Of a stretch of DNA of 64,000 nt, positions 1-64,000 are shown piece after piece. The position numbers and the translations under genes are program-made. The stretch comes from Anolis carolinensis (lineage: Eukaryota): assembly GCF_035594765.1 (NCBI RefSeq), contig NC_085842.1, positions 167,537,036-167,601,035 of the forward strand. The letters run 5' to 3'. The notes below the pieces were generated by a model. That model was not told the DNA's origin. It saw only the letters and a list, made by a program, of their open reading frames with translations, and did not search any database. How positions within the stretch are numbered: position 1 is the first letter of the stretch; each line of letters opens with the position of its first letter.

Positions 1-240
1 TCTCAGCTTTGACTGGAAATACCGATCAGATACTTTGGACATCTTGGTCCTTGCTTTCTGCCTGGATTTATTTAGACAGAGACTTGTCAGACTGCCCTTT
101 CCCAATATGTCATGGTCATGAGGATTATTTCATTATGGATGTATTGGTTTTTATTTAAATTCTATTGCAGTCCTGTCTAATCCATTGGTGGCTAGTAATT
201 TCCATATCAATGTAGCAAGGAATCTACTCTGGATTTTAGT

Positions 241-610
241 TTGCGCTTTAAAGCAGTTACTCTACTCCCAACTCAAGAATGGAAAACGGGATGTTAGTGG
301 ACAGGAAAAGAGATTTAATGATAGGCTTAAAGCTAACCTTAAAAACTGTGGCATAGACACAGAGAACTGTGAAGCCCTGACCCTTGAGCGCTCTAAGTGG
401 AGGTCAGCTGTGACCAGCAGTGCCATGGAATTTGAAGAGGCATGAAAGGAGGACGAAAGAGAGAAATGTGCCAAGAGGAAGGTGTATCAGGCCATCCCTG
501 ACCGGGATCGTCTTCCACCTGGAAACAAATGCCCTCACTGTGGAAGAACATGCGGGGCAAGAATAGGGCTCTACAACCATCTATGTATCCACCGCCAAGA
601 CACTACATTG
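241..610 (+). mobile_element. RTE-clade LINE 3' fragment (degenerate)
   Basis: KQLLYSQLKNGKR...KRFNDRLKANLK and C-terminal CPHCGRTCGARIGLYNHLCIH zinc finger; related fragments at 28255-28490 and 47295-47462. Confidence 0.75.
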
Positions 611-612
611 CT

Positions 613-672
613 GAAGAAGAAGAAGGAGGAGGAGAAGGAGAAGAAAGAGGAGAAGGAGGAGAAGGAGGAGAA
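613..672 (+). repeat. (GAA/GAG)n purine microsatellite
   Basis: Direct reading. Confidence 0.9.
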
Positions 673-683
673 AGGTGTAGAAG

Positions 684-1629
684 TGTGATGACTCATGGGC
701 CATGTAGTCCTGTTCCTAGCGCTGTTGAGACAGATGAAGAGGAAAACTTGGTTTTTCCACCGTTTCAGCCAGAATCGGAACTTTCCCAGCCAGAATTGGA
801 GCCCTTGCACCTGCAGGAGGTTTGCCTTCCAGAAATCTGCCAAACAAGCCCTGAGTCAGAATCTCCCCCATTTTCTCGCCGTAGTTATTATCAACAACAA
901 AAAGGAGTTCAACAGGCTAATCGCAGAAGCCTGAGAATCGCAGCCAGGCATTCAGCTGATTAAGACTGCTTTCATGAGAACCTTTAGGGAGTCATGCATC
1001 TGGACACAGAGATTGACTTTCGGTTCTGGTTCCCCAGAGAAGTGTTCTTGGTGGGAAAACGAGACCCTATTTAGGCTCCTTGCCCCGTAGGAATCTTGCG
1101 GAGTCAATTCGTCAGCTACCGGAGTAGGTTGTGTGTGGACAGCGCTACTCCCGTTTCCAAGCCTTCGTTCCTGTTTCCAGCCTTGTTTTGCTTCACGGAC
1201 CTTGCCTTGCTACCTAGGACTCAGCCTTGCTTTCCAGGACCTTGCCTTGCTTCCCGGACCTTGCCAAGTATTTACCACGGATCTTGTCCTTGTTCCTCGT
1301 TCCTTGTTGCCTTGAATCAAGCTTTGTGTACCAAGAATCAAGCTATTTCCTTGCCTTGCCTAAGTTTCATGGACTAAAGGACCTTGTCTTCTCCCCTCAC
1401 TTTGCTTGGCAAAGTGAGTGTTTCGGTTACTGGATTACAACTTTGGACCTTACTATTTCATATTGGACATTGTTTTCCTGGACTATATTTGACCTTTCCT
1501 GAAAGGTCATCTTCTGAACTATATTCTACACTTATTTTTATTGCCTTTACTTATTTCCTTAATAAAGATATTAGATAGATTCTGGCCTCTGTGTATGGTT
1601 ATTGGTGCTCTGCAGCCTGGGTCGTGACA
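684..1629 (+). mobile_element. Solo LTR (Gypsy-like), copy A
   Basis: TGTGATG...GTGACA termini, perfect 5-bp TSD AGAAG (679-683, 1630-1634), AATAAA at 1561, homologous to 53753-54620. Confidence 0.9.
688..963 (+). CDS. LTR-encoded 91-aa frame (acidic/Pro-rich, C-terminal RRSLRIAAR); probably a Pol/integrase tail or accessory ORF
   Basis: Frame conserved in the diverged second LTR copy with many synonymous changes and an in-frame 21-bp indel. Confidence 0.55.
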   Translation: MTHGPCSPVPSAVETDEEENLVFPPFQPESELSQPELEPLHLQEVCLPEICQTSPESESPPFSRRSYYQQQKGVQQANRRSLRIAARHSAD

Positions 1630-2959
1630 AGAAGTTTGAGTAGTTTGAACTAGGACTTTGGGAGACTATGGCCAAAAGATCTGTTTTGGCCATAGAAATT
1701 GTGTGATCTTGAGCAAGTCACATTCCCTTAGCCTTAGAGGAAGGCAATTACTGCTTTGAATAAATCTTGCCACGAAAACCCCGTGACATAATAGCTATAA
1801 GTCAGAAATGACTTGAAGGCAGGCAAGAATAATAAAGGTTCCAAATAGGTTTGATAATATGAATACTAGCTCCTTTCTGGACTATAACCTAGAGCACCTC
1901 ACTATCATGGTTGTCACTGATCCCATTTTATGTGGAGTAGGAGGAGGGGCACAGCTGGCATATGAGCTTCTGTAGCCAGATTTCCATGCGTTTACTGAAA
2001 AACCTCTGCCTTTACAGGAGTCAGACCTGAGTTTCCTTCTCACGGATACTCAGACAGCCTTCCTGTGAAGAGAAGAATGCTTCCTCGAATAGTTAAGAAA
2101 TTTATGCCTTTCCTTTGGATCATTCCAGTTGACCTATGTTAATTTAAAATATATATTCTGCATAGAATTAAGAATCTTATTCTCTTCTACAAAGTCTAAA
2201 AGGGAGATTGAATGAGGAGTAATAGCTTAAAATGTGTAAAGTTTAACCTATAATTTAAAATTCCATTTCTGGGTTTTTATGTAATGTACATCAAGTTAAC
2301 ATTAATTTTACTAAGAATCTGAACAGCTCTTGATATACTGCCCTCCACTCCTACACCCTCTTTTTCTTTTGACTAAAGATCTTTCATATATGATGATACT
2401 TGGGAAGTTCGAGAAACTTCTGCCTACATTGCCTGAAGATGGATGGGTGATGGACTGTTTTGGTATGCTGGCCTGGGGGTAGATTTTCCACTCAATTAGA
2501 ACAGGGCACCTCCCAAATAAGATACTGAAGCTCAGTGCACTTAATTTATTTCAATCTAGTAGGAGCTGGAGTTAATTCCCCGGTGGTGTCTGTCCGCATA
2601 GGCCAAAGTGAATGGTTTTAGTAATGCCAGCTGACCTTATAAACCATCCAGCGGATGTCCTCCACTGCCTTTAAAGATGATTCTGTCTTGTCTACGTTCC
2701 TGCTTTCTTATTGGGTTAAGACGCAACATTTCAGAGTGAATAAATGCAAACTAATTTCCCTTTGTATTTATTGGTGATGTTAGTCTAATTCAACTTTGTT
2801 AGCTACAAAATGATACAAATGTAATGAGTGAGGACTACGGGTCACTGATAGAAGGACTTGAATTGGTAGTCTGGTGTCTGTTCTCTTCTCTTTTCAGAGA
2901 AGTGTGCATTTATGAGCCACACATATTCCTCTTTCACTCTGCTACCAAAAAAAATAAAC

Positions 2960-3092
2960 CAGTGGTTTTCAACCTGTGGGTCCCAGGTGTTTTGGCCTTC
3001 AAATCCCAGAAATCCAAACAGCTGTTAAACTGGCTGGGATTTCTGGGATTTGTGGACCAAAGCAACTGGGGACCCACAGGTTGAGAACTATT
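2960..3092. mobile_element. ~130-bp palindromic hAT (Charlie-like) MITE
   Basis: CAGTGGTT(C/T)TCAACCTGTGGG terminal inverted repeats; same family at 12191, 13632, 19915, 22796, 61732. Confidence 0.8.
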
Positions 3093-3210
3093 GATATAAA
3101 GGAATCCAGTAGTACCTTTGAGATTAGCTACGATTTTTAGCATAAGCTTTTGTGGACTCTGTCTATGACATCAGCTGCCTGAAAGTTTATGATATAAATG
3201 TATCCCTAGT

Positions 3211-4666
3211 TAGAATCATAGAATCATAGAATAGTAGAGTTGGAAGAGACCACATGGGCCATCCAGTCCAACCCCCTGCTAAGAAGCAGGAAATCGCATT
3301 CAAAGCACCCCCGACAGATGGCCATCCAGCCTCTGCTTAAAAGCCTCCAAGGAAGGAGCCTCCACCACGGCCCCGGGGAGAGAGTTCCACTGTCGAACAG
3401 CTCTCACAGTGAGGAAGTTCTTCCTGATGTTCAGGTGGAATCTCCTTTCCTGTAGTTTGAAGCCATTGTTCCGTGTCCTAGTCTGCAGGGCAGCAGAAAA
3501 CAAGCTTGCTCCCTCTTCCCTATGACTTCCCTTCACATATTTGTACATGGCTATCATGTCTCCTCTCAGCCTTCTCTTCTGCAGGCTAAACATGCCCAGC
3601 TCTTTAAGCCGCTCCTCATAGGGCTTGTTCTCCAGACCCTTAATCATTTTAGTCGCCCTCCTCTGGACGCTTTCCAGCTTGTCAACATCTCCCTTCAACT
3701 GTGGTGCCCAAAATTGGACACAGTATTCCAGGTGTGGTCTGACCAAGGCAGAATAGAGGGGGAGCATAACTTCCCTGGATCTAGACGCTATTCCCCTATT
3801 GATGCAGGCCAGAATCCCATTGGCTTTTTTAGCAGCCGCATCACATTGTTGGCTCATGTTTAACTTGTTGTCCACGAGGACTCCAAGGTCTTTTTCGCAC
3901 ACACTGCTGTCAAGCCAGGCGTCCCCCATTCTGTATCTTTGATTTCCATTTTTTCTGCCGAAGTGAAGTATCTTGCATTTGTCCCTGTTGAACTTCATTT
4001 TGTTAGTTTTGGCCCATCTCTCTAGTCTGTCAAGATCGTTTTGAATTCTGCTCCTGTCTTCTGGAGTGTTAGCTATCCCTCCCAGTTTTGTGTCGTCTGC
4101 AAACTTGATGATCGTGCCTTCTAACCCTTCGTCTAAGTCGTTAATAAAGATGTTGAACAGAACCGGGCCCAGGACGGAGCCCTGCGGCACTCCACTTGTC
4201 ACTTCTTTCCATGATGAAGACGACGCATTGGTGAGCACCCTTTGGGTTCGTTCGCTTAGCCAATTACAGATCCACCTAACCGTAGTTTTGTCTAGCCCAC
4301 ATTTTACTAGTTTGTTTGCCAGAAGGTCGTGGGGGACTTTGTCGAAGGCCTTACTGAAATCCAGGTACGCTACATCCACAGCATTCCCTGTATCGACCCA
4401 ACTCGTAACTCTATCGAAAAAAGAGATCAGATTAGTCTGGCATGACTTGTTTTTGGTAAATCCGTGTTGACTATTAGCAATGACCGCATTTGTTTCTAAG
4501 TGTTCGCAGACCACTTCCTTAATGATCTTTTCCAGAATTTTGCCTGGTATTGATGTGAGGCTGACCGGACGGTAATTGTTTGGGTCGTTCTTTTTTCCCT
4601 TCTTGAAGATAGGGACCACATTCGCCCTCCTCCAATCTGCTGGGACTTCTCCCGTTCTCCAAGAAC
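3211..4666 (-). mobile_element. Young 5'-truncated CR1 LINE (RT domain, intact frame 3300-4619)
   Basis: 439-aa stop-free RT with [10 protein letters not shown] and FADD; (ATTCTATG)n 3' tail at 3211-3232. Confidence 0.95.
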
Positions 4667-5104
4667 GGGTTGTTGGTTTCAGAGGTGCACATTTTGTTCC
4701 TGTATACCTTTTAATGCTAATAATAACTTTATAATAATAACTTTGTTCTTCTACCCCACCACCATCTCTCCGTAAGGGACTCAGGGTGGCTTACATATGG
4801 GCCAAAATGCCCACAAAACACCAATACAAATACAAACAATCCTTCAAGGCAAAAACAGAATTAAAATAAGAACATGATAAAATATAATATATAGCAATCC
4901 AGATAAAACACAATTAAATAAAACTTCAGAGTATAAAATAACAGCATAAAGCTCAATCAAAACAATACTCAACAAACCAATTGCCAGTAGAACATTGGGC
5001 GTGACCAGGCTATAAAAGGGCCGGGCATGGGATAGTGCAAATAGCGTATTGTAGGGCTGGGTATTGGATAAAGTGCAGAGAGCCAAATAATATTAGGGAA
5101 CCTA

Positions 5105-5505
5105 ATATAGCCTAGCTTGTTGTTGACTTAAGCAACCTGAGAGATAGTTGCATCTATCAAGTAGAAAATTTAGGTACTGCTTATGTGAGGAGGCTAATTT
5201 AACTAATTTACAACACCATAAAAATCGTCCAGCAGTATGTGGAAAAATGAGGAAGTAATCTATCAAAGACTCGGTGTCACAGTGGATGATGAAGCAGCAG
5301 CTCCCCCTGTGGCTGGAATCGAGCATGCCCTCATGAAGCCGGAAGCTGGAAAATGTTAAATTGCCTCTGTGTCTCTGTCTCTGACTGTATGTCATATGGC
5401 ATTGAATGTTGGCCATGTATATGTACATTGTGATCTGCCCTGAGTCCCCTTCGGGGTGAGAAGGGCGGAATATACCGTAAATACTGTAAATAAACAAATA
5501 AATAA
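5105..5505 (+). mobile_element. SINE/non-autonomous retroposon with L2-type 3' tail
   Basis: Ends in gccctgagtccccttcggggtgagaagggcgg...(AATA)n; homologous to 53205-53675. Confidence 0.6.
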
Positions 5506-5894
5506 ACTTAGGGACTGAGCATTTATAACTAGGGACTAGGCGTTCTCAAATGCAAGCTGAAACATCCAGGTTTTCAAATCCCTGCAAGAGGACAATGCGA
5601 GGGCTTGCTAAAATACAGCTATCTCTGAATTAATTTTAGAAATCATAAAAATAGTTAATGATTGCAAAACTGATCTGCCAGGCCTTTTAGTTATCTCCTG
5701 AAAGCATAGTACCACTTCTTTTTTCCCCCTGTCTCTTCCCACCTGTGCTACTACTTCCTTTTGATTCTATAGTGCTCACACCTTTTCTTCCCTACTGTCA
5801 TTTTTGGAGAGGCCCTGAAGTGGGTTTCCCAAACGTATTCGGACACCACTAGCATGGGGACGGGGGAGGAGTGTGCCAAGGGACCTACTAACCT

Positions 5895-6690
5895 CTGAAT
5901 GTATGCCTGGAAAAAGTAATGGGCTGGATAAGGAAGAAACAGACTAAAACTGAATCCAAACAAAGTGGAAGTGCTAATCTGGAGTTCCACCTTGTTTGGA
6001 TTCAGTTTTAGTCTGTTTCTTCCTTATCCAGCCCATTACTTTTTCCAGGCATATCTGGAGTTAGCACGGTCAACCAAAGCTGAATGGTCATGAGTGTTAT
6101 TATCAGTTTCAGTTCAAATGCCAGCTGTGCCCCTTTCTAGAGCTGGAGGACCTAAAGATGGTAGTATCAAGGCTGGACCTCTGCAGTGTGATTGGGCTAC
6201 CTCTGTACAAAATTTGGAAAAACTATTGCCTGGGGAAAATAGCAGCCAGATTTGTTATTGGTGTATCTAGAAGTGATCACCTTACACCTGTATTGAAATA
6301 ACTCAACTGTCTGCCAGTTAGTTTCCAGGCAAATACATAGTGTTGGTTGTTAGCTTTAAAGTCCTCAGGTCTTCAGAGAGCCAGACCTACGGTAGTCTGC
6401 CAACTATTAACCTGAGAACATTTTCTTCAGCAGGTCCCAAATCATGGAATGACCGGTTGGAAGAGATTCAATAGCTGGATACACGGTCTAAGTTTAAAAT
6501 AGCATTAAAGACCAATCTCTTCCAGCTGGCCTATTCAGAAGATGTTTAAATTGTGAGTTTTAAAGTTATAGATTGATTGTTTTAAAATGTGTATCTTTTA
6601 CCTGAATATCTATTTTTAAAATGATGTTCAGTGATCTTTCCCTGCTTCAGTCCATAGGGAGATGTGGGTAAAAATACATATCATCATCAT
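5895..6690 (+). mobile_element. Degenerate L2 LINE 3' fragment (contains an inverted duplication)
   Basis: CLEKVMGW..KLNP-like RT remnant; similar to 52590-53115 and 16330-17190. Confidence 0.65.
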
Positions 6691-6960
6691 TTAACATGGC
6701 TATAGGACCATCTGCCTTGCTTTCTTTGCCTGCATGGATCTTAACCAATAAGCACTCACAGTATCTGTGTACCTCCTCCTGAAGTTAACCATTGTCTTCT
6801 CTCTGAGGTGAAGAAATGGCTTTCGTAAGTTCAAGCTCATACAACGACAGTGGAGCAATATAAATGTGGACTAGAACTGTGGTCAACAATGGTACTCATG
6901 CTTCCTCTATTGCCGTGGAAACAGAATTATACACAGTCTTGGCTTTGTTCTGTTGTCCAG

Positions 6961-7047
6961 GTGCCAACAAATCCTTCTACAGTGACACAGAAAGCCTGGG
7001 AGGGAGCACTGAATGCCAGTTCTTGGATTCGTTCAGTTCCAGTCCAG
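6961..7047 (+). CDS. GMIP: GMIP coding exon (ANKSFYSDTESLGGSTECQFLDSFSSSPG)
   Basis: ttgtccag acceptor, cag|gtgaga donor, 87 nt, phase 1-1; resembles the SDxxSxGGxxE...LDSxxSSPG linker of this family. Confidence 0.88.
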
Positions 7048-10000
7048 GTGAGAGGCAGTACTTCTTGTTCCTGTTTATATCCTGCTCCTTTTTTCATAAC
7101 TTGGACAATAAAGAATGCTCATACTGCCAAAAGCAGTATTTCCAGGTAGGCTTCTTGGCTTGATCGGAGAATTGCATGTAACAGTAATCCAACTTGTATG
7201 CACAACATTATCAAATCACTGTTCTCCAAAAAATTGAACTGCCTTTAATTCTGTCCTCTGAGAAAGGCGGGATATAAAATAAATATGAAGTTAAGTTGAA
7301 GCTAAGAATACTCTCATTGCCATATCCAGCCAAATGCCTGCATTCGAGAAGTCTCCCAAGATTGATTAATTAATTGTATTTATATACTGCTTTGGCAGGG
7401 ACAGTTCTACCTAATCTGCTGTCCCAATGTTTTCAGCTGCTTTTAAAATTACCTAATTTCTCTTGTCTTCTCCCACCTTATTAGATTATTTTGTTGTTAA
7501 TGGGGTTTACCATGAAACATTAGGTTGCACTAAAAAAAAATCAGCAGGGTGGAGAGAAGGGGACAGAACTTTGTTGCTCTTTCCTGCAGGTTCAGGGAGA
7601 AACAAAGTGCTGCAGTCTCTTAGCCTATATGTTCTTCCTTTTTTATAACTTTTTCATGACCACTTTTTGCTGTTGGTCCACCTGTTCCCATCTGAGAAAT
7701 GCTGGAGGATATAAAGTAGGCACTTGTATATTTCTTCATTTCCGAAGACGTTCATTGCAGGAAGGTCCATATTTCTTGCAAGGTAAGCATCTGGAACATG
7801 GGAACATTTTATATTACGGACTGCACAGAGACAATATTTCATGAAGTCTAAAACTGCATGCAGCATTTTCTTTTTCACAAGAAAAAAAATCCCATCTAGA
7901 GTTCAGTGTGACTTTAAACACCAGTAATTCTTGGCTCTTCACTGGCTTCCATGTTTGTTTATAGAAGTGTTTGATTTATGTTCAGGCCACCAGAAGTTGC
8001 TGAAAGCTCCATCCACTGGCACCGTGTCCTCCTCAGAGGACTGTGAAGACAGGGATCTGATACAAGCCTATGACAATGGTGAGAAGCCAAAGCCAGAATA
8101 ATAAAAAATGAAGAGAGAAGATGGACCTGTAATTACAATCACACCCAGATGGTGCATAGAGAAATCAATATGTCTGTCTGCAGGCATGTTTGCCATCAGG
8201 CCTGATCAGGATAACCCAAACCACCAAACACTGATGCAAAAAATACTTTGATCTCTCCACACTCTTTCTACCATATGTGATTTTTGTCCTTGTTATCTAT
8301 ATAATGTAATTTTTTAACCAATTTCTAGTAATACTTTATTTTTCCTATCACTCACCCCAACATACTAGCCTGGCTTATCCATTAACGTCAGGAACAATGA
8401 ACTCTGAGTTGGAAAACCTAATTTTGATTACCATTATTTGCTATCTGATAATTGTATGTATATGTGCTTTCAAGTCACCTGTCAACTTATAGTGGCCTCA
8501 TACATTTCATAGGGTTTTCTAGGCAAGTCTACAGCACTTGATATTCATTGCCAGTCTTGTATCCAAGTACTAATTAGAGCTGACCCTACTTAGCTTCCAA
8601 GATCAGATGGAATTGGTGCTAGAGACATACAAAATGTCACGAGAAAAGATGAGTTCCTGTAGGAAAATCTTTATACTAAGCAAGCTACTATTTCATTAGA
8701 TGTATTATGTACCGGAGCACCCGGTGGTACAGTGGGTTAAACCCTTGTGACGGCGGGATAGCTGACCTACAGGTCGGCGGTTCAGATGTGTGGAGAGTGG
8801 GTGAGTTCACTCTGTCAGCTCCAGTTCCCCATGTGGGGACACTAGAGAAGCCTCCCACAAGGATGGTTAAACATCAAACATCTGGGCATCCCCTGGGCAA
8901 CGCCCTTGCAGACGGCCAATTCTCTCACACCAGAAGCGACTTGCAGTTTCTCAAGTAGCTCCTGACATGAAAAAATGTATATATACTTGAAGATAGTTTC
9001 CCTTCTTTGTGAGAGTTACAAAATTACAAAATGATCTTAAATCATATTGAATCATATGTCAAATAAACATGAAGCCTTTACTTGATTGGGCTCTCCAGAT
9101 CCAAGCCTATTCACATGAAGTATTTGACAGTTTTTGTTCTTGGAAATCCATCAGAGAACTCGGAGACTGGACCTCTTTGTTTAGCCTTCGATAGTACATC
9201 CAAAGGAAATGACAGAGTAGTCAAGCATGCTTCTATGCTCCTTCATCAGTTCGAAAGACTTCTCAAATGCCTGGCATTGATGTTAAATAACCAAATATTC
9301 TAGAAACTTTCACCCTTTTTTCAGAGCAGGTTATCCTGCTGTATAAGTGTTTATTTCTCATGTTCTTCTGTATGTCTCTCAGTGTTGCCCTACAATACAA
9401 GCATTAATCCTTTCATTACCTGAAAGGGAGCCATTGGGCTGTGATGACACACATCATAGGATGATGACATTATCAGAAGCATTTTAAGACAGATATTAAC
9501 TTTCTTTTAAAAACAATTATGGCTATTGCCCCCAGATTGTTAAATAATCTCAGCAAGATTTTCCTATTTTTTTGTACTTACGTACATAGGTTTGCATCCA
9601 GGTTCTTTAAAAATTTCAGTTTTCTTTCTCTCACAGTCCACAATACATTATATTACATTATACATTCTTTTAAAAATTATGCAATATCTAGACAATTTTT
9701 TTCCTCAGAATACATCAGATGAACACTACACCTCTGAGTAATTGTCACATAAATACAGATATCTGCTAGACAAAGAAAGCTCACATTTGTGGAAAATGTT
9801 AAGTCTGCAACTCCATTTTCCTTGTATGTGGAAGGCTTGGTCATGCAGTCCTGTCACAAATGGAATTGTATTGTCTTAAGGTTATTTCTCCTTCTGCGTT
9901 GTCTATTATTTGCATAGATGCAGTGTCTGAGTTTGAAATGTAATACTAGGCTATTGCCATTTGGCAATCCGCACAAAACCTGATTTTTAAAACAAATTCA

Positions 10001-13000
10001 TGTCAGGAGTGACTTGAGAAACTACAGTTACTTCTGGTGCGAGGGAATTGGCTGTCTGCAAGGACGTTGTCCAGGGGATTGCCCAGATGTTTTGATGTCC
10101 CTGCATGGGGAGCTGAAGCTGACAGAGGGGGCTCATCTGCATTCTCCCCAGATTCGAACCAATAACCTTCAGGCCAGCAACCCAACCTTCAGGGCAGCAA
10201 TCCTGCCAGCACAAGGGTTTAACCCATTGTGCCACTGGGGGTGCTTATAAAACCTGATGTTGAAAACACTGCAAAATTACAAAAGGGCAGCCCAACCTAT
10301 CGTTCCTTCTCTAGCACACAGAAATCATTACAAGACCAACAACACAATGTGTTGTATTTACACCTTTATAATAGAGCGAGTTCCTTCTTTATCTCTTCAG
10401 CTTTCCCATGTGGATCTAAAATCCGTGGATTTCTAATTTTTTTAAGCCCTTGAGTCTGGGCTTTTTTGTGAAGTGGGGAGGAAACTACTTTTGTCTATTC
10501 TCGTTTTTCCTATCCACTTTTGTCTTTCCTTTGTGTGGTTGCGTGTTTAACTATTCATCAGTCTATTAAAAAAAGAAAGATTCTCCTGTCCAATTAATGA
10601 TTAATGGCCACTTGCCTCATCCCCTTTTCAGATCTCAGTGATGTATCGGAAAATGGCTTGCCCCATGGCCTGCTTAAGAACATAAAGCTGTCAAGTGCTG
10701 CTCAGACTCACCGGCTGCGGAAGCTGCGGGGCCCTTCAAAATGCAGGGAGTGTGAGAACTTCATTGTCAGTGGCCTTGAATGCGAAGAGGTGAGTGTAAA
10801 CCTTGCTGCAGCATGCATTTCTGATTTCAAGCAAGCTCTTGTCCTCTGTGCAACATCAGGATGAGCACCTAGGAGCTGGAAAACGGGACACACACACCAA
10901 TGTAAATAGCAAGTAGAGTTGTCAGAATGAAAACTGGAGAAGGCTTCTGTACCTTTAAAGTTTAGAGAAGAGGAGATTTCAACAGAATTATGGTTGTTTC
11001 CTGGTTCTATGATAATGTTGAAACCCCTTCTCCAGCACAACAAATTTTTTTATCATGTCAGAATTGACTTGAGAAAATACTGCAAGTTGTTTCTAGTGAG
11101 AGAATTGTCTGTCTACAGAGATGTTGCCCTGGGGATGCCAGTATGTGTTGCTGGGAGGCTGCTCTCGTGTCCCTGCAAGCTAGAGCTGGCAGATGGGAGC
11201 TCACTCCATCTCGCGAGTTCGAACCGGCAACCCAACCTTCAGGTCAGCAGTTCAGCCAGCACAAGGGTTTAATCTATGAATTTAGCACAATGCCCTGCAT
11301 TAAGGTTGCGTCATCTACTGGCTGAGCCATTAACTCATCCAGTGGTTGAGTACTTTTCAATGAAACTTGATTAACCTTCTGAACTTGAGGAAAATAAAGA
11401 TCCATAAAAGGATTGAATTTGAACTCTGACATTTCGTAAGCTTGGATGTGACTCTAGGAAAAGTGAATGGAGGAACCAACTCTTGACTGAGACAAGGTTT
11501 TATTCAGATCTTGAAATCAGACAGCTCAACAGATAGCCCAACAAACCTGGAGTTTAATTTGTGGCCTGTAATGCAGGATGGCTAGAAACATTTGAGTATC
11601 TTTTGGGAAAGGCAGAATTGCTTTGAGAGCTTGGCTCTTGTGATGTGCACAAAGTATTTGGCAGAGTGCAATATGGTCTCAGGTGCATTGTCCAAAATTG
11701 AAAATGGGATCAGCATCTGTGCCTGAAGCATCTCCAGTTTTTTGGCCCATCTTTCTCCATTTTTGCCAGTCTGTAATGTGGCCTGTCTCCCCACTGCAAT
11801 CTAGCCAAGTGACCAATACTCATCCATAAGAATTCTGTAGAATTGCTAGCCAATAGCGTCTCCTGAAACTGTCTCAGGTGCAAGAAATAATTAGAGATAG
11901 CCTGCAGATGAAGCAATAGGAAGTCATAGCTTCAGGCAGCTGATCCCAGAGTGGTGTCATTATGGTTGGTTTCTCAAAAACATCTGGTTGTCCATTATAG
12001 AAAGGATGTTGGCCTAGATGGATCTTGGACCTGATCCAACAGGGCTTTTCTTATGTTCTGATCTTCAGTTGGCATTTTTGCATCTCTGTTAAAAACTAGG
12101 AATGGAAAAACTGTTTTGACATCGCTCAGATCATCCATGACTCCAAACTGTTCCTTCCCTTCATCCTCCTTTCTTTCCTTTTATTTAGAGCACTGGTTCT
12201 CAACCTGTGGGTCCCCAGATGTTTTGGCCTTCCAGAAATCCTAACAGCTGGTAAACTGGCTGGGATTTCTGGGAGTTGTAGGCCAAAACACCTGGGATTC
12301 ACAGGTAGAGAGCCACTGGTTTAGAGGCTACCTTCCAATGCAAAGAGAGCTATAGTAGCATCCTTCTGCGTGCCATTTCACATGTAGAGGCAGCCCTTAT
12401 TCTTCCACAAGTGAATACGAAACAAGGAGCAACAGCCAATCAGGGGTCTTCAAAGAATGGTTCCATGACAATGATGTGTGGTTCTCATGTACATTACTTC
12501 CTACTTTCAGTTGTATGTTTAAAGTACCTTAGGTACACACTGTAATAAGGCAATAGTTACAGTGTCGAGTGCAGTGGTTTTCACCTTTTGTTTCACCATG
12601 TGTTTTGGACTTACCTCCCTGAAGTTCAAGCCAACAGGAGCAGGGATTCTGGGAGCCATGTCCAAAACATCTGGAGAACCAAAGAATGAGAACCAATAGT
12701 CTAATGAGACATTGCAATGGGTACTGAGAACTGTGTGAGGGTTTGTAAAAGAGGCACCATGATGTGGTGAGTTGACTGGAAAGGCATGTGGCGGCAGCTG
12801 ATTGGCTGAGCCAGTCAGGAGCCAGAATTCCATTGCTGAGGCAAACGGTTTTAACTGCCACTTTCATCTCAGAGAGGGACGAAAATCAGCTGATTGAAAA
12901 TGGTCAGGAAGGAAATGGCTGCCATACTCTCCGAAGCCTGATTATTTATGAGGCAAATGAGGCATATTTAAAGGGACTGTTTATTCCTATATTCTCTGTG

Positions 13001-16000
13001 TGAATTCAGAAAGACTTATATATGATGCTCTGTTTGAACTTTTGAACTAAAGATACTGTTACCTGTTGCACAAGCCTGAGTGACATTTCATTATGCTGCA
13101 GGATTTAGCTTGATTCAGAAACGGTGGTAAAGCTTCTATTTATTTACTTATTTATTTATATACTCGAGTGTAAGCCTAGTTTTTCAGCCCTTTTTTAGGG
13201 CTGAAAAAGCTCCCCTCGGCTTATACTTGAGTGAAGGTCCTGGCTGGCTTCTATTCAGGTCGGTGTATACTTGAGTATATAGGTATTTAGCGTTGGACAG
13301 TCTTGTCTTATTAAAGTCTTATTATAAAACTTAAATTACAGTTTTATATAAATATTCAAAAACATTTAACCTACTGATGCCTCAAATAATGCAATTTTAT
13401 TAATATCTATTTTTATTTTTGAAATTGACCCATAGCTGCTGCATTTCCCACCCTCAGCTTATATTCGGGTCGGCTTATACTCGAGTATATATGGTATTTC
13501 TACAGACATCAACAAACTGTAGGTTACATCAAGAGTAGCTCTCAATGGAACCATTTCACTTGCTCTTAGTCTGAGGGATCCGTTTAGGGTACAAACAGAA
13601 ATGAATGCGTATATCACAGATATGCTTAGTCCAGTGGTTCTCAACCTGTGGATCCCCAGGTGTTTTGGCCTACAACTCCCAGAAATCACAGCCAGTATAC
13701 CAGCTGTTAGGATTTCTGGAAGTTTTGAAAACCAAAACATTTGGGGACCCACAGGTTGAGAACCACTGTGTTAGCCTAATCGTATATCTATAGTATGTGC
13801 TTTCATTTAAGAGTATTGTTAAGAATATTGAGAAGTGAGAGAAAAAATGAGCCAACTTCTAGGTAGAAAGGTCACCTAGTGAGAATAACTCTGCACCTCT
13901 GGTCTACTTGCAGTGCTTGCTGGCTTGTCACAAGAAATGTCTTGAGAATCTTCTCATCAACTGTGGCCACCAGAAACTGCCGGCACGGGCGTCACTGTTT
14001 GGGATTGACTTCATTCAAGTGCCACGAGATTTCTCAGAGGAGGTTCCATTCATTGTGGTGAAGTGTACCTCAGAGATTGAAGCTCGTGCTCTGGGAGTGC
14101 AGGTAACCCCTTCCATTCACAGACAAATCTACCACAGCGGTAGACTCCTTAGTTTGTGTATAAATCTGGCATCACTTAAACAGCATGACTGGATGTTTGC
14201 AATAGTCATTTAACTGTGTTGTCAACAGCTTTAATGGCCAGAATCACTGGGTTGCTGTGAGCTTTTCAGGCTCTGTTCCAGCAGCATTCTCTCCTCTGTG
14301 TAGTCTGACATGATGGTTGTCAGAGTGGTCCAGCATTTCTGTGTTCTCAAATAATATTCTGTGTCCAGGCTGTTTTATCAAGTGCTCTGCTATAGCTGAC
14401 TTCAGGAAAAGGAGAACTCTAGCCAGCAACAACAGCCAGGCTACCTCTATGCAGACACCCTCACTGATTGACTTTGCAGCTTCCTGACTACTCAATGCTA
14501 TTCAAGCTTGCTAACTGCAACATTCATACTTGCTTTACACAGACAAGGGTTCTTTCTCCCACCCTGGACATTCCAGATATATATACTCTCCACTTGCTTC
14601 ACCTCCAACAGACCTCTGAAGATGCAGGCAAAATGTCAGGAGAGAATAATAATAACAATACTTTATTTATATTCTGCCTTATCTCCTCAAGGGACTCAGG
14701 GCAGTTTCCAATACAATAGAAAACATACAAGTTAAAAACATACAATTAGGTCATAATACCACATGAACATAAATGCATGCACGTAGATGCTACTGGAACA
14801 TGGCCATACAGCCCAAAAAACTCACAGCAATCAAACCATTTAACTGATTGAAATTCTCTATTTCTGTGCAAGCTACATCAAATGCATTCCTAGTCATCAT
14901 GAATTCTGCAAAGACAGACTTGGAAGGTATGGGTCAAACTGAATATCATTTTACAAACTGCAATGAAACCAGAACAAGCTTTCTTGGTCTTTTCCTTGTG
15001 CTAGCAGTCAGGAGAACAAATGCAAAAAAATAGGCACAAGCAATTAATTAGCACAATTTAGATGAGCCACAGAATTCAATAATTTTCTCTGATCTTTCAT
15101 GCTTTGGGCCCTCAGCATTTTTTGCAGCACAGAATTTGAGGGCTGCTCCCTTACAATGTTGACAAAGAAGAAGAGGCAGCCAGTGGTGATATTCTGGTCA
15201 CTGGAAATATTGCATTGATGATGATTACCTTCATCTTCAAGAAAATGAATACCTGCACTATGCGTTAATGGGGAAAGATGGTGTGTTTCTTAGTGTGGCT
15301 GCAGTCAGGTGTTTCAATGGAGGTATAAAAAAAGAGAATACAGAATATTAGTCCAAAATTATATTCCTTTAATGTTGTTTAATATAGCCTGTAGCCCTAC
15401 ATTTTTTGCTGAGGCCTCCACCTTCCAAACAGAGTTGTTTGACACACAGATTTCCCCAACTTGGCCAACTCGACCATACATTTTCTCCATTCCAAGTTCC
15501 TGCCATTCTCTACTATATCAGAGAGAAATTCTGTTTCTCATCTAATTAATATTACCCCATTCTTCAGTAAACTTCTCTTTGTGTCCTTGATACAGGGAAT
15601 TTACCGTATTAGTGGATCCAAGGCTCGTGTGGAGAGATTATGCCAGGCCTTTGAGAATGGACGGGGTCTGGTGGAACTCTCAGATCATTCGCCTCATGAC
15701 ATCACTGGAGTCCTGAAACATTTCCTTAAGGAGGTAAGGGGAAGAGACATATATCTGTAGTAGAATTGTAGTTGAAAATAGTTTACCAAGAGTTAACATT
15801 AGGGGTATACAACCTGCAGTCCATGGGCTACATGCCCTCCCCCCAAAGGCCTTAAGAATGTGCCACTGAGATCTGTTGCTTCCACTGTTGGATCTTCTTC
15901 TCTCCTGAATTCCCAGAAAATTCTTACAGATTGCCCCCCCCCCCTCTGCTATTAGATGAAAGAAGAGATTAATCTGTATTAGGATCACAGGATGAGGAGA

Positions 16001-19000
16001 TAAAGGCTCCCTAGAGTATCATATAGATTGCTCTTCCCTCCAGTCCATTTCTGCCAAAATAAAGTTAAACTTAATGGGTCCGTTGCGGATTGACTCTTTT
16101 CCCTGGGAAAGGAACCAAAAAAAGCCTCAGAGTGCATCTCATTTCTTCAAAGAAAAGTCCAAAAGAGAAAAGAAAAACTACTTCTTCCTAAGCGGCTCTG
16201 GCAACCTTAAAAAACAAGACTTCGTATCAGCACTAGATTAAATGAATGGTAACAGTTCTCTGGCAGACATTCAGGAAACAACACCCAGCAGGCTTGTAGA
16301 TACTCCCAAAAATATGTATCATTTATTCCTTGAAGATAAATTCAAGGGCAATGCAACAGATCTGGCCATGGTAGTACACGCCTTAGTCACATCCAGACTA
16401 GACTACTGTAACACACTCTACATGGGGCTGCCCCAGAAGATCATTCAGAAATGATAGCTGGTACAAAGGTCAGTAGCAAGACTGCTTACAGGAGCAGGAT
16501 AAAGGGAAAGAACTACCCCACTCCTGAAGCAGCTACACTGGCTACCAGTTTGTTTCCAGGTGCAATTCAAGGTGCTGGCTTTAGCCTATAAAATCCAAAA
16601 CGTCTCGGACTTAGCCTACTTGAGGGACTGCATCTCCTCCTACCAACTCACACAAGCTCTGAGATCGTGAGAGGCCCTCGGTCCCACCACCGTCACAAGT
16701 ACGATTGGTGGGAATGAGAGAGAGCGCCTTTTCGGTGGTGGTCCCGTGGCTCTGAATCCTTCTCCCCAAGGAGCTATGTTTGGCTCCATCATTATTGGCC
16801 TTTCACTCCCAGGTGAAAACCCTTTTATGGAATCAGGCCTTCTCAGATAACATATAATTGCAGATAGCTCAGCCAAACAAGACTCACATGGCCAAAGACT
16901 TGGAGCTCTGAGTCAGTTAATTTAATATTTAACTTATTGGACAACCTCAGTGGCCTGAGGTGTACGGTTTTTAAAGACAACGATATGTGATTATTTGGTT
17001 GTTTATGTATATTTCTGTAACTTGTGTGTTATGTAATGTGTGGATTTATTGTTTATATGATTGGGTGGGTGGATGGGTTGATGGGCTTTTGTATTATGTA
17101 GCTGTCTTTTTATTTTTGTATGTAACTTTGAGTTCCATCTGTGGGAGAAAAGTGGAACAAAAGCAAATAAATAAATAAATAAATAAATAAATGTAATAGT
17201 AGTAGTAGTAGTAGTAGTAGTAGTAATAATAATAATAATAATAATAATGTTTCTTATTCCTCCAGTTCTTTAGCCTCATCCCACAGATCCCTGCCACCTC
17301 CTTTTCAGTCCTTTTACTCCATCATGGCCAGTCATACCCATTCTCCTTTAATTCAGGAGATTCTGACTTTGTCTGAGGGTGGAACCCTCTTTCCTGCTTT
17401 GTCAGAGGGTACTAGAGCTAATCAAGCCTGAATTATTGCTAGAGGAAGACTAAACTGAGTCTGTCAGACTTTGGCCATATAATGATAACACATAATGTAC
17501 TAGAAACGATCATAATTCTTGGTAAGGTACTAGGGAGTAGAAAAAGAGGAAGAGCATCATACAGATGGCTGGATGGACTCAATCCAGGAAGCACCGCTGT
17601 CCTGAGTCTGCACAACCTGAGCAGGGATGTTGAGGGCAGGATGACTTGGAGATGTCTCATTCATACTCATAAGTCAAAGTCAAGTTGATAGCAGTTAATA
17701 ACAGTCCGTTTAAGTCCATTTCAATCCTCTCCTGACCTCAAGCAAGCACAGATTCCTTTGTTTGACTCACATGTGGCTCTTGGAGTCAAAAAGCTCACAA
17801 ACACAGTATGCTTCCTCCAAAAACCTTGGAGGCAAAATTTTGTTCTTAGATCAGGACAAAAACAATGTAATAGTTAAAAGAAGGACTCACAGCGTAGCCA
17901 TCTTCTATAGGCAAGCCTAGCTCTATCAGGTTTATAGGGTTGATGCACACAGAGTTAACTGGAGCCCACATTTGTAAATGTCTGGAAACAAAGTCCTATA
18001 AAGAACAGCTTACGGAGCCAGATACGTTTAGCTTGGAGAAGAGAAGACTGAGAGGTGACATGACAGCCATGTTTAAATATTTGAAATATTTAAAGGTGTC
18101 ACACTGAGGAAAGGGCTAGTTTACTTTCTGCTGCCCTGGAGACCAGGTCATGGAGCAGTGGATTCAAATTGCAGGAAAAGAGTTTCTACCTAAATATTGG
18201 GAAGAACATCCTGACAGCAAGAGATGTTTGACAGTAGAATCAGTTAGAGTGTGGCAGAGTCTCCTTCTCTGGCTTTTTCTAAAGAGAGGCTGGATTGTAT
18301 GTTCCTGCATGAACTGAAATACCTTTGTGGTCTCTTCTAATTCTTTGACTTTGTACTAGGAGTCCTGGTATTCTACTTCACCACGGAAATCCTTTGGGCA
18401 AGTTACACTTTCTCGGACACAGAGGAAGGCAGTGGCAAACCTCCTATGAAAAAATATTTCTAAGAAAATCGTAGAAGAGTCAATATAAAGGCAGATGGCA
18501 ACAACAAACAAGAAAGCATTCATGTCTTTCTCAGGGGGGGGTATATGCACATACACTATGATCTCGGCCATCTCAGATGCCATCTCCCATTCTTAAAAGC
18601 TTGAGAACTTTTTGAAAGATGTTCTTTCCAATGAACCCTTTTCTGAAGTTCCACAGATGGTCCCCCAAAGAATGTGAATTACAGGAAAGCTGTCTGTCTG
18701 TTGGTCAGCCCCATAAGTTCTGACATGCTGAATCACACATTCTGAAGATAGGGACTGCTGTATTTAAACATCTTGTAGGTAGAATAAGCTAGTGGGAGCT
18801 GTATAATATTTACAACCAAGCAACTTTGTCCTCCATTCTTGTTCAACAGCTTACAAGCCCTGTGCTCCCATTCAAGCTTTATGATGCTTTCATCACTCTG
18901 TCAAGAAGTTTGCAAAGAACTGAAGACAGATCAGGGGATGATTCTGAGTCATCAGCTAATCCCATCAAAAGCACAAAGGACTTACTAAGCAAATTGCCCG

Positions 19001-19594
19001 CAACAAATTACAACACCTTACGGCACCTCATTGCTCACCTCTACAGGTAATGGGGGAGATTGCTATTAAATCCACAACTCTTGTCTTGTAGGAGGGCAGA
19101 TCTGTTGAATCTGTTGGAATTGAGCCACTATAGAGAAGCTTTTAAGGACCAAAAAGTAGGTTGTATATTTAGCTGTATGCACAAGAAATAAAAATATTAG
19201 TTACATTCCTAAAAGCAGACCTGTCTTAATGTATATGTGAATTCCCAAATGTGGAGAATGAAAGTTTCAGTGCAATGCTTCTGGGAGTCACAAAAGAAGG
19301 AAAGGACTTTATATGTTTAATTAAATATTATATTCTCCCAAAAGCTCACACTGTCATCGCAAAACAAAATTTTCATTTCTTAACAGCAACATTTTTGCCC
19401 TGGAAGTCTTTATTTTGTGGCAGGCTAGAGAGTACCTCATGCACATACACAAGTTTATATACATTTAATACATTTTAATATGTATATTTTATAGAAATAA
19501 ATTTTAATGTGTGTATTTGTGATATTTTTACAATGTTTATGTGTTTTATCCTGTAACCCGCCTCAAGCTAGAAGGACAGGTAGGTAAGAAATAA

Positions 19595-19643
<49 letters not shown>

Positions 19644-19687
19644 CGAAACGAAACGAAATCCAGCATATCTATCTTGTTTGCTGTGTC

Positions 19688-19735
<48 letters not shown>

Positions 19736-22700
19736 GTACATACAGTAATGGATGTTCATATATATTCACACATATAGCCATACACATGTGCAATTATGTG
19801 TCCACATTCACCTCTATATGTGCTGTCATATATATGCACATAAACATGAAGGAGATCCATGCACACACTCATACATTCACACATGTGTTTATGTGGGGAC
19901 ACTTATTTGTCTAGTCTTGTGGTCTCCAGGTGTTTTGGCCTACAATTCCCAGAAATCCCAACCAGTTTACCAGCTATTAGGATTTCTGGGAGTTGAAGGC
20001 CAAAACATCTGGGGACCCACAGTTGAGAACCACTGGTCTAGTCACAGATAACAAGTCCCAACAAAAGTGTTTTCTTTGTGACTTGGTTTTTAGACCTGTT
20101 GCTGAGATTATTTGGGGCACTGATTCAGAAAATTGCATTCGATAGACTGCATCAGCACTAATTTCTTAGATATGGTTATCATGGTTTTCTATCAGTGAGT
20201 AGATAAGAGTGGTGTACAGCATATGCTCTGTATCTCAAAAATTAGAGCAGATAGGGGGAAAGTGGTACAATTTTTGGAATCAGCAGGTTAAATATACTCA
20301 GAATTAGATCTAACATTTAAGGCACCAAAATGTGTGCTGGCTACTGTAATGCATTGAACAGTGTTTGTGATGAAAGACCAGTTTTGCAACACCTTCCTTT
20401 TCCAATAAACCAAGAACAGCCTTTTAAAAGATTACATTAACAAGTTATTTGACTCCATTAAATAACAAGGTGAACAAGCCTACCAACCCCATTGAAAATG
20501 AAGCATAAACATCTCACATTCATAATGTCGAATCCAGCATTCAAAGCAAAGCAAATATTCAGTGAACATGACTCCCTTAATGTCACTTATTGTCTTTCCC
20601 AGAGTGGCTGAAAGAAATGAAGAGAACAAGATGTCTCCCAACAATCTAGGGATCATCTTTGGCCCAACACTAATCCGCCCTCCTTTTAGCAATGATGTTT
20701 CCATGTCATGTCTGGTGGACTCAGTCTATCAGTCCCAGCTGGTTGAGTTTCTCATCCTCAACTATGAAAGGATCTTTGGTATGGATGACTTGCCTTCGAC
20801 AGGACTTTGTGAACGTGAAAACTCACTGAAAGAAGGAAATGCCAATGATACCCTTTCAAGCAGTGAAAGAGATCTTGATGTCTCTTTTGAGGTAAGAAGG
20901 AAGGACATAGGGAATTCCCAAATACATGGTCTTCGTCATTTGAGCAGTTACTGCCTTTTTTTAATTCCAGATATAGTCGTGTTCTGAAAGGGAAAAGTGG
21001 TATAGCAGGATTGTGAAAAAACAAGATTCTGTTGGAGCAGCTCAAGTCAAAGGGAATGTCAGACTACGGCAGGACAGCTTGGTATAGAGAGTTAGGGAAA
21101 TGTCCATACTGTGTTAAAATCCTATGGAGCAAGGACTTCGCTCTAGTACAGTGATGTCAAACTTGCACCCCTTCCAGTGTTTTGTACTTCAGATCCCAGA
21201 ATTCCTGGCCACTTGATAGGCTGGATAGGTCTTCTGCAAGATTGAGACTCAAACATCTGGAGGGCAATAAGTTTGATACTTCTGCTCTATTGATTTAGCA
21301 GCTATCTCTGTACCTTCTCAGCAGCAGCAATTAGCAAAGAAGCAGCCAATTTTGGTTAAGCAACAAGCTCTCAAGCCAACAACCAGAAGTCAGAGCTCTG
21401 GGAGCATAGCAGCTTATCTGCATACTTTTCCAGCAGCCTTTGCTTCTGAAGGCCCTGCGAGCAAAGAGGAAGCTGGGTTTAGAGAGGCTACAAGGTTTCA
21501 AACCAGTAAACCAGGAGGTGGAGTTTTGGGAGTATAGCAACCAACCTGTAGTATTTCCCAACAGCCTTTGTTGAAAACATAGCCAGGAACATATCTGGGG
21601 GATCTAAGGAACTTCAATTGGTTACGGGTAGTTTGGAGGTAAATGGCGAACTATTTCACATATAGAACTACTACGCTAAGCTGAGCCATAGTATTGCAGT
21701 GTTAGGATTGCTCATAGTCAAGGCTGATGGTACTAACTAGGCTATGTGGATCTTTTGTTGAATTCAGTATAGCTGAAGGATAAACCCCAGTAAAGGAATA
21801 ATTTGCTTGAATCACACACACACTATGATTTGCTACTCTATAAATACAGGGACATGGGTTTTGTAATGGCAAGAGCATTCAAAATTGTCATCTACTGATT
21901 GAGCTATGGAATACAATAATTGAAATAAAATACTTTGTAAATGGTTGAGGAATCTGTTTTGAAAATGTCAGGAAATCATGTTGAGAATCTTAGATGGGCA
22001 AAAACATGAGTTTGATTTGTACCAAAAAATTAATGTGTTTTATGGGTACAAAAATGCTATTTTTGGTGCAGAAAAACTGCTTTTCTATTCAGAAAATTGT
22101 TTTTTTGCACAGAAATATTAATTTTAGCATACAATAGGTCATTTTCTACATTGGAATTGCCATTTTCAGCACCAAAAATGGATTTGTTTTTGTATAAATT
22201 AAGTCACAAACTGTTTTTATTTTTAATTATTTACACATTATTAGTGAGCTAGGGGATTTAAAAAAATATTTTTCAAACCTTTCTTTAAGTTAATTCAAAT
22301 TTTGTCTTTTCCAAACCATATGAAAGAAGCCACACATTACAAAAGCAATATCAAGTAGGAATAATGGCTTTGAATTTTTGTGATCTATGTGAATGTTTCT
22401 ATGGGGAACATTTTTATGAATCTAGTTTGGGTAATTTTTAATGCTAAGAGATTATTTATGCCACTTGGATTTTAAAAAATGAAATGAAATACATGCATAC
22501 ACACATCAGCCCTGAGTGCCATAAAAAACAGGATTAATTTTTATTCTTGTTTCCTTTGCTTTTAGTTTTCTTGTAGTGATCATACTTTCATAAAACCGCT
22601 AGGAAAGATAAATGCACTAATTCACAGGCATGGCTTTTTCCAACAGAAAAATTCTTCCAAGTCGTGTCTGGATGAAGAAGAAGATGTGGCTGAAGATTGT

Positions 22701-23906
22701 TCTAACACTGCGGACAGGCAGGGGAAAAACAAGGAGGAAACACACTGCTCTGAAAATAGAGACACCGTAGGTAATTTCTCCCTCTCTGTATAGAGCAGTG
22801 GTTCTCAACCTGTGGGTCCCCAGGTGTTTTGGCCTACAACTCCTAGAAATCCCAGCCAGTTTACCAGCTGTTAGGATTTCTGGGAGTTGAAGGCCAAAAC
22901 ATCTGGGGACCCACAGGTTGAGAACCACTTTTATAGACCAATCATTGAAGGAAAATGGTCTGCAATTATGGGGAGAATGTGTTGTATTGAGTAAGTTCAA
23001 AACAGCAGCTTACTGCATCTTGCCTACCCACCTGAAAACACAATGAACATCCTAGTACAGCTAAAACATCTTCTCTTTATAACCTTAGGCAATGCTATTG
23101 CTCTCTAGACACATGGAATAGATTTTCCACATTACATTCTTCTTCATTGTTATCCTTAACTAAAAATTTGTCTGATTGTTTCAGTTGGTGCATCAGTCCT
23201 TCCTTCTGGGTATTTAATATACATTAATGTTTTTAAAAAGTCCTTAAAATTAGGATTATATTGATTTTAGGTTTAACACTGCTTGTGTTCAGCAGTTCCT
23301 AATAGGAAGGAGAGAGGCAGAGATAAAATATTGATACTCTTCTTTTGCACGTAGGATGGTAGGTTCATGACAGCTCACATTCAGTGTATTCTACAAAAAA
23401 AAAACTACTAAAAAGCACAGGAAAACAGCAGGGGGAAAAACACTATGCTGCCACATTACCCTGGAAACACTGGAGTCTGTCTGATATCACAAACTAAGCT
23501 AAGGTCAACACTTAGAACTGATTGCAGAAATGGATCAGCTCTAGTAGAGCTATAAAAGAAAATGTATACACTCCCAAATACCGGGTCTTTAGAGGCTGTT
23601 AAAAATAAAAAGAACAATATGCAGGCTGAATACCCCTAACCCCAATGATCTCTACCCCTTTATCTAAGTTAGAGGAGCACCTGGTGGCACAATGGGTTAA
23701 ACCCTTGTGCTGGCAGCACTGCTGACCGAAAGGTCGGCAATTCAAATCTGGGGAGCTCCTGTCTGTCAGCTCCAACTTCTCTTGCGGGAACATGAGAGAA
23801 GCCTCCCACAGGATGGTGAAACATCCAGGCGTCCCCTGGACAACATCCTTGCAGACAGCCAATTCTCTCACACCAGAAGCGACTTGGAGTTTCTCAAATC
23901 TCTCCT

Positions 23907-23944
<38 letters not shown>

Positions 23945-25417
23945 TCTAAGCTAGGCCTTCACAACCTGTGTCTGCCTAGGTGTTTGGGATTCCCAACTCC
24001 CAGAAGCCCTAGCCAGCTTGTCCAGTGATCAGGAATTTTGGAAGCTGAAGTCCAAAACACCTGGAGGGCTACCGGTTGTACAGGCTTGCTCTAAGTTATT
24101 GATCTAATGTTGAAGAGTAATGGTCCTAGTACAGAACCTCTGAGAAACTACTTGAGCCCTCCAACTAATTGCGGATCAATCTGACAGAGTTATCATCTAT
24201 TTCACATTTTGCTAATCAAAACATTATGGGAGACCCTGATAAATGCTTTGATGAAACCCAGAGAAATGACATCCACGTCATTCCTGCAAAACCATTACCT
24301 TCCTCGAAGTCTGAGAGAGAGTGACTTGCACAAGGTAACCCAGTGAGTTTCAATGGCTGAGCAGGGATTTGAATCCTTGCCAGCAGAGTCCAAGTTCAGC
24401 ATCCAGACCACTACACCATGATGGCCCATAATGGCTCAGTCTTCAGTAGCTAACCAGTTTCACTTCTCTTGTCATTCTTAGAGAGAGAGAAATCTTTGCT
24501 CCCTAGAAATATAGATTCTTAAAGGGAAAAAAGTGTGGGAAAGGATGGTGGGCTGAGTCCTATACTATTTAAAAGATGAATACCTGTCTGGGAAATACCA
24601 AGAGAAGGAGCGAAACCTTTTTTTGCCACTCTTTGACAAATACAGTAGAGTCTCATTTATCCAACATAAATTGGCCGGCAGAACATTGGATAAGCAAAAA
24701 TGTTGGATAATAAGGAGGGATTAAGGAAAACCCTATTAAATGTCAATTACGTTATGATTTTACAAATTAAGCACCAAAGCATCATGTGTTACAAGTCTGC
24801 CACTTGTTTGGGAGTGTGGCTGCACTTGTGTTGTTGTTGGGCGTGTTGGCTTGCTGTGCATTGCTGCCCAGAGAAACAGTTGTGGATCTAGGCAGGAGGT
24901 AGGCTGCAATGGATAATACAGAATGTTGGATAAGTGAGACTCTACTGTATAGCCTTTCTTCTTTTTTTAGGTAGGCAGCATAATAAATTAAATGCAGTGT
25001 CTCATTCTCCAATTCTCTCTGTTTCTTCTTCCCATTCACTCAGAGGTAAACAGCAGAGACAGCACTGAACCAAAGGATTCTCTTCTTGACCCAGATCCTG
25101 AGATTGGCCCGCAGTCCAGGGGCCGCTTCAGCCGGGTGCCTGTGAAACATCCTCGTGCCATCATCCCCAAGGCAGCCACCTTGCCCCTGCCCACCGCTTC
25201 CCTCTCTAGCTCAGAAGCAGGAGGGGCAAGCAGACGCAGTGCCTCACCTGACCCCCGTGGGAAATGCAAGCGCTTTGAGATCACCCCAGAGACTGCCAGG
25301 ATCGTCTCCAAGCTCCAGCCTCTTCGGAGTAGTCCAGACTGCTATCCAGCTGAGCTGGGGAACTCACTGCAAGGCAAGCTGGGGGATTCACTTGTAGGAA
25401 GCCAGGCTGAATTTTGA
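6961..25417 (+). CDS. GMIP: GMIP (GEM-interacting protein, C1 + RhoGAP), 3' part of gene. Joined exons 6961-7047, 7986-8078, 10632-10789, 13914-14102, 15596-15733, 18850-19046, 20603-20891, 22647-22770, 25044-25417
   Basis: All nine exons have AG/GT boundaries and compatible phases. The translation gives a C1 domain (THRLRKLRGPSKCRECE...CHKKC), a RhoGAP domain with the GIYR arginine finger and NKMSPNNLGIIFGPTL, and GMIP-type tail motifs (QSRGRFSRVPVKHPR, FEITPETAR) matching my recollection of mammalian GMIP rather than ARHGAP29/45. Confidence 0.93.
7986..8078 (+). CDS. GMIP: GMIP coding exon (HQKLLKAPSTGTVSSSEDCEDRDLIQAYDN)
   Basis: ttcag acceptor, g|gtgaga donor, 93 nt, phase 1-1; KAxSTGTxSS motif of the family. 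Confidence 0.88.
8714..8975 (+). mobile_element. Anolis tRNA-derived SINE (AnolisSINE2-like)
   Basis: ggagcacccggtggtacagtgggttaaacc head, gagaagcctcccacaaggatgg core, ctcctgaca(A)n tail. Confidence 0.85.
9998..10244 (-). mobile_element. Anolis tRNA-derived SINE
   Basis: Reverse complement of the same SINE family. Confidence 0.85.
10632..10789 (+). CDS. GMIP: GMIP exon, N-terminal half of C1 domain
   Basis: ccttttcag acceptor, gag|gtgagt donor; LSSAAQTHRLRKLRGPSKCRECENFIVSGLECEE. Confidence 0.95.
11044..11271 (-). mobile_element. Anolis tRNA-derived SINE
   Basis: Reverse complement of the same family. Confidence 0.8.
12191..12318. mobile_element. hAT MITE
   Basis: TIRs with 8-bp TSD-like atttagag/gtttagag. 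Confidence 0.8.
13158..13495. mobile_element. Tc1/pogo-type non-autonomous DNA transposon
   Basis: tatactcgagt(g/a)taagcc / ggcttatactcgagtata inverted termini. Confidence 0.65.
13632..13768. mobile_element. hAT MITE
   Basis: cagtggttctcaacc...ggttgagaaccactg. Confidence 0.85.
13914..14102 (+). CDS. GMIP: GMIP exon, end of C1 and start of RhoGAP
   Basis: ttgcag acceptor, cag|gtaacc donor, 189 nt; CLLACHKKCLENLLINCGHQKLPARASLFGIDF...VPFIVVKCTSEIEARALGVQ. Confidence 0.95.
15596..15733 (+). CDS. GMIP: GMIP RhoGAP exon with arginine finger
   Basis: tacag acceptor, gag|gtaagg donor, 138 nt; GIYRISGSKARVERLCQAFENG...HDITGVLKHFLKE. Confidence 0.95.
16330..17190 (+). mobile_element. L2 LINE 3' fragment
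   Basis: VVHALVTSRLDYCNTLYMGLP...LHWLPV motifs, (AAAT)n tail. Confidence 0.8.
17420..17705 (+). mobile_element. Old BovB/RTE 3' fragment
   Basis: LETIIILGKVLGSRKRGRASYRWLD. Confidence 0.7.
17985..18350 (+). mobile_element. Old CR1 3' fragment
   Basis: [19 protein letters not shown] remnant. Confidence 0.7.
18850..19046 (+). CDS. GMIP: GMIP RhoGAP exon
   Basis: caacag acceptor, ag|gtaatg donor; LTSPVLPFKLYDAFI...LPATNYNTLRHLIAHLYR. Confidence 0.95.
19595..19734 (+). repeat. (TAA)n microsatellite interrupted by a ~50-bp Dong/R4 3' terminus (19641-19690)
   Basis: atccagcatatctatcttgtttgctgtgtcata matches the reverse complement of 34843-34875. Confidence 0.75.
20603..20891 (+). CDS. GMIP: GMIP RhoGAP C-terminal exon
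   Basis: tttcccag acceptor, gag|gtaaga donor; VAERNEENKMSPNNLGIIFGPTLIRPP...LVEFLILNYERIFG. Confidence 0.95.
22647..22770 (+). CDS. GMIP: GMIP penultimate exon (KNSSKSCLDEEEDVAEDCSN...); alternative in-frame acceptor at 22566
   Basis: ctaat branch-like site plus ttttccaacag acceptor, tag|gtaatt donor; phase 0 to 1 bridges the flanking exons. Confidence 0.75.
22796..22928. mobile_element. hAT MITE
   Basis: TIRs; lies 25 bp after an exon donor. Confidence 0.85.
23674..23943 (+). mobile_element. Anolis SINE with (CA)n tail
   Basis: Family head and core; TSD-like tctaag(t/c)ta. Confidence 0.85.
24643..24947. mobile_element. Tc1/pogo-like MITE (CAGTAGAGTCTCACTTATCCAAC TIR)
   Basis: TIRs flanked by TA; same family at 46827-47260, 48591-51159, 58411-58720. 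Confidence 0.85.
25044..25417 (+). CDS. GMIP: GMIP terminal coding exon
   Basis: Long polypyrimidine tract plus cag acceptor, phase 1; QSRGRFSRVPVKHPR and FEITPETARIVSKL motifs; TGA at 25415-25417. Confidence 0.9.
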
Positions 25418-26876
25418 GTAGTGAGTCCTTCCATTTTTGGAAGCAAACTGTGGACTAGAGAGATAGAAACATCCCAATTCCTGGAGACAGTTTGGAATAG
25501 CAAGCTCATCATTCTGCAAAAACAGGATACAGGAGTCCACATCTCTCTACGGGCCAGACAATTACACTTGCAAATTTGAGGAGAATTAGCCCCGGGTGCA
25601 TCTTGCATGTCTTCCAAGAGAGAAGGCAGAACAATTCTTCCTCCAGGTTTAACTGCTGCATGTCGGCTGGCTGAATTTGCAGAGCTATCCCTAATGAAGT
25701 GAATGAACCAGTGTTGAAATGGTGGGACCCTATAAACTCCAAACCCAATGATCCAGGTTGATGCTTCTGGGACTCTCTTTCCAAGGGACTGATGAGGTAG
25801 CTCAGCACTCCTGTTAGGATGGAAGATTGCTGATGGGAAAGGAACAGAAATCACATAAAAGGGGTGATGTGCCAATGATGCTGTTAGCAAGATATGACTA
25901 TTTTTTCTAAGACCTATGTTGATACAAGACATTCGAGGTGGGGTGGGGCTGCTGGGATCAGGGAGTTAACTATTCATGTAGGACATGATGATTCATATGC
26001 ATTTTTCAAGCTGGGCTTGGTGTGTTTAGAAAGGATGGTGTGGCTGTGTTGCTGGGAGTACACAAACTTGATTGTATGTATCCTGCATTTAGAAATATCA
26101 ATTGACTTTATCACACGAGGCTGTTTAATTGCAGTTACAACAGGATAGTAGCATGTTTGGCATGTTCTTATCAGATTATGTTGTGCCTCTCCTGTTGCTC
26201 TTTGCATTTCAATCAATAGTGGAGCATCAGTTTTCACTGATGGGGCAAACCCATCAATAACTCCCAATATCCCGCATTTTCCAATACCATCCCTTCTGCT
26301 ACAGTTGTGATATTCCAACAGTCACATGGCATGAGTGGACATGATTCTCCTCCTCTTCCCCTCTTCTTCTCACTATTCCCAAGCAGGGTAAGATTGCTTT
26401 TCCTATTTTATAATTTAAAAAAAACTTATAATCAGTAATTGCACAATTGCAGAAAAAAAAATTAAAATTGAAAGTTGCATATGCACTGGTAGGGTTCACA
26501 GGGGCAGGAAGATAGGGCATCCAGGGGCAGGTGACAAACATTGCGAAAGGAACACCATAGCATGATCACAGAAGGGTGTGATAGTGATTGTTTCATTATG
26601 CTTCTGATTGCTTCAAGAAAACAATTGCTGTGATACATCAGGCTTGTGTGATAAAGTCAAATGTGTCAAGAAAGGTGGATCCTTTGCATTGTATATTCTG
26701 TGCAAAACAAACATATTTTCAGATCTCTTTTCCTTTTCTGAACTTGTTGTTATTGTCCATCATTTGTTCTACTCAGGCTATTCACTATGAAAAAATAAGC
26801 TTTAGATACAAATCCAACCCCACTTGAATCCCTGAAAGTCTTATTACCATACTTTTGGGGCATTGTGAATTTTAAT

Positions 26877-27085
26877 AATGTTGTCAAAGGCTTTTATGGC
26901 CGGAATCACTGGGATGCTGTGAGTTTTCAAGGCTGCATGGTCATGTTCCTGAAGCATTGGCAGGCATCCTCAGAGGTTGTAAGGTCTGCTCACAACCTCT
27001 GAGGATACCTGCCATAGATGTGGGTGAAACGTCAGAAGAAAATGCTTCTGGAACATGGCCATACACAGCAACTCGCAGCAACCCA
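26877..27085. mobile_element. Penelope-like element terminal fragment, inverted arrangement
   Basis: Homologous to 63489-63736 and 32783-32906. Confidence 0.8.
26996..27036 (+). ncRNA. Minimal type I hammerhead ribozyme motif (Penelope)
   Basis: cct CTGAGGA t acctgc-loop-gtgggt GAAA cg TC aga. Confidence 0.6.
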
Positions 27086-27921
27086 GATTTTAACAGTTCT
27101 TAACAGTCACTTTTAGACAAATATAGCAACTGTGACAATTAGAAGAAAAAATTATGGAGAAAGGCAAGCGAACAATCTTGTAAGAAAGTTAAATACTATA
27201 TCTTCAACCAGAAATTTTTTTCTTTTTGTGAGGGTGGTGGTGTGGAGGGAGGAAGGAATCTATTCTTGCATGAAATTGCAAACTGCACACAATACTGATG
27301 AATAGCAGTTCCCTGCTAAAACTTCTTTCTGTTGTGACTTGGGAGGAAATTGTCCCTGGGCAAAGATGAAAGGAAACAGTTTGGGAAAATGCCTGGCTTC
27401 AGAGTCAAATCAAGATGCGACGGCACTGCTAAGATGTTACAATGTCTGGATGTGCTAATTTATTTGGAGGCTGTGCATTCAGCTTTTGCTCTTTCAAATG
27501 CAATGAATAGGAAGTATATGTATGGATACTACTTTGATCTAGGAAATGACATCTAACACATTTTTATGTTTTGTGTGCATCAATTTCACTGTGTGCTGGT
27601 GGTACCCTTGGAAATGTACATTTTCTCTGTCTTTTTTCAGCCAGCCATGGCTTCTCCCACCACTCCCCTCTGGTCTTATCATTCTCCTCCCTTAATCTGT
27701 GATGCAGCATTTAGTGAGTCATGCTCAAGTTAAGGACTCTGGTGAACAGATCTCATAAAGGGGCAGATTGATGGAATCATGGATTATTTCAAGAGGAGAT
27801 TTAAAGATATGGAATGGGCACAAAGCACAAATTCCATTGGGTAAATACCACCTGCCACAGATAAGCCTGCCTTGGAGTTATACCTGGAATGGGGAGTAAG
27901 GGGGTCTCACCCCCTGCCCCA

Positions 27922-28192
27922 GGAGCCCTCGGTGGCCTAGGGGATAAAAGCCTTGTGACTTGAAGGTTGGGTTGCTGACCTGAAGGCTGCCAGGTTCGAA
28001 TCCCACCCGGGGAGAGCGCGGATGAGCTCCCTCTATCAGCTCCAGCTCCATGCAGGGACATGAGAGAAGCCTCCCACAAGGATGGTAAAACATCAAAAAC
28101 ATCTGGGCGTCCCCTGGGCAACGTCCTTGCAGACGGCCAATTCTCTCACTCCAGAAGCAACTCAGGTTGCTCATGACATGAAAAAAAAAAAA
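27922..28192 (+). mobile_element. Anolis SINE, near full length
   Basis: Head, B-box ggttcgaatcc, A tail, TSD-like tgcccca. Confidence 0.9.
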
Positions 28193-30187
28193 CCATGCCC
28201 CAGACTAGGTTGCAATGGGGTTGAGCACCTGAAATGACCTTGTAACAACATGGGGCCATTAAATGCTGCAGAATTCAGAGAGGCGCGAATGGAGGGCTTA
28301 AGGGAGAAACATGCCAAGAAGGCATTTCAAGCCACCTCTGACCAGGGCCACCTTCCACCTGGAAACCGATGCCCTCACTGTGGAAGAATATGTGGGTCAA
28401 GGATAGGGCCCCACAGCCACCTACCTAGCACCAGGACACTACACCTGGAAGATGATCACACTCGGACAATGAGGGATTGCCTAAGTGAAAGCGATTACAT
28501 GTTCAATTGCTAACAAATAATATGACAGCTGTTGTCATTGAGTCTTTCCAAGAAAATATCCTGCACATTCTTACTTCAGTATAAGCTCCATTGAAGACAT
28601 GGAGGGAATTTTCTGTGTATACACTGTGCTTGTCAGACTCTTCATGTTTACAGATGCATGAATGGTACCAGATGGGAATAGTCACTTGCCTTCCTCCTGC
28701 AAATAAATAAAATTAATAACAATGCCCACACCCCAGTTTTGAAAATAATTATGGCTCCCTACCCCAATGGTTGGCAGTCCACTTCTGGTTTTGAAAGACA
28801 GGCATTACCAAAAGGTAGGTTAAGTGCTCCTGGAAGCTCCCAGGAGACAATGTGCATCCTGTTTTTCGTTTCTTTCCTGACCATAGAAAGAGTGATTAGG
28901 ATGGGCAAGTCATGAATTGTAATAACAGTATCTTGGGGCCAAACATGAGCATCGTGCTGCCATCTCCCCATCCCTACTTTATGAACACCTACTAAGAGTT
29001 GCAATATCTTATATGCTTCCATGTACTAAGGGACATTTGTGCTTTCATAATGTAAAGAGGCTCCTGCTACATATTTCCTAAACAGAAATGCTGTCAGGGT
29101 GGAAAATCCAGTCTAAGTGAAGTAGCTCTCACTCAAATGTTGATGGAAATATTATAGATTATTCTGATACAGTCTTCTGACTGTTGGAGGATATGGCATC
29201 TCATTGCATGTCATAAGTCGACAAGTAATAAATACTATGGCATTGGTGAATTCCTCAGTATCTTGGCCAACAACATGGTTTCCATAATTTATTGTTTGGC
29301 CACCATATACATGCCTCTCGGGGCTATAGAGGAGCCTTCTCAGACCTGACATTATGCAGATGTGTTACACCTCAACTCCCATCATTGCAGTCAACATGGC
29401 TGTACTTACTTGGGAGGATGGATCTTGTAGTCTAACACATCTGGAGAGCATCAGGTTGGGGAATATGGCTGAAGAATCCATTCTTGAACGGGAACTGGTG
29501 CAGATTCAGAGGACTTTTGAAAATGAAGGGGAGGGTACATCCAAGTATTTTCCTTTCTTCCAGAATCTCCCTAACCATCTCCACATTCCACACTCATTGG
29601 CTCCTTGTCAAGGCAAAAGATCAGTAGAAATTCCTTCCAAGAGCAATGGTACAATAAATGAATTTACAGAAAGAATCAGGGGTAGAGGAAGCCCAGTGAA
29701 CTCAGCCTTTTGTCCCCGATCCCTCTAACAGAAGAACATGTGTTTAATATTGATATTTTGCTTACGATTAAATTATGATTTTGTCACTTGGTTTCCTGCT
29801 TGAAGTTATTGAATTGCCTATAATTTACTATAGTTCAACCTCACCAACAGGGCAAATTAGTTTTTTGCCACAGGTGACAGGCTCAGTTCTTGGTACTCTT
29901 ATTTCTTTCACTTCTGGCCTGGTCATGTTCCCTGCTCTCAAAGAAGGAGGGCTTAGCACAGGACTGGGGATCACCTTGCTCTCCAGAAGTCATTCAACTG
30001 CAGATCCAAGAATCCCTCACTATTGTCCAAGGCTGGGGGAAGTTGCAATCCAGCAAGCTTTTGAAGGCTACACAGTTCTCATCTCTGAATTAGTATGGGC
30101 GTGGTAGTGTAAGGAAAGTCACTTAGTGGTTCTCAATCATTTTACAAAACATTTCAATTGCCAGACAGATTAGGATCATGCTTTGTT

Positions 30188-30250
30188 TACTATACTATAC
30201 TATACTATACTATACTATACTATACTATACTATACTATACTATACTATAC
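30188..30250 (+). repeat. (TATAC)n microsatellite
   Basis: Direct reading. Confidence 0.95.
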
Positions 30251-32054
30251 CTTTCTCCCAAAACTGACATCCAAGGCAACCAATTATCTTTATACCTAAA
30301 TCATTATCCAGCACTCTTTTTTCAGACATGTAAGTGTACACATATCCTAGAGATGGCAAACATATGGTCTTCCAAATGTTGGTGATTACTGTTCTGCCTA
30401 ATATTTTGGCGAAGCAATGTGAGCATAATGAAAGTAGAATATAAAAATATTTGGAGGGTCTACCTTAGTCTCAAAATGGCTTTGTCCACTTATAGAAGTG
30501 GTAGGATCCAAGCAGCATAAGCAGTGTTTCTCTCCCTTAGAATAACTTGCACTGAGAATTTTAGTGACATGGGAAGAAAATCTGTCCTGGAGTCTTGGCG
30601 TATGTGGAAAGGGGGGGGGGGGGGGAAACAAGAGTGCTTTGAATGTTTTTCTGTCATTTTATTTAACCTCCCAGCAGGAGAAGTCTACTGATGGGAATGT
30701 CAAATGCCAAAAGTATTATATTTCTCAAACTATGTGGAGAAATTGCAGAAAAGCAGATAAGTAAACGATAATACTTATTGGGCTCTCAGCAGAATGTTAC
30801 AAACTACAGTACATCCCAGGGGGCCTCCCCGTAATGGTGTCAAGAAGGAGAAGATGCTGTTTGGGCCTTCTTTGACTCTAAGACAAAACAAAGACTTTCA
30901 CCCCACAGCCATGCAGAGCCAGAATCAAGGGCATTGAAGAAACAGACAGGAAATAGGACCATGTGGGGGTCTCCTGAAGGGTGTTTGGATACCAAAAGAA
31001 AGCAAAATGCACTTGGAAAAAACCTGAAATAAATGCTCTCACCCTTCGTGGGGCTTAAATGTCTTACAGGCTTCAGAACCTGTCAGCTTTTTGAATTTAA
31101 GCAAAGTCAGTCCTAGTTAGTACCTGGACAGGAGACAGACAATGAATACCAGGTGCTGTAAGCTATATTGCGGAGAAAGGAACTGGCAAAACCACCTTGA
31201 CAGGCATCTTGAAGGCACGCACACATGCTTCATTTAATAGCCAGTTGACAAGTAAGTGTCTCTGTAGCAAACAACAGCCCAGGAAAGGTGGAACATAGCT
31301 CTTTGGTTTGTACTGAAGTATCAGTACAATGAGGGTTGGAATAGTTAGACTTCACCTGCCCCGAGGCTTAGTTGTTCATTTGTAAAAGGTTGACCCTAAA
31401 ACTTTATGTTGTCTGAGGCACAGGATAAGCGAAATCTGCAAAAACCCCCCCAACACACACACACACACAACAGCAGGTGACTTTCATGTCAGAGAGGTGG
31501 TGAATCTTGAATGCAGACTGAGATCATGACACCAGGGGATTGAGAAGGCATCTTGTACATTTACAGCTTACTCTGCCACCTGTCCAGGCAATTGCTTGTA
31601 TTGCCAGATTCTTTATACCTTTCTTAAATGAGGTATCTAGATCTGATTTCTGTACTCCAGATAAGATATCACTAGTGCAGAATATATTGGAACTATTACT
31701 TCTTTTTGGAGTCAATATAATGTAGTGGTCTGAGAGCTGGACTAGGCCACTGGAGACCTGGGATTGAATCCCCACTTGCCCACAGGAACCCCCGGGTGAC
31801 TTTCAGCAAGTCATGGCTTCAGAGGAAGGCAAAAGCAAACATCTTCTGAAGAAATCTTGCCAAGAAATTCCTGTAATAGGTTTGCCTTAGGATCGCCGTA
31901 AGTCAGAAACGATCTGAATGCACACAACAATTTATTCTCTAGTATTGGAAACTCCCGTTCTAATGTCTTATGCTATTTTTGGAAAAAGAAAGATCAGATG
32001 TTGCCATTCATTTTATAGTCATTCATTTATTACCCTGTAATTTGCAATAATGTT

Positions 32055-32760
32055 TAGTTTTGTTGAAACCGAGGAACTCCCCACCCCCCACCTCCCACCC
32101 CGGATATCCTGTAGGTGTCAGCAAGGGAGCCTGCAATGACCTTTTACCTAGTTTCAGGTGAGTTTTCAATGAATGCATCAGAGATTGTACAAGCAGTATA
32201 TATGCACCCCACACATCAGGACATGTTTCAACATTTAATTTAGGGAAAACCCTGGGAGACACATAATGACCTTAGGAAGAGTCATAGGGGTTTCTCCCTT
32301 AGATTTAATCTCATTTTATTCTTGGGAATGTTTCCTCATCCCAATTGTCAGATCAGACCCCCTTCCTGGGGACCCCATTCAAAGTGGGCCAACACCTTCA
32401 GCACCCATTCTATGGTCAGTTAAAACCCACTGTCCCATTCTGACAGGAGCAGAGCCATCAAGACCCATTATCTCCAGTCCAGCCACGTTCCTTTCCTCCT
32501 GCACCCCCTTCCGAGGCAGGCCAAGAAGAGTCGCTAGAATTCAAATCCAGAAAATGACATATTTTTAAAAATTCCCGCCACACCTGGAGCCAACAGCAGC
32601 GATGATGGATGGCACTTCATTGCCTATCAGAGAGTGGATCCTAGCTGGCACTGACTTAGACCAATCAACAACCAGCATGGCAGAGTGCCTTTGTTTCAAA
32701 TAGCTGTACATAAATCTGTATGTTTGTAATTGTACTTATGTGACTTTTAGAGTGCACAGA
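32055..32760 (+). mobile_element. Old LTR-like element fragment
   Basis: 32319-32397 matches the reverse complement of 61890-61965; boundaries approximate. Confidence 0.5.
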
Positions 32761-32782
32761 TATTTCCACACACATATATAAA

Positions 32783-32906
32783 CCTTCCTTGCTTAGTTTC
32801 TCCATACCTCACAACCTCTGAGGATGCCTGCCATAGATGTGGGCGAAACGTCAGGAGAGAATACTTCTGGAACATGGCCATACAGCCCGGAAAACATACA
32901 ACAACC
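32783..32906 (+). mobile_element. Penelope-like element terminus with hammerhead motif (32815-32855)
   Basis: cctCTGAGGAtgcctgc...gtgggcGAAAcgTCagg. Confidence 0.8.
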
Positions 32907-34181
32907 ACTCTACAACAATAGCTATTCTTAATGCTAAAGAATAAAAATCTAATGCTTTACCTTTTCAAATCAACATTAATGATTATGTGCTAGATTAAAT
33001 AATGTTCCAAGGTCTGAGAAAGAGATGTAGGTGAATCCAACTCACACAACCAGGCTTCATGTGGCCTTGTGTGCATGTAGAAAGGAATGTGTATGTAAAA
33101 TCAGAACAATAAGAACTCAAAAGTTCGAGTACCTCCAAAGGCCCCCCCCCCCCATTTTCTGGACAAGCTAAATAGGGATCGTATCTGGTTTTCATTCCAC
33201 TCCTCCATACTCAGGTTCCCTTTCAGGTTTGAGGCTTCTAAAAAAGAAGTTTAGTTTATTCAGTTATTTCGAAGACATGCACCCCACCTATGCTAAAGTA
33301 CACTTTTGGCCTTTCTTTTAAATGGCAGACATATTTTTTCACTTCCATATATTATACCTTGAAGCAAAATAAAGTCATATTATAGGAAAGTCTACTCTCC
33401 AGAGTATCCTTTATTTACCCCTTATACTATTACCTCAGAGGTGATGAGAATGCTACTAAATTTGGGGGGGGGGGGAGATACATATATGGGGAACCATGAC
33501 ATTTATCAGACTGCAAATGCAGTCCAGACCATAAGGCACAATCTCCTATGCAGGATGAACTGAAATGGATTTCTGACTTATAACATTTTAGATTTCTTTT
33601 TAACTTTTAATCATCCAAGACATGCCGAGACCCCCTGCTTTTCATGGGGAAGCTGTTCTAATTTGGTTTTAATCATTCCTTTCCCATCCCTGAGCTTCAA
33701 TGGTATTATGTTTGTGGCCAGAACGCCAGCACTGCCAGCCTCACACATGAGGAAGCAGGCGCCTTTCAATATTTGGATTCGTGTTTGGGGCTGTCGGCCT
33801 CCTCCCCAGCCTTGCTGTGCGCTTCCAGGGATCCGTTTCACATAAATATCCACTCTTGAGCTCCCCCTGAATCAAACTTGGCTGGGAAAGAAGAAAGGTC
33901 ATCCAGCTTGTACCTCGGCAGCAGTGATGTGCAGAATGCCAATTTTCAACCGCCTTTTAAAAAGATTGTCATTGCCATGTCGTTTCGGAAGCTGCTGTGC
34001 CTTGGAAAAAAAGTAACCATTACTTAATGGATGTAATTGGGGCTTATGAAAGGCATCCTAGAAAAATTAACTCCCACAAGACCACAATATCAGTAGATGT
34101 ATTTATTCTCAAAGAACTTGGTTTTCCTTCCTAGGGATGGCTGCTTCAGAGACAGCTTCTCCATTTTAGCCTATGCATCAT

Positions 34182-34825
34182 TATATCTTTAGAACTTATC
34201 ACTAAAAGACTTTGGAACGACCTTCTGAAAGAGCTCCGATAGCTAAATCAGCTGTTGGAATTAAAATACCATCTAAAGACCTATCTCTTTAGGCAGGCTT
34301 ACACAGCTAGTTTTAAGCATGAATTTTAAAATTGTGTCTTGTGTTTAATCTATGTTCTGTGTATTTTAATATGTATCTTATAGAAATATGTTTTAATATG
34401 TATCTTTCATAAAAAATATATAGGAGTCCCCAATGGCGCAGTGGGTTAAACCCTTGTGCCGGCATGCCTGATGACGTGAAGGTTGGGTTGCTGACCTGAA
34501 GGTTGCCGGTTCGAATCCGACCCGGGGAGAGGGCAGATGAGCTCACTCTGTCAGCTCCAGCTTCATGCAGGGGCATGAGAGAAGCCTCCCACAAGGATGG
34601 TAAATACATCAAAATGTCTGGGCATCCCCTGAGCAACGTCCTTGCAAATGGCCAATTCTCTCACACCAGAAGCGACTTGCAGTTTCTCAAGCTGCTCCTG
34701 ACAGGAAAAAAAAGAAATATATACATTTATACAATTTTTACGTTTTATGTGTTTTAATTATGTTGTAACCTTCCTCGAGCCATGAGGAGGGGCGAGTAAC
34801 AAATAAAATTATTATTATTATTATT
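34182..34825 (+). mobile_element. L2-type 3' fragment with nested Anolis SINE (34423-34713, TSD aaatatata)
   Basis: WNDLxxELR...HLKTYL remnant, SINE, then L2 tail and (TTA)n. Confidence 0.75.
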
Positions 34826-35271
34826 GATACAACGACATAGTATGACACAGCAAACAAGATAGATATGCTGGATTCCCAAGCGTTTAGGACTGTGTGATGT
34901 ATTTTCGGATGATGCGCGCAGATCCCAGTAAGGTGGCCTTTTGCAGTTGACAGATCATAATTTTGTCAATGTTTATTGTTTCCAACTACCGGCTGAGATC
35001 TTTTGGCATGGTACCCAGTGTGCCAATTACCACCGGGACCACCTGTACTGGTTTGTGCCAGAGGCCTTGCAGTTCTGTCTTGAGGTCCTGATAGCGGCTG
35101 AGTTTTTCCTGTTGTTCCTGTCAATCAGACGGTCATCTGGTATGGCGACATCAATAATCGAAACCTTTTTCTTTTCCATGACTATGAGGTCTGGTGTGTT
35201 GTGTTCCAGAACTTTGTCAGTCTGGATTTAAAAATCCCACAGTATCTTTGCATGTTCATTTTCCATTACCT

Positions 35272-35273
<2 letters not shown>
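34826..35273 (-). mobile_element. Dong/R4-clade LINE 3' fragment (restriction-like endonuclease)
   Basis: ILWDF.IQTDKVLEHNTPDL...IIDVAIP...VVIGTLGT...LQKATLLGSARIIRKY; flanked by (TTA)n and (GTT)n. Confidence 0.8.
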
Positions 35274-35312
<39 letters not shown>

Positions 35313-35349
35313 AAAAAGGAGGTCAGGATTCAAATTCCTTTTGAAGTAA

Positions 35350-35776
35350 TGCTCACTACCCACTGAGATCAGGCAAGCTCCCACTCTGTTAGCTTTTAGG
35401 AAAGACTTGAAAACATGGCTCTTCCGCTGTGCTTTCGGTGAGTAATTTCTGTTATATATTTCTGTATTGCTCCCCCCTTAACATCTACCCTCTAGATTGC
35501 CCCACTATCATGTGCCCCTGTCCGCAGTGGAGTACTCCTCTGTTCCTCTCACTCCGAATTTTATCCTTGTGTCCATGCGGCCTGCCCTGTTTTTACTGTT
35601 TTTTGATTTGATTTTATTTTTTTTGATTTAATGTTTATTATAATCTATTGTATTGCTTTTAATTTATGCTATGGTATGCTGTTTTATATTCTATTATGTT
35701 GTATTGCTCTGGGCGTGGCCCCATGTTAGCCGCCCCGAGTCCCCGTTGGGGAGATGGTGGCGGGGTATAAATAAAG

Positions 35777-35821
<45 letters not shown>
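35350..35821 (+). mobile_element. L2 LINE 3' end
   Basis: SLPTEIRQAPTLLAFRKDLKTWLFRCAF* followed by 3' UTR and (TTA)n. Confidence 0.8.
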
Positions 35822-35822
<1 letters not shown>

Positions 35823-37194
35823 TCTGCTCTGACAATCCCTTTCCATTTTCCTATATATAATGGCTATACTAAACATGTTGGATTAACCTGGTACCTATTT
35901 GGAAAGATTTTTCTAACACTATCTAAGACTACTATCTTTTCGAACACTATCTAAGATGGTCTTTCTTGTGTGTTTTCCATCAAGACATAACACAATGACA
36001 AGCAGTTAAGTGATACCAGGCTCAATCGAGACTTGCTGAAACTTTATTATGTCATGAGTTTCCACACCCCACATCAGAGTTGTAGTCCACAATAAAATCA
36101 GTCAACTTAAAATATCACAAGACTGCAACTTGTTTTTGCTGCTATAGACTTAACATAATTACCTCTAATTATGCCTACATTTGGCATAGAAAAAAAGATA
36201 GAGAAAAATTTTAGAAACGATTTTATTTGGTCAGCATTAATAAGAATCTGGGAAAAATATAAAGAAAAATTATATGCGAAAATGCCCCTTTGGATTTCAC
36301 TACTAGAAGCATGCCGTAGCAGAGAAATGGGCAGAGAAGCTTGGCCAACATATAGAGATATTCTGACAAAAAAAATGGGAATGATGTACTTAAAAGCCAA
36401 GAAGAAATGTCGCAACTTTAGAAATGCCTCACGGTTTCCTATACATACAAATGAAAGAATATTTTAACAAAGACAAAAAGGTAGGCTTTGCCAATAAAAA
36501 CTCATTTTGGGATATAGTAATGCAAACAGAAAAGAAAGATATAACGAAAATTTATTTTAAAAAACCAATTAGAATGGTCGATGGATACAGAATTAATAAA
36601 AGACTGTATGGTCAAATGGGCAGAAAACATTGGGAAACCAATAAGACTAGAAGAATGGGAAAATATATGGTCTTCCAAAATAAACTACACCTATGCAGCA
36701 GATCTAAAAGAAAATTGGTTTAAAATGTTTTATAGGTGGCACATCACCCCGCAAAAATTGGCCAAATTTTATAAAAAATACTTCAAATAAGTGTTGGAAA
36801 TGTGGAAAATATGAGGGTACGTTCTTTCATTGTTGGTGGACTTGCGAAAAAGCCAAGATATTATGGAAAGAGATTCAACAAAGGATACAAAAAATCCTGC
36901 AAATAAAGATTGAGCTTGGGCCTAAAGTCTTTTTATTATGAATGTTGGACATACAAAAGGAAAAAAATAAGGAAAAATTGTTCTTTTATATGGTGACAGC
37001 AGCCAGATTAACCTATGCCAAACAGTGGAAGGAAAAGGACATACTGGAAATCAATAGATGGTTGACCAAGATTATGAACATGGACAGACTTACATATTTA
37101 CTAAAAACTAATCAAGGTATACCAAGAAAGCAAACAGATTGGCAACCAGTAAAATAATTTTTAAACAAGGAAGAAATTAAAATCATATTCCAAA

Positions 37195-39691
37195 TTCCTA
37201 CACCACTAACATCTGATCAGAAAACACATCTTGTGGAGGACCACAGTTACTAAGATACCGCTCAGTGGGCCACCCTCGATCAATGCACGCCGGATAGCCC
37301 TGACAGGGGCGATGTATCACCACATTCACACTTACACAATCATGCAGATGCTCCATCCCCAATCATTGACCATGAACAACAGGAACACCCTTGGGAGAGT
37401 GATGGGCTCTTGGACACATCTCAGTGGATTGTCATTGATGAATGCACTGGGGTTGTCGAGGAGGAGGACAACACTTTACACCTGCACAACTCATTTCAAC
37501 AGGAACATTTTCCAGGGGACCTACACACTATCTTGCACAAAAGGGGCCCTGTTAATCCTCAAAGTAAACAGGTCTTGGTAGTAGGTGACTCCCTTCTCAG
37601 AGGAACGGAAGCCATCATTTCCAGACCAGATGGGATGGCACAAGAAATATGCTGCCTCCTGGGGGCAAAAATACACCATATCACTCAGAGGCTCACCAGG
37701 CTCCTAAAGCCCCATCACCCTCCCCCCACCTTATGTTGATTCATGTAGGAACCAATGATACGGCTAGACATACCTTTCAAAAGATCACAAACGATTTTTG
37801 AGCTCTCGGAACAAAGCTAAAACTGTGTACTGCACATGTGATCTTTTCATCCCTCCTCCCTGTTGTAGGACACGGCTCTACAAGGGCCAGAAAAATAGTA
37901 CAGGTCAATAACTGGCTCAGAACATGGTGTCAGGAGAAGCGTTTTGGCTTCCTCGACCATGGCTTATTCTTCCAGGAGGATGGCCTACTGGCAAGTGATA
38001 GGGTGCATCTCACACAAGTAGGAAAACACCTTTTTGCACACAGACTCACAAACCTCATCAGGCGCACTTTAAACTAGATCCACTGGGGGAGGGGAACAAC
38101 AGTCTTGCAAACAGTATTTTACCCACAACCACCGCGAGCAGGGCCTCATCAGATGAGGCCCTGTTCGCGTCTCGTCAGCCTCACAGGTGCGGCTGGCGGG
38201 GATGAGAGACAGTGTCTTTTCAGTAGTGGCTCCCCGCCTATGAAACGCCCTCCCCAGTGAAGTCAGGCAGGCTCCCTCCCTCCTATCCTTCTGTAGGAAG
38301 GTTAAAACTTGGTTGTGGGGCCAGGCTTTCGAATAACAGCGTTAATTATTATTATGTACACTGGAACTCAATCAACAGACCCAATCTTTTGAACTGAACA
38401 TGCCTATCTATATTTTATAATGTGTTTTATAAATACTGATGTAAGTTAATAACAATTTTTTAACTGATTTATAGTGCACTGTACAACTTTTATATATGTT
38501 TTTGTAAGCCACCCTGAGTCCCCTGTTGGGTGAGAAGGGCGGGATATAAATATAGCAATAAATAAATAAACCGCCCAAAGGCTAAATTGAGGGCTGCACA
38601 AACACAGCAAGGACCAGTAACCGAGAGCGTAATAATCCCAAATAAACAACTCGGGGGAAGGTCACAGGGGCTTACATGTCTTTACACTAATGCACAGAGC
38701 ATGGGGAATAAACAAGACGAACTCCAACTTTTAGCATAACACCACACTTACGATGTCATAGGGATCACTGAAACCTGGCGGGATGACTCCCATCACTGGA
38801 ATGTAGCCATTGAGGGCTATAACATCTTTCACAGAAATAGAACAAAGGGGAGAGGAGGGGGCGTAGCTTTATATGTCAAAAACAGTTATCTTGCAGAAGA
38901 AATGCAAGACTGCAATCCGGGAAACCAGTTTGAAAGCATCTGAGTAAGAATCAAGGGAACCGGGACTCAAAAAGATCTTGTCGTGAGTGTCTACTACAGA
39001 CCTCGAAGCCAGAATGAAGGACTTGATGAAGCCTTCTGTCAACAGTTGACCAAACAGGCACAAAGAAGAAATATAGTAGATATGGGCGAATATCTGCTGG
39101 AAAACAAACTCGGCCAAGAGTACAAAGTCCAACAAATTCCTCGCTTGCCTTGCAGACAATTTTATGGTCCAGAAGGTAGAAGAGGCAACAAGGGGATCTG
39201 CTACTCTTGATCTCATCTTAGCAAATGTGGAAGACTTGATTAATACAGTTGAAGTGGTGGGATCCTTAGGGGCAAGTGACCATGTGCTCCTGCAGTTCGC
39301 CATACAAAGGAAGGCTGAACTAAGACAAGTCAAACACGCATTCTGGACTTTAAAAGAGCTGACTTCCAAAATATGAAGGAAATACTGAGCGGCATTCCAT
39401 GGACGCCGATATTAAAAGACAAGGGAGTTAAGGATGGATGGGAATTTTTCAAAAGTGAAATACTCAAGGCGCAAATGCAAACAGTGCCAACAAAGAAAAA
39501 AAAATAAGACAAGTGAGAAGAAGCCAGAATGGATGTCCAAAGAACTTCTTACCGGGCTAAGACTCAAAAGAGACATGTACAAGAAGTGGAAAAGGGGAGA
39601 AATCACCAAAGAAGAATTCAAATGAATAGCCAACTCCTGTAGGGAAAAGGTTCACAAGGCTAAAGCGCAAAACGAGCTCAGGCTTGCCAGG
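37195..39691 (+). mobile_element. CR1 internal segment: ORF1 SGNH/GDSL esterase plus ORF2 AP endonuclease; RT and 3' end absent
   Basis: VLVVGDSLLRGTE, HVGTND and DRVHL (esterase); YTNAQSMGNK, GITETW, GGGVALYV, TLDLIL and SDH (endonuclease); frameshifted. Confidence 0.85.
38135..38569 (+). mobile_element. L2 3' fragment nested in the CR1 segment
   Basis: ALPSEVRQAPSLLSFCRKVKTWL and (AATA)n tail. Confidence 0.75.
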
Positions 39692-40094
39692 ATTTTTTTT
39701 CTTTTCTTTTTTCTTCTTCTCTTTTCTTCTCTTTTTCCTATCCATTTTCCTACTTTCTATATGAAACTTGTTCTCACTCTTTCATTGTATATAGTATGGA
39801 AAATCTGAATAAAGATAATTTTTTAAAAACATAATTACCTCTAAGGGAAGAGTTTTTACAGTATATAATGAAAGCCAAAGGTCTATCGAATGGAAGAGTA
39901 AAAAGTGAAGAGGGATTAAATACAGAGGTATGTGAATATTTCCTTCTTGTGTTCTAAGATTCCTTTCTCAGACTTGGACAAACTAATCCTAAATAATTTT
40001 TAATGACCAAATCATACCATCCAACCTTTCACAGATAAAAAGCTGAACTTGTGGTAAGCAACACCAAAAAGTGATCAATGACGAAAAACACATA

Positions 40095-40511
40095 CCCTGT
40101 TTCCCCGAAAATAAGACATCCCCGGAAAATAAGACCTAGTAGAGGTTTTGCTGAATTGCTAAATATAAGGCCTCCCCCGAAAGTAAGACCTAGCAAATTT
40201 TTTGTTTGGAAGCATGCCCGGCGCCTGCAAACAGAACACCAGAGCATACAGGATTGGTAAATGTACATATCAGTTGTACATGGAAATAATGGAAGTAACA
40301 AGAAATTTTTGATAGGATTCACAGTTTGTCTGGTTATGTTGGTTTGTGATGACAGCTACTGTATAGTATATAATAAATGTTCATTTTTTGTTCAACAATA
40401 AATGTGAATTTTTCTTCATTGAAAAATAAGACATCCCCTGAAAATAAGACCTAGCATATCTTTGGGAGCAAAAATTAATATAAGACACTGCATATTTTCG
40501 GGGAAACACGA
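40095..40511. mobile_element. pogo/Tigger-like non-autonomous DNA transposon
   Basis: ctgtttccccgaaaata / tattttcggggaaacac TIRs; internal aaaataagac repeats. Confidence 0.75.
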
Positions 40512-40646
40512 TATGCTATGAAAAGCTAGAACAATTTGCTATAGGCCAAGGCCTATTGGGGATGGCCAATAAGGCTTTCCCCTTACCTCTTCCCCTCACC
40601 TCTTCCCCACACTGAGTCCATTGAGTACAAACTACTCAATGGATTT

Positions 40647-40880
40647 CTTTTTCATATCAGGAGCGATTTGAGAAACTCCCAAGTCGCTTCTGGTGTGAGA
40701 GAATTGGTAGTCTGCAAGGGCGTTGCCCACGGGGCGCCCCAATGTTTTGATGTCTTTACCATCCTTGTGGGAGTATTTTCTCATGTCCCCATATGGGGAG
40801 CTGGAGCTGATAGAGGGAGCTCATCCATGCTCTCCCCAGGTTGGATTCAAACCGACAACCTTCAGGTCAGCAACTCAACC
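40647..40880 (-). mobile_element. Anolis SINE
   Basis: Reverse complement of the family. Confidence 0.8.
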
Positions 40881-42142
40881 TACTACTCAATAGATGAATT
40901 TGGACCATTGCTGCCAAATTAAGGTAGTTGATGGGAACGCAGTGTCCAAACAAACACTTCTTGCACCAATTCCTTTGTTATTATTTAAGAGTCAGATCTC
41001 AACCATGCACAGCAAGGCTGGGCAGTTTAAATGAGAGAGCACTAACCATGGCTTTGTGTGCTAAAGACCCCAGAGTCAGCAGTCACCTTGAGGTGAAGTG
41101 TGGTGTTTGTGAAACGGTGATATCAGGCCTGGATCTGTTCGATCAAGAACTCCGTTTTCTCTGGCACTATTTCTTATTGTCAATGAAAACAAAACCGCGG
41201 TGGAAACTGCTCATCCATTGGTCCTTATAGTTACAAACCACTAAGAGCTTGGCTGAGGCCCAATGGGGGTGGCAAAATTTCATGTCATTAAGGATGGAAA
41301 GGAAACATTTCTAGCAACCACACTCCACAGGCTTTTTCGCATTTGCAAAAATTATGTGTGCAAAAGATGACTTTCTCCCTGACCTTCTCTGTTGGGCTTC
41401 ATGTTGGGTGCCCGTGGAGCCCAACATGGTGGTTTAACATGCTTTTCTGCTTAATGGAAAGGAAAAACAAAGGCAGTACGGAAGAGCTTATATGGCTGAA
41501 GGGCCAAAATCTAAATACCGCTCACTTACTGCTCTTGATAAAACACACATGGGACACTGCAAGGTGTTGTTGTTTTCATTTCCAAACGATTTCAAACTTA
41601 TGGCGGCCCTAAGGTGAATCAATCATAGGGTTTTCTTGGCAAGATTTGTTAAGAGAGAGTTTGTCTTTGCCTTCCTCTGAGGGCACTTCCAGACAGGACT
41701 AAAACTTGCACTGAAACAGGTTAAGGTAACCTGCTTCGGCATGGGTACTAGTCTCCACCCCCCAACCCAAACCCCAGGGTTTCCCAGGGGTGGGGTTGGC
41801 TACATGCCATCCCGGGTCAAATTAGGATGATATGAAGCCACCCTGAAGCCCCCTATTTACGTCCCCAAATCCTCCCCCCCCCCCCACACCTCCTGACATG
41901 CTGTTTTCTTGTGCCAGGAGGACTGTAGATTGAGAGGCCTGTGCTGTTGGCAGGCCTCTTCGGTAATGTTTGTGATCCAAATGGTGGGTCTGGAGGGGAG
42001 GGAGTGGGTGCCCTCTTCGTGGGTCTGTAAATTGTTTATATGTTGTGTTTCTTCATCATCTTCCTTATGCGGTCAGTGGTTCCCTTGATGTATGGAAAAT
42101 CCAACAAATGCATACAAATGGCACTTATACAGTGCCTTAAGG

Positions 42143-42834
42143 CAGGGGTCCCCAAACTAAGGCCCGGGGGCTGGATGCGGCCCTCCAAGGTCATTTACCT
42201 GGCCCCTGTCCTAAACTTTAGACTTAGGGTTGACTTAAGTTACCTGGTCTTTGGAGGTCTCTTTGCTTACCTATGGCCTTATGAGATCGTCTAGATGGTC
42301 TTTGAAGGTCTTTTTGCTTAGCTACGACCTTATGAGTCTTTCTAGATGGCTTTTGGAGGTCCCTTTCCTTACCTATGGTCCTATGAGACCGTCTAGATGG
42401 CCTTTGAGGGTCCTTTTTCTTACTTATGGTCTTATGAAACCATCTAGATGGTCTTTGAGGACCCTTTCCTTATCTATGGTCTTCTGATGGCCTGATGAGA
42501 TCATCTAGATGGCCTTTAAGGGTCCCTTTCCTTACCGATGGTCTTATGAGACCATCTAGATGGTCTTTGGAGATCTTTTCGCTTACCTATGGTCTTATGA
42601 GATCGTCTAGATCAGGGGTCCCCAAACTAAGACCCATGGGCTGGATGTGGCCCCCCAAGGTCATTGACCTGGCCTCTGTCCTAAACCTTAGACTTATGGT
42701 TGACCTAAGTCTGAAATAACTTGAAGGCACACAACAACAACAATCTTAATTTTGGACTATTTCATCCTAGTCTGGCCCCCTAACAGTCTGAGGGACTGTC
42801 AATCGGCCCTCCACTTAAAAAGTTTGAGGACCCC
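42143..42834 (+). mobile_element. hAT-type element with duplicated left end (42143, 42613) around a 51-bp minisatellite
   Basis: caggggtccccaaacta twice; aagtttgaggacccc right end. Confidence 0.7.
42246..42612 (+). repeat. ~51-bp minisatellite, about 7 units
   Basis: Unit ggtctttggaggtctctttgcttacctatggccttatgagatcgtctagat. Confidence 0.9.
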
Positions 42835-43996
42835 AAAAGGTATAAAAACAAACTTGAGATAAAATTGGATTAAAATTAATACACACATAATAGCATAATT
42901 AAAATATATTCCAATGCTAAAACACATCATCCAGAATCAAAGCATACTGGCAGGATCTTGGCTTGAGCATTCGAGTGTTTTTCAGACTCCCAATACCTTT
43001 GCGCTCCTTGGTCAAAAGAAAGTCACTTCTTACAGGGCAAGAAGAAGCAGAACAGAAAAGGTAGATCACTCAGTGCATGTTTCTCCTTATATCTCTGTAA
43101 TTAAACAAGGCTAGCTGCTAAGGCTGTAGTCCTATGTACCTTTATCTGACAGCAAGTGCAAGCAAATGCAGTAAACATGCAAATTGAAATGAAGAGTTCT
43201 GGAGCAGGGTCAGTGAGAGAGAGATAAGCTCTCAGAACATCACCTTTTCTGTAGAGCCTATTTCCTGTTTATTCCTTCTTGTATTTTCCCAGTCCATCTC
43301 TTCCAATGCATATGCCAAAGCCTGCAATTCCTATCACACTCTGTTTTCAGTTCATGTTTGGATGTATCTATTTAAATATTAATATGTTTATAGAATAGAC
43401 CACATTTCATTATTTTCCTCCTGTCAGCCTTTCTCTCTGTCTAGCTTCCGCATTTTGATAAGGGTATCTATAAGACTATATTCTGCGGACAGAACCTAGG
43501 ACAGAATGATACATTGAGATTTAGAGTCCTTCCACATAGCCCTATATCCCAGAATATCAAGGCAGAAAATCTCACAATATCTGCTTTAAAGTGGGTTATC
43601 TGAGTCCACAATGCCATATATTCCAGTTCAAAGCACAACATGTGGGATTTTATTCAACTGTGTGGAAGGGGCCTTATAGTGAAGATCCATTGTTCTTCCT
43701 CTGCTGGCAGAGAAGGCATCATTGTTTTTTTAAAATCAAACACCTGTATAGGTGAAAGGCCTGTTTGCCTTTCTTTCTCCTTCAGACTTCTCAGCAAGCA
43801 TCCAACAGTCCCTGGAGCAGTTGCACAATTGCTGTGGTTTTATATGTTTTTATGGATTTAATCTGAATTGTTTTTAATACTATTAATGTTGAATACTGTT
43901 TAAATATTTGTATATTTGTATATTTTAAATTGTATGCTGATGTTTTTATGCTAAGCCACTTTGAGTCTCCTGCGGGAGAGATAAAGTGGTGTATAC

Positions 43997-43997
<1 letters not shown>

Positions 43998-44063
<66 letters not shown>
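43998..44063 (+). repeat. (TAA)n tail of an L2-type retroposon 3' end (from ~43830)
   Basis: Direct reading. Confidence 0.85.
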
Positions 44064-44066
<3 letters not shown>

Positions 44067-45053
44067 CATGCAGAAAATCTGGGAATGTTATGACCTGGAT
44101 GATACTTGGCATTTGGTGATTTATCTTCACACATTCTTTCAGAGCAGAATACAAAACAACACATGCTTGCCCCAGCACATCAGAATACCCTCCAAAATTT
44201 CAAAGGGGAAAAAATTCCCATGTTTGACCATGCAACATCAGTGTGTGGTTTAGAATACAAATTATTGGTAAGGAAACTCACACATTAGGAGAGGCTGCAG
44301 CAGTTTGTTTTTGCCCAAATCTACCATGACCTTCTTGTCCTCTCCCTTTGCTGAGAAAATTTAGAGCAATGGAGTAAGCTGAGGACAAAGTGGGAAAGTG
44401 GGAGAGGGAGAGAGAAACTGGGGCAACTGAATAAGTGGGGTAACAGAGGATTAATCATGACTGTCCTTGCCAAATTGGAACAGTTTGGGGGCATCATCTG
44501 TCATGCCACAAACCAAAACAACAGGTACTTAAAGATGGTAAAATGCATTTGGCACCTATGCCAAAACTAAAAGTTCAGGAAGTGTTCCTGCTTTACTTGG
44601 TCATAATTGTGATTTTTTATTTATTTACTTAACTGTGTTTTTGTACTGCTTTTCATCTTAGAAAGAGGTGAAATCTTTTACAATAAAATCAATTGTGACT
44701 AGTAAGAAAATGACACTAAAGCAATGAAATTAAGTAATCACATAATAAACCAATCAACCAAAATAATTGATGTTACCAGAATATAACACAAAATAAGTAC
44801 ATAAAATCGTCATCCTTTCACTTCAAATCTAATACCTAGGCCTACCCCATGGTAAGAAAATAATCTGCATAAAACTAAGATATTAAAATTGTCCATTAAA
44901 GTCAGCTTTTACAGATACAGGCCCCTTCTACACTGCCATATAAAATCCAGATTATCTGTTTTGAACTGGATTGTATGGCAGTGTAGACTCATCTAATCCT
45001 TTCAAAGCAGATAATCTGGATTATCTACTTTGATAATCTGGAATATATATATA

Positions 45054-45238
45054 TTCCTGTTAGAAGCAACTTGAGAAACTGCAAGTCACGTCTGGTGTGA
45101 GAGAATTAGCCATGTGCAAAGATGTTACCCAGGGGATGCCCAGATGTTTTGATATTTTTACCATCCTTGTGGGTGGCTTCTCTCCGTGCTCTCTTTGGGT
45201 TGGATTTGAACCGGCAATCTTCAGGTGAGCAACCCAAC
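45054..45238 (-). mobile_element. Anolis SINE fragment
   Basis: Reverse complement of the family core. Confidence 0.75.
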
Positions 45239-46730
45239 GGATTTTATCACAGTATAGAAGGGGCCAAAGTGGAAGAGATGTTTGCATAAGAAGAATGTGT
45301 GTCTATGTGGCGGGAGGAGAGGAGAGGAGAGGAGAGAGAAGACACCAGATATGAGAGGAGAGAAGACACCAGATGTAAGACGAGACAAATAAATGTGTCC
45401 TGTATCAAATCAGGCCTGAATTCTTACTAGAAGCTAGGATTACTAAACACTTTGGACATATCATGAGACAATGTGGTTCATTAGAAAAGATAGTTATCCT
45501 TGGTAAAATAGAAAGCAGCAGGAAAAGAGGAAGGCCAAAGTTCAGTAGATTCAATCAAGGAAGCCATGGCCCTGAGTTTGCAAGAACTGAACCAGGCAGG
45601 GAATTTCTCATTTACAAGGTTCCTCCCAAGAGAGTGTTCCACATATGATGTGCCAAAATCAATGAAGTTCTCCTGCAAGTTGCCACCAGAGAGCAGGGAG
45701 GACTTGATGGAGGACATCTGATTAAAATAGCAATGTTTGGACAAGCTGCTGTTAAAGTAGGCAGTCTTTTAGAGACTATACTGGGATTTGTTGTCTCCAA
45801 AAGTGATTTTTAAAATGTCCTGTTTTAAGGAGAGTTCCCAATAATTTGAGCGTACCTGAGTAAGAGAGTGCAGCTGTTGATATATTTTCCCAATAGCAGC
45901 TGTGTTGGGGAGGAGATGCTTCCAGATAAGGCTTGGAGGTTATTTATAGTACATTTGACAGAAAGGCAGAAGTAGAAAACAACTGAAATTGCCATGCTGG
46001 TTCCTCACTGGTCCTAGAGGTTGCTGGCTAGCCCCATTGGAGGAGGTGTGATGCTGCTTCTGCCTCTGAGCCAATTAGAGGTGAGGTAGGAAATTTAATA
46101 AGCTGCCATTCATGGATTTTAATTCTGTTTGTGAATCCTTCCCAGAAGCTTGGTGTATCTGGGTGGAATACAGTTTGATGGGTGATTGATGGGTCCGTGT
46201 GGTCCAATGGCAGCTACACAAAAGAGGTGCTGGCTGATGGACAAAATGTGTTTAAGGTGCAGTTACATACAATGGAAGATCCACTGAGGGCATCCTGATA
46301 TGTGCTATAAATGAGGTAACGTGCCCAGGATGAAGTTTTAGATAAAACCAGATAAAGATGGGAAACCTTTGTGTCTCTTCATGCGAAAACCATTATGTGT
46401 TTTGGGATTTTTCCAGGAGATTGTGAGAGGATTATGATAATTACAAAGCCCTTCCCCAAGGTCCTCAGGTGCAGTGGGAAATATTCTGAAACATTCCTAG
46501 GGAGGTTTGTAAAAGGTTACTTGGCAGGCAAGAAAAAATCCAGTGTGTGATGGCTGTATATCTCAATGGAGCCACGGGTAATAATTCATAATTTGGGGTC
46601 CAGGGGTTTCATGACACTGTCACCCTAATTAATCTTTTGGTAATCCAGTGAGGAGGGAAAGAAATAAAAATGGGCTCAACACCTTTTGAATAGTAGAATA
46701 AGGAGCTGTCTATTGGGAAGTATTCTCTCA

Positions 46731-46786
<56 letters not shown>

Positions 46787-46826
46787 GAGAGAATACTTCC
46801 CAATAGACAGCTCCTTATATATATAT

Positions 46827-47260
46827 AGTCTCACTTATCCAACATTCGCTTATCCAACGTTCTGGATTATCCAACGCAGTTTGCCTCCCACCCCGATCCA
46901 CAGCTGTTCCTCTAGGCAACAAGGATTGAACTTTTTATGGATTTAATTTCTGACAATGTTGCTACTGTAAGTTCATTTTGTAGTTCAATTTGTTAGTAGC
47001 CTATTTTTTAGTCAATGTTTTCAATATATTGCAATGTTTTGGTGCTAAATTCATAAATACAGTATTTACTACATAGCGTTACTGTGTTTCGGATGGCTTT
47101 TTCTGTCGATTTGTTGTAAAACATGACGTTTTTGGTGCTTAATTTGTAAAATCTAAATGTAATTTGATAGGCTTTTCCTTAATCCCTCCTTATTATCCAA
47201 GATTTTCGCTTATCCAACGTTCTGCTGGCCCATTTATGTTGGATAAGTGAGACTCCACTG
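46827..47260. mobile_element. Tc1/pogo-like MITE
   Basis: agtctcacttatccaac / gttggataagtgagact TIRs. Confidence 0.8.
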
Positions 47261-47465
47261 TGTGTGTGTGTGTGTGTATGTCATATACATATAGGAAGGC
47301 ACATCAAGCCAACCCTGACCGGGACTGCCTTCTACCTGGAAACTGATGCCCTTCCTGTGAAAGAACATGCAGGTCAAGGTCCACAGTCACCTACATATCC
47401 ACCACCAAGACACTACACTTGGAAGGCCATCATACTCTGACAACGAGGGATCACCTAAGTTAGTA

Positions 47466-47506
<41 letters not shown>

Positions 47507-47630
47507 TATACACACACACGCAATAATTTTACAGTTAACTGGAACTTGGGCAACCAAAACTCTCAAGCAACCAGTAAATAAATCAAAGAAATAATACTGC
47601 ATTCACAAAGTTCTTTTTATAATACAGTAA

Positions 47631-47694
<64 letters not shown>

Positions 47695-48139
47695 TTTTTA
47701 TATCCCACCATCATCTCCCCGAAGGGACTTGGCGCAGCTTACAAGTGGGACCAAGGCTGACACAACAAAGTTTACAAGCTAAAAATATATTTAAAAATAT
47801 AATACACTTATAACAATCTGATTAAAACAATTAAAAACAGCAGAATATAAAAACAGCCATTATAATGAAACAAAACAAACTTCAACAACCAGAACCAGGG
47901 AGAAGGTGGGCAAGTTCAGAAATTGGAGAGGGCTGGATATGGGTTTGTGCAAAATCAGATTATAGGGCCAGGAAAGGGGTAAAGTGCTGAGTTCACTGTA
48001 TTGGTCAATTTGGACAGTATTAAAACTGTATTATATTATGTTACATTGGTCTTTATTAGTCTTACCTTACGTTAAATTACTGTATTTCAGAATTAATATC
48101 ACATCAATGCAGAGTTTATGGTACGGTATAGATTAATTA

Positions 48140-48467
48140 ATAGAAGATCCAACCAGTCCAGGAAATAATTTCCTCCAGGAAATAATGCCCGACTGCTCAC
48201 TGGAGGGAAGGATATTAGAGGCAAAGTTGAAGTATTTTGGTCACATCATGAGAAGACAGGAAAGCTTGGAGAAGATCATGATGCTGGGGAAAATGGAAGG
48301 AAAAAGGAAGACAGGCCGACCAAGGACGAGATGGATGGACGGTATCCTTGAAGTGACTGGCTCGACCTTGAAGGAACTGGGGACGGTGACGGCCGACAGG
48401 GAGCTCTGGTGTGGACTGGTCCATGAGGTCACGAAGAGTCGAAAACGACTGAACGAGTGAGACGACG
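48140..48467 (+). mobile_element. BovB (RTE) LINE 3' end, young
   Basis: KLKYFGHIMRRQESLEKIMMLGKMEGKRKTGRPRTRWMD...VHEVTKSRKRLNE; 12-bp TSD atagattaatta (48128-48139, 48468-48479). Confidence 0.88.
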
Positions 48468-48590
48468 ATAGATTAATTAGGCCTATTTTAATGGTATCTC
48501 TCAAGCAACCAGAAACTACATTTACCCTGCATCCACCAATCCCTATGGATGTGGGTTAACTGAGAATCCACTGTATGCATATTTTATATA

Positions 48591-50490
48591 CATTAGAGTC
48601 TCACTTATCCAACATAAACGGGCTGGCAGAACGTTGGATAAGTGAAAATGTTGGATAATAAGGCGGGATTAAGGAAAAGCCTATTAAATGTCAAATTACT
48701 TTATGATTTTACAAATTAAGCACCAAAACATCATGCTCTACAACAAATTGACAGAAAAAGCAGTTCAATACACAGTAACATTATGTAGTAATGAGACCGA
48801 ACGAAACAGGCTCCCTGCATTCAACCTGATCTGATCTGCAGCAGGGAGTTCCACTGATCCGGAGAAGAGCCCTGCTGAACCAGCCAACTATGAAATGTGT
48901 GTTTCAGCAGCAGCCTTAACATGTCTGAATCTCTTCTCCTGCTTCCCTCTCTAACCCTAAACATTGTAACTAATCCCTAATAAAAGTATCAATACCTTTT
49001 AACCTTCTCTTCTCATAGTGGTTATTATGTATCTCTCCCTTGATTCCAGCATGTGAACTTTTCCTTTTTCCACTAAAAACTAGCCTCTCACAATGTATTC
49101 TCGGCAACCGGCTAGGTGCGTTCCCTTTAAACTGCGGTTACGGAGATCCCAGGACCCCACGTATTAACGGATTGGCACCAATTTCATAACATATCTTTCT
49201 GAACTAATTCTAAGCCTAACTGCTATCGTGCTTTTTGCACTTTGGGCCCCTCTGCTCTGGGAATCACATTTATTTCAAATTTAAAGGGACAACAGCTGAT
49301 TGTCAATGGAGCCTCTGCTGCTGCTGCACTACTGCCTCACCGCCGTTTCCTGGCTCATGGAGTTCGGACTACATGGTGGACTCAGAGGGGGTCATCTAAG
49401 TGTATCTCCACACATCAGGCTACCACCACAGTCCCATTGACCCCCTTCAACTGGACTTGGGCCAGCTTGGCCATGCCTCTTGGACATTCATTGAAACCCT
49501 TTCATTTCCCCTGGGTTTCCTGTTTTCCTATGCAACTTATGGATTTACCCTGGACTCTCTGGGGGTGGTGATGGGCAAATATGATTTCTGTTTCTATGAA
49601 TGTACCCTTGCATGTTCCCTTTCCTTTTATCCCTCATATATGAACTATAGTATGAAATATTAAGAGTCACCTCTGCTCGAACTCGGCTGCTGGAAGATCT
49701 CCTCATTCTCAAGGGGGGAATAATCATCTCACAAAGGACTCCATCAAAATACTTTTGCATGAATGATGAACAATGGGCTTCCCTCTTGGGTCTCGGAGCA
49801 GGGCTGCCTGAGGGGAAACGTCCACCTGGTTTCCTTGTCATATTTAGATATGGGACGACCGTCCTTCGGAAAGCCAAGATCGCCCCAACTGCCTTTTCCT
49901 TTTGTCAGTGTACCTGGCCAAAACCACTGACAAAGAACTCATCCATCTGTCCCCATATCCAGCCTTTAGAAAAACCAGAATTTGACAGCCACGTCAAACC
50001 CAATATGTATATTTCCATTTCTAGAAATAATCCTTGGGTGCCCATCAAATACACATTAAAGTTATACTATAAAGTATAGTATAAAGTTATAGTTAAAGAT
50101 TGCTCATCCCCATAGCAATCTGTATCTGTGACCATTCCTGTACTGGTTTACACTTTTTACCTATGTCAACTTGATAAAGACACAGGGTCTATTCCCATCC
50201 CAATTTTCACTTCCAAGAATTTGCAGCACTTTCTCAGTCACCTCGTGTTTACAATATTTATATGGTGCACCTTACCCAGTCTACTTTTATAACCTCTCCA
50301 TTTTAATCCATGTTTTTATTAGCTCTTGTCATTTGTTTTTACTGGCTAATGTTTAAATTTTTATAATTGTGCATGTTTTTTGTCTATTGTTGTGTTTTAT
50401 ATTGCTATTGTTTTTATTCGGGCTTGGCCCCATGTAAGCCACCCTGAGTCCCCTTTGGGGAGATAGAGGCGGGGTATAAAAATGAAGTTG

Positions 50491-50542
<52 letters not shown>

Positions 50543-51159
50543 ACCCATTGATTCATTCATAAATCCACTCAGCAGCCCCTTGTTTGTGGCTCAGACCGCC
50601 CCTCGCTCCTGATTGGTTGAGAAGCCAGAGCGCTGCTGGCTCTATGATTGGGCGAGGCATTTGCGCCTCCGTTCCAGCTGATGAAGATGACCAATCAGCA
50701 TGAAGCCAGCTGAGGGGGGCGGAATGGGAAATTCAAACCTTGCCGCCCCATTTCTTTGCTATAAAGTGTGCTGTATTCCGTTGTATGCCATGTCGGCTTG
50801 TCGAATGATCACGGTTTGACATCCTATCCAGCTGGATCGCATTAAACATCTCGGTGCTCTTTCTTCAGCCTATGGTGAGATTTATTTGGGAACTGGGAAA
50901 TTCTGATTCTAGCGGCTCTCTCCTTCTCGCCAGAGGTAACAAGCCCTTTTGGGGGGTCTCAGGTCTCTCTCTCTCCATTGGGAGAGGACCTCCAAATTCT
51001 AGTTCAATTTCAGTAATTACTGTATTTACGAATTTAGCACGAAAACATTGCACTGTATTGAAAACATTGACTACAAAAACATTGACTACTAAAAGGCAGA
51101 CTGCACTAGATAATACAGAACATTGGATGAGGGAAGGTTGGATAAGCGAGACTCTACTG
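48591..51159. mobile_element. Tc1/pogo-like MITE split by an LTR insertion (halves 48591-48791 and 51013-51159)
   Basis: The halves rejoin to the MITE seen elsewhere in the window; TA flanks. Confidence 0.8.
48792..51012 (+). mobile_element. 2.2-kb ERV (class I-like) solo LTR
   Basis: TG...CA termini, 4-bp TSD GTAA, CCAAT boxes at 50611-50696, GC box, TATAAA at 50760, ATTAAA at 50841; nested L2-type tail ~50310-50540. Confidence 0.75.
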
Positions 51160-51819
51160 TATATTTATAGTATGGATAGACAGATAGATTCAGCAGTATA
51201 AGTATCATTATACAATTTCTAAAGTTCAGTAATTTTTAACTATATCACTTATACCAACAATACTCGCATGAAATAACCATAAAATTAAAAAAATTAAAAA
51301 AACAACATTTTAAAAGACATATGATACAAAATATTATCAGCATTATCACTCTGCTCACTTCTTACCTTAAACAGCATCTATATTTTACCTTACTATCGAA
51401 CAAAATAACTTGTTCAATTTCTGTCAATTTGGGAACGTTTCTAATTCAGTTTTCTTTTGAAATTGGTTCCTTATTTTGTCCATTGTTTTGCCTATTGAGA
51501 AGTGTTCTCGAACTAAATGAAGTCTTTGAGAAGTCTTCAAGGGCAGCCCTGTAGCGGCCGTGTCTCAAGATGGAGCACAGGACTGGTGCTTTTCCTCCAA
51601 GGTTTGCCCTGGGAGCCCTTGGGCGACTGAGGAAGACTGATTTCGCAGTGACACCACAATGGCCTGGGCCAGGCAGTTGAGCTCAGTGGCTACCATGGCA
51701 ACCATCTCCTTGACTTCCATTTTGTGAGCCGTAGTGACCAATCCCATACATTCAGAAAGCAAGAAAATGGCTGCCTGAGACAGAAGAACAAATGATACCT
51801 CCATTGCAAAAGTCAAAGT

Positions 51820-52090
51820 AAAAAAGGTAAAGGTTTTCCCCTGACAGTAAGTCTAGTCGTGTTCGCCTCTGGGGGTTGGTGCTCATCTCCATTTCTAAGC
51901 TAAAGAGCCGGCGTTGTCTGTAGACGCCTCCAGGGTCATGTGGCTGGCATGACTGCATGGAACGCCGTTACCTTCCCGCCGGAGCAGTACCTATTGATCT
52001 ACTCACATTTACATGTTTTTGAACTGCTAGGTTGGTAGAAGCTGGAGCTGACAGAGGGAGCTCACTCTGCTTCCTGGATTCAAACCGCCA
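51820..52090 (-). mobile_element. Sauria SINE
   Basis: (ACCTTT)-type tail (aaaaggtaaaggt on the + strand) and characteristic body. Confidence 0.8.
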
Positions 52091-52589
52091 AAAGTTTTAG
52101 AAGCACCTCAACTCAATTCTTGGCATTTTTTTTACAAAGCAGCCACAATTAGATAAATGGTAATTTGTTGCCTATTTCATGATATGGTAGAATCTCAGCT
52201 AAGTGGCACACATGGAGGTTGGCAGAGATCAATGAAATAGTAACAGGGTGGAAATATTCCACAGCATTGAGACATGGGAGTGCTCTGGTTTTTTGAATTA
52301 GTTTTAATGTTTTTTAACTGGAAAATCTTTAATACTATTTATATTTAATCCTGTTTTAATGTTCATATATTCGTATATTTTAAATGTCTATGCTGATGTT
52401 TTTATGTTAAGTAGCTTTGAGTCCCCTTCAGAGGAGATAAAGCAGGGTATAAATAAATATAAAAACATGTTGGATAAATGTAGCTTCTGTATACTTGAGA
52501 GTCAGGTGCTATCATTTCTATTAAAAATCAGCCTAATACTAGATAACATATATGTCAACCTCAAGTCCTGTAGGCCAAATCTGGCCTAC

Positions 52590-53115
52590 CATGTCATTTA
52601 CATGGAGCCGCTGAGAAAAATCATCCACAGGCATGGGTCAGGGTATTATCAGTATTCTGATGACACCCAGATACATTTCTCCATGCCTTCCAAAACAGCC
52701 TCTGCTAAGAATAATGTGCCTTCTCCGAATGAATGCCTGGAGGAGGTAATGGGCTGGATGAGGAAAAACAAATTTAAACTGAATCCAGACAAGTCAGAGG
52801 AGTGTGTCATCAAGGGTACTAATCTGGGGATGGAGGTGTGTCATCCGGTTCTGGATGGGGTTACAATCCCCTTGAAAGACTATGCTCGCAGCTTGGGAAT
52901 GCTCCTGGATCCATCACTCCAAATGTCAGCCCAGGTAGATGAAACGATCCGGAGTGCTTGCTACTAGCTTCATCCCTTCTTATATTTGGAAGACCTGAAG
53001 ATGGTAGTGCATGTGCTGGTAACCTCATGGTTGGCCTTCTGCAATGTGCTTTACATTGGGCTACCCTTGTATCAAGTTTGGAAACTCCATCTGGTTCAAA
53101 ATACGGCAGCCAGGT
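52590..53115 (+). mobile_element. L2 LINE RT fragment
   Basis: YHQYADDTQ-like (YYQYSDDTQ), CLEEVMGWMRKNKFKLNPDKSE. Confidence 0.8.
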
Positions 53116-53204
53116 TCCCTCGATATCTACAGACCCTTTTATGTGTGTGTGCATTTGCTATATTATATTTTATGTCTCAATATAAACTCCTTTTGGAGAA
53201 AGGA

Positions 53205-53675
53205 CCAGGCATTAACACAGCTGGTTAATCACCACAGCCATAGATTATTTCCAACTGGAAGGTTGAGAGTTTGAAGCCTGAGTTAGAGTGAACACCTGAC
53301 TGTCAGCCCAGCTCACTGTTCACCTAAGCAGTTTGAAAAAAGCTAAGCTGTGAGTAGAGAAATTAGGCACCGCTTAAGCCGGGAGGTATTTTACGGCACC
53401 ATAAAAAAATGCCAGTGATCAAAGAACAAGGCAGAAAAATTCTGCGGTCAAAGGACTCATCATCATAATGGATGGGGCAACAGCACCCCCTGTGGCCAGA
53501 ATTGAGCAAAACCTGCAGGCACCGAAGTTGGAAAAAATTGCAATATACCTCTATCTGTTTGTCTGTCCTGTATGTCTAACGGCATTTAATGTTTATTGTG
53601 TATGTGTGTGTTGTGATCCTCCTCAAGTCCCCTTCGGGGTGTGAAGGGTGAAATATAAATGCTGTAAATAAATAA
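53205..53675 (+). mobile_element. tRNA-like SINE with L2-type tail
   Basis: Homologous to 5105-5505. Confidence 0.6.
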
Positions 53676-53752
53676 GAATGCCACCTAACAATACTTCTAG
53701 CTGACCTTTTGCCAGCACCTCATGCTCTGGGAAGTCCATCCAGCTGTCTTCC

Positions 53753-54620
53753 TGTCACAACCCAGGCTACGGAGCACCAATAACCATGCGCAGAGACCAG
53801 AATCTATCTAATATCTTTATTAATGGAATATATAAAGTCAATAAAAACAGGTGAAGAATAAAGTTCAGAAGTAGACCTTTCAGGAAAGGTCAAATATAGT
53901 CCAGAAAAGCAATGTCCAATATGTGATATTACAGTCCAAAGTTATAATCCAATAACCGAAACACACGCTTTGCCAAGCAAAGTGTGGGGAAATGACAAGG
54001 TCCTTTAGTCCAATGGAGCTTGACAACAAGGCTGGAAAACAAACTAGATTCTTGGCAAACAAGACTTGATACGAGGCAACAAGAAGCAAGAAGCAAGAAC
54101 AAGGTCCGTGGCGAGGTCCGAAGAACAAGGCAGGCTTGGAACTAGAACAAGGTCCTGGAAACAAGGAACTGGAGTTGCGTAGTCCACACACGATCTTACT
54201 CCCGAAGCTGACGAATTGACTCCGCAAGGATCTCCTTGCGGTAAAACAGCTATATAGGATCTTGTTTTCCCGCCAAGGAACACTTTCCCTGGGGAACAAG
54301 AAGTGAAACCCAAGCTGTGTCCAGATGCATGACTCCTTAAGATTTCCCAAGGGAAACAGGCTTAATCAGCTAATTGTCTGGCAGCGATTCTGGCGCTTCG
54401 GCGATTCGCCTCCCTAGCGCCTCTATCTCGATTATAATTATCCCGGCGAGAGAACGGGGGAGAATTCTGCCCAAGGCTTGTTTGACTGACTTCTTGAGGG
54501 CAAACATCCTGCAGGTGCAGGGGCTCCGATTCTGGCTGAATCGGTGGGAAACCAAAGTTTTCCTCTTTGTCCGCCACAATAGCACTAGGAACGGGACTAC
54601 ATGGCCCATGAGACATCACA
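53753..54620 (-). mobile_element. Solo LTR (Gypsy-like), copy B
   Basis: TGTGATG...GTGACA on the - strand, perfect TSD CTTCC (53748-53752, 54621-54625). Confidence 0.9.
54362..54616 (-). CDS. LTR-encoded 84-aa frame ending RRSARIAARQLAD
   Basis: Homologue of the 688-963 frame. Confidence 0.55.
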   Translation of the reverse strand: MSHGPCSPVPSAIVADKEENFGFPPIQPESEPLHLQDVCPQEVSQTSLGQNSPPFSRRDNYNRDRGAREANRRSARIAARQLAD

Positions 54621-54662
54621 CTTCCTGGGCTTCATCTACAAATGAAGGACTCAATCACACAT

Positions 54663-55031
54663 CAGAGCCGTCCCTAGAGTAGGCAGAGAATTTTTGTTCC
54701 CCCCCCCCCCAAATTTTTGCGCCCCCTCCCCAAACTATGTTGTGTGGCTCCGCCCAGCGCATCGCATGGCTCTGTCCACCACGTCACATGGCTTCCTGCC
54801 TTCCTGGTCCTTCTCGCTGCAACCTGGCCCTTGCCTCGGCCGCCATCCAGCCCACGCGGCTTGGCTCCACCTACCATGCCGCACAGCTGCACTCACTACA
54901 TCGCGCGGCGTTGTCCTTCCCGCTGCAGCATGGATCTTGCCGCCATGCGGGACGATGGCTGGGACGATGGCGCCCGGGATGATGGCGCCACAGGCAAATG
55001 CCTCCCTCACCTGGTGGGTGGACCGCCTCTG
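54663..55031. mobile_element. GC-rich hAT-like non-autonomous element
   Basis: Imperfect TIRs cagagccgtcc / ggaccgcctctg; no clear TSD. Confidence 0.45.
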
Positions 55032-55849
55032 TTTTCAGGCCAGTCTATCTCTATTGGCCCCATAGATCCTAACTGGGCAGAGGACAACAGGATCTATTTG
55101 CAGGGCTGCCGTACTTTGTCTCAGTCACCTGGACATGATAATGCCAATCATAATCTGGTATGACTACCAGTACACCAACAACATTGACATTTCCCCTTTT
55201 CCAGGAACAAACCTCTTAATCCTATCAGCATGGACAACATCTCTGCTTTTGGACTCACTGGACACTGGACCCATTCGTTTGGGACTCATATGGCTATTAT
55301 CTTTTACAATAAAATGTCTGGGACCTGATGGCCCCTTTTGTTTGTCCCTCAACTGGGACCCGATAATCTACTCAAGACTCATCATCTTTCCTTTGTCTCC
55401 TGGCCTCTTCTGCCACTTGTCTGCCATTGGAGAGTGGGAATTTGCATTAGGAGCAGGGAATGTTCTTCCATTGGCCGGCGGGCGCCGCAGTCCTGCTTCT
55501 ACAGGGAATCCTCCTTCAGCTGTTTTGTGACATCACCAGCACGTAGCCAATCACAGTAAAGCCGGCTCCAGCTGGATAGGAGCAGGAATTTCAAAGGGTT
55601 TTACTGTATAAAAGTGTATGTTTTGAACTGTATGGTATCTCAACTTACTTTTGCGGATTACCGCTAGCTGGCATCACTTCAGTTGACTTGAATAAAATAC
55701 CGTGGTGGCTTTGTCTTCAACTTGGTGAAATTTATTTGGGAATATTGGATTCTAGCTTCTTCATCTCGCCAGACACATGGATGGAGGCCTGCGGCTGAAT
55801 CATCCGCTTATTGGGGCTTGGTATCTGTACTTCAGGTTTCGCTATTTCA
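55032..55849 (+). mobile_element. ERV-like LTR fragment related at its 3' end to 48792-51012
   Basis: CCAAT, TATAAAA near 55607, AATAAA near 55691; shared ggtga(a/g)atttatttgggaa...gattctagc...tctcgccaga; ends atttca; 5' boundary uncertain. Confidence 0.6.
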
Positions 55850-58410
55850 CTATCCGCAGTTGCTTTAAATTGCTCTATTTTGATACCACTCCTGTATTTC
55901 TCACTATTGGGCATCATGACTAGAGCTGATGATTGTTGTGACACAGTAACATGTGGAAGATTGCAGTTTCCTCTGTTTAGCCAGGATAGTGGGGTTTGGA
56001 TTTAGATACAAGGCTCGTGGATATGTCTGTCTGAATTTAGCCTTTCCCCAACCACAAACCCACAGGTGCTCTTGGGTTGCAATTTCCATTATCCAAGTGT
56101 TGTCAAGCCACCACACATCCCTCCCAAATTAATTTAGACATTTGAAGGACTTCGCACAGAGTATAAGAGGACATGTTTTACATTGGTTTAATTATGCTGT
56201 AGTTTATTGTATGTTGAAACTGGGCTTGTCCCCATGTGAGCCGCCCTGAGTTCCCTCTGGGGAGATGGGAGCGGGATATAAAAATAAAGTTATTATAAGA
56301 TCTTATTTTTATTTTTTAGCTGTTTCTCCTCTATCAAAGTTTTGCTGTTTTAAGCCATTGAAAGCTCCAGGAGGACCATAAAGTTATTTTCAAGGACCTA
56401 GAAATCCCTAGAAAGGTATACACCTAAACCTAAGAACTTCCTGACAGTAAGAGCTGTTTGTAGTGGAATGTATTGTCTGGGAGTGTGGTGGAATCTCTGC
56501 CTCTGGAAGAGAAGCCTCCCACAAAGATGGTAAAAATATATAAACATTTGAGCCTCCCCTGGGCAACGTCCTTGCAGACGGCCAATTCTCTCACATCAGA
56601 AGTGACTTGCAGTTTCTCAATGTGGGAACCAGTTAAGAACTATTTAGAGAATGTACTAAGATGTGGAGTGGAAAAATTAAGATTGAGATTGATATTTCAA
56701 ATGTAACTTCTGTAGTTTGTTGTATAAAGTGTATGTACAAGGAGGGGAGGGCGGGAGGGTGGGAGTGGGATAAAACAACAATAAATACAAATTTTAAAAA
56801 GTTTTTAAAAAGTCACTCTTGACACAAAAAAAGAGCGGAGGCTGGGTGGCCATTTGTTGGGGGGTGCTTTGATTGTGTGTTCCTGAATGGTAGGGGGTTG
56901 GACTGAGTGGCCCTTGGGGTCTCTACCAACTTAATGATTCTGTGATTCTCCAAGGCAACTCTGTGGTAATTTCCAAAGGAAGTATACCATGGAATCACCA
57001 GGAGGACATAGCAAATTCCTACAGAAATCATTTCTCCCCTTGATGTAGTTAAGTAAAACTGCAGATATGGATTCCTTAGTTACAGAAATCTTATTGTACT
57101 GAAATCACTTTTCAGAACAACATTTGCAAAAAGTTATGCAGGAAAAGCTCGGCTTCACAACTCCTGGCACCTCAATCTGGGACATTCTTTGGGGACCAAA
57201 TTTGCTCTTTGTCAACATCAGACAGAACTTGATTTACAAGCCTCCTGGTGTGTCAATTGGTGCCCCATGAGATAACCTACTACAGGATAGAGGATGAATG
57301 GGACCACATTACCCTTCCTGAGACCAGCCTGGCTCCACTCCCCCCAGGAAGCCTGTTGATCCTCCTTCTAACTTGGCTGAACTATAAACGTTTCCAGGTC
57401 AGGCCTGGCTCATTGCCCAGACAACTGTCAGACTCCAGTTTTGCTTGTTTGGCTCCCAGCCTTGCTCTAGATGTCAGCATCTTCCTCCTTTACAAATCCT
57501 AGAAGTTACAAGCTGGAAGTAACACAAGACTTTGGAGAATGGATTGTTCTTTTGTTTCTACTCCTGTTAAGGACAAAATGAATTCTGCCACCCTTGGTCT
57601 GATAGTGCCTTCATTGGGCCAATCAGAAAAAGCACAAAATTATCTGTGTAATGAAGTTACATTACAGAAATGACACAAGGAAAGAAATATACAAAGGTGT
57701 GTGTTATAAATAAATCTTTGCAGCCATTTTCCCTGTCAGGGGACTTCAAAAAAGGTCCCTTTAGAGGGATTTTAAGTGGAATCTTTCAAATGTTATACCA
57801 TTGTCTTATTACATCATTGTATTTATTCCCATACTAAAAATTAACAAAAAAAGTAACAAAAAGCAACAAGTAGTAAAATAGGATGAGGTGACTACTGCCT
57901 TCTGTCTTACCAGGCACTATCATCTTTTCTAGTGAGCCATGCCTTTTCACGATATGACCAAAGCATGACAGCCTCTGTTTAATCAACTTGGCTTCTAGGG
58001 ATTGTTCAGTCTTGCTTTGTTGTATGACCTATTTTCTGGTCTTTTTAGTAATCTATTGTTAGCTCCAAGACCAAATTTTCTTACAGTCATTGATTCTGCT
58101 CTTTCCTACTTTTGCATTTGAATCACCTAAGAAGTCCTTTCTGGGTGTCTGATCATTGTGTTCCTGGAATCCAACACGGAATCTCCTGTCTCTGTAGTTG
58201 GAGAATCAACTTGGAAGATATTATTGATGTCTTAGTTATATTATTCAGGCAGACTTTGGATTGTAGCTTTTGAAGGCTTTTGCTACATCTCTCCTCACTC
58301 TTGGTTACCCCCATTTATTAGATTTTCATTTTTCAAGTAAAACACTATTATCTGACTCTAAAGGCATCATTCATGTCCACATTAGCCCATTCACCCTTAG
58401 TACTGTAGTA

Positions 58411-58720
58411 CAGTAAAGGCTCACTTATCCAACACTCGCTTATCCAATGTTCTGGATTATCCAACACATTTTTGTAGTCAATGTTTTCAATATATTGTGA
58501 TATTTTGGTGCTAAATTTGTAAATACAGTAATTACAACATAACATTACTGCGTACTGAACTACGTTTTCTGTCAAATTTGTTGTATAACATGATGTTTTG
58601 GTGCTTAATTTGTAAAATCATAACCTATTTTGATGTTTAATAGGCTTTTTTTTTATCCAACATATTCACTTATCCAACATTCTGCCGGCCCGTTTATGTT
58701 GAATAAGTGAGACTCTACTG
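58411..58720. mobile_element. Tc1/pogo-like MITE
   Basis: TIRs with TA flanks. Confidence 0.85.
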
Positions 58721-59557
58721 TATTTGTAATTATATTTCCTGTTTTACAACAGCTTGCTTTCCCTGATTCATGTGTCTCGTATAATATGTACTGTGCTGCT
58801 TTGAACTATCCTTTCACCTATGAGCATATCAACAGCTCCTTTTGATTTGAGTCCGATTGCATCATTGGACACAGCGCTATTCGTAGTAGTCCTCTGCTGG
58901 ACTCCATTAGCTTGTTGAATGCCTTCAATCTAGAAGTCCAATCTTCTAGTACCATATCTTCTTTCATTTTGGATTGTCTCATCATAGTGTTTTCCTGTAC
59001 AAGACATTCAGAAGTGGTATACCAGTGTCTCCTTCTGTGCAGTTGTTAATATATGTTAGCTATGATGCCACTGTCATTGTATCTGAGATGTCTTTGGCTA
59101 ATGTCAACTCCCAATGATTGCTGATTCCCAGTAGCTATTTGGCATATTTAGTTTGGCTCCTCAGCAAAAAAACCTGTCTGACATGAAACACCCTACTAGC
59201 AGCAGTTCATAGAAGCATGCAATTCTGCCACCACAGAAAGGAAGTGTCATTGCAACATGTGCATTTGCCTACTCCATAGTGGTGATCTCCTGTCCATCCA
59301 TCTAATGACCTCTGTTGGGTGGAGAATCTTTAGCTTTGCTGATGGTCTCAGGCTCCATCTGGCTCATTCAAATGTTCAACAATGAGATGAAATTGGAGTT
59401 TGGCTCTCAAGTATCTGGAGGCACACAGATTCCTCATCCCTACCACAGAGAATAATTGATTTTATTTTAAATTCTTCAAGCATGAAACAGTTTGCTCTAC
59501 TCAACAGGACTGGATCCTGTGCATATATGTAGATAGGTCTTAATCAATTGATGGATT

Positions 59558-60138
59558 GGAGCCCCCGATGGCACAGTGGGTTAAACCCTTGTGCTAGCAG
59601 GACTATATCTTTAGAACTTATCACTAGAAGACTTGCCAGAAGAACGACCTGCCAGAAGAGCTCCGATAGCTAGATCAGCTGTCGGAATTTGAATACCATC
59701 TGAAGACCTATCTCTTACCCAGGCTTACCCAGCTAGTTTTAAGCATTTAAAATTAAACTCGTGTCTTGTGTGTAATCTCTGTTCTGTGTATTTTAATATG
59801 TATTTTATAGAAATATGCTTTAATATGTATCTTTCATAGAAATATATAGGAGTCCCCAGTGGCACAGAAGGTTAAACCCTTGTGCCAGCAGGACTGATGA
59901 CTTGAAGGCGGGTTTCTGACCTGAAAGTTGCCTGTTCAAATCCAACCGGGGAGAGCATGGATCAGCTCCCTCTATCAGCTCCAGCTCCATGTGGGGACAT
60001 GAGAGAAGCCTCCCGCAAGGATGGCAAAAACATCAAAACATCCGGGCGTCCTCTGGGCAACGTCCTTGCAGATGGTCAATTCTCTCACACCAGAAGAGAC
60101 CTGCAGTTTCTCAAGTTGCTCCTGACACACACAAAAAA
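59558..60138 (+). mobile_element. Composite: SINE head (59558-59603) + L2 fragment (59604-59848) + full SINE (59849-60138)
   Basis: Collinear with 34182-34713; possible TSD attgatggat. Confidence 0.75.
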
Positions 60139-61272
60139 TGAATGGATTGATGGATGGATAGATAGATAGATTATACAAATATACGTGTGTAAGAATAAAT
60201 CTGACTTTTAAAGGAAGGGTTTTAATTTTGCTTTCAAATCATCTTTATGCGTTTTTATTTCTGAAACTCTCTATTTGCCTTTGAGCAGCCCTGCATCTAC
60301 CTGTGACAAACAGCCATTCCCCTTTGCTTGGCAGCGAGAAACCAGTCAATGGTGTTCATTAATCTGACACGTATAGAGAAAGGTAAATTTGTTTGAAAGT
60401 GTCGTCCATGAAGGCAGCCTATCCCCGGGGCCTTCTCGTTGCTAACGATCTAAAAGCTGCTGCCTAAGCAAAGCCAGAATTGCAGCTTTGCAAGTTCTTT
60501 TTTTAAAATAAATGATAGAGCAGGGGGAGACCACAAACAGCTGGTTGTAAAGGATGCTGAGCTTGATCCCTTCCAGATCAGCTCCTCAGCACGCTCCCAA
60601 CTGGTTTTCATTCAAGCAAGTAGCAGCCAAGGGCGTTTTTGGAGTCTGTGGCACAAATGACAGAAGATGGCTTCTAGGGCTGTCAACCAACCCACAGTCT
60701 TTGAGGACAATGGCAATATATTCCAGGGGAACAGAGAACGATCAGTTTTACTTTGCCGGCTGAAATTCAAGGTTTGATAATTGACTTGCTGTTTGTCAGG
60801 TTCCTTTGACTGGTAGGGAAGCTGGTTTATTCACTAAGAGAGGCAATTGTCAACTTTTTAGAAATGGTGGTTAACATTTTGGGAACGCCTAGCAGCAGGC
60901 AGGCATGCCTTCAGCCGCTTCCTCAACTAAACGACAGTTTATCTTGTAAGCAATATTCCTTGTTTGTCTAAAGCAGGGAGGAAACCATATGATCTTCCAG
61001 ATGTTGTCATATCTTCCAACATTTCACAGATGAAAACTGGGACATGTTTGGCGAAACCATATTACAGTGTGGTGAAGAGGCAAGACGTATTAAGAAGAAA
61101 AAACACAAAAATTAGGAGAGTTTGCAGCAGTTTGCTTTTGCCTGAACCTACAGGGAAGAAAAATATTTGGCTGTCTCTTCTCCCTCTGTGTTCAGTAAAA
61201 AACTATTTGTGTACTTTGAGCTCTGATTTGCAAGAAATGGTGTAGGCTGAATACAAAGAGGGAAAGTAGCAA

Positions 61273-62229
61273 TGTTAAGAACTGCGAGTTTGGAGTCCAG
61301 TATGCCTCACTTTCCAGAAGGCCAGATGAGACACAGACAGGTTGAAGGCAAACTCAGGGGCTTTATTCTCAATGGTCAGAGAGGATGTCAGCAGAGAGAG
61401 CACTTCAAAGAACCATCACAGAGCAATTGCAAATACATAGGCATATTTATAGCATTTTAAGAGCTATTTAAGACTAGCTCCTGATTGGTCCAGGAAGTGT
61501 CTGGCTAGGATCTGCTCCCTGATTGGTTCAGAGTTCTGTACAATGTCATTGCTGGTTGGTCTCTGCTGAGGCAGGAAACTTTAATAAACCATCATTGAAT
61601 TATATTGAGACTTGTGTCTATTTATTGATCCAGTCCTGTGAAGAGTGAGATTGGAAAGGAATGCAGTGGGGCAAGCAATATTGGGCAGAGATGGGTCTTG
61701 ATATTTCAGCTCTGGTTAATACAGTCCAGAGCAGTGGTTCTCAACCTGTGGGTCCCCAGATTTTTTGGCCTTTAACTCCCAGAAATCATAACAGCTGATA
61801 AACTGGCTGGCATTTCTGGGAGTTGTAGGCCAAAACACATGGGGACTCAGGTTGAGAACCACTGGTCCAAAGGGACAAAAGAGTGCTTAGGAAGTTGGCC
61901 ATTTCAATGGGAGCCCCAGGGATGGGGTCGGATTTGGTGACACGGATGAGGAAGCATTCCCAGGAATTAGTCAGATCGTACCAGGGAGAATACAGAAAAA
62001 GACCCAGAGGTTCTTGCGCAAACCAATTATATGTCCCCTGAGTCTTCTTGGTGCTTTGTGAGGGGGTTATGATAATTATGAGATTACATCCTGAAGTCCG
62101 AGGTGCATTCCAGGGCAATTAATGAAAGGTTATTATAGAACAAATGGAAAGGGCGGTGCAAGCTTGCTTTATGTCCCAATGGAGCCATGTCTCATAATTC
62201 ATAATTTTGAGGTCTAATTTTCAATAACA
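61273..62229 (-). mobile_element. Old LTR-like element with nested hAT MITE (61732-61864)
   Basis: TG/CA ends, minus-strand AATAAA, TATA and repeated CCAAT; homology to 32319-32397 and 46565-46616. Confidence 0.55.
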
Positions 62230-63488
62230 GTAGAAGAGATAAATTAGGACATTGTAAAACTAGTTGAAAAGAGGAATGGCAGAAGATTGGGCTGCAATTC
62301 CCATTATCCCTAACCAAGGATAAGGAATGTTGGGAACTGCAGTTCAATTCAATCTGGAAAGCCACGTGATTCCAGTTTCTGGTCTAAGGCAATTGGCTTT
62401 TCTTTAACAAAAAAAGGAGTTCAAAATTTTTCTGCTGATTTGTGCCAACAAGATTATTGCTCCTTCCCTCATTTTTTCATGAGCTTGAGATGACTCACAA
62501 TGTAATTAACAGTTCAGTCCTGAATAGGGTCAAAGAGTAGCCAAGCTCTGCCAGGCCAGAACATATGGAGCCAAGGATAAAGAGGCAGAAGTGTGTCTGT
62601 GTACACACGTGTGTGTTGCTGGGTCTTTCATTCTTTATATGCCAGGTTATTTTATTACAAAATTAGAAGCATCCCTGCTAAACCTTTGTGTCCATTAGAC
62701 AAAAAGCTGGCTCTGATATACAATCCCTAGATTACACACAGAGAGAAATTCACCATAAGAAATGTTTGAATTGTATGTCATTCTGAACTTTTAGAGTAGG
62801 ACAGGTCCAAAAACACACAAACAAACCAACTAACAAATTGCTATCTGCTAATCCAACAGTGAGGTTCAGAACCACATCACTACAAAGTCCCATCGGGGAG
62901 AGAGGGTGGAATATAAATAAAATGTATTATTATTATATTATAGAAAACCACTTCTCAAAGCATTTATTAATTGACAGCTCTCCCAGCTTGTTTGCAAACT
63001 TTGACACCACCACTTAGAAGGTCCTGTTAATATGTAATAGTTTGATTCCCTCTCCCCCTTTGATAATTGCTACAGTATGGACAGCAGACAATTTATAGGC
63101 AAAGCAAAGGCAGACCCACCTTTCTTCAAATAGCTGTTCTTCGTATGTGTAGAACTGCAGTCCACATCACCCACCTGGAGTGATAGGAGTTGTGGTTCCA
63201 CAAGTATTGAAGGTTTCTAGTTGAGCGAGACTACTGTACTGTACGGATCTACACAGGTGCAGTGGGATAGGTCCTTCAGAGCAGAATACACAAAGAGAGG
63301 CCCAATGAATCCCTAAATAAAGAGGGATTAATCCACCTGATTAGCAGAAGATGGAAAGTAACTTTGGCTGGAACTCTATATCAGCTTAGTTAAGTATACT
63401 AAGCATTGTTGCCTCACTTTCTGGCGGGAGAGGTGGAAACATCATTCACTCACACTCCTATCCTCAACAAAACAAACAAATAAACAAA

Positions 63489-63736
63489 TGTGTTGTCGAA
63501 GGCTTTCATGGCTGGGATCACAGGGTTGTTGTATGTCTTTCGGGCTGTGTGGCCATGTTCCAGAAGTATTCTCTCCCGACGTTTCGCCCACATATATGGC
63601 AGGCATCCTCAGAGGTTGTGAGGTATGTGAGGTCCATACCTCACAACCTCTGAGGATGCCTGCCATAGATGTGGGCGAAACGTCAGGAGAGAATACTTCT
63701 GGAACATGGCCACACAGCCCGAAAGACATACAACAA
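63489..63736. mobile_element. Penelope-like element, inverted terminal-repeat pair
   Basis: ~100-bp near-perfect inverted arms around 63628-63634. Confidence 0.85.
63647..63687 (+). ncRNA. Minimal hammerhead ribozyme motif (mirror copy on - strand, 63575-63615)
   Basis: cct CTGAGGA t gcctgc catagat gtgggc GAAA cg TC agg. Confidence 0.7.
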
Positions 63737-64000
63737 ATAAACAAATCTTTGATCATGGCAATAGTGCCATGATTGTAGCTAAGTGGGTATTGTGGATACA
63801 GAGCAGTTATTGATACGTAAGATTAGGCTATGCCTGCGACAGTGAACGCCAGTCCATATTAATCTAGTCATCAGTGTAACTATGGTGGCGGTTGACTTCC
63901 GTTTCAGTGGGACAGTTAATTCACTCAACATTTTAGTCTGAACTTTGGATGGACTGATGAACCTCTTTTGGACATAAGATTCAGCATCCTGGACACATTC

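What the first reader, a model, noticed from the sequence alone, without database searches (positions are those of the whole stretch)
684..963. Protein-coding frame under apparent purifying selection inside an LTR, ending in an RRSxR nucleosome-anchor-like motif
Seen: two independent solo LTRs (different TSDs, AGAAG and CTTCC) both read TGTG-ATG and stay open to the same stop (688-963 +, 91 aa; 54362-54616 -, 84 aa). Hand alignment gives about 13 synonymous differences at conserved residues (e.g. AGA/CGA Arg, TTG/CTG Leu, GGA/GGC, GCA/GCT), and the only indel is an in-frame 21-bp duplication. Conserved blocks are HGPCSPVPSA, EPLHLQ, SPPFSRR and ANRRS(L/A)RIAAR. Known: RRSARLSA is the HMGN core that binds the H2A/H2B acidic patch, and KSHV LANA and foamy virus Gag use Arg anchors in a similar way. 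In plant CRM Gypsy elements the Pol targeting (CR) motif is encoded into the 3' LTR. Inference: in full-length elements this frame is either the integrase tail read through the PPT into U3 or a separate U3 accessory peptide. Either way it would be a chromatin-tethering module of a lizard Gypsy family, copied across the genome in solo LTRs.
Basis: partly seen in the sequence, partly recalled or inferred. Interest (0 to 1): 0.85.

Follow-up and report, generated by a model that had tools for sequence, protein, structure and literature searches.

The report
Integrase tail encoded in lizard LTR
The open frame at the start of these two solo LTRs is a relic of the last 84-91 codons of a lizard chromovirus integrase, which reads through the polypurine tract into its own LTR and ends in a conserved RRS(A/L)RIAA motif nearly identical to motifs shown elsewhere to bind the nucleosome acidic patch; binding by this tail is untested.

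Summary
There are two solo LTRs: 684-1629 (+) with TSD AGAAG, and 53753-54620 (-) with TSD CTTCC. They are 74% identical. Both are open from base 5 to the same stop, with 13 synonymous codon differences and one in-frame 21-nt indel.

The two copies alone show selection only weakly (dN/dS 0.49; P about 0.06). Outside evidence settles the reading:
- Ten Anolis carolinensis proteins run integrase core, SH3, chromodomain, linker and then this tail. P0020 is 89% identical to the c1 tail and P0006 is 92% identical to the c2 tail.
- One full-length element read as DNA (L001) has an unbroken frame from SH3 and chromodomain through the polypurine tract, 82 codons into the 3' LTR.
- Against that third copy, differences fall on codon position 3 (29/22/46, P = 0.0004). 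All indels are multiples of 3. Every conserved RRSxRIAA codon carries synonymous changes.

The motif matches yeast Dot5 RRSARIAT (7 of 8) and HMGN RRSARLSA (6 of 8), both proven acidic-patch binders. Tethering here remains an inference. At these two loci the frame is a dead relic.

The scan flagged the same thing on other DNA of this genome (s1-519609, s1-519612, s1-519619).

The parts
679..683 (+). Target-site duplication AGAAG, left copy, of LTR c1
   Evidence: Same 5 bases at 1630-1634. The insertion lies in a purine-rich microsatellite.
684..1629 (+). Solo LTR c1 (946 bp, TGTGATG...GTGACA). U3 runs to about 1100 with TATA-like TATTTAGG at 1068-1075. R/U5 carries AATAAA at 1561-1566.
   Evidence: There is no internal element sequence on either side, and the TSDs match.
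688..963 (+). Relic of the integrase C-terminal tail: 91 codons plus TAA, in phase with the LTR's first bases (xxT GTG ATG). It is not an independent gene here.
   Evidence: The frame is open. It is 89% identical to the tail of integrase protein P0020 and 79% identical to that of P0019.
778..798 (+). In-frame 21-nt insertion (7 codons, ELSQPEL), a tandem copy of 757-777. It is a subfamily trait shared with P0001, P0019 and P0020.
862..873 (+). Conserved SPPF block. Among the three DNA copies all changes are synonymous (TCT CCC CCA TTT / TCT CCC CCG TTC / TCA CCT CCC TTC).
922..948 (+). HMGN-like motif RRSLRIAAR (tail residues 79-87)
   Evidence: Compared with the literature.
1630..1634 (+). 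Target-site duplication AGAAG, right copy
53748..53752 (-). Target-site duplication of LTR c2 (CTTCC on +, GGAAG on the element's strand)
53753..54620 (-). Solo LTR c2 (868 bp). TATATAGC lies at 54256-54249 and AATAAA at 53821-53816.
54362..54616 (-). Relic of the integrase tail: 84 codons plus TAA. It is 92% identical to the tail of P0006 (SH3, chromodomain, tail).
54377..54403 (-). HMGN-like motif RRSARIAAR (tail residues 72-80)
54621..54625 (-). Target-site duplication of LTR c2, other copy

Best explanation
The first 255-280 bases of this LTR family's U3 do two jobs. In the 3' LTR of a full-length element they are the end of the single gag-pol reading frame. Integrase runs through HHCC zinc domain, DDE core, SH3-like domain, a chromodomain with all three aromatic cage positions, a basic Pro-rich linker and the polypurine tract. 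It then reads 82-96 codons into U3. U3 is present at the 3' end of the genomic RNA, so the tail can be translated.

The tail has an acidic, Pro/Ser/Glu/Gln-rich and fast-evolving first part (net charge -6 to -13). It ends in a basic stretch carrying a conserved RRS(A/L)RIAA(K/R) motif five residues before the stop.

Shown here:
- the architecture;
- the reading frame;
- protein-level purifying selection on the tail, and on the motif in particular.

Inferred:
- the motif is a short linear nucleosome anchor that places Arg side chains in the H2A-H2B acidic patch, as HMGN, Dsup and Dot5 do;
- together with the chromodomain, which reads a histone H3 tail mark, it holds the intasome on a nucleosome.

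The two copies in this window are solo LTRs left by LTR-LTR recombination. Their frames are inert relics.

My odds: integrase tail 0.97; tail under purifying selection 0.9; motif binds the acidic patch about 0.55.
For: Architecture:
- P0005, P0006, P0008, P0009, P0010, P0019, P0020 and P0021 (UniRef, A. carolinensis) all run from the chromodomain through ...GDSV into M(T/S/P)HGPCSP... and on to ...IAAK...stop.
- Their 90%-identity clusters hold 4, 33, 9 and 17 members.
- In L001 (GCA_035594765.1 CM069370.1) the LTRs lie at 4938-5843 and 10336-11241. They differ at 11 positions without gaps, and the TSD is CTTAA.
- The PPT there ends ...GGGGGGGGATAG directly before TGTGATG, and frame 9755-10585 is unbroken from SH3 and Chromo into the LTR.
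- The same architecture occurs in Rhineura floridana (L002). A single-exon gene at 8001-8843 crosses the PPT into an LTR that starts at 8579 and is repeated at 3638-4210.

Selection:
- A frame-blind nucleotide alignment of c1, c2 and L001 has only 21-nt and 6-nt gaps.
- Differences by codon position are 31/28/44 (P = 0.028) and 29/22/46 (P = 0.0004).
- Frame-0 amino-acid identity is 37/82 and 44/82, against 25.1 +/- 3.0 and 28.1 +/- 3.0 in permutations (0 of 3000 reach it). pN/pS is 0.52 and 0.38.
- The other frames are null, except the antisense frame that shares wobble positions.
- Conserved motif codons all vary synonymously: CGC/CGC/CGG, AGA/CGA/AGG, AGC/AGC/AGT, AGA/AGA/CGA, ATC/ATC/ATT, GCA/GCT/GCT.
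- The motif is kept in five tail types whose LTR middles no longer align by blastn.

Function:
- Cryo-EM shows HMGN2 RRSAR and Dsup RRSSR on the acidic patch, with the last Arg as the arginine anchor (PMC12487698).
Against: - No binding, localisation, expression or translation data exist for this tail.
- A short motif can recur by chance. My rough estimate is about one such 9-mer per six-frame translation of a 2-Gb genome.
- Half of the tails have Leu at position 4, where HMGN, Dsup and Dot5 have Ala or Ser.
- The tail stops 5 residues after the motif, so it lacks the Lys-rich DNA-contacting stretch that follows the motif in HMGN.
- The tail evolves 2-3 times faster than the SH3 and chromodomain part (12-31% against 5-10% amino-acid divergence).
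- The first roughly 30 nt are also the LTR terminus that integrase must recognise, so conservation of M-HGPCSPVPS may be partly a DNA-level constraint.
- All protein copies come from gene models, which are open by construction. The only unbiased DNA copies are c1, c2 and the two L001 LTRs.
- Some copies have decayed motifs: RRSLS in P0002, RRNLR in P0005, RQSLR in P0020.
- P0024 lacks the distal tail.
- The AlphaFold2 model is unusable (pLDDT 37).
Confidence: 0.6

Rival explanations
1. The tail is a real, selected part of integrase, but the basic C-terminal motif does something other than bind the acidic patch. It could be a nuclear localisation signal, a contact with DNA or RNA, an intramolecular partner of the acidic first part of the tail, or a docking site for another host factor.
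For: The last 28 residues carry net +3 to +6 after an acidic stretch. Related squamate elements keep the acidic-then-basic layout but not the RRSxR motif. Rhineura ends in ...KRGRPVSLRPKR, and Crotalus ends in a run of Arg/Lys/Gln. What is shared may therefore be charge and not a specific anchor. Ty1 integrase uses a C-terminal basic NLS that doubles as a targeting domain (titles).
Against: Within Anolis the exact residues are held across five tail types with synonymous codon turnover, not just the charge (R, R, S, R, I, A, A). The 8-mer is 7/8 identical to a motif shown to bind the acidic patch.
Confidence: 0.27
2. The frame has no protein-level function. Pol simply runs on until the first stop in U3, and the conserved blocks reflect DNA-level constraints of U3 (integrase-binding LTR end, enhancer sites).
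For: c1 against c2 alone is not significant. Two other frames are also long-open in both copies. The region is no more conserved at nucleotide level than the rest of the LTR, and R/U5 is the best-conserved part.
Against: Substitutions fall on codon position 3 in a frame-blind alignment (P = 0.0004). Amino-acid identity lies 4-5 SD above permutations, and only in this frame. Every indel is a multiple of 3, against 1 of 9 in the rest of the LTR. Conserved residues sit on varied codons.
Confidence: 0.05
3. It is a separate accessory gene of U3, translated from its own ATG at LTR bases 5-7, in the manner of MMTV sag or HIV nef.
For: An ATG sits at the same place in all Anolis copies and in the Rhineura LTR (TGTCATG). 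One gene model (P0007) joins the first 26 codons of the LTR frame to gag.
Against: The frame is continuous with integrase in every full-length copy seen, with no stop between the chromodomain and the ATG. TGATG is the usual terminal motif of chromovirus LTRs (PMC3059260), so the ATG is explained without a start-codon role. U3 of the 5' LTR is not in the element's own transcript.
Confidence: 0.03

Closest known systems
CR motif of plant centromeric (CRM clade, group A) chromoviruses
   Same: The polyprotein frame extends through the PPT into the 3' LTR, and the LTR-encoded stretch is a putative integrase targeting domain. The LTRs begin with TG(..)ATG (PMC3059260).
   Different: In CRM group A the CR motif replaces the chromodomain. 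Here a complete chromodomain is kept and the LTR-encoded tail is added after it. There is no sequence similarity between the two, the host is a vertebrate, and the partner of the CR motif is unknown.
HMGN-like nucleosome-binding motif (vertebrate HMGN RRSARLSA, tardigrade Dsup RRSSRLTS, yeast Dot5 RRSARIAT)
   Same: RRSARIAA (c2, L001, P0006, P0021) is 7/8 identical to Dot5 and 6/8 identical to HMGN, with Arg at positions 1, 2 and 5 and Ser at position 3. It is a short motif in a low-complexity, probably disordered region next to an acidic stretch.
   Different: The motif sits at the very C-terminus of a transposon integrase. There is no Lys-rich DNA-binding stretch after it. About half of the copies have Leu at position 4. 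There is no homology outside the motif, and binding is untested.
C-terminal tethering tails and peptides of retroviruses (MLV integrase tail with BET proteins; foamy virus Gag chromatin-binding sequence and KSHV LANA on the acidic patch)
   Same: A short, disordered terminal peptide of a viral protein is proposed to hold the integrating genome on chromatin. Foamy Gag and LANA use an arginine anchor on H2A-H2B (own knowledge; LANA is cited in PMC12487698).
   Different: In foamy viruses the anchor is on Gag and not on integrase. The MLV tail binds a reader protein and not the histone surface. None of these tails is encoded in the LTR.
Chromodomain targeting of chromoviral integrases (for example MAGGY, Tf1)
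   Same: The same element class and the same position at the integrase C-terminus. The chromodomain here has the three aromatic positions (F, W, F) of type I chromodomains (definition in PMC3059260).
   Different: Known chromoviruses are described as ending at or just after the chromodomain. This family adds a second candidate histone-surface contact downstream of it.

Membership tests
Chromovirus (Ty3/Gypsy LTR retrotransposon with integrase chromodomain) | LTR with TG...CA ends and a short target-site duplication | tested here: met
   c1 and c2 begin TGTG and end ACA, with 5-bp TSDs. The L001 element has TSD CTTAA.
Chromovirus (Ty3/Gypsy LTR retrotransposon with integrase chromodomain) | Integrase with HHCC zinc domain and DDE core, followed by a chromodomain, in elements that carry this LTR | tested here: met
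   Pfam Integrase_H2C2, rve, SH3_Tf2-1 and Chromo all score above their cut-offs in P0005, P0019, P0020 and P0021. The translated L001:9755-10585 has SH3 and Chromo. None of this lies in the window itself, which holds only solo LTRs.
LTR-encoded integrase C-terminal extension (as in CRM group A) | Pol frame continuous across the polypurine tract into the 3' LTR | tested here: met
   L001 frame 9755-10585 crosses the PPT at 10310-10335 into the LTR that starts at 10336. L002 gene 8001-8843 crosses into the LTR at 8579.
LTR-encoded integrase C-terminal extension (as in CRM group A) | The LTR-encoded stretch is constrained as protein | tested here: met
   Codon-position bias, in-frame indels only, and amino-acid identity above permutations in this frame only. 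The sample is small: three independent DNA copies.
HMGN-like nucleosome-binding motif | R-R-S-x-R core with Arg at positions 1, 2 and 5, followed by L/I, S/A and A/T | tested here: met
   RRSLRIAA in c1; RRSARIAA in c2, L001, P0001, P0006 and P0021. Reference motifs come from PMC12487698 and PMC13347269.
HMGN-like nucleosome-binding motif | Lies in an intrinsically disordered region | tested here: inconclusive
   The composition is low-complexity (P/S/E/Q-rich) and there is no Pfam domain. The AlphaFold2 model is too poor to use (pLDDT 37) and draws the last 27 residues as a weak helix.
HMGN-like nucleosome-binding motif | Binds nucleosomes through the H2A-H2B acidic patch in a motif-dependent way | not testable with these tools
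PMC12487698 reports that AlphaFold 3 does not place HMGN2 correctly on the nucleosome.
HMGN protein family (homology) | Sequence homology beyond the 8-residue core (nucleosome-binding domain with Lys-rich stretch, regulatory C-terminal domain) | tested here: not met
   Neither tail gives a Pfam hit at E up to 10. The last 47 residues give no PDB sequence hit at E up to 10. The tail ends 5 residues after the motif. This is a resemblance of a short motif, not membership.

The most novel reading that the evidence does not exclude
Squamate chromoviruses use the LTR-encoded end of integrase as an exchangeable slot for short peptides that copy host chromatin-protein anchors. In Anolis the peptide is an HMGN-type acidic-patch anchor; in Rhineura it is an AT-hook-like KRGRP. 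Together with the chromodomain this gives the intasome a two-point hold on the nucleosome. It would be the first HMGN-like motif in a mobile element, and the first integrase of an LTR retrotransposon proposed to bind the histone acidic patch directly.
Probability: 0.4. Interest if true: 0.78.

Novelty: new variant of a known kind. Interest (0 to 1): 0.62.

Why it matters
How LTR retrotransposons and retroviruses choose and hold their chromatin targets is known in only a handful of cases: chromodomain with H3K9me, Ty1 with Pol III, Ty5 with Sir4, MLV with BET, HIV with LEDGF, and foamy Gag with the acidic patch.

Here a vertebrate element keeps a chromodomain and adds a second candidate histone contact. 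That contact is a selected 8-residue motif almost identical to motifs just shown to bind the acidic patch. The authors of the HMGN/Dsup structure predicted 'an untapped realm' of such proteins, and a transposon integrase would be an unexpected member.

The idea can be tested directly with peptides and recombinant nucleosomes.

The finding also shows that the 5' third of U3 in these LTRs is coding sequence. This matters in three ways:
- for LTR annotation;
- for dating solo LTRs, because their sites have not all evolved neutrally along active lineages;
- for gene models, several of which in A. carolinensis have absorbed this tail as an exon.

Tried and rejected
Steps that led nowhere:
I therefore have no unbiased census of family copies and no RNA evidence.
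One local script used the whole window file as a BLAST subject on the closed machine. Its comment said the stretch would be masked, but it was not.
- The search for homologous proteins with the 91-aa tail alone found no candidate.
- The search of protein representatives found only three chimeric gene models, in which a solo LTR is read as an exon (P0001, P0002, P0003), plus an unrelated repeat protein.
- The look-up of encoding contigs had no record for P0002, P0005 or P0006. For P0001 the gene range was too long to return DNA.
- Exact-pattern scans of metagenome and viral contigs with a 29-nt block conserved between c1 and c2 were blank.
- Pfam on the tails was blank, and PDB by sequence was blank.
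- AlphaFold2 of P0006 with a 5-row alignment gave pLDDT 37, so it was not used and no fold search was run.
- Complex prediction was not run. Histones were not available as session sequences, and published work says such models fail for HMGN2.

Ideas considered and dropped:
- c1 might be a 3' LTR with a stub of internal sequence, because the upstream flank is purine-rich and translates as EGG-like repeats. The flank is a (GAA/GGA)n microsatellite behind a LINE ORF end, and the 5-bp TSD fits a solo LTR.
- The other two Gypsy-like remnants in L001 (about 22.4-26.2 kb and 28.1-30.9 kb) are too decayed to say where their pol ends.

Full report
**What is in the window**

Window 684-1629 (+) and 53753-54620 (-) are two copies of one LTR, 946 and 868 bp long and 74% identical. 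They are the only copies in the 64 kb.
- Both begin TGTGATG and end GTGACA.
- Each is flanked by its own 5-bp duplication: AGAAG at 679-683 and 1630-1634, and CTTCC on the + strand at 53748-53752 and 54621-54625.
- Neither has internal element sequence beside it, so both are solo LTRs.
- A TATA-like box lies at 1068-1075 (c2: 54256-54249) and AATAAA at 1561-1566 (c2: 53821-53816). This places the end of U3 near 1100, so the open frame fills the distal 280 bases of U3.

- Frames 688-963 (+, 91 codons) and 54362-54616 (-, 84 codons) are open to the homologous TAA.
- There are exactly 13 synonymous codon differences at conserved residues.
- The only indel in the frame is 21 nt (778-798), a tandem copy of the preceding 21 nt.
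- The rest of the LTR has nine gap runs, of which one is a multiple of three.

From these two copies alone, however, selection is only suggested.
- NG86 dN/dS is 0.49, against 0.57-1.27 in the other five frames.
- Differences by codon position are 18/14/22 (P = 0.32).
- Amino-acid identity is 55/84, against 50.2 +/- 2.8 when the same substitutions are placed at random (P = 0.06).
- The joint probability of that identity and no stop is 0.015.
- A second sense frame and one antisense frame are also long-open in both copies.

At this stage I rated a chance frame as the likeliest reading.

**What the frame is**

Notes from the first stage on other pieces of this genome said that an integrase reads into an LTR ending in RRSARI. 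I tested that claim.
- A whole-library search with the 91-aa peptide found only three gene models that had absorbed a solo LTR as an exon.
- One of these, P0002, was long enough to search for longer proteins carrying the tail. That search returned Anolis carolinensis proteins P0005 and P0006.
- Cluster look-up and a further search added P0008-P0010 and P0019-P0021.
- All of them run Integrase_H2C2, rve, SH3_Tf2-1 and Chromo (Pfam), then a basic Pro-rich linker ending ...G(L/G)(E/G)xGDSV. They continue without a break into M(T/S/P)HGPCSP... and end at the same ...IAA(K/R)xxx(D/N) stop.
- The c1 tail is 89% identical to that of P0020, and the c2 tail is 92% identical to that of P0006.
- P0018 shows that the family has a single gag-protease-RT-RNase H-integrase frame.

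**Confirmation in DNA**

P0031 is an NCBI gene model, so its locus could be fetched: L001, GCA_035594765.1 CM069370.1:101043734-101077067. It holds a full-length element of a sister subfamily.
- The LTRs lie at 4938-5843 and 10336-11241, with 11 differences in 906 bp and no gaps. The TSD is CTTAA.
- A polypurine tract ending ...GGGGGGGGATAG lies directly before TGTGATG.
- Pol in this copy is broken upstream, with frame changes and a stop at 9752-9754.
- Its last piece, 9755-10585, is one uninterrupted frame containing SH3 and Chromo, the PPT, and 82 codons of the LTR.
- The LTR's first bases are read as xxT GTG ATG. The ATG is therefore an internal Met that belongs to the terminal TG..ATG motif usual for chromovirus LTRs (PMC3059260), and not a start codon.

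The same layout is present in the amphisbaenian Rhineura floridana (L002). There a single-exon gene crosses the PPT into an LTR that starts at 8579 and is repeated at 3638-4210.

**Selection**

The L001 tail is 39-41% diverged from c1 and c2 at nucleotide level, which gives the test more power.
- A nucleotide alignment made without reference to any frame has only a 21-nt and a 6-nt gap.
- Differences by codon position are 31/28/44 (P = 0.028) and 29/22/46 (P = 0.0004).
- In the integrase frame, amino-acid identity is 37/82 and 44/82, against 25.1 +/- 3.0 and 28.1 +/- 3.0 in permutations (none of 3000 reach it). pN/pS is 0.52 and 0.38.
- The other frames are null, apart from the antisense frame that shares wobble positions.
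- In the conserved blocks the codons vary while the residues do not. SPPF and every fixed residue of RRSxRIAA carry synonymous changes among the three copies.
- Between the 5' and 3' LTR of L001, which have diverged only since insertion, the tail has two non-synonymous changes and one synonymous change. That is as expected for neutral decay.

The tail is less constrained than the domains before it: 12-31% amino-acid divergence against 5-10%. This is typical of a disordered region with short functional islands.

Limits of this evidence:
- There are only three independent DNA copies.
- The protein copies are open by construction.

**The motif**

Thirteen tails fall into five types.
- All are acidic in the first part (net -6 to -13) and basic in the last 28 residues (+3 to +6).
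- Intact-looking copies read RRSARIAA(K/R) or RRSLRIAA(K/R).
- Three copies have single changes: RRSLS, RRNLR and RQSLR.

Published work bears directly on this motif.
- Cryo-EM shows HMGN2 RRSAR and Dsup RRSSR lying on the H2A-H2B acidic patch, with the last Arg as the arginine anchor and the Ser hydrogen-bonded (PMC12487698).
- Yeast Dot5 has RRSARIAT. It binds nucleosomes in a way that needs R6, R7 and R10 and an intact acidic patch (PMC13347269).
- The lizard RRSARIAA is 7/8 identical to Dot5 and 6/8 identical to the HMGN consensus.

This is a resemblance of a short motif and not homology. There is no Pfam or PDB sequence match, and the tail ends five residues after the motif. No paper in the held library links an arginine anchor or an HMGN-like motif to a retrotransposon integrase.

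**How it most likely works**

- Shown: the distal U3 is the end of pol and is kept as protein.
- Inferred: after the chromodomain reads a histone H3 tail mark, the terminal motif drops its arginines into the acidic patch of the same or a neighbouring nucleosome and holds the intasome in place for strand transfer.

Rival readings:
- A role for the basic end as a nuclear import signal or another docking site remains open. Related snake and amphisbaenian tails keep the acidic-then-basic layout but carry other basic motifs.
- A chance frame is now unlikely, and so is a separate U3 gene.

**Comparison with what is known**

[quoted passage not shown] Here, by contrast, the chromodomain is retained and the tail is an addition.
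- The proposed mode of action matches HMGN, Dsup and Dot5, and in viruses foamy Gag and LANA.
- I therefore file it as a new variant of a known kind.

At the two loci in this window the frame is a relic without function of its own.

- No letters of 1693-1728 went to a search tool.
- Breaks in the L001 pol are described only.

Noticed in passing
window 482-676: Upstream of LTR c1 an ORF ends in a zinc-finger-like CPHCGRTCGARIGLYNHLCIH, probably the end of a LINE ORF2. It is followed by a (GAA)n/(AGAAGGAGG)n microsatellite at 613-672, into which the LTR inserted. Because of it the LTR frame stays open upstream to 529 by accident.
   Followed up: partly
window 1188-1314 and the matching part of c2: The R region of the LTR holds short tandem repeats (period 20 at 1188-1260, period 7 at 1283-1314). 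These account for most length differences between c1 and c2 (gaps of 30, 23 and 11 nt).
   Followed up: partly
window 3300-4619 (-) and 52359-52967 (+): ORFs of 439 and 202 aa with reverse-transcriptase domains (RVT_1, E = 1e-35 and 5e-07). They are other retroelement remnants unrelated to this LTR family.
   Followed up: no
window 53880-54350 (-): A 156-aa frame is open through the R region of c2. Gene model P0024 joins the first about 30 tail codons to this same frame, so some copies or models skip the distal tail. I tested no selection on it.
   Followed up: no
proteins P0001, P0002, P0003, P0007 (A. carolinensis gene models): Annotated proteins have absorbed the LTR tail as an exon. One sits behind a LINE reverse transcriptase (P0002). 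One sits in front of a C19orf12-like domain (P0003). One lies in a 174-kb spliced model (P0001). One forms the first 26 codons of a gag-protease model (P0007). These are probably annotation artefacts.
   Followed up: partly
L002:8579-8843 (Rhineura floridana, GCA_030035675.1 CM057605.1): The LTR-encoded integrase tail of an amphisbaenian chromovirus is acidic and ends in ...KRGRPVSLRPKR. The RGRP core resembles an AT-hook, so different squamate lineages may carry different chromatin or DNA anchors in the same slot.
   Followed up: partly
protein P0027 (Crotalus adamanteus, named PEG10 by its source): It is a chromoviral integrase core, SH3 and chromodomain with a long acidic tail and a basic end, not PEG10-like. 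The name looks wrong.
   Followed up: no
L001:22400-26200 and 28100-30950: Two further decayed Gypsy-like elements, 38-48% identical to P0018 and about 77-80% identical to each other. One has a chromodomain remnant at 30713-30928.
   Followed up: partly
I did not examine or search it afterwards.
   Followed up: no
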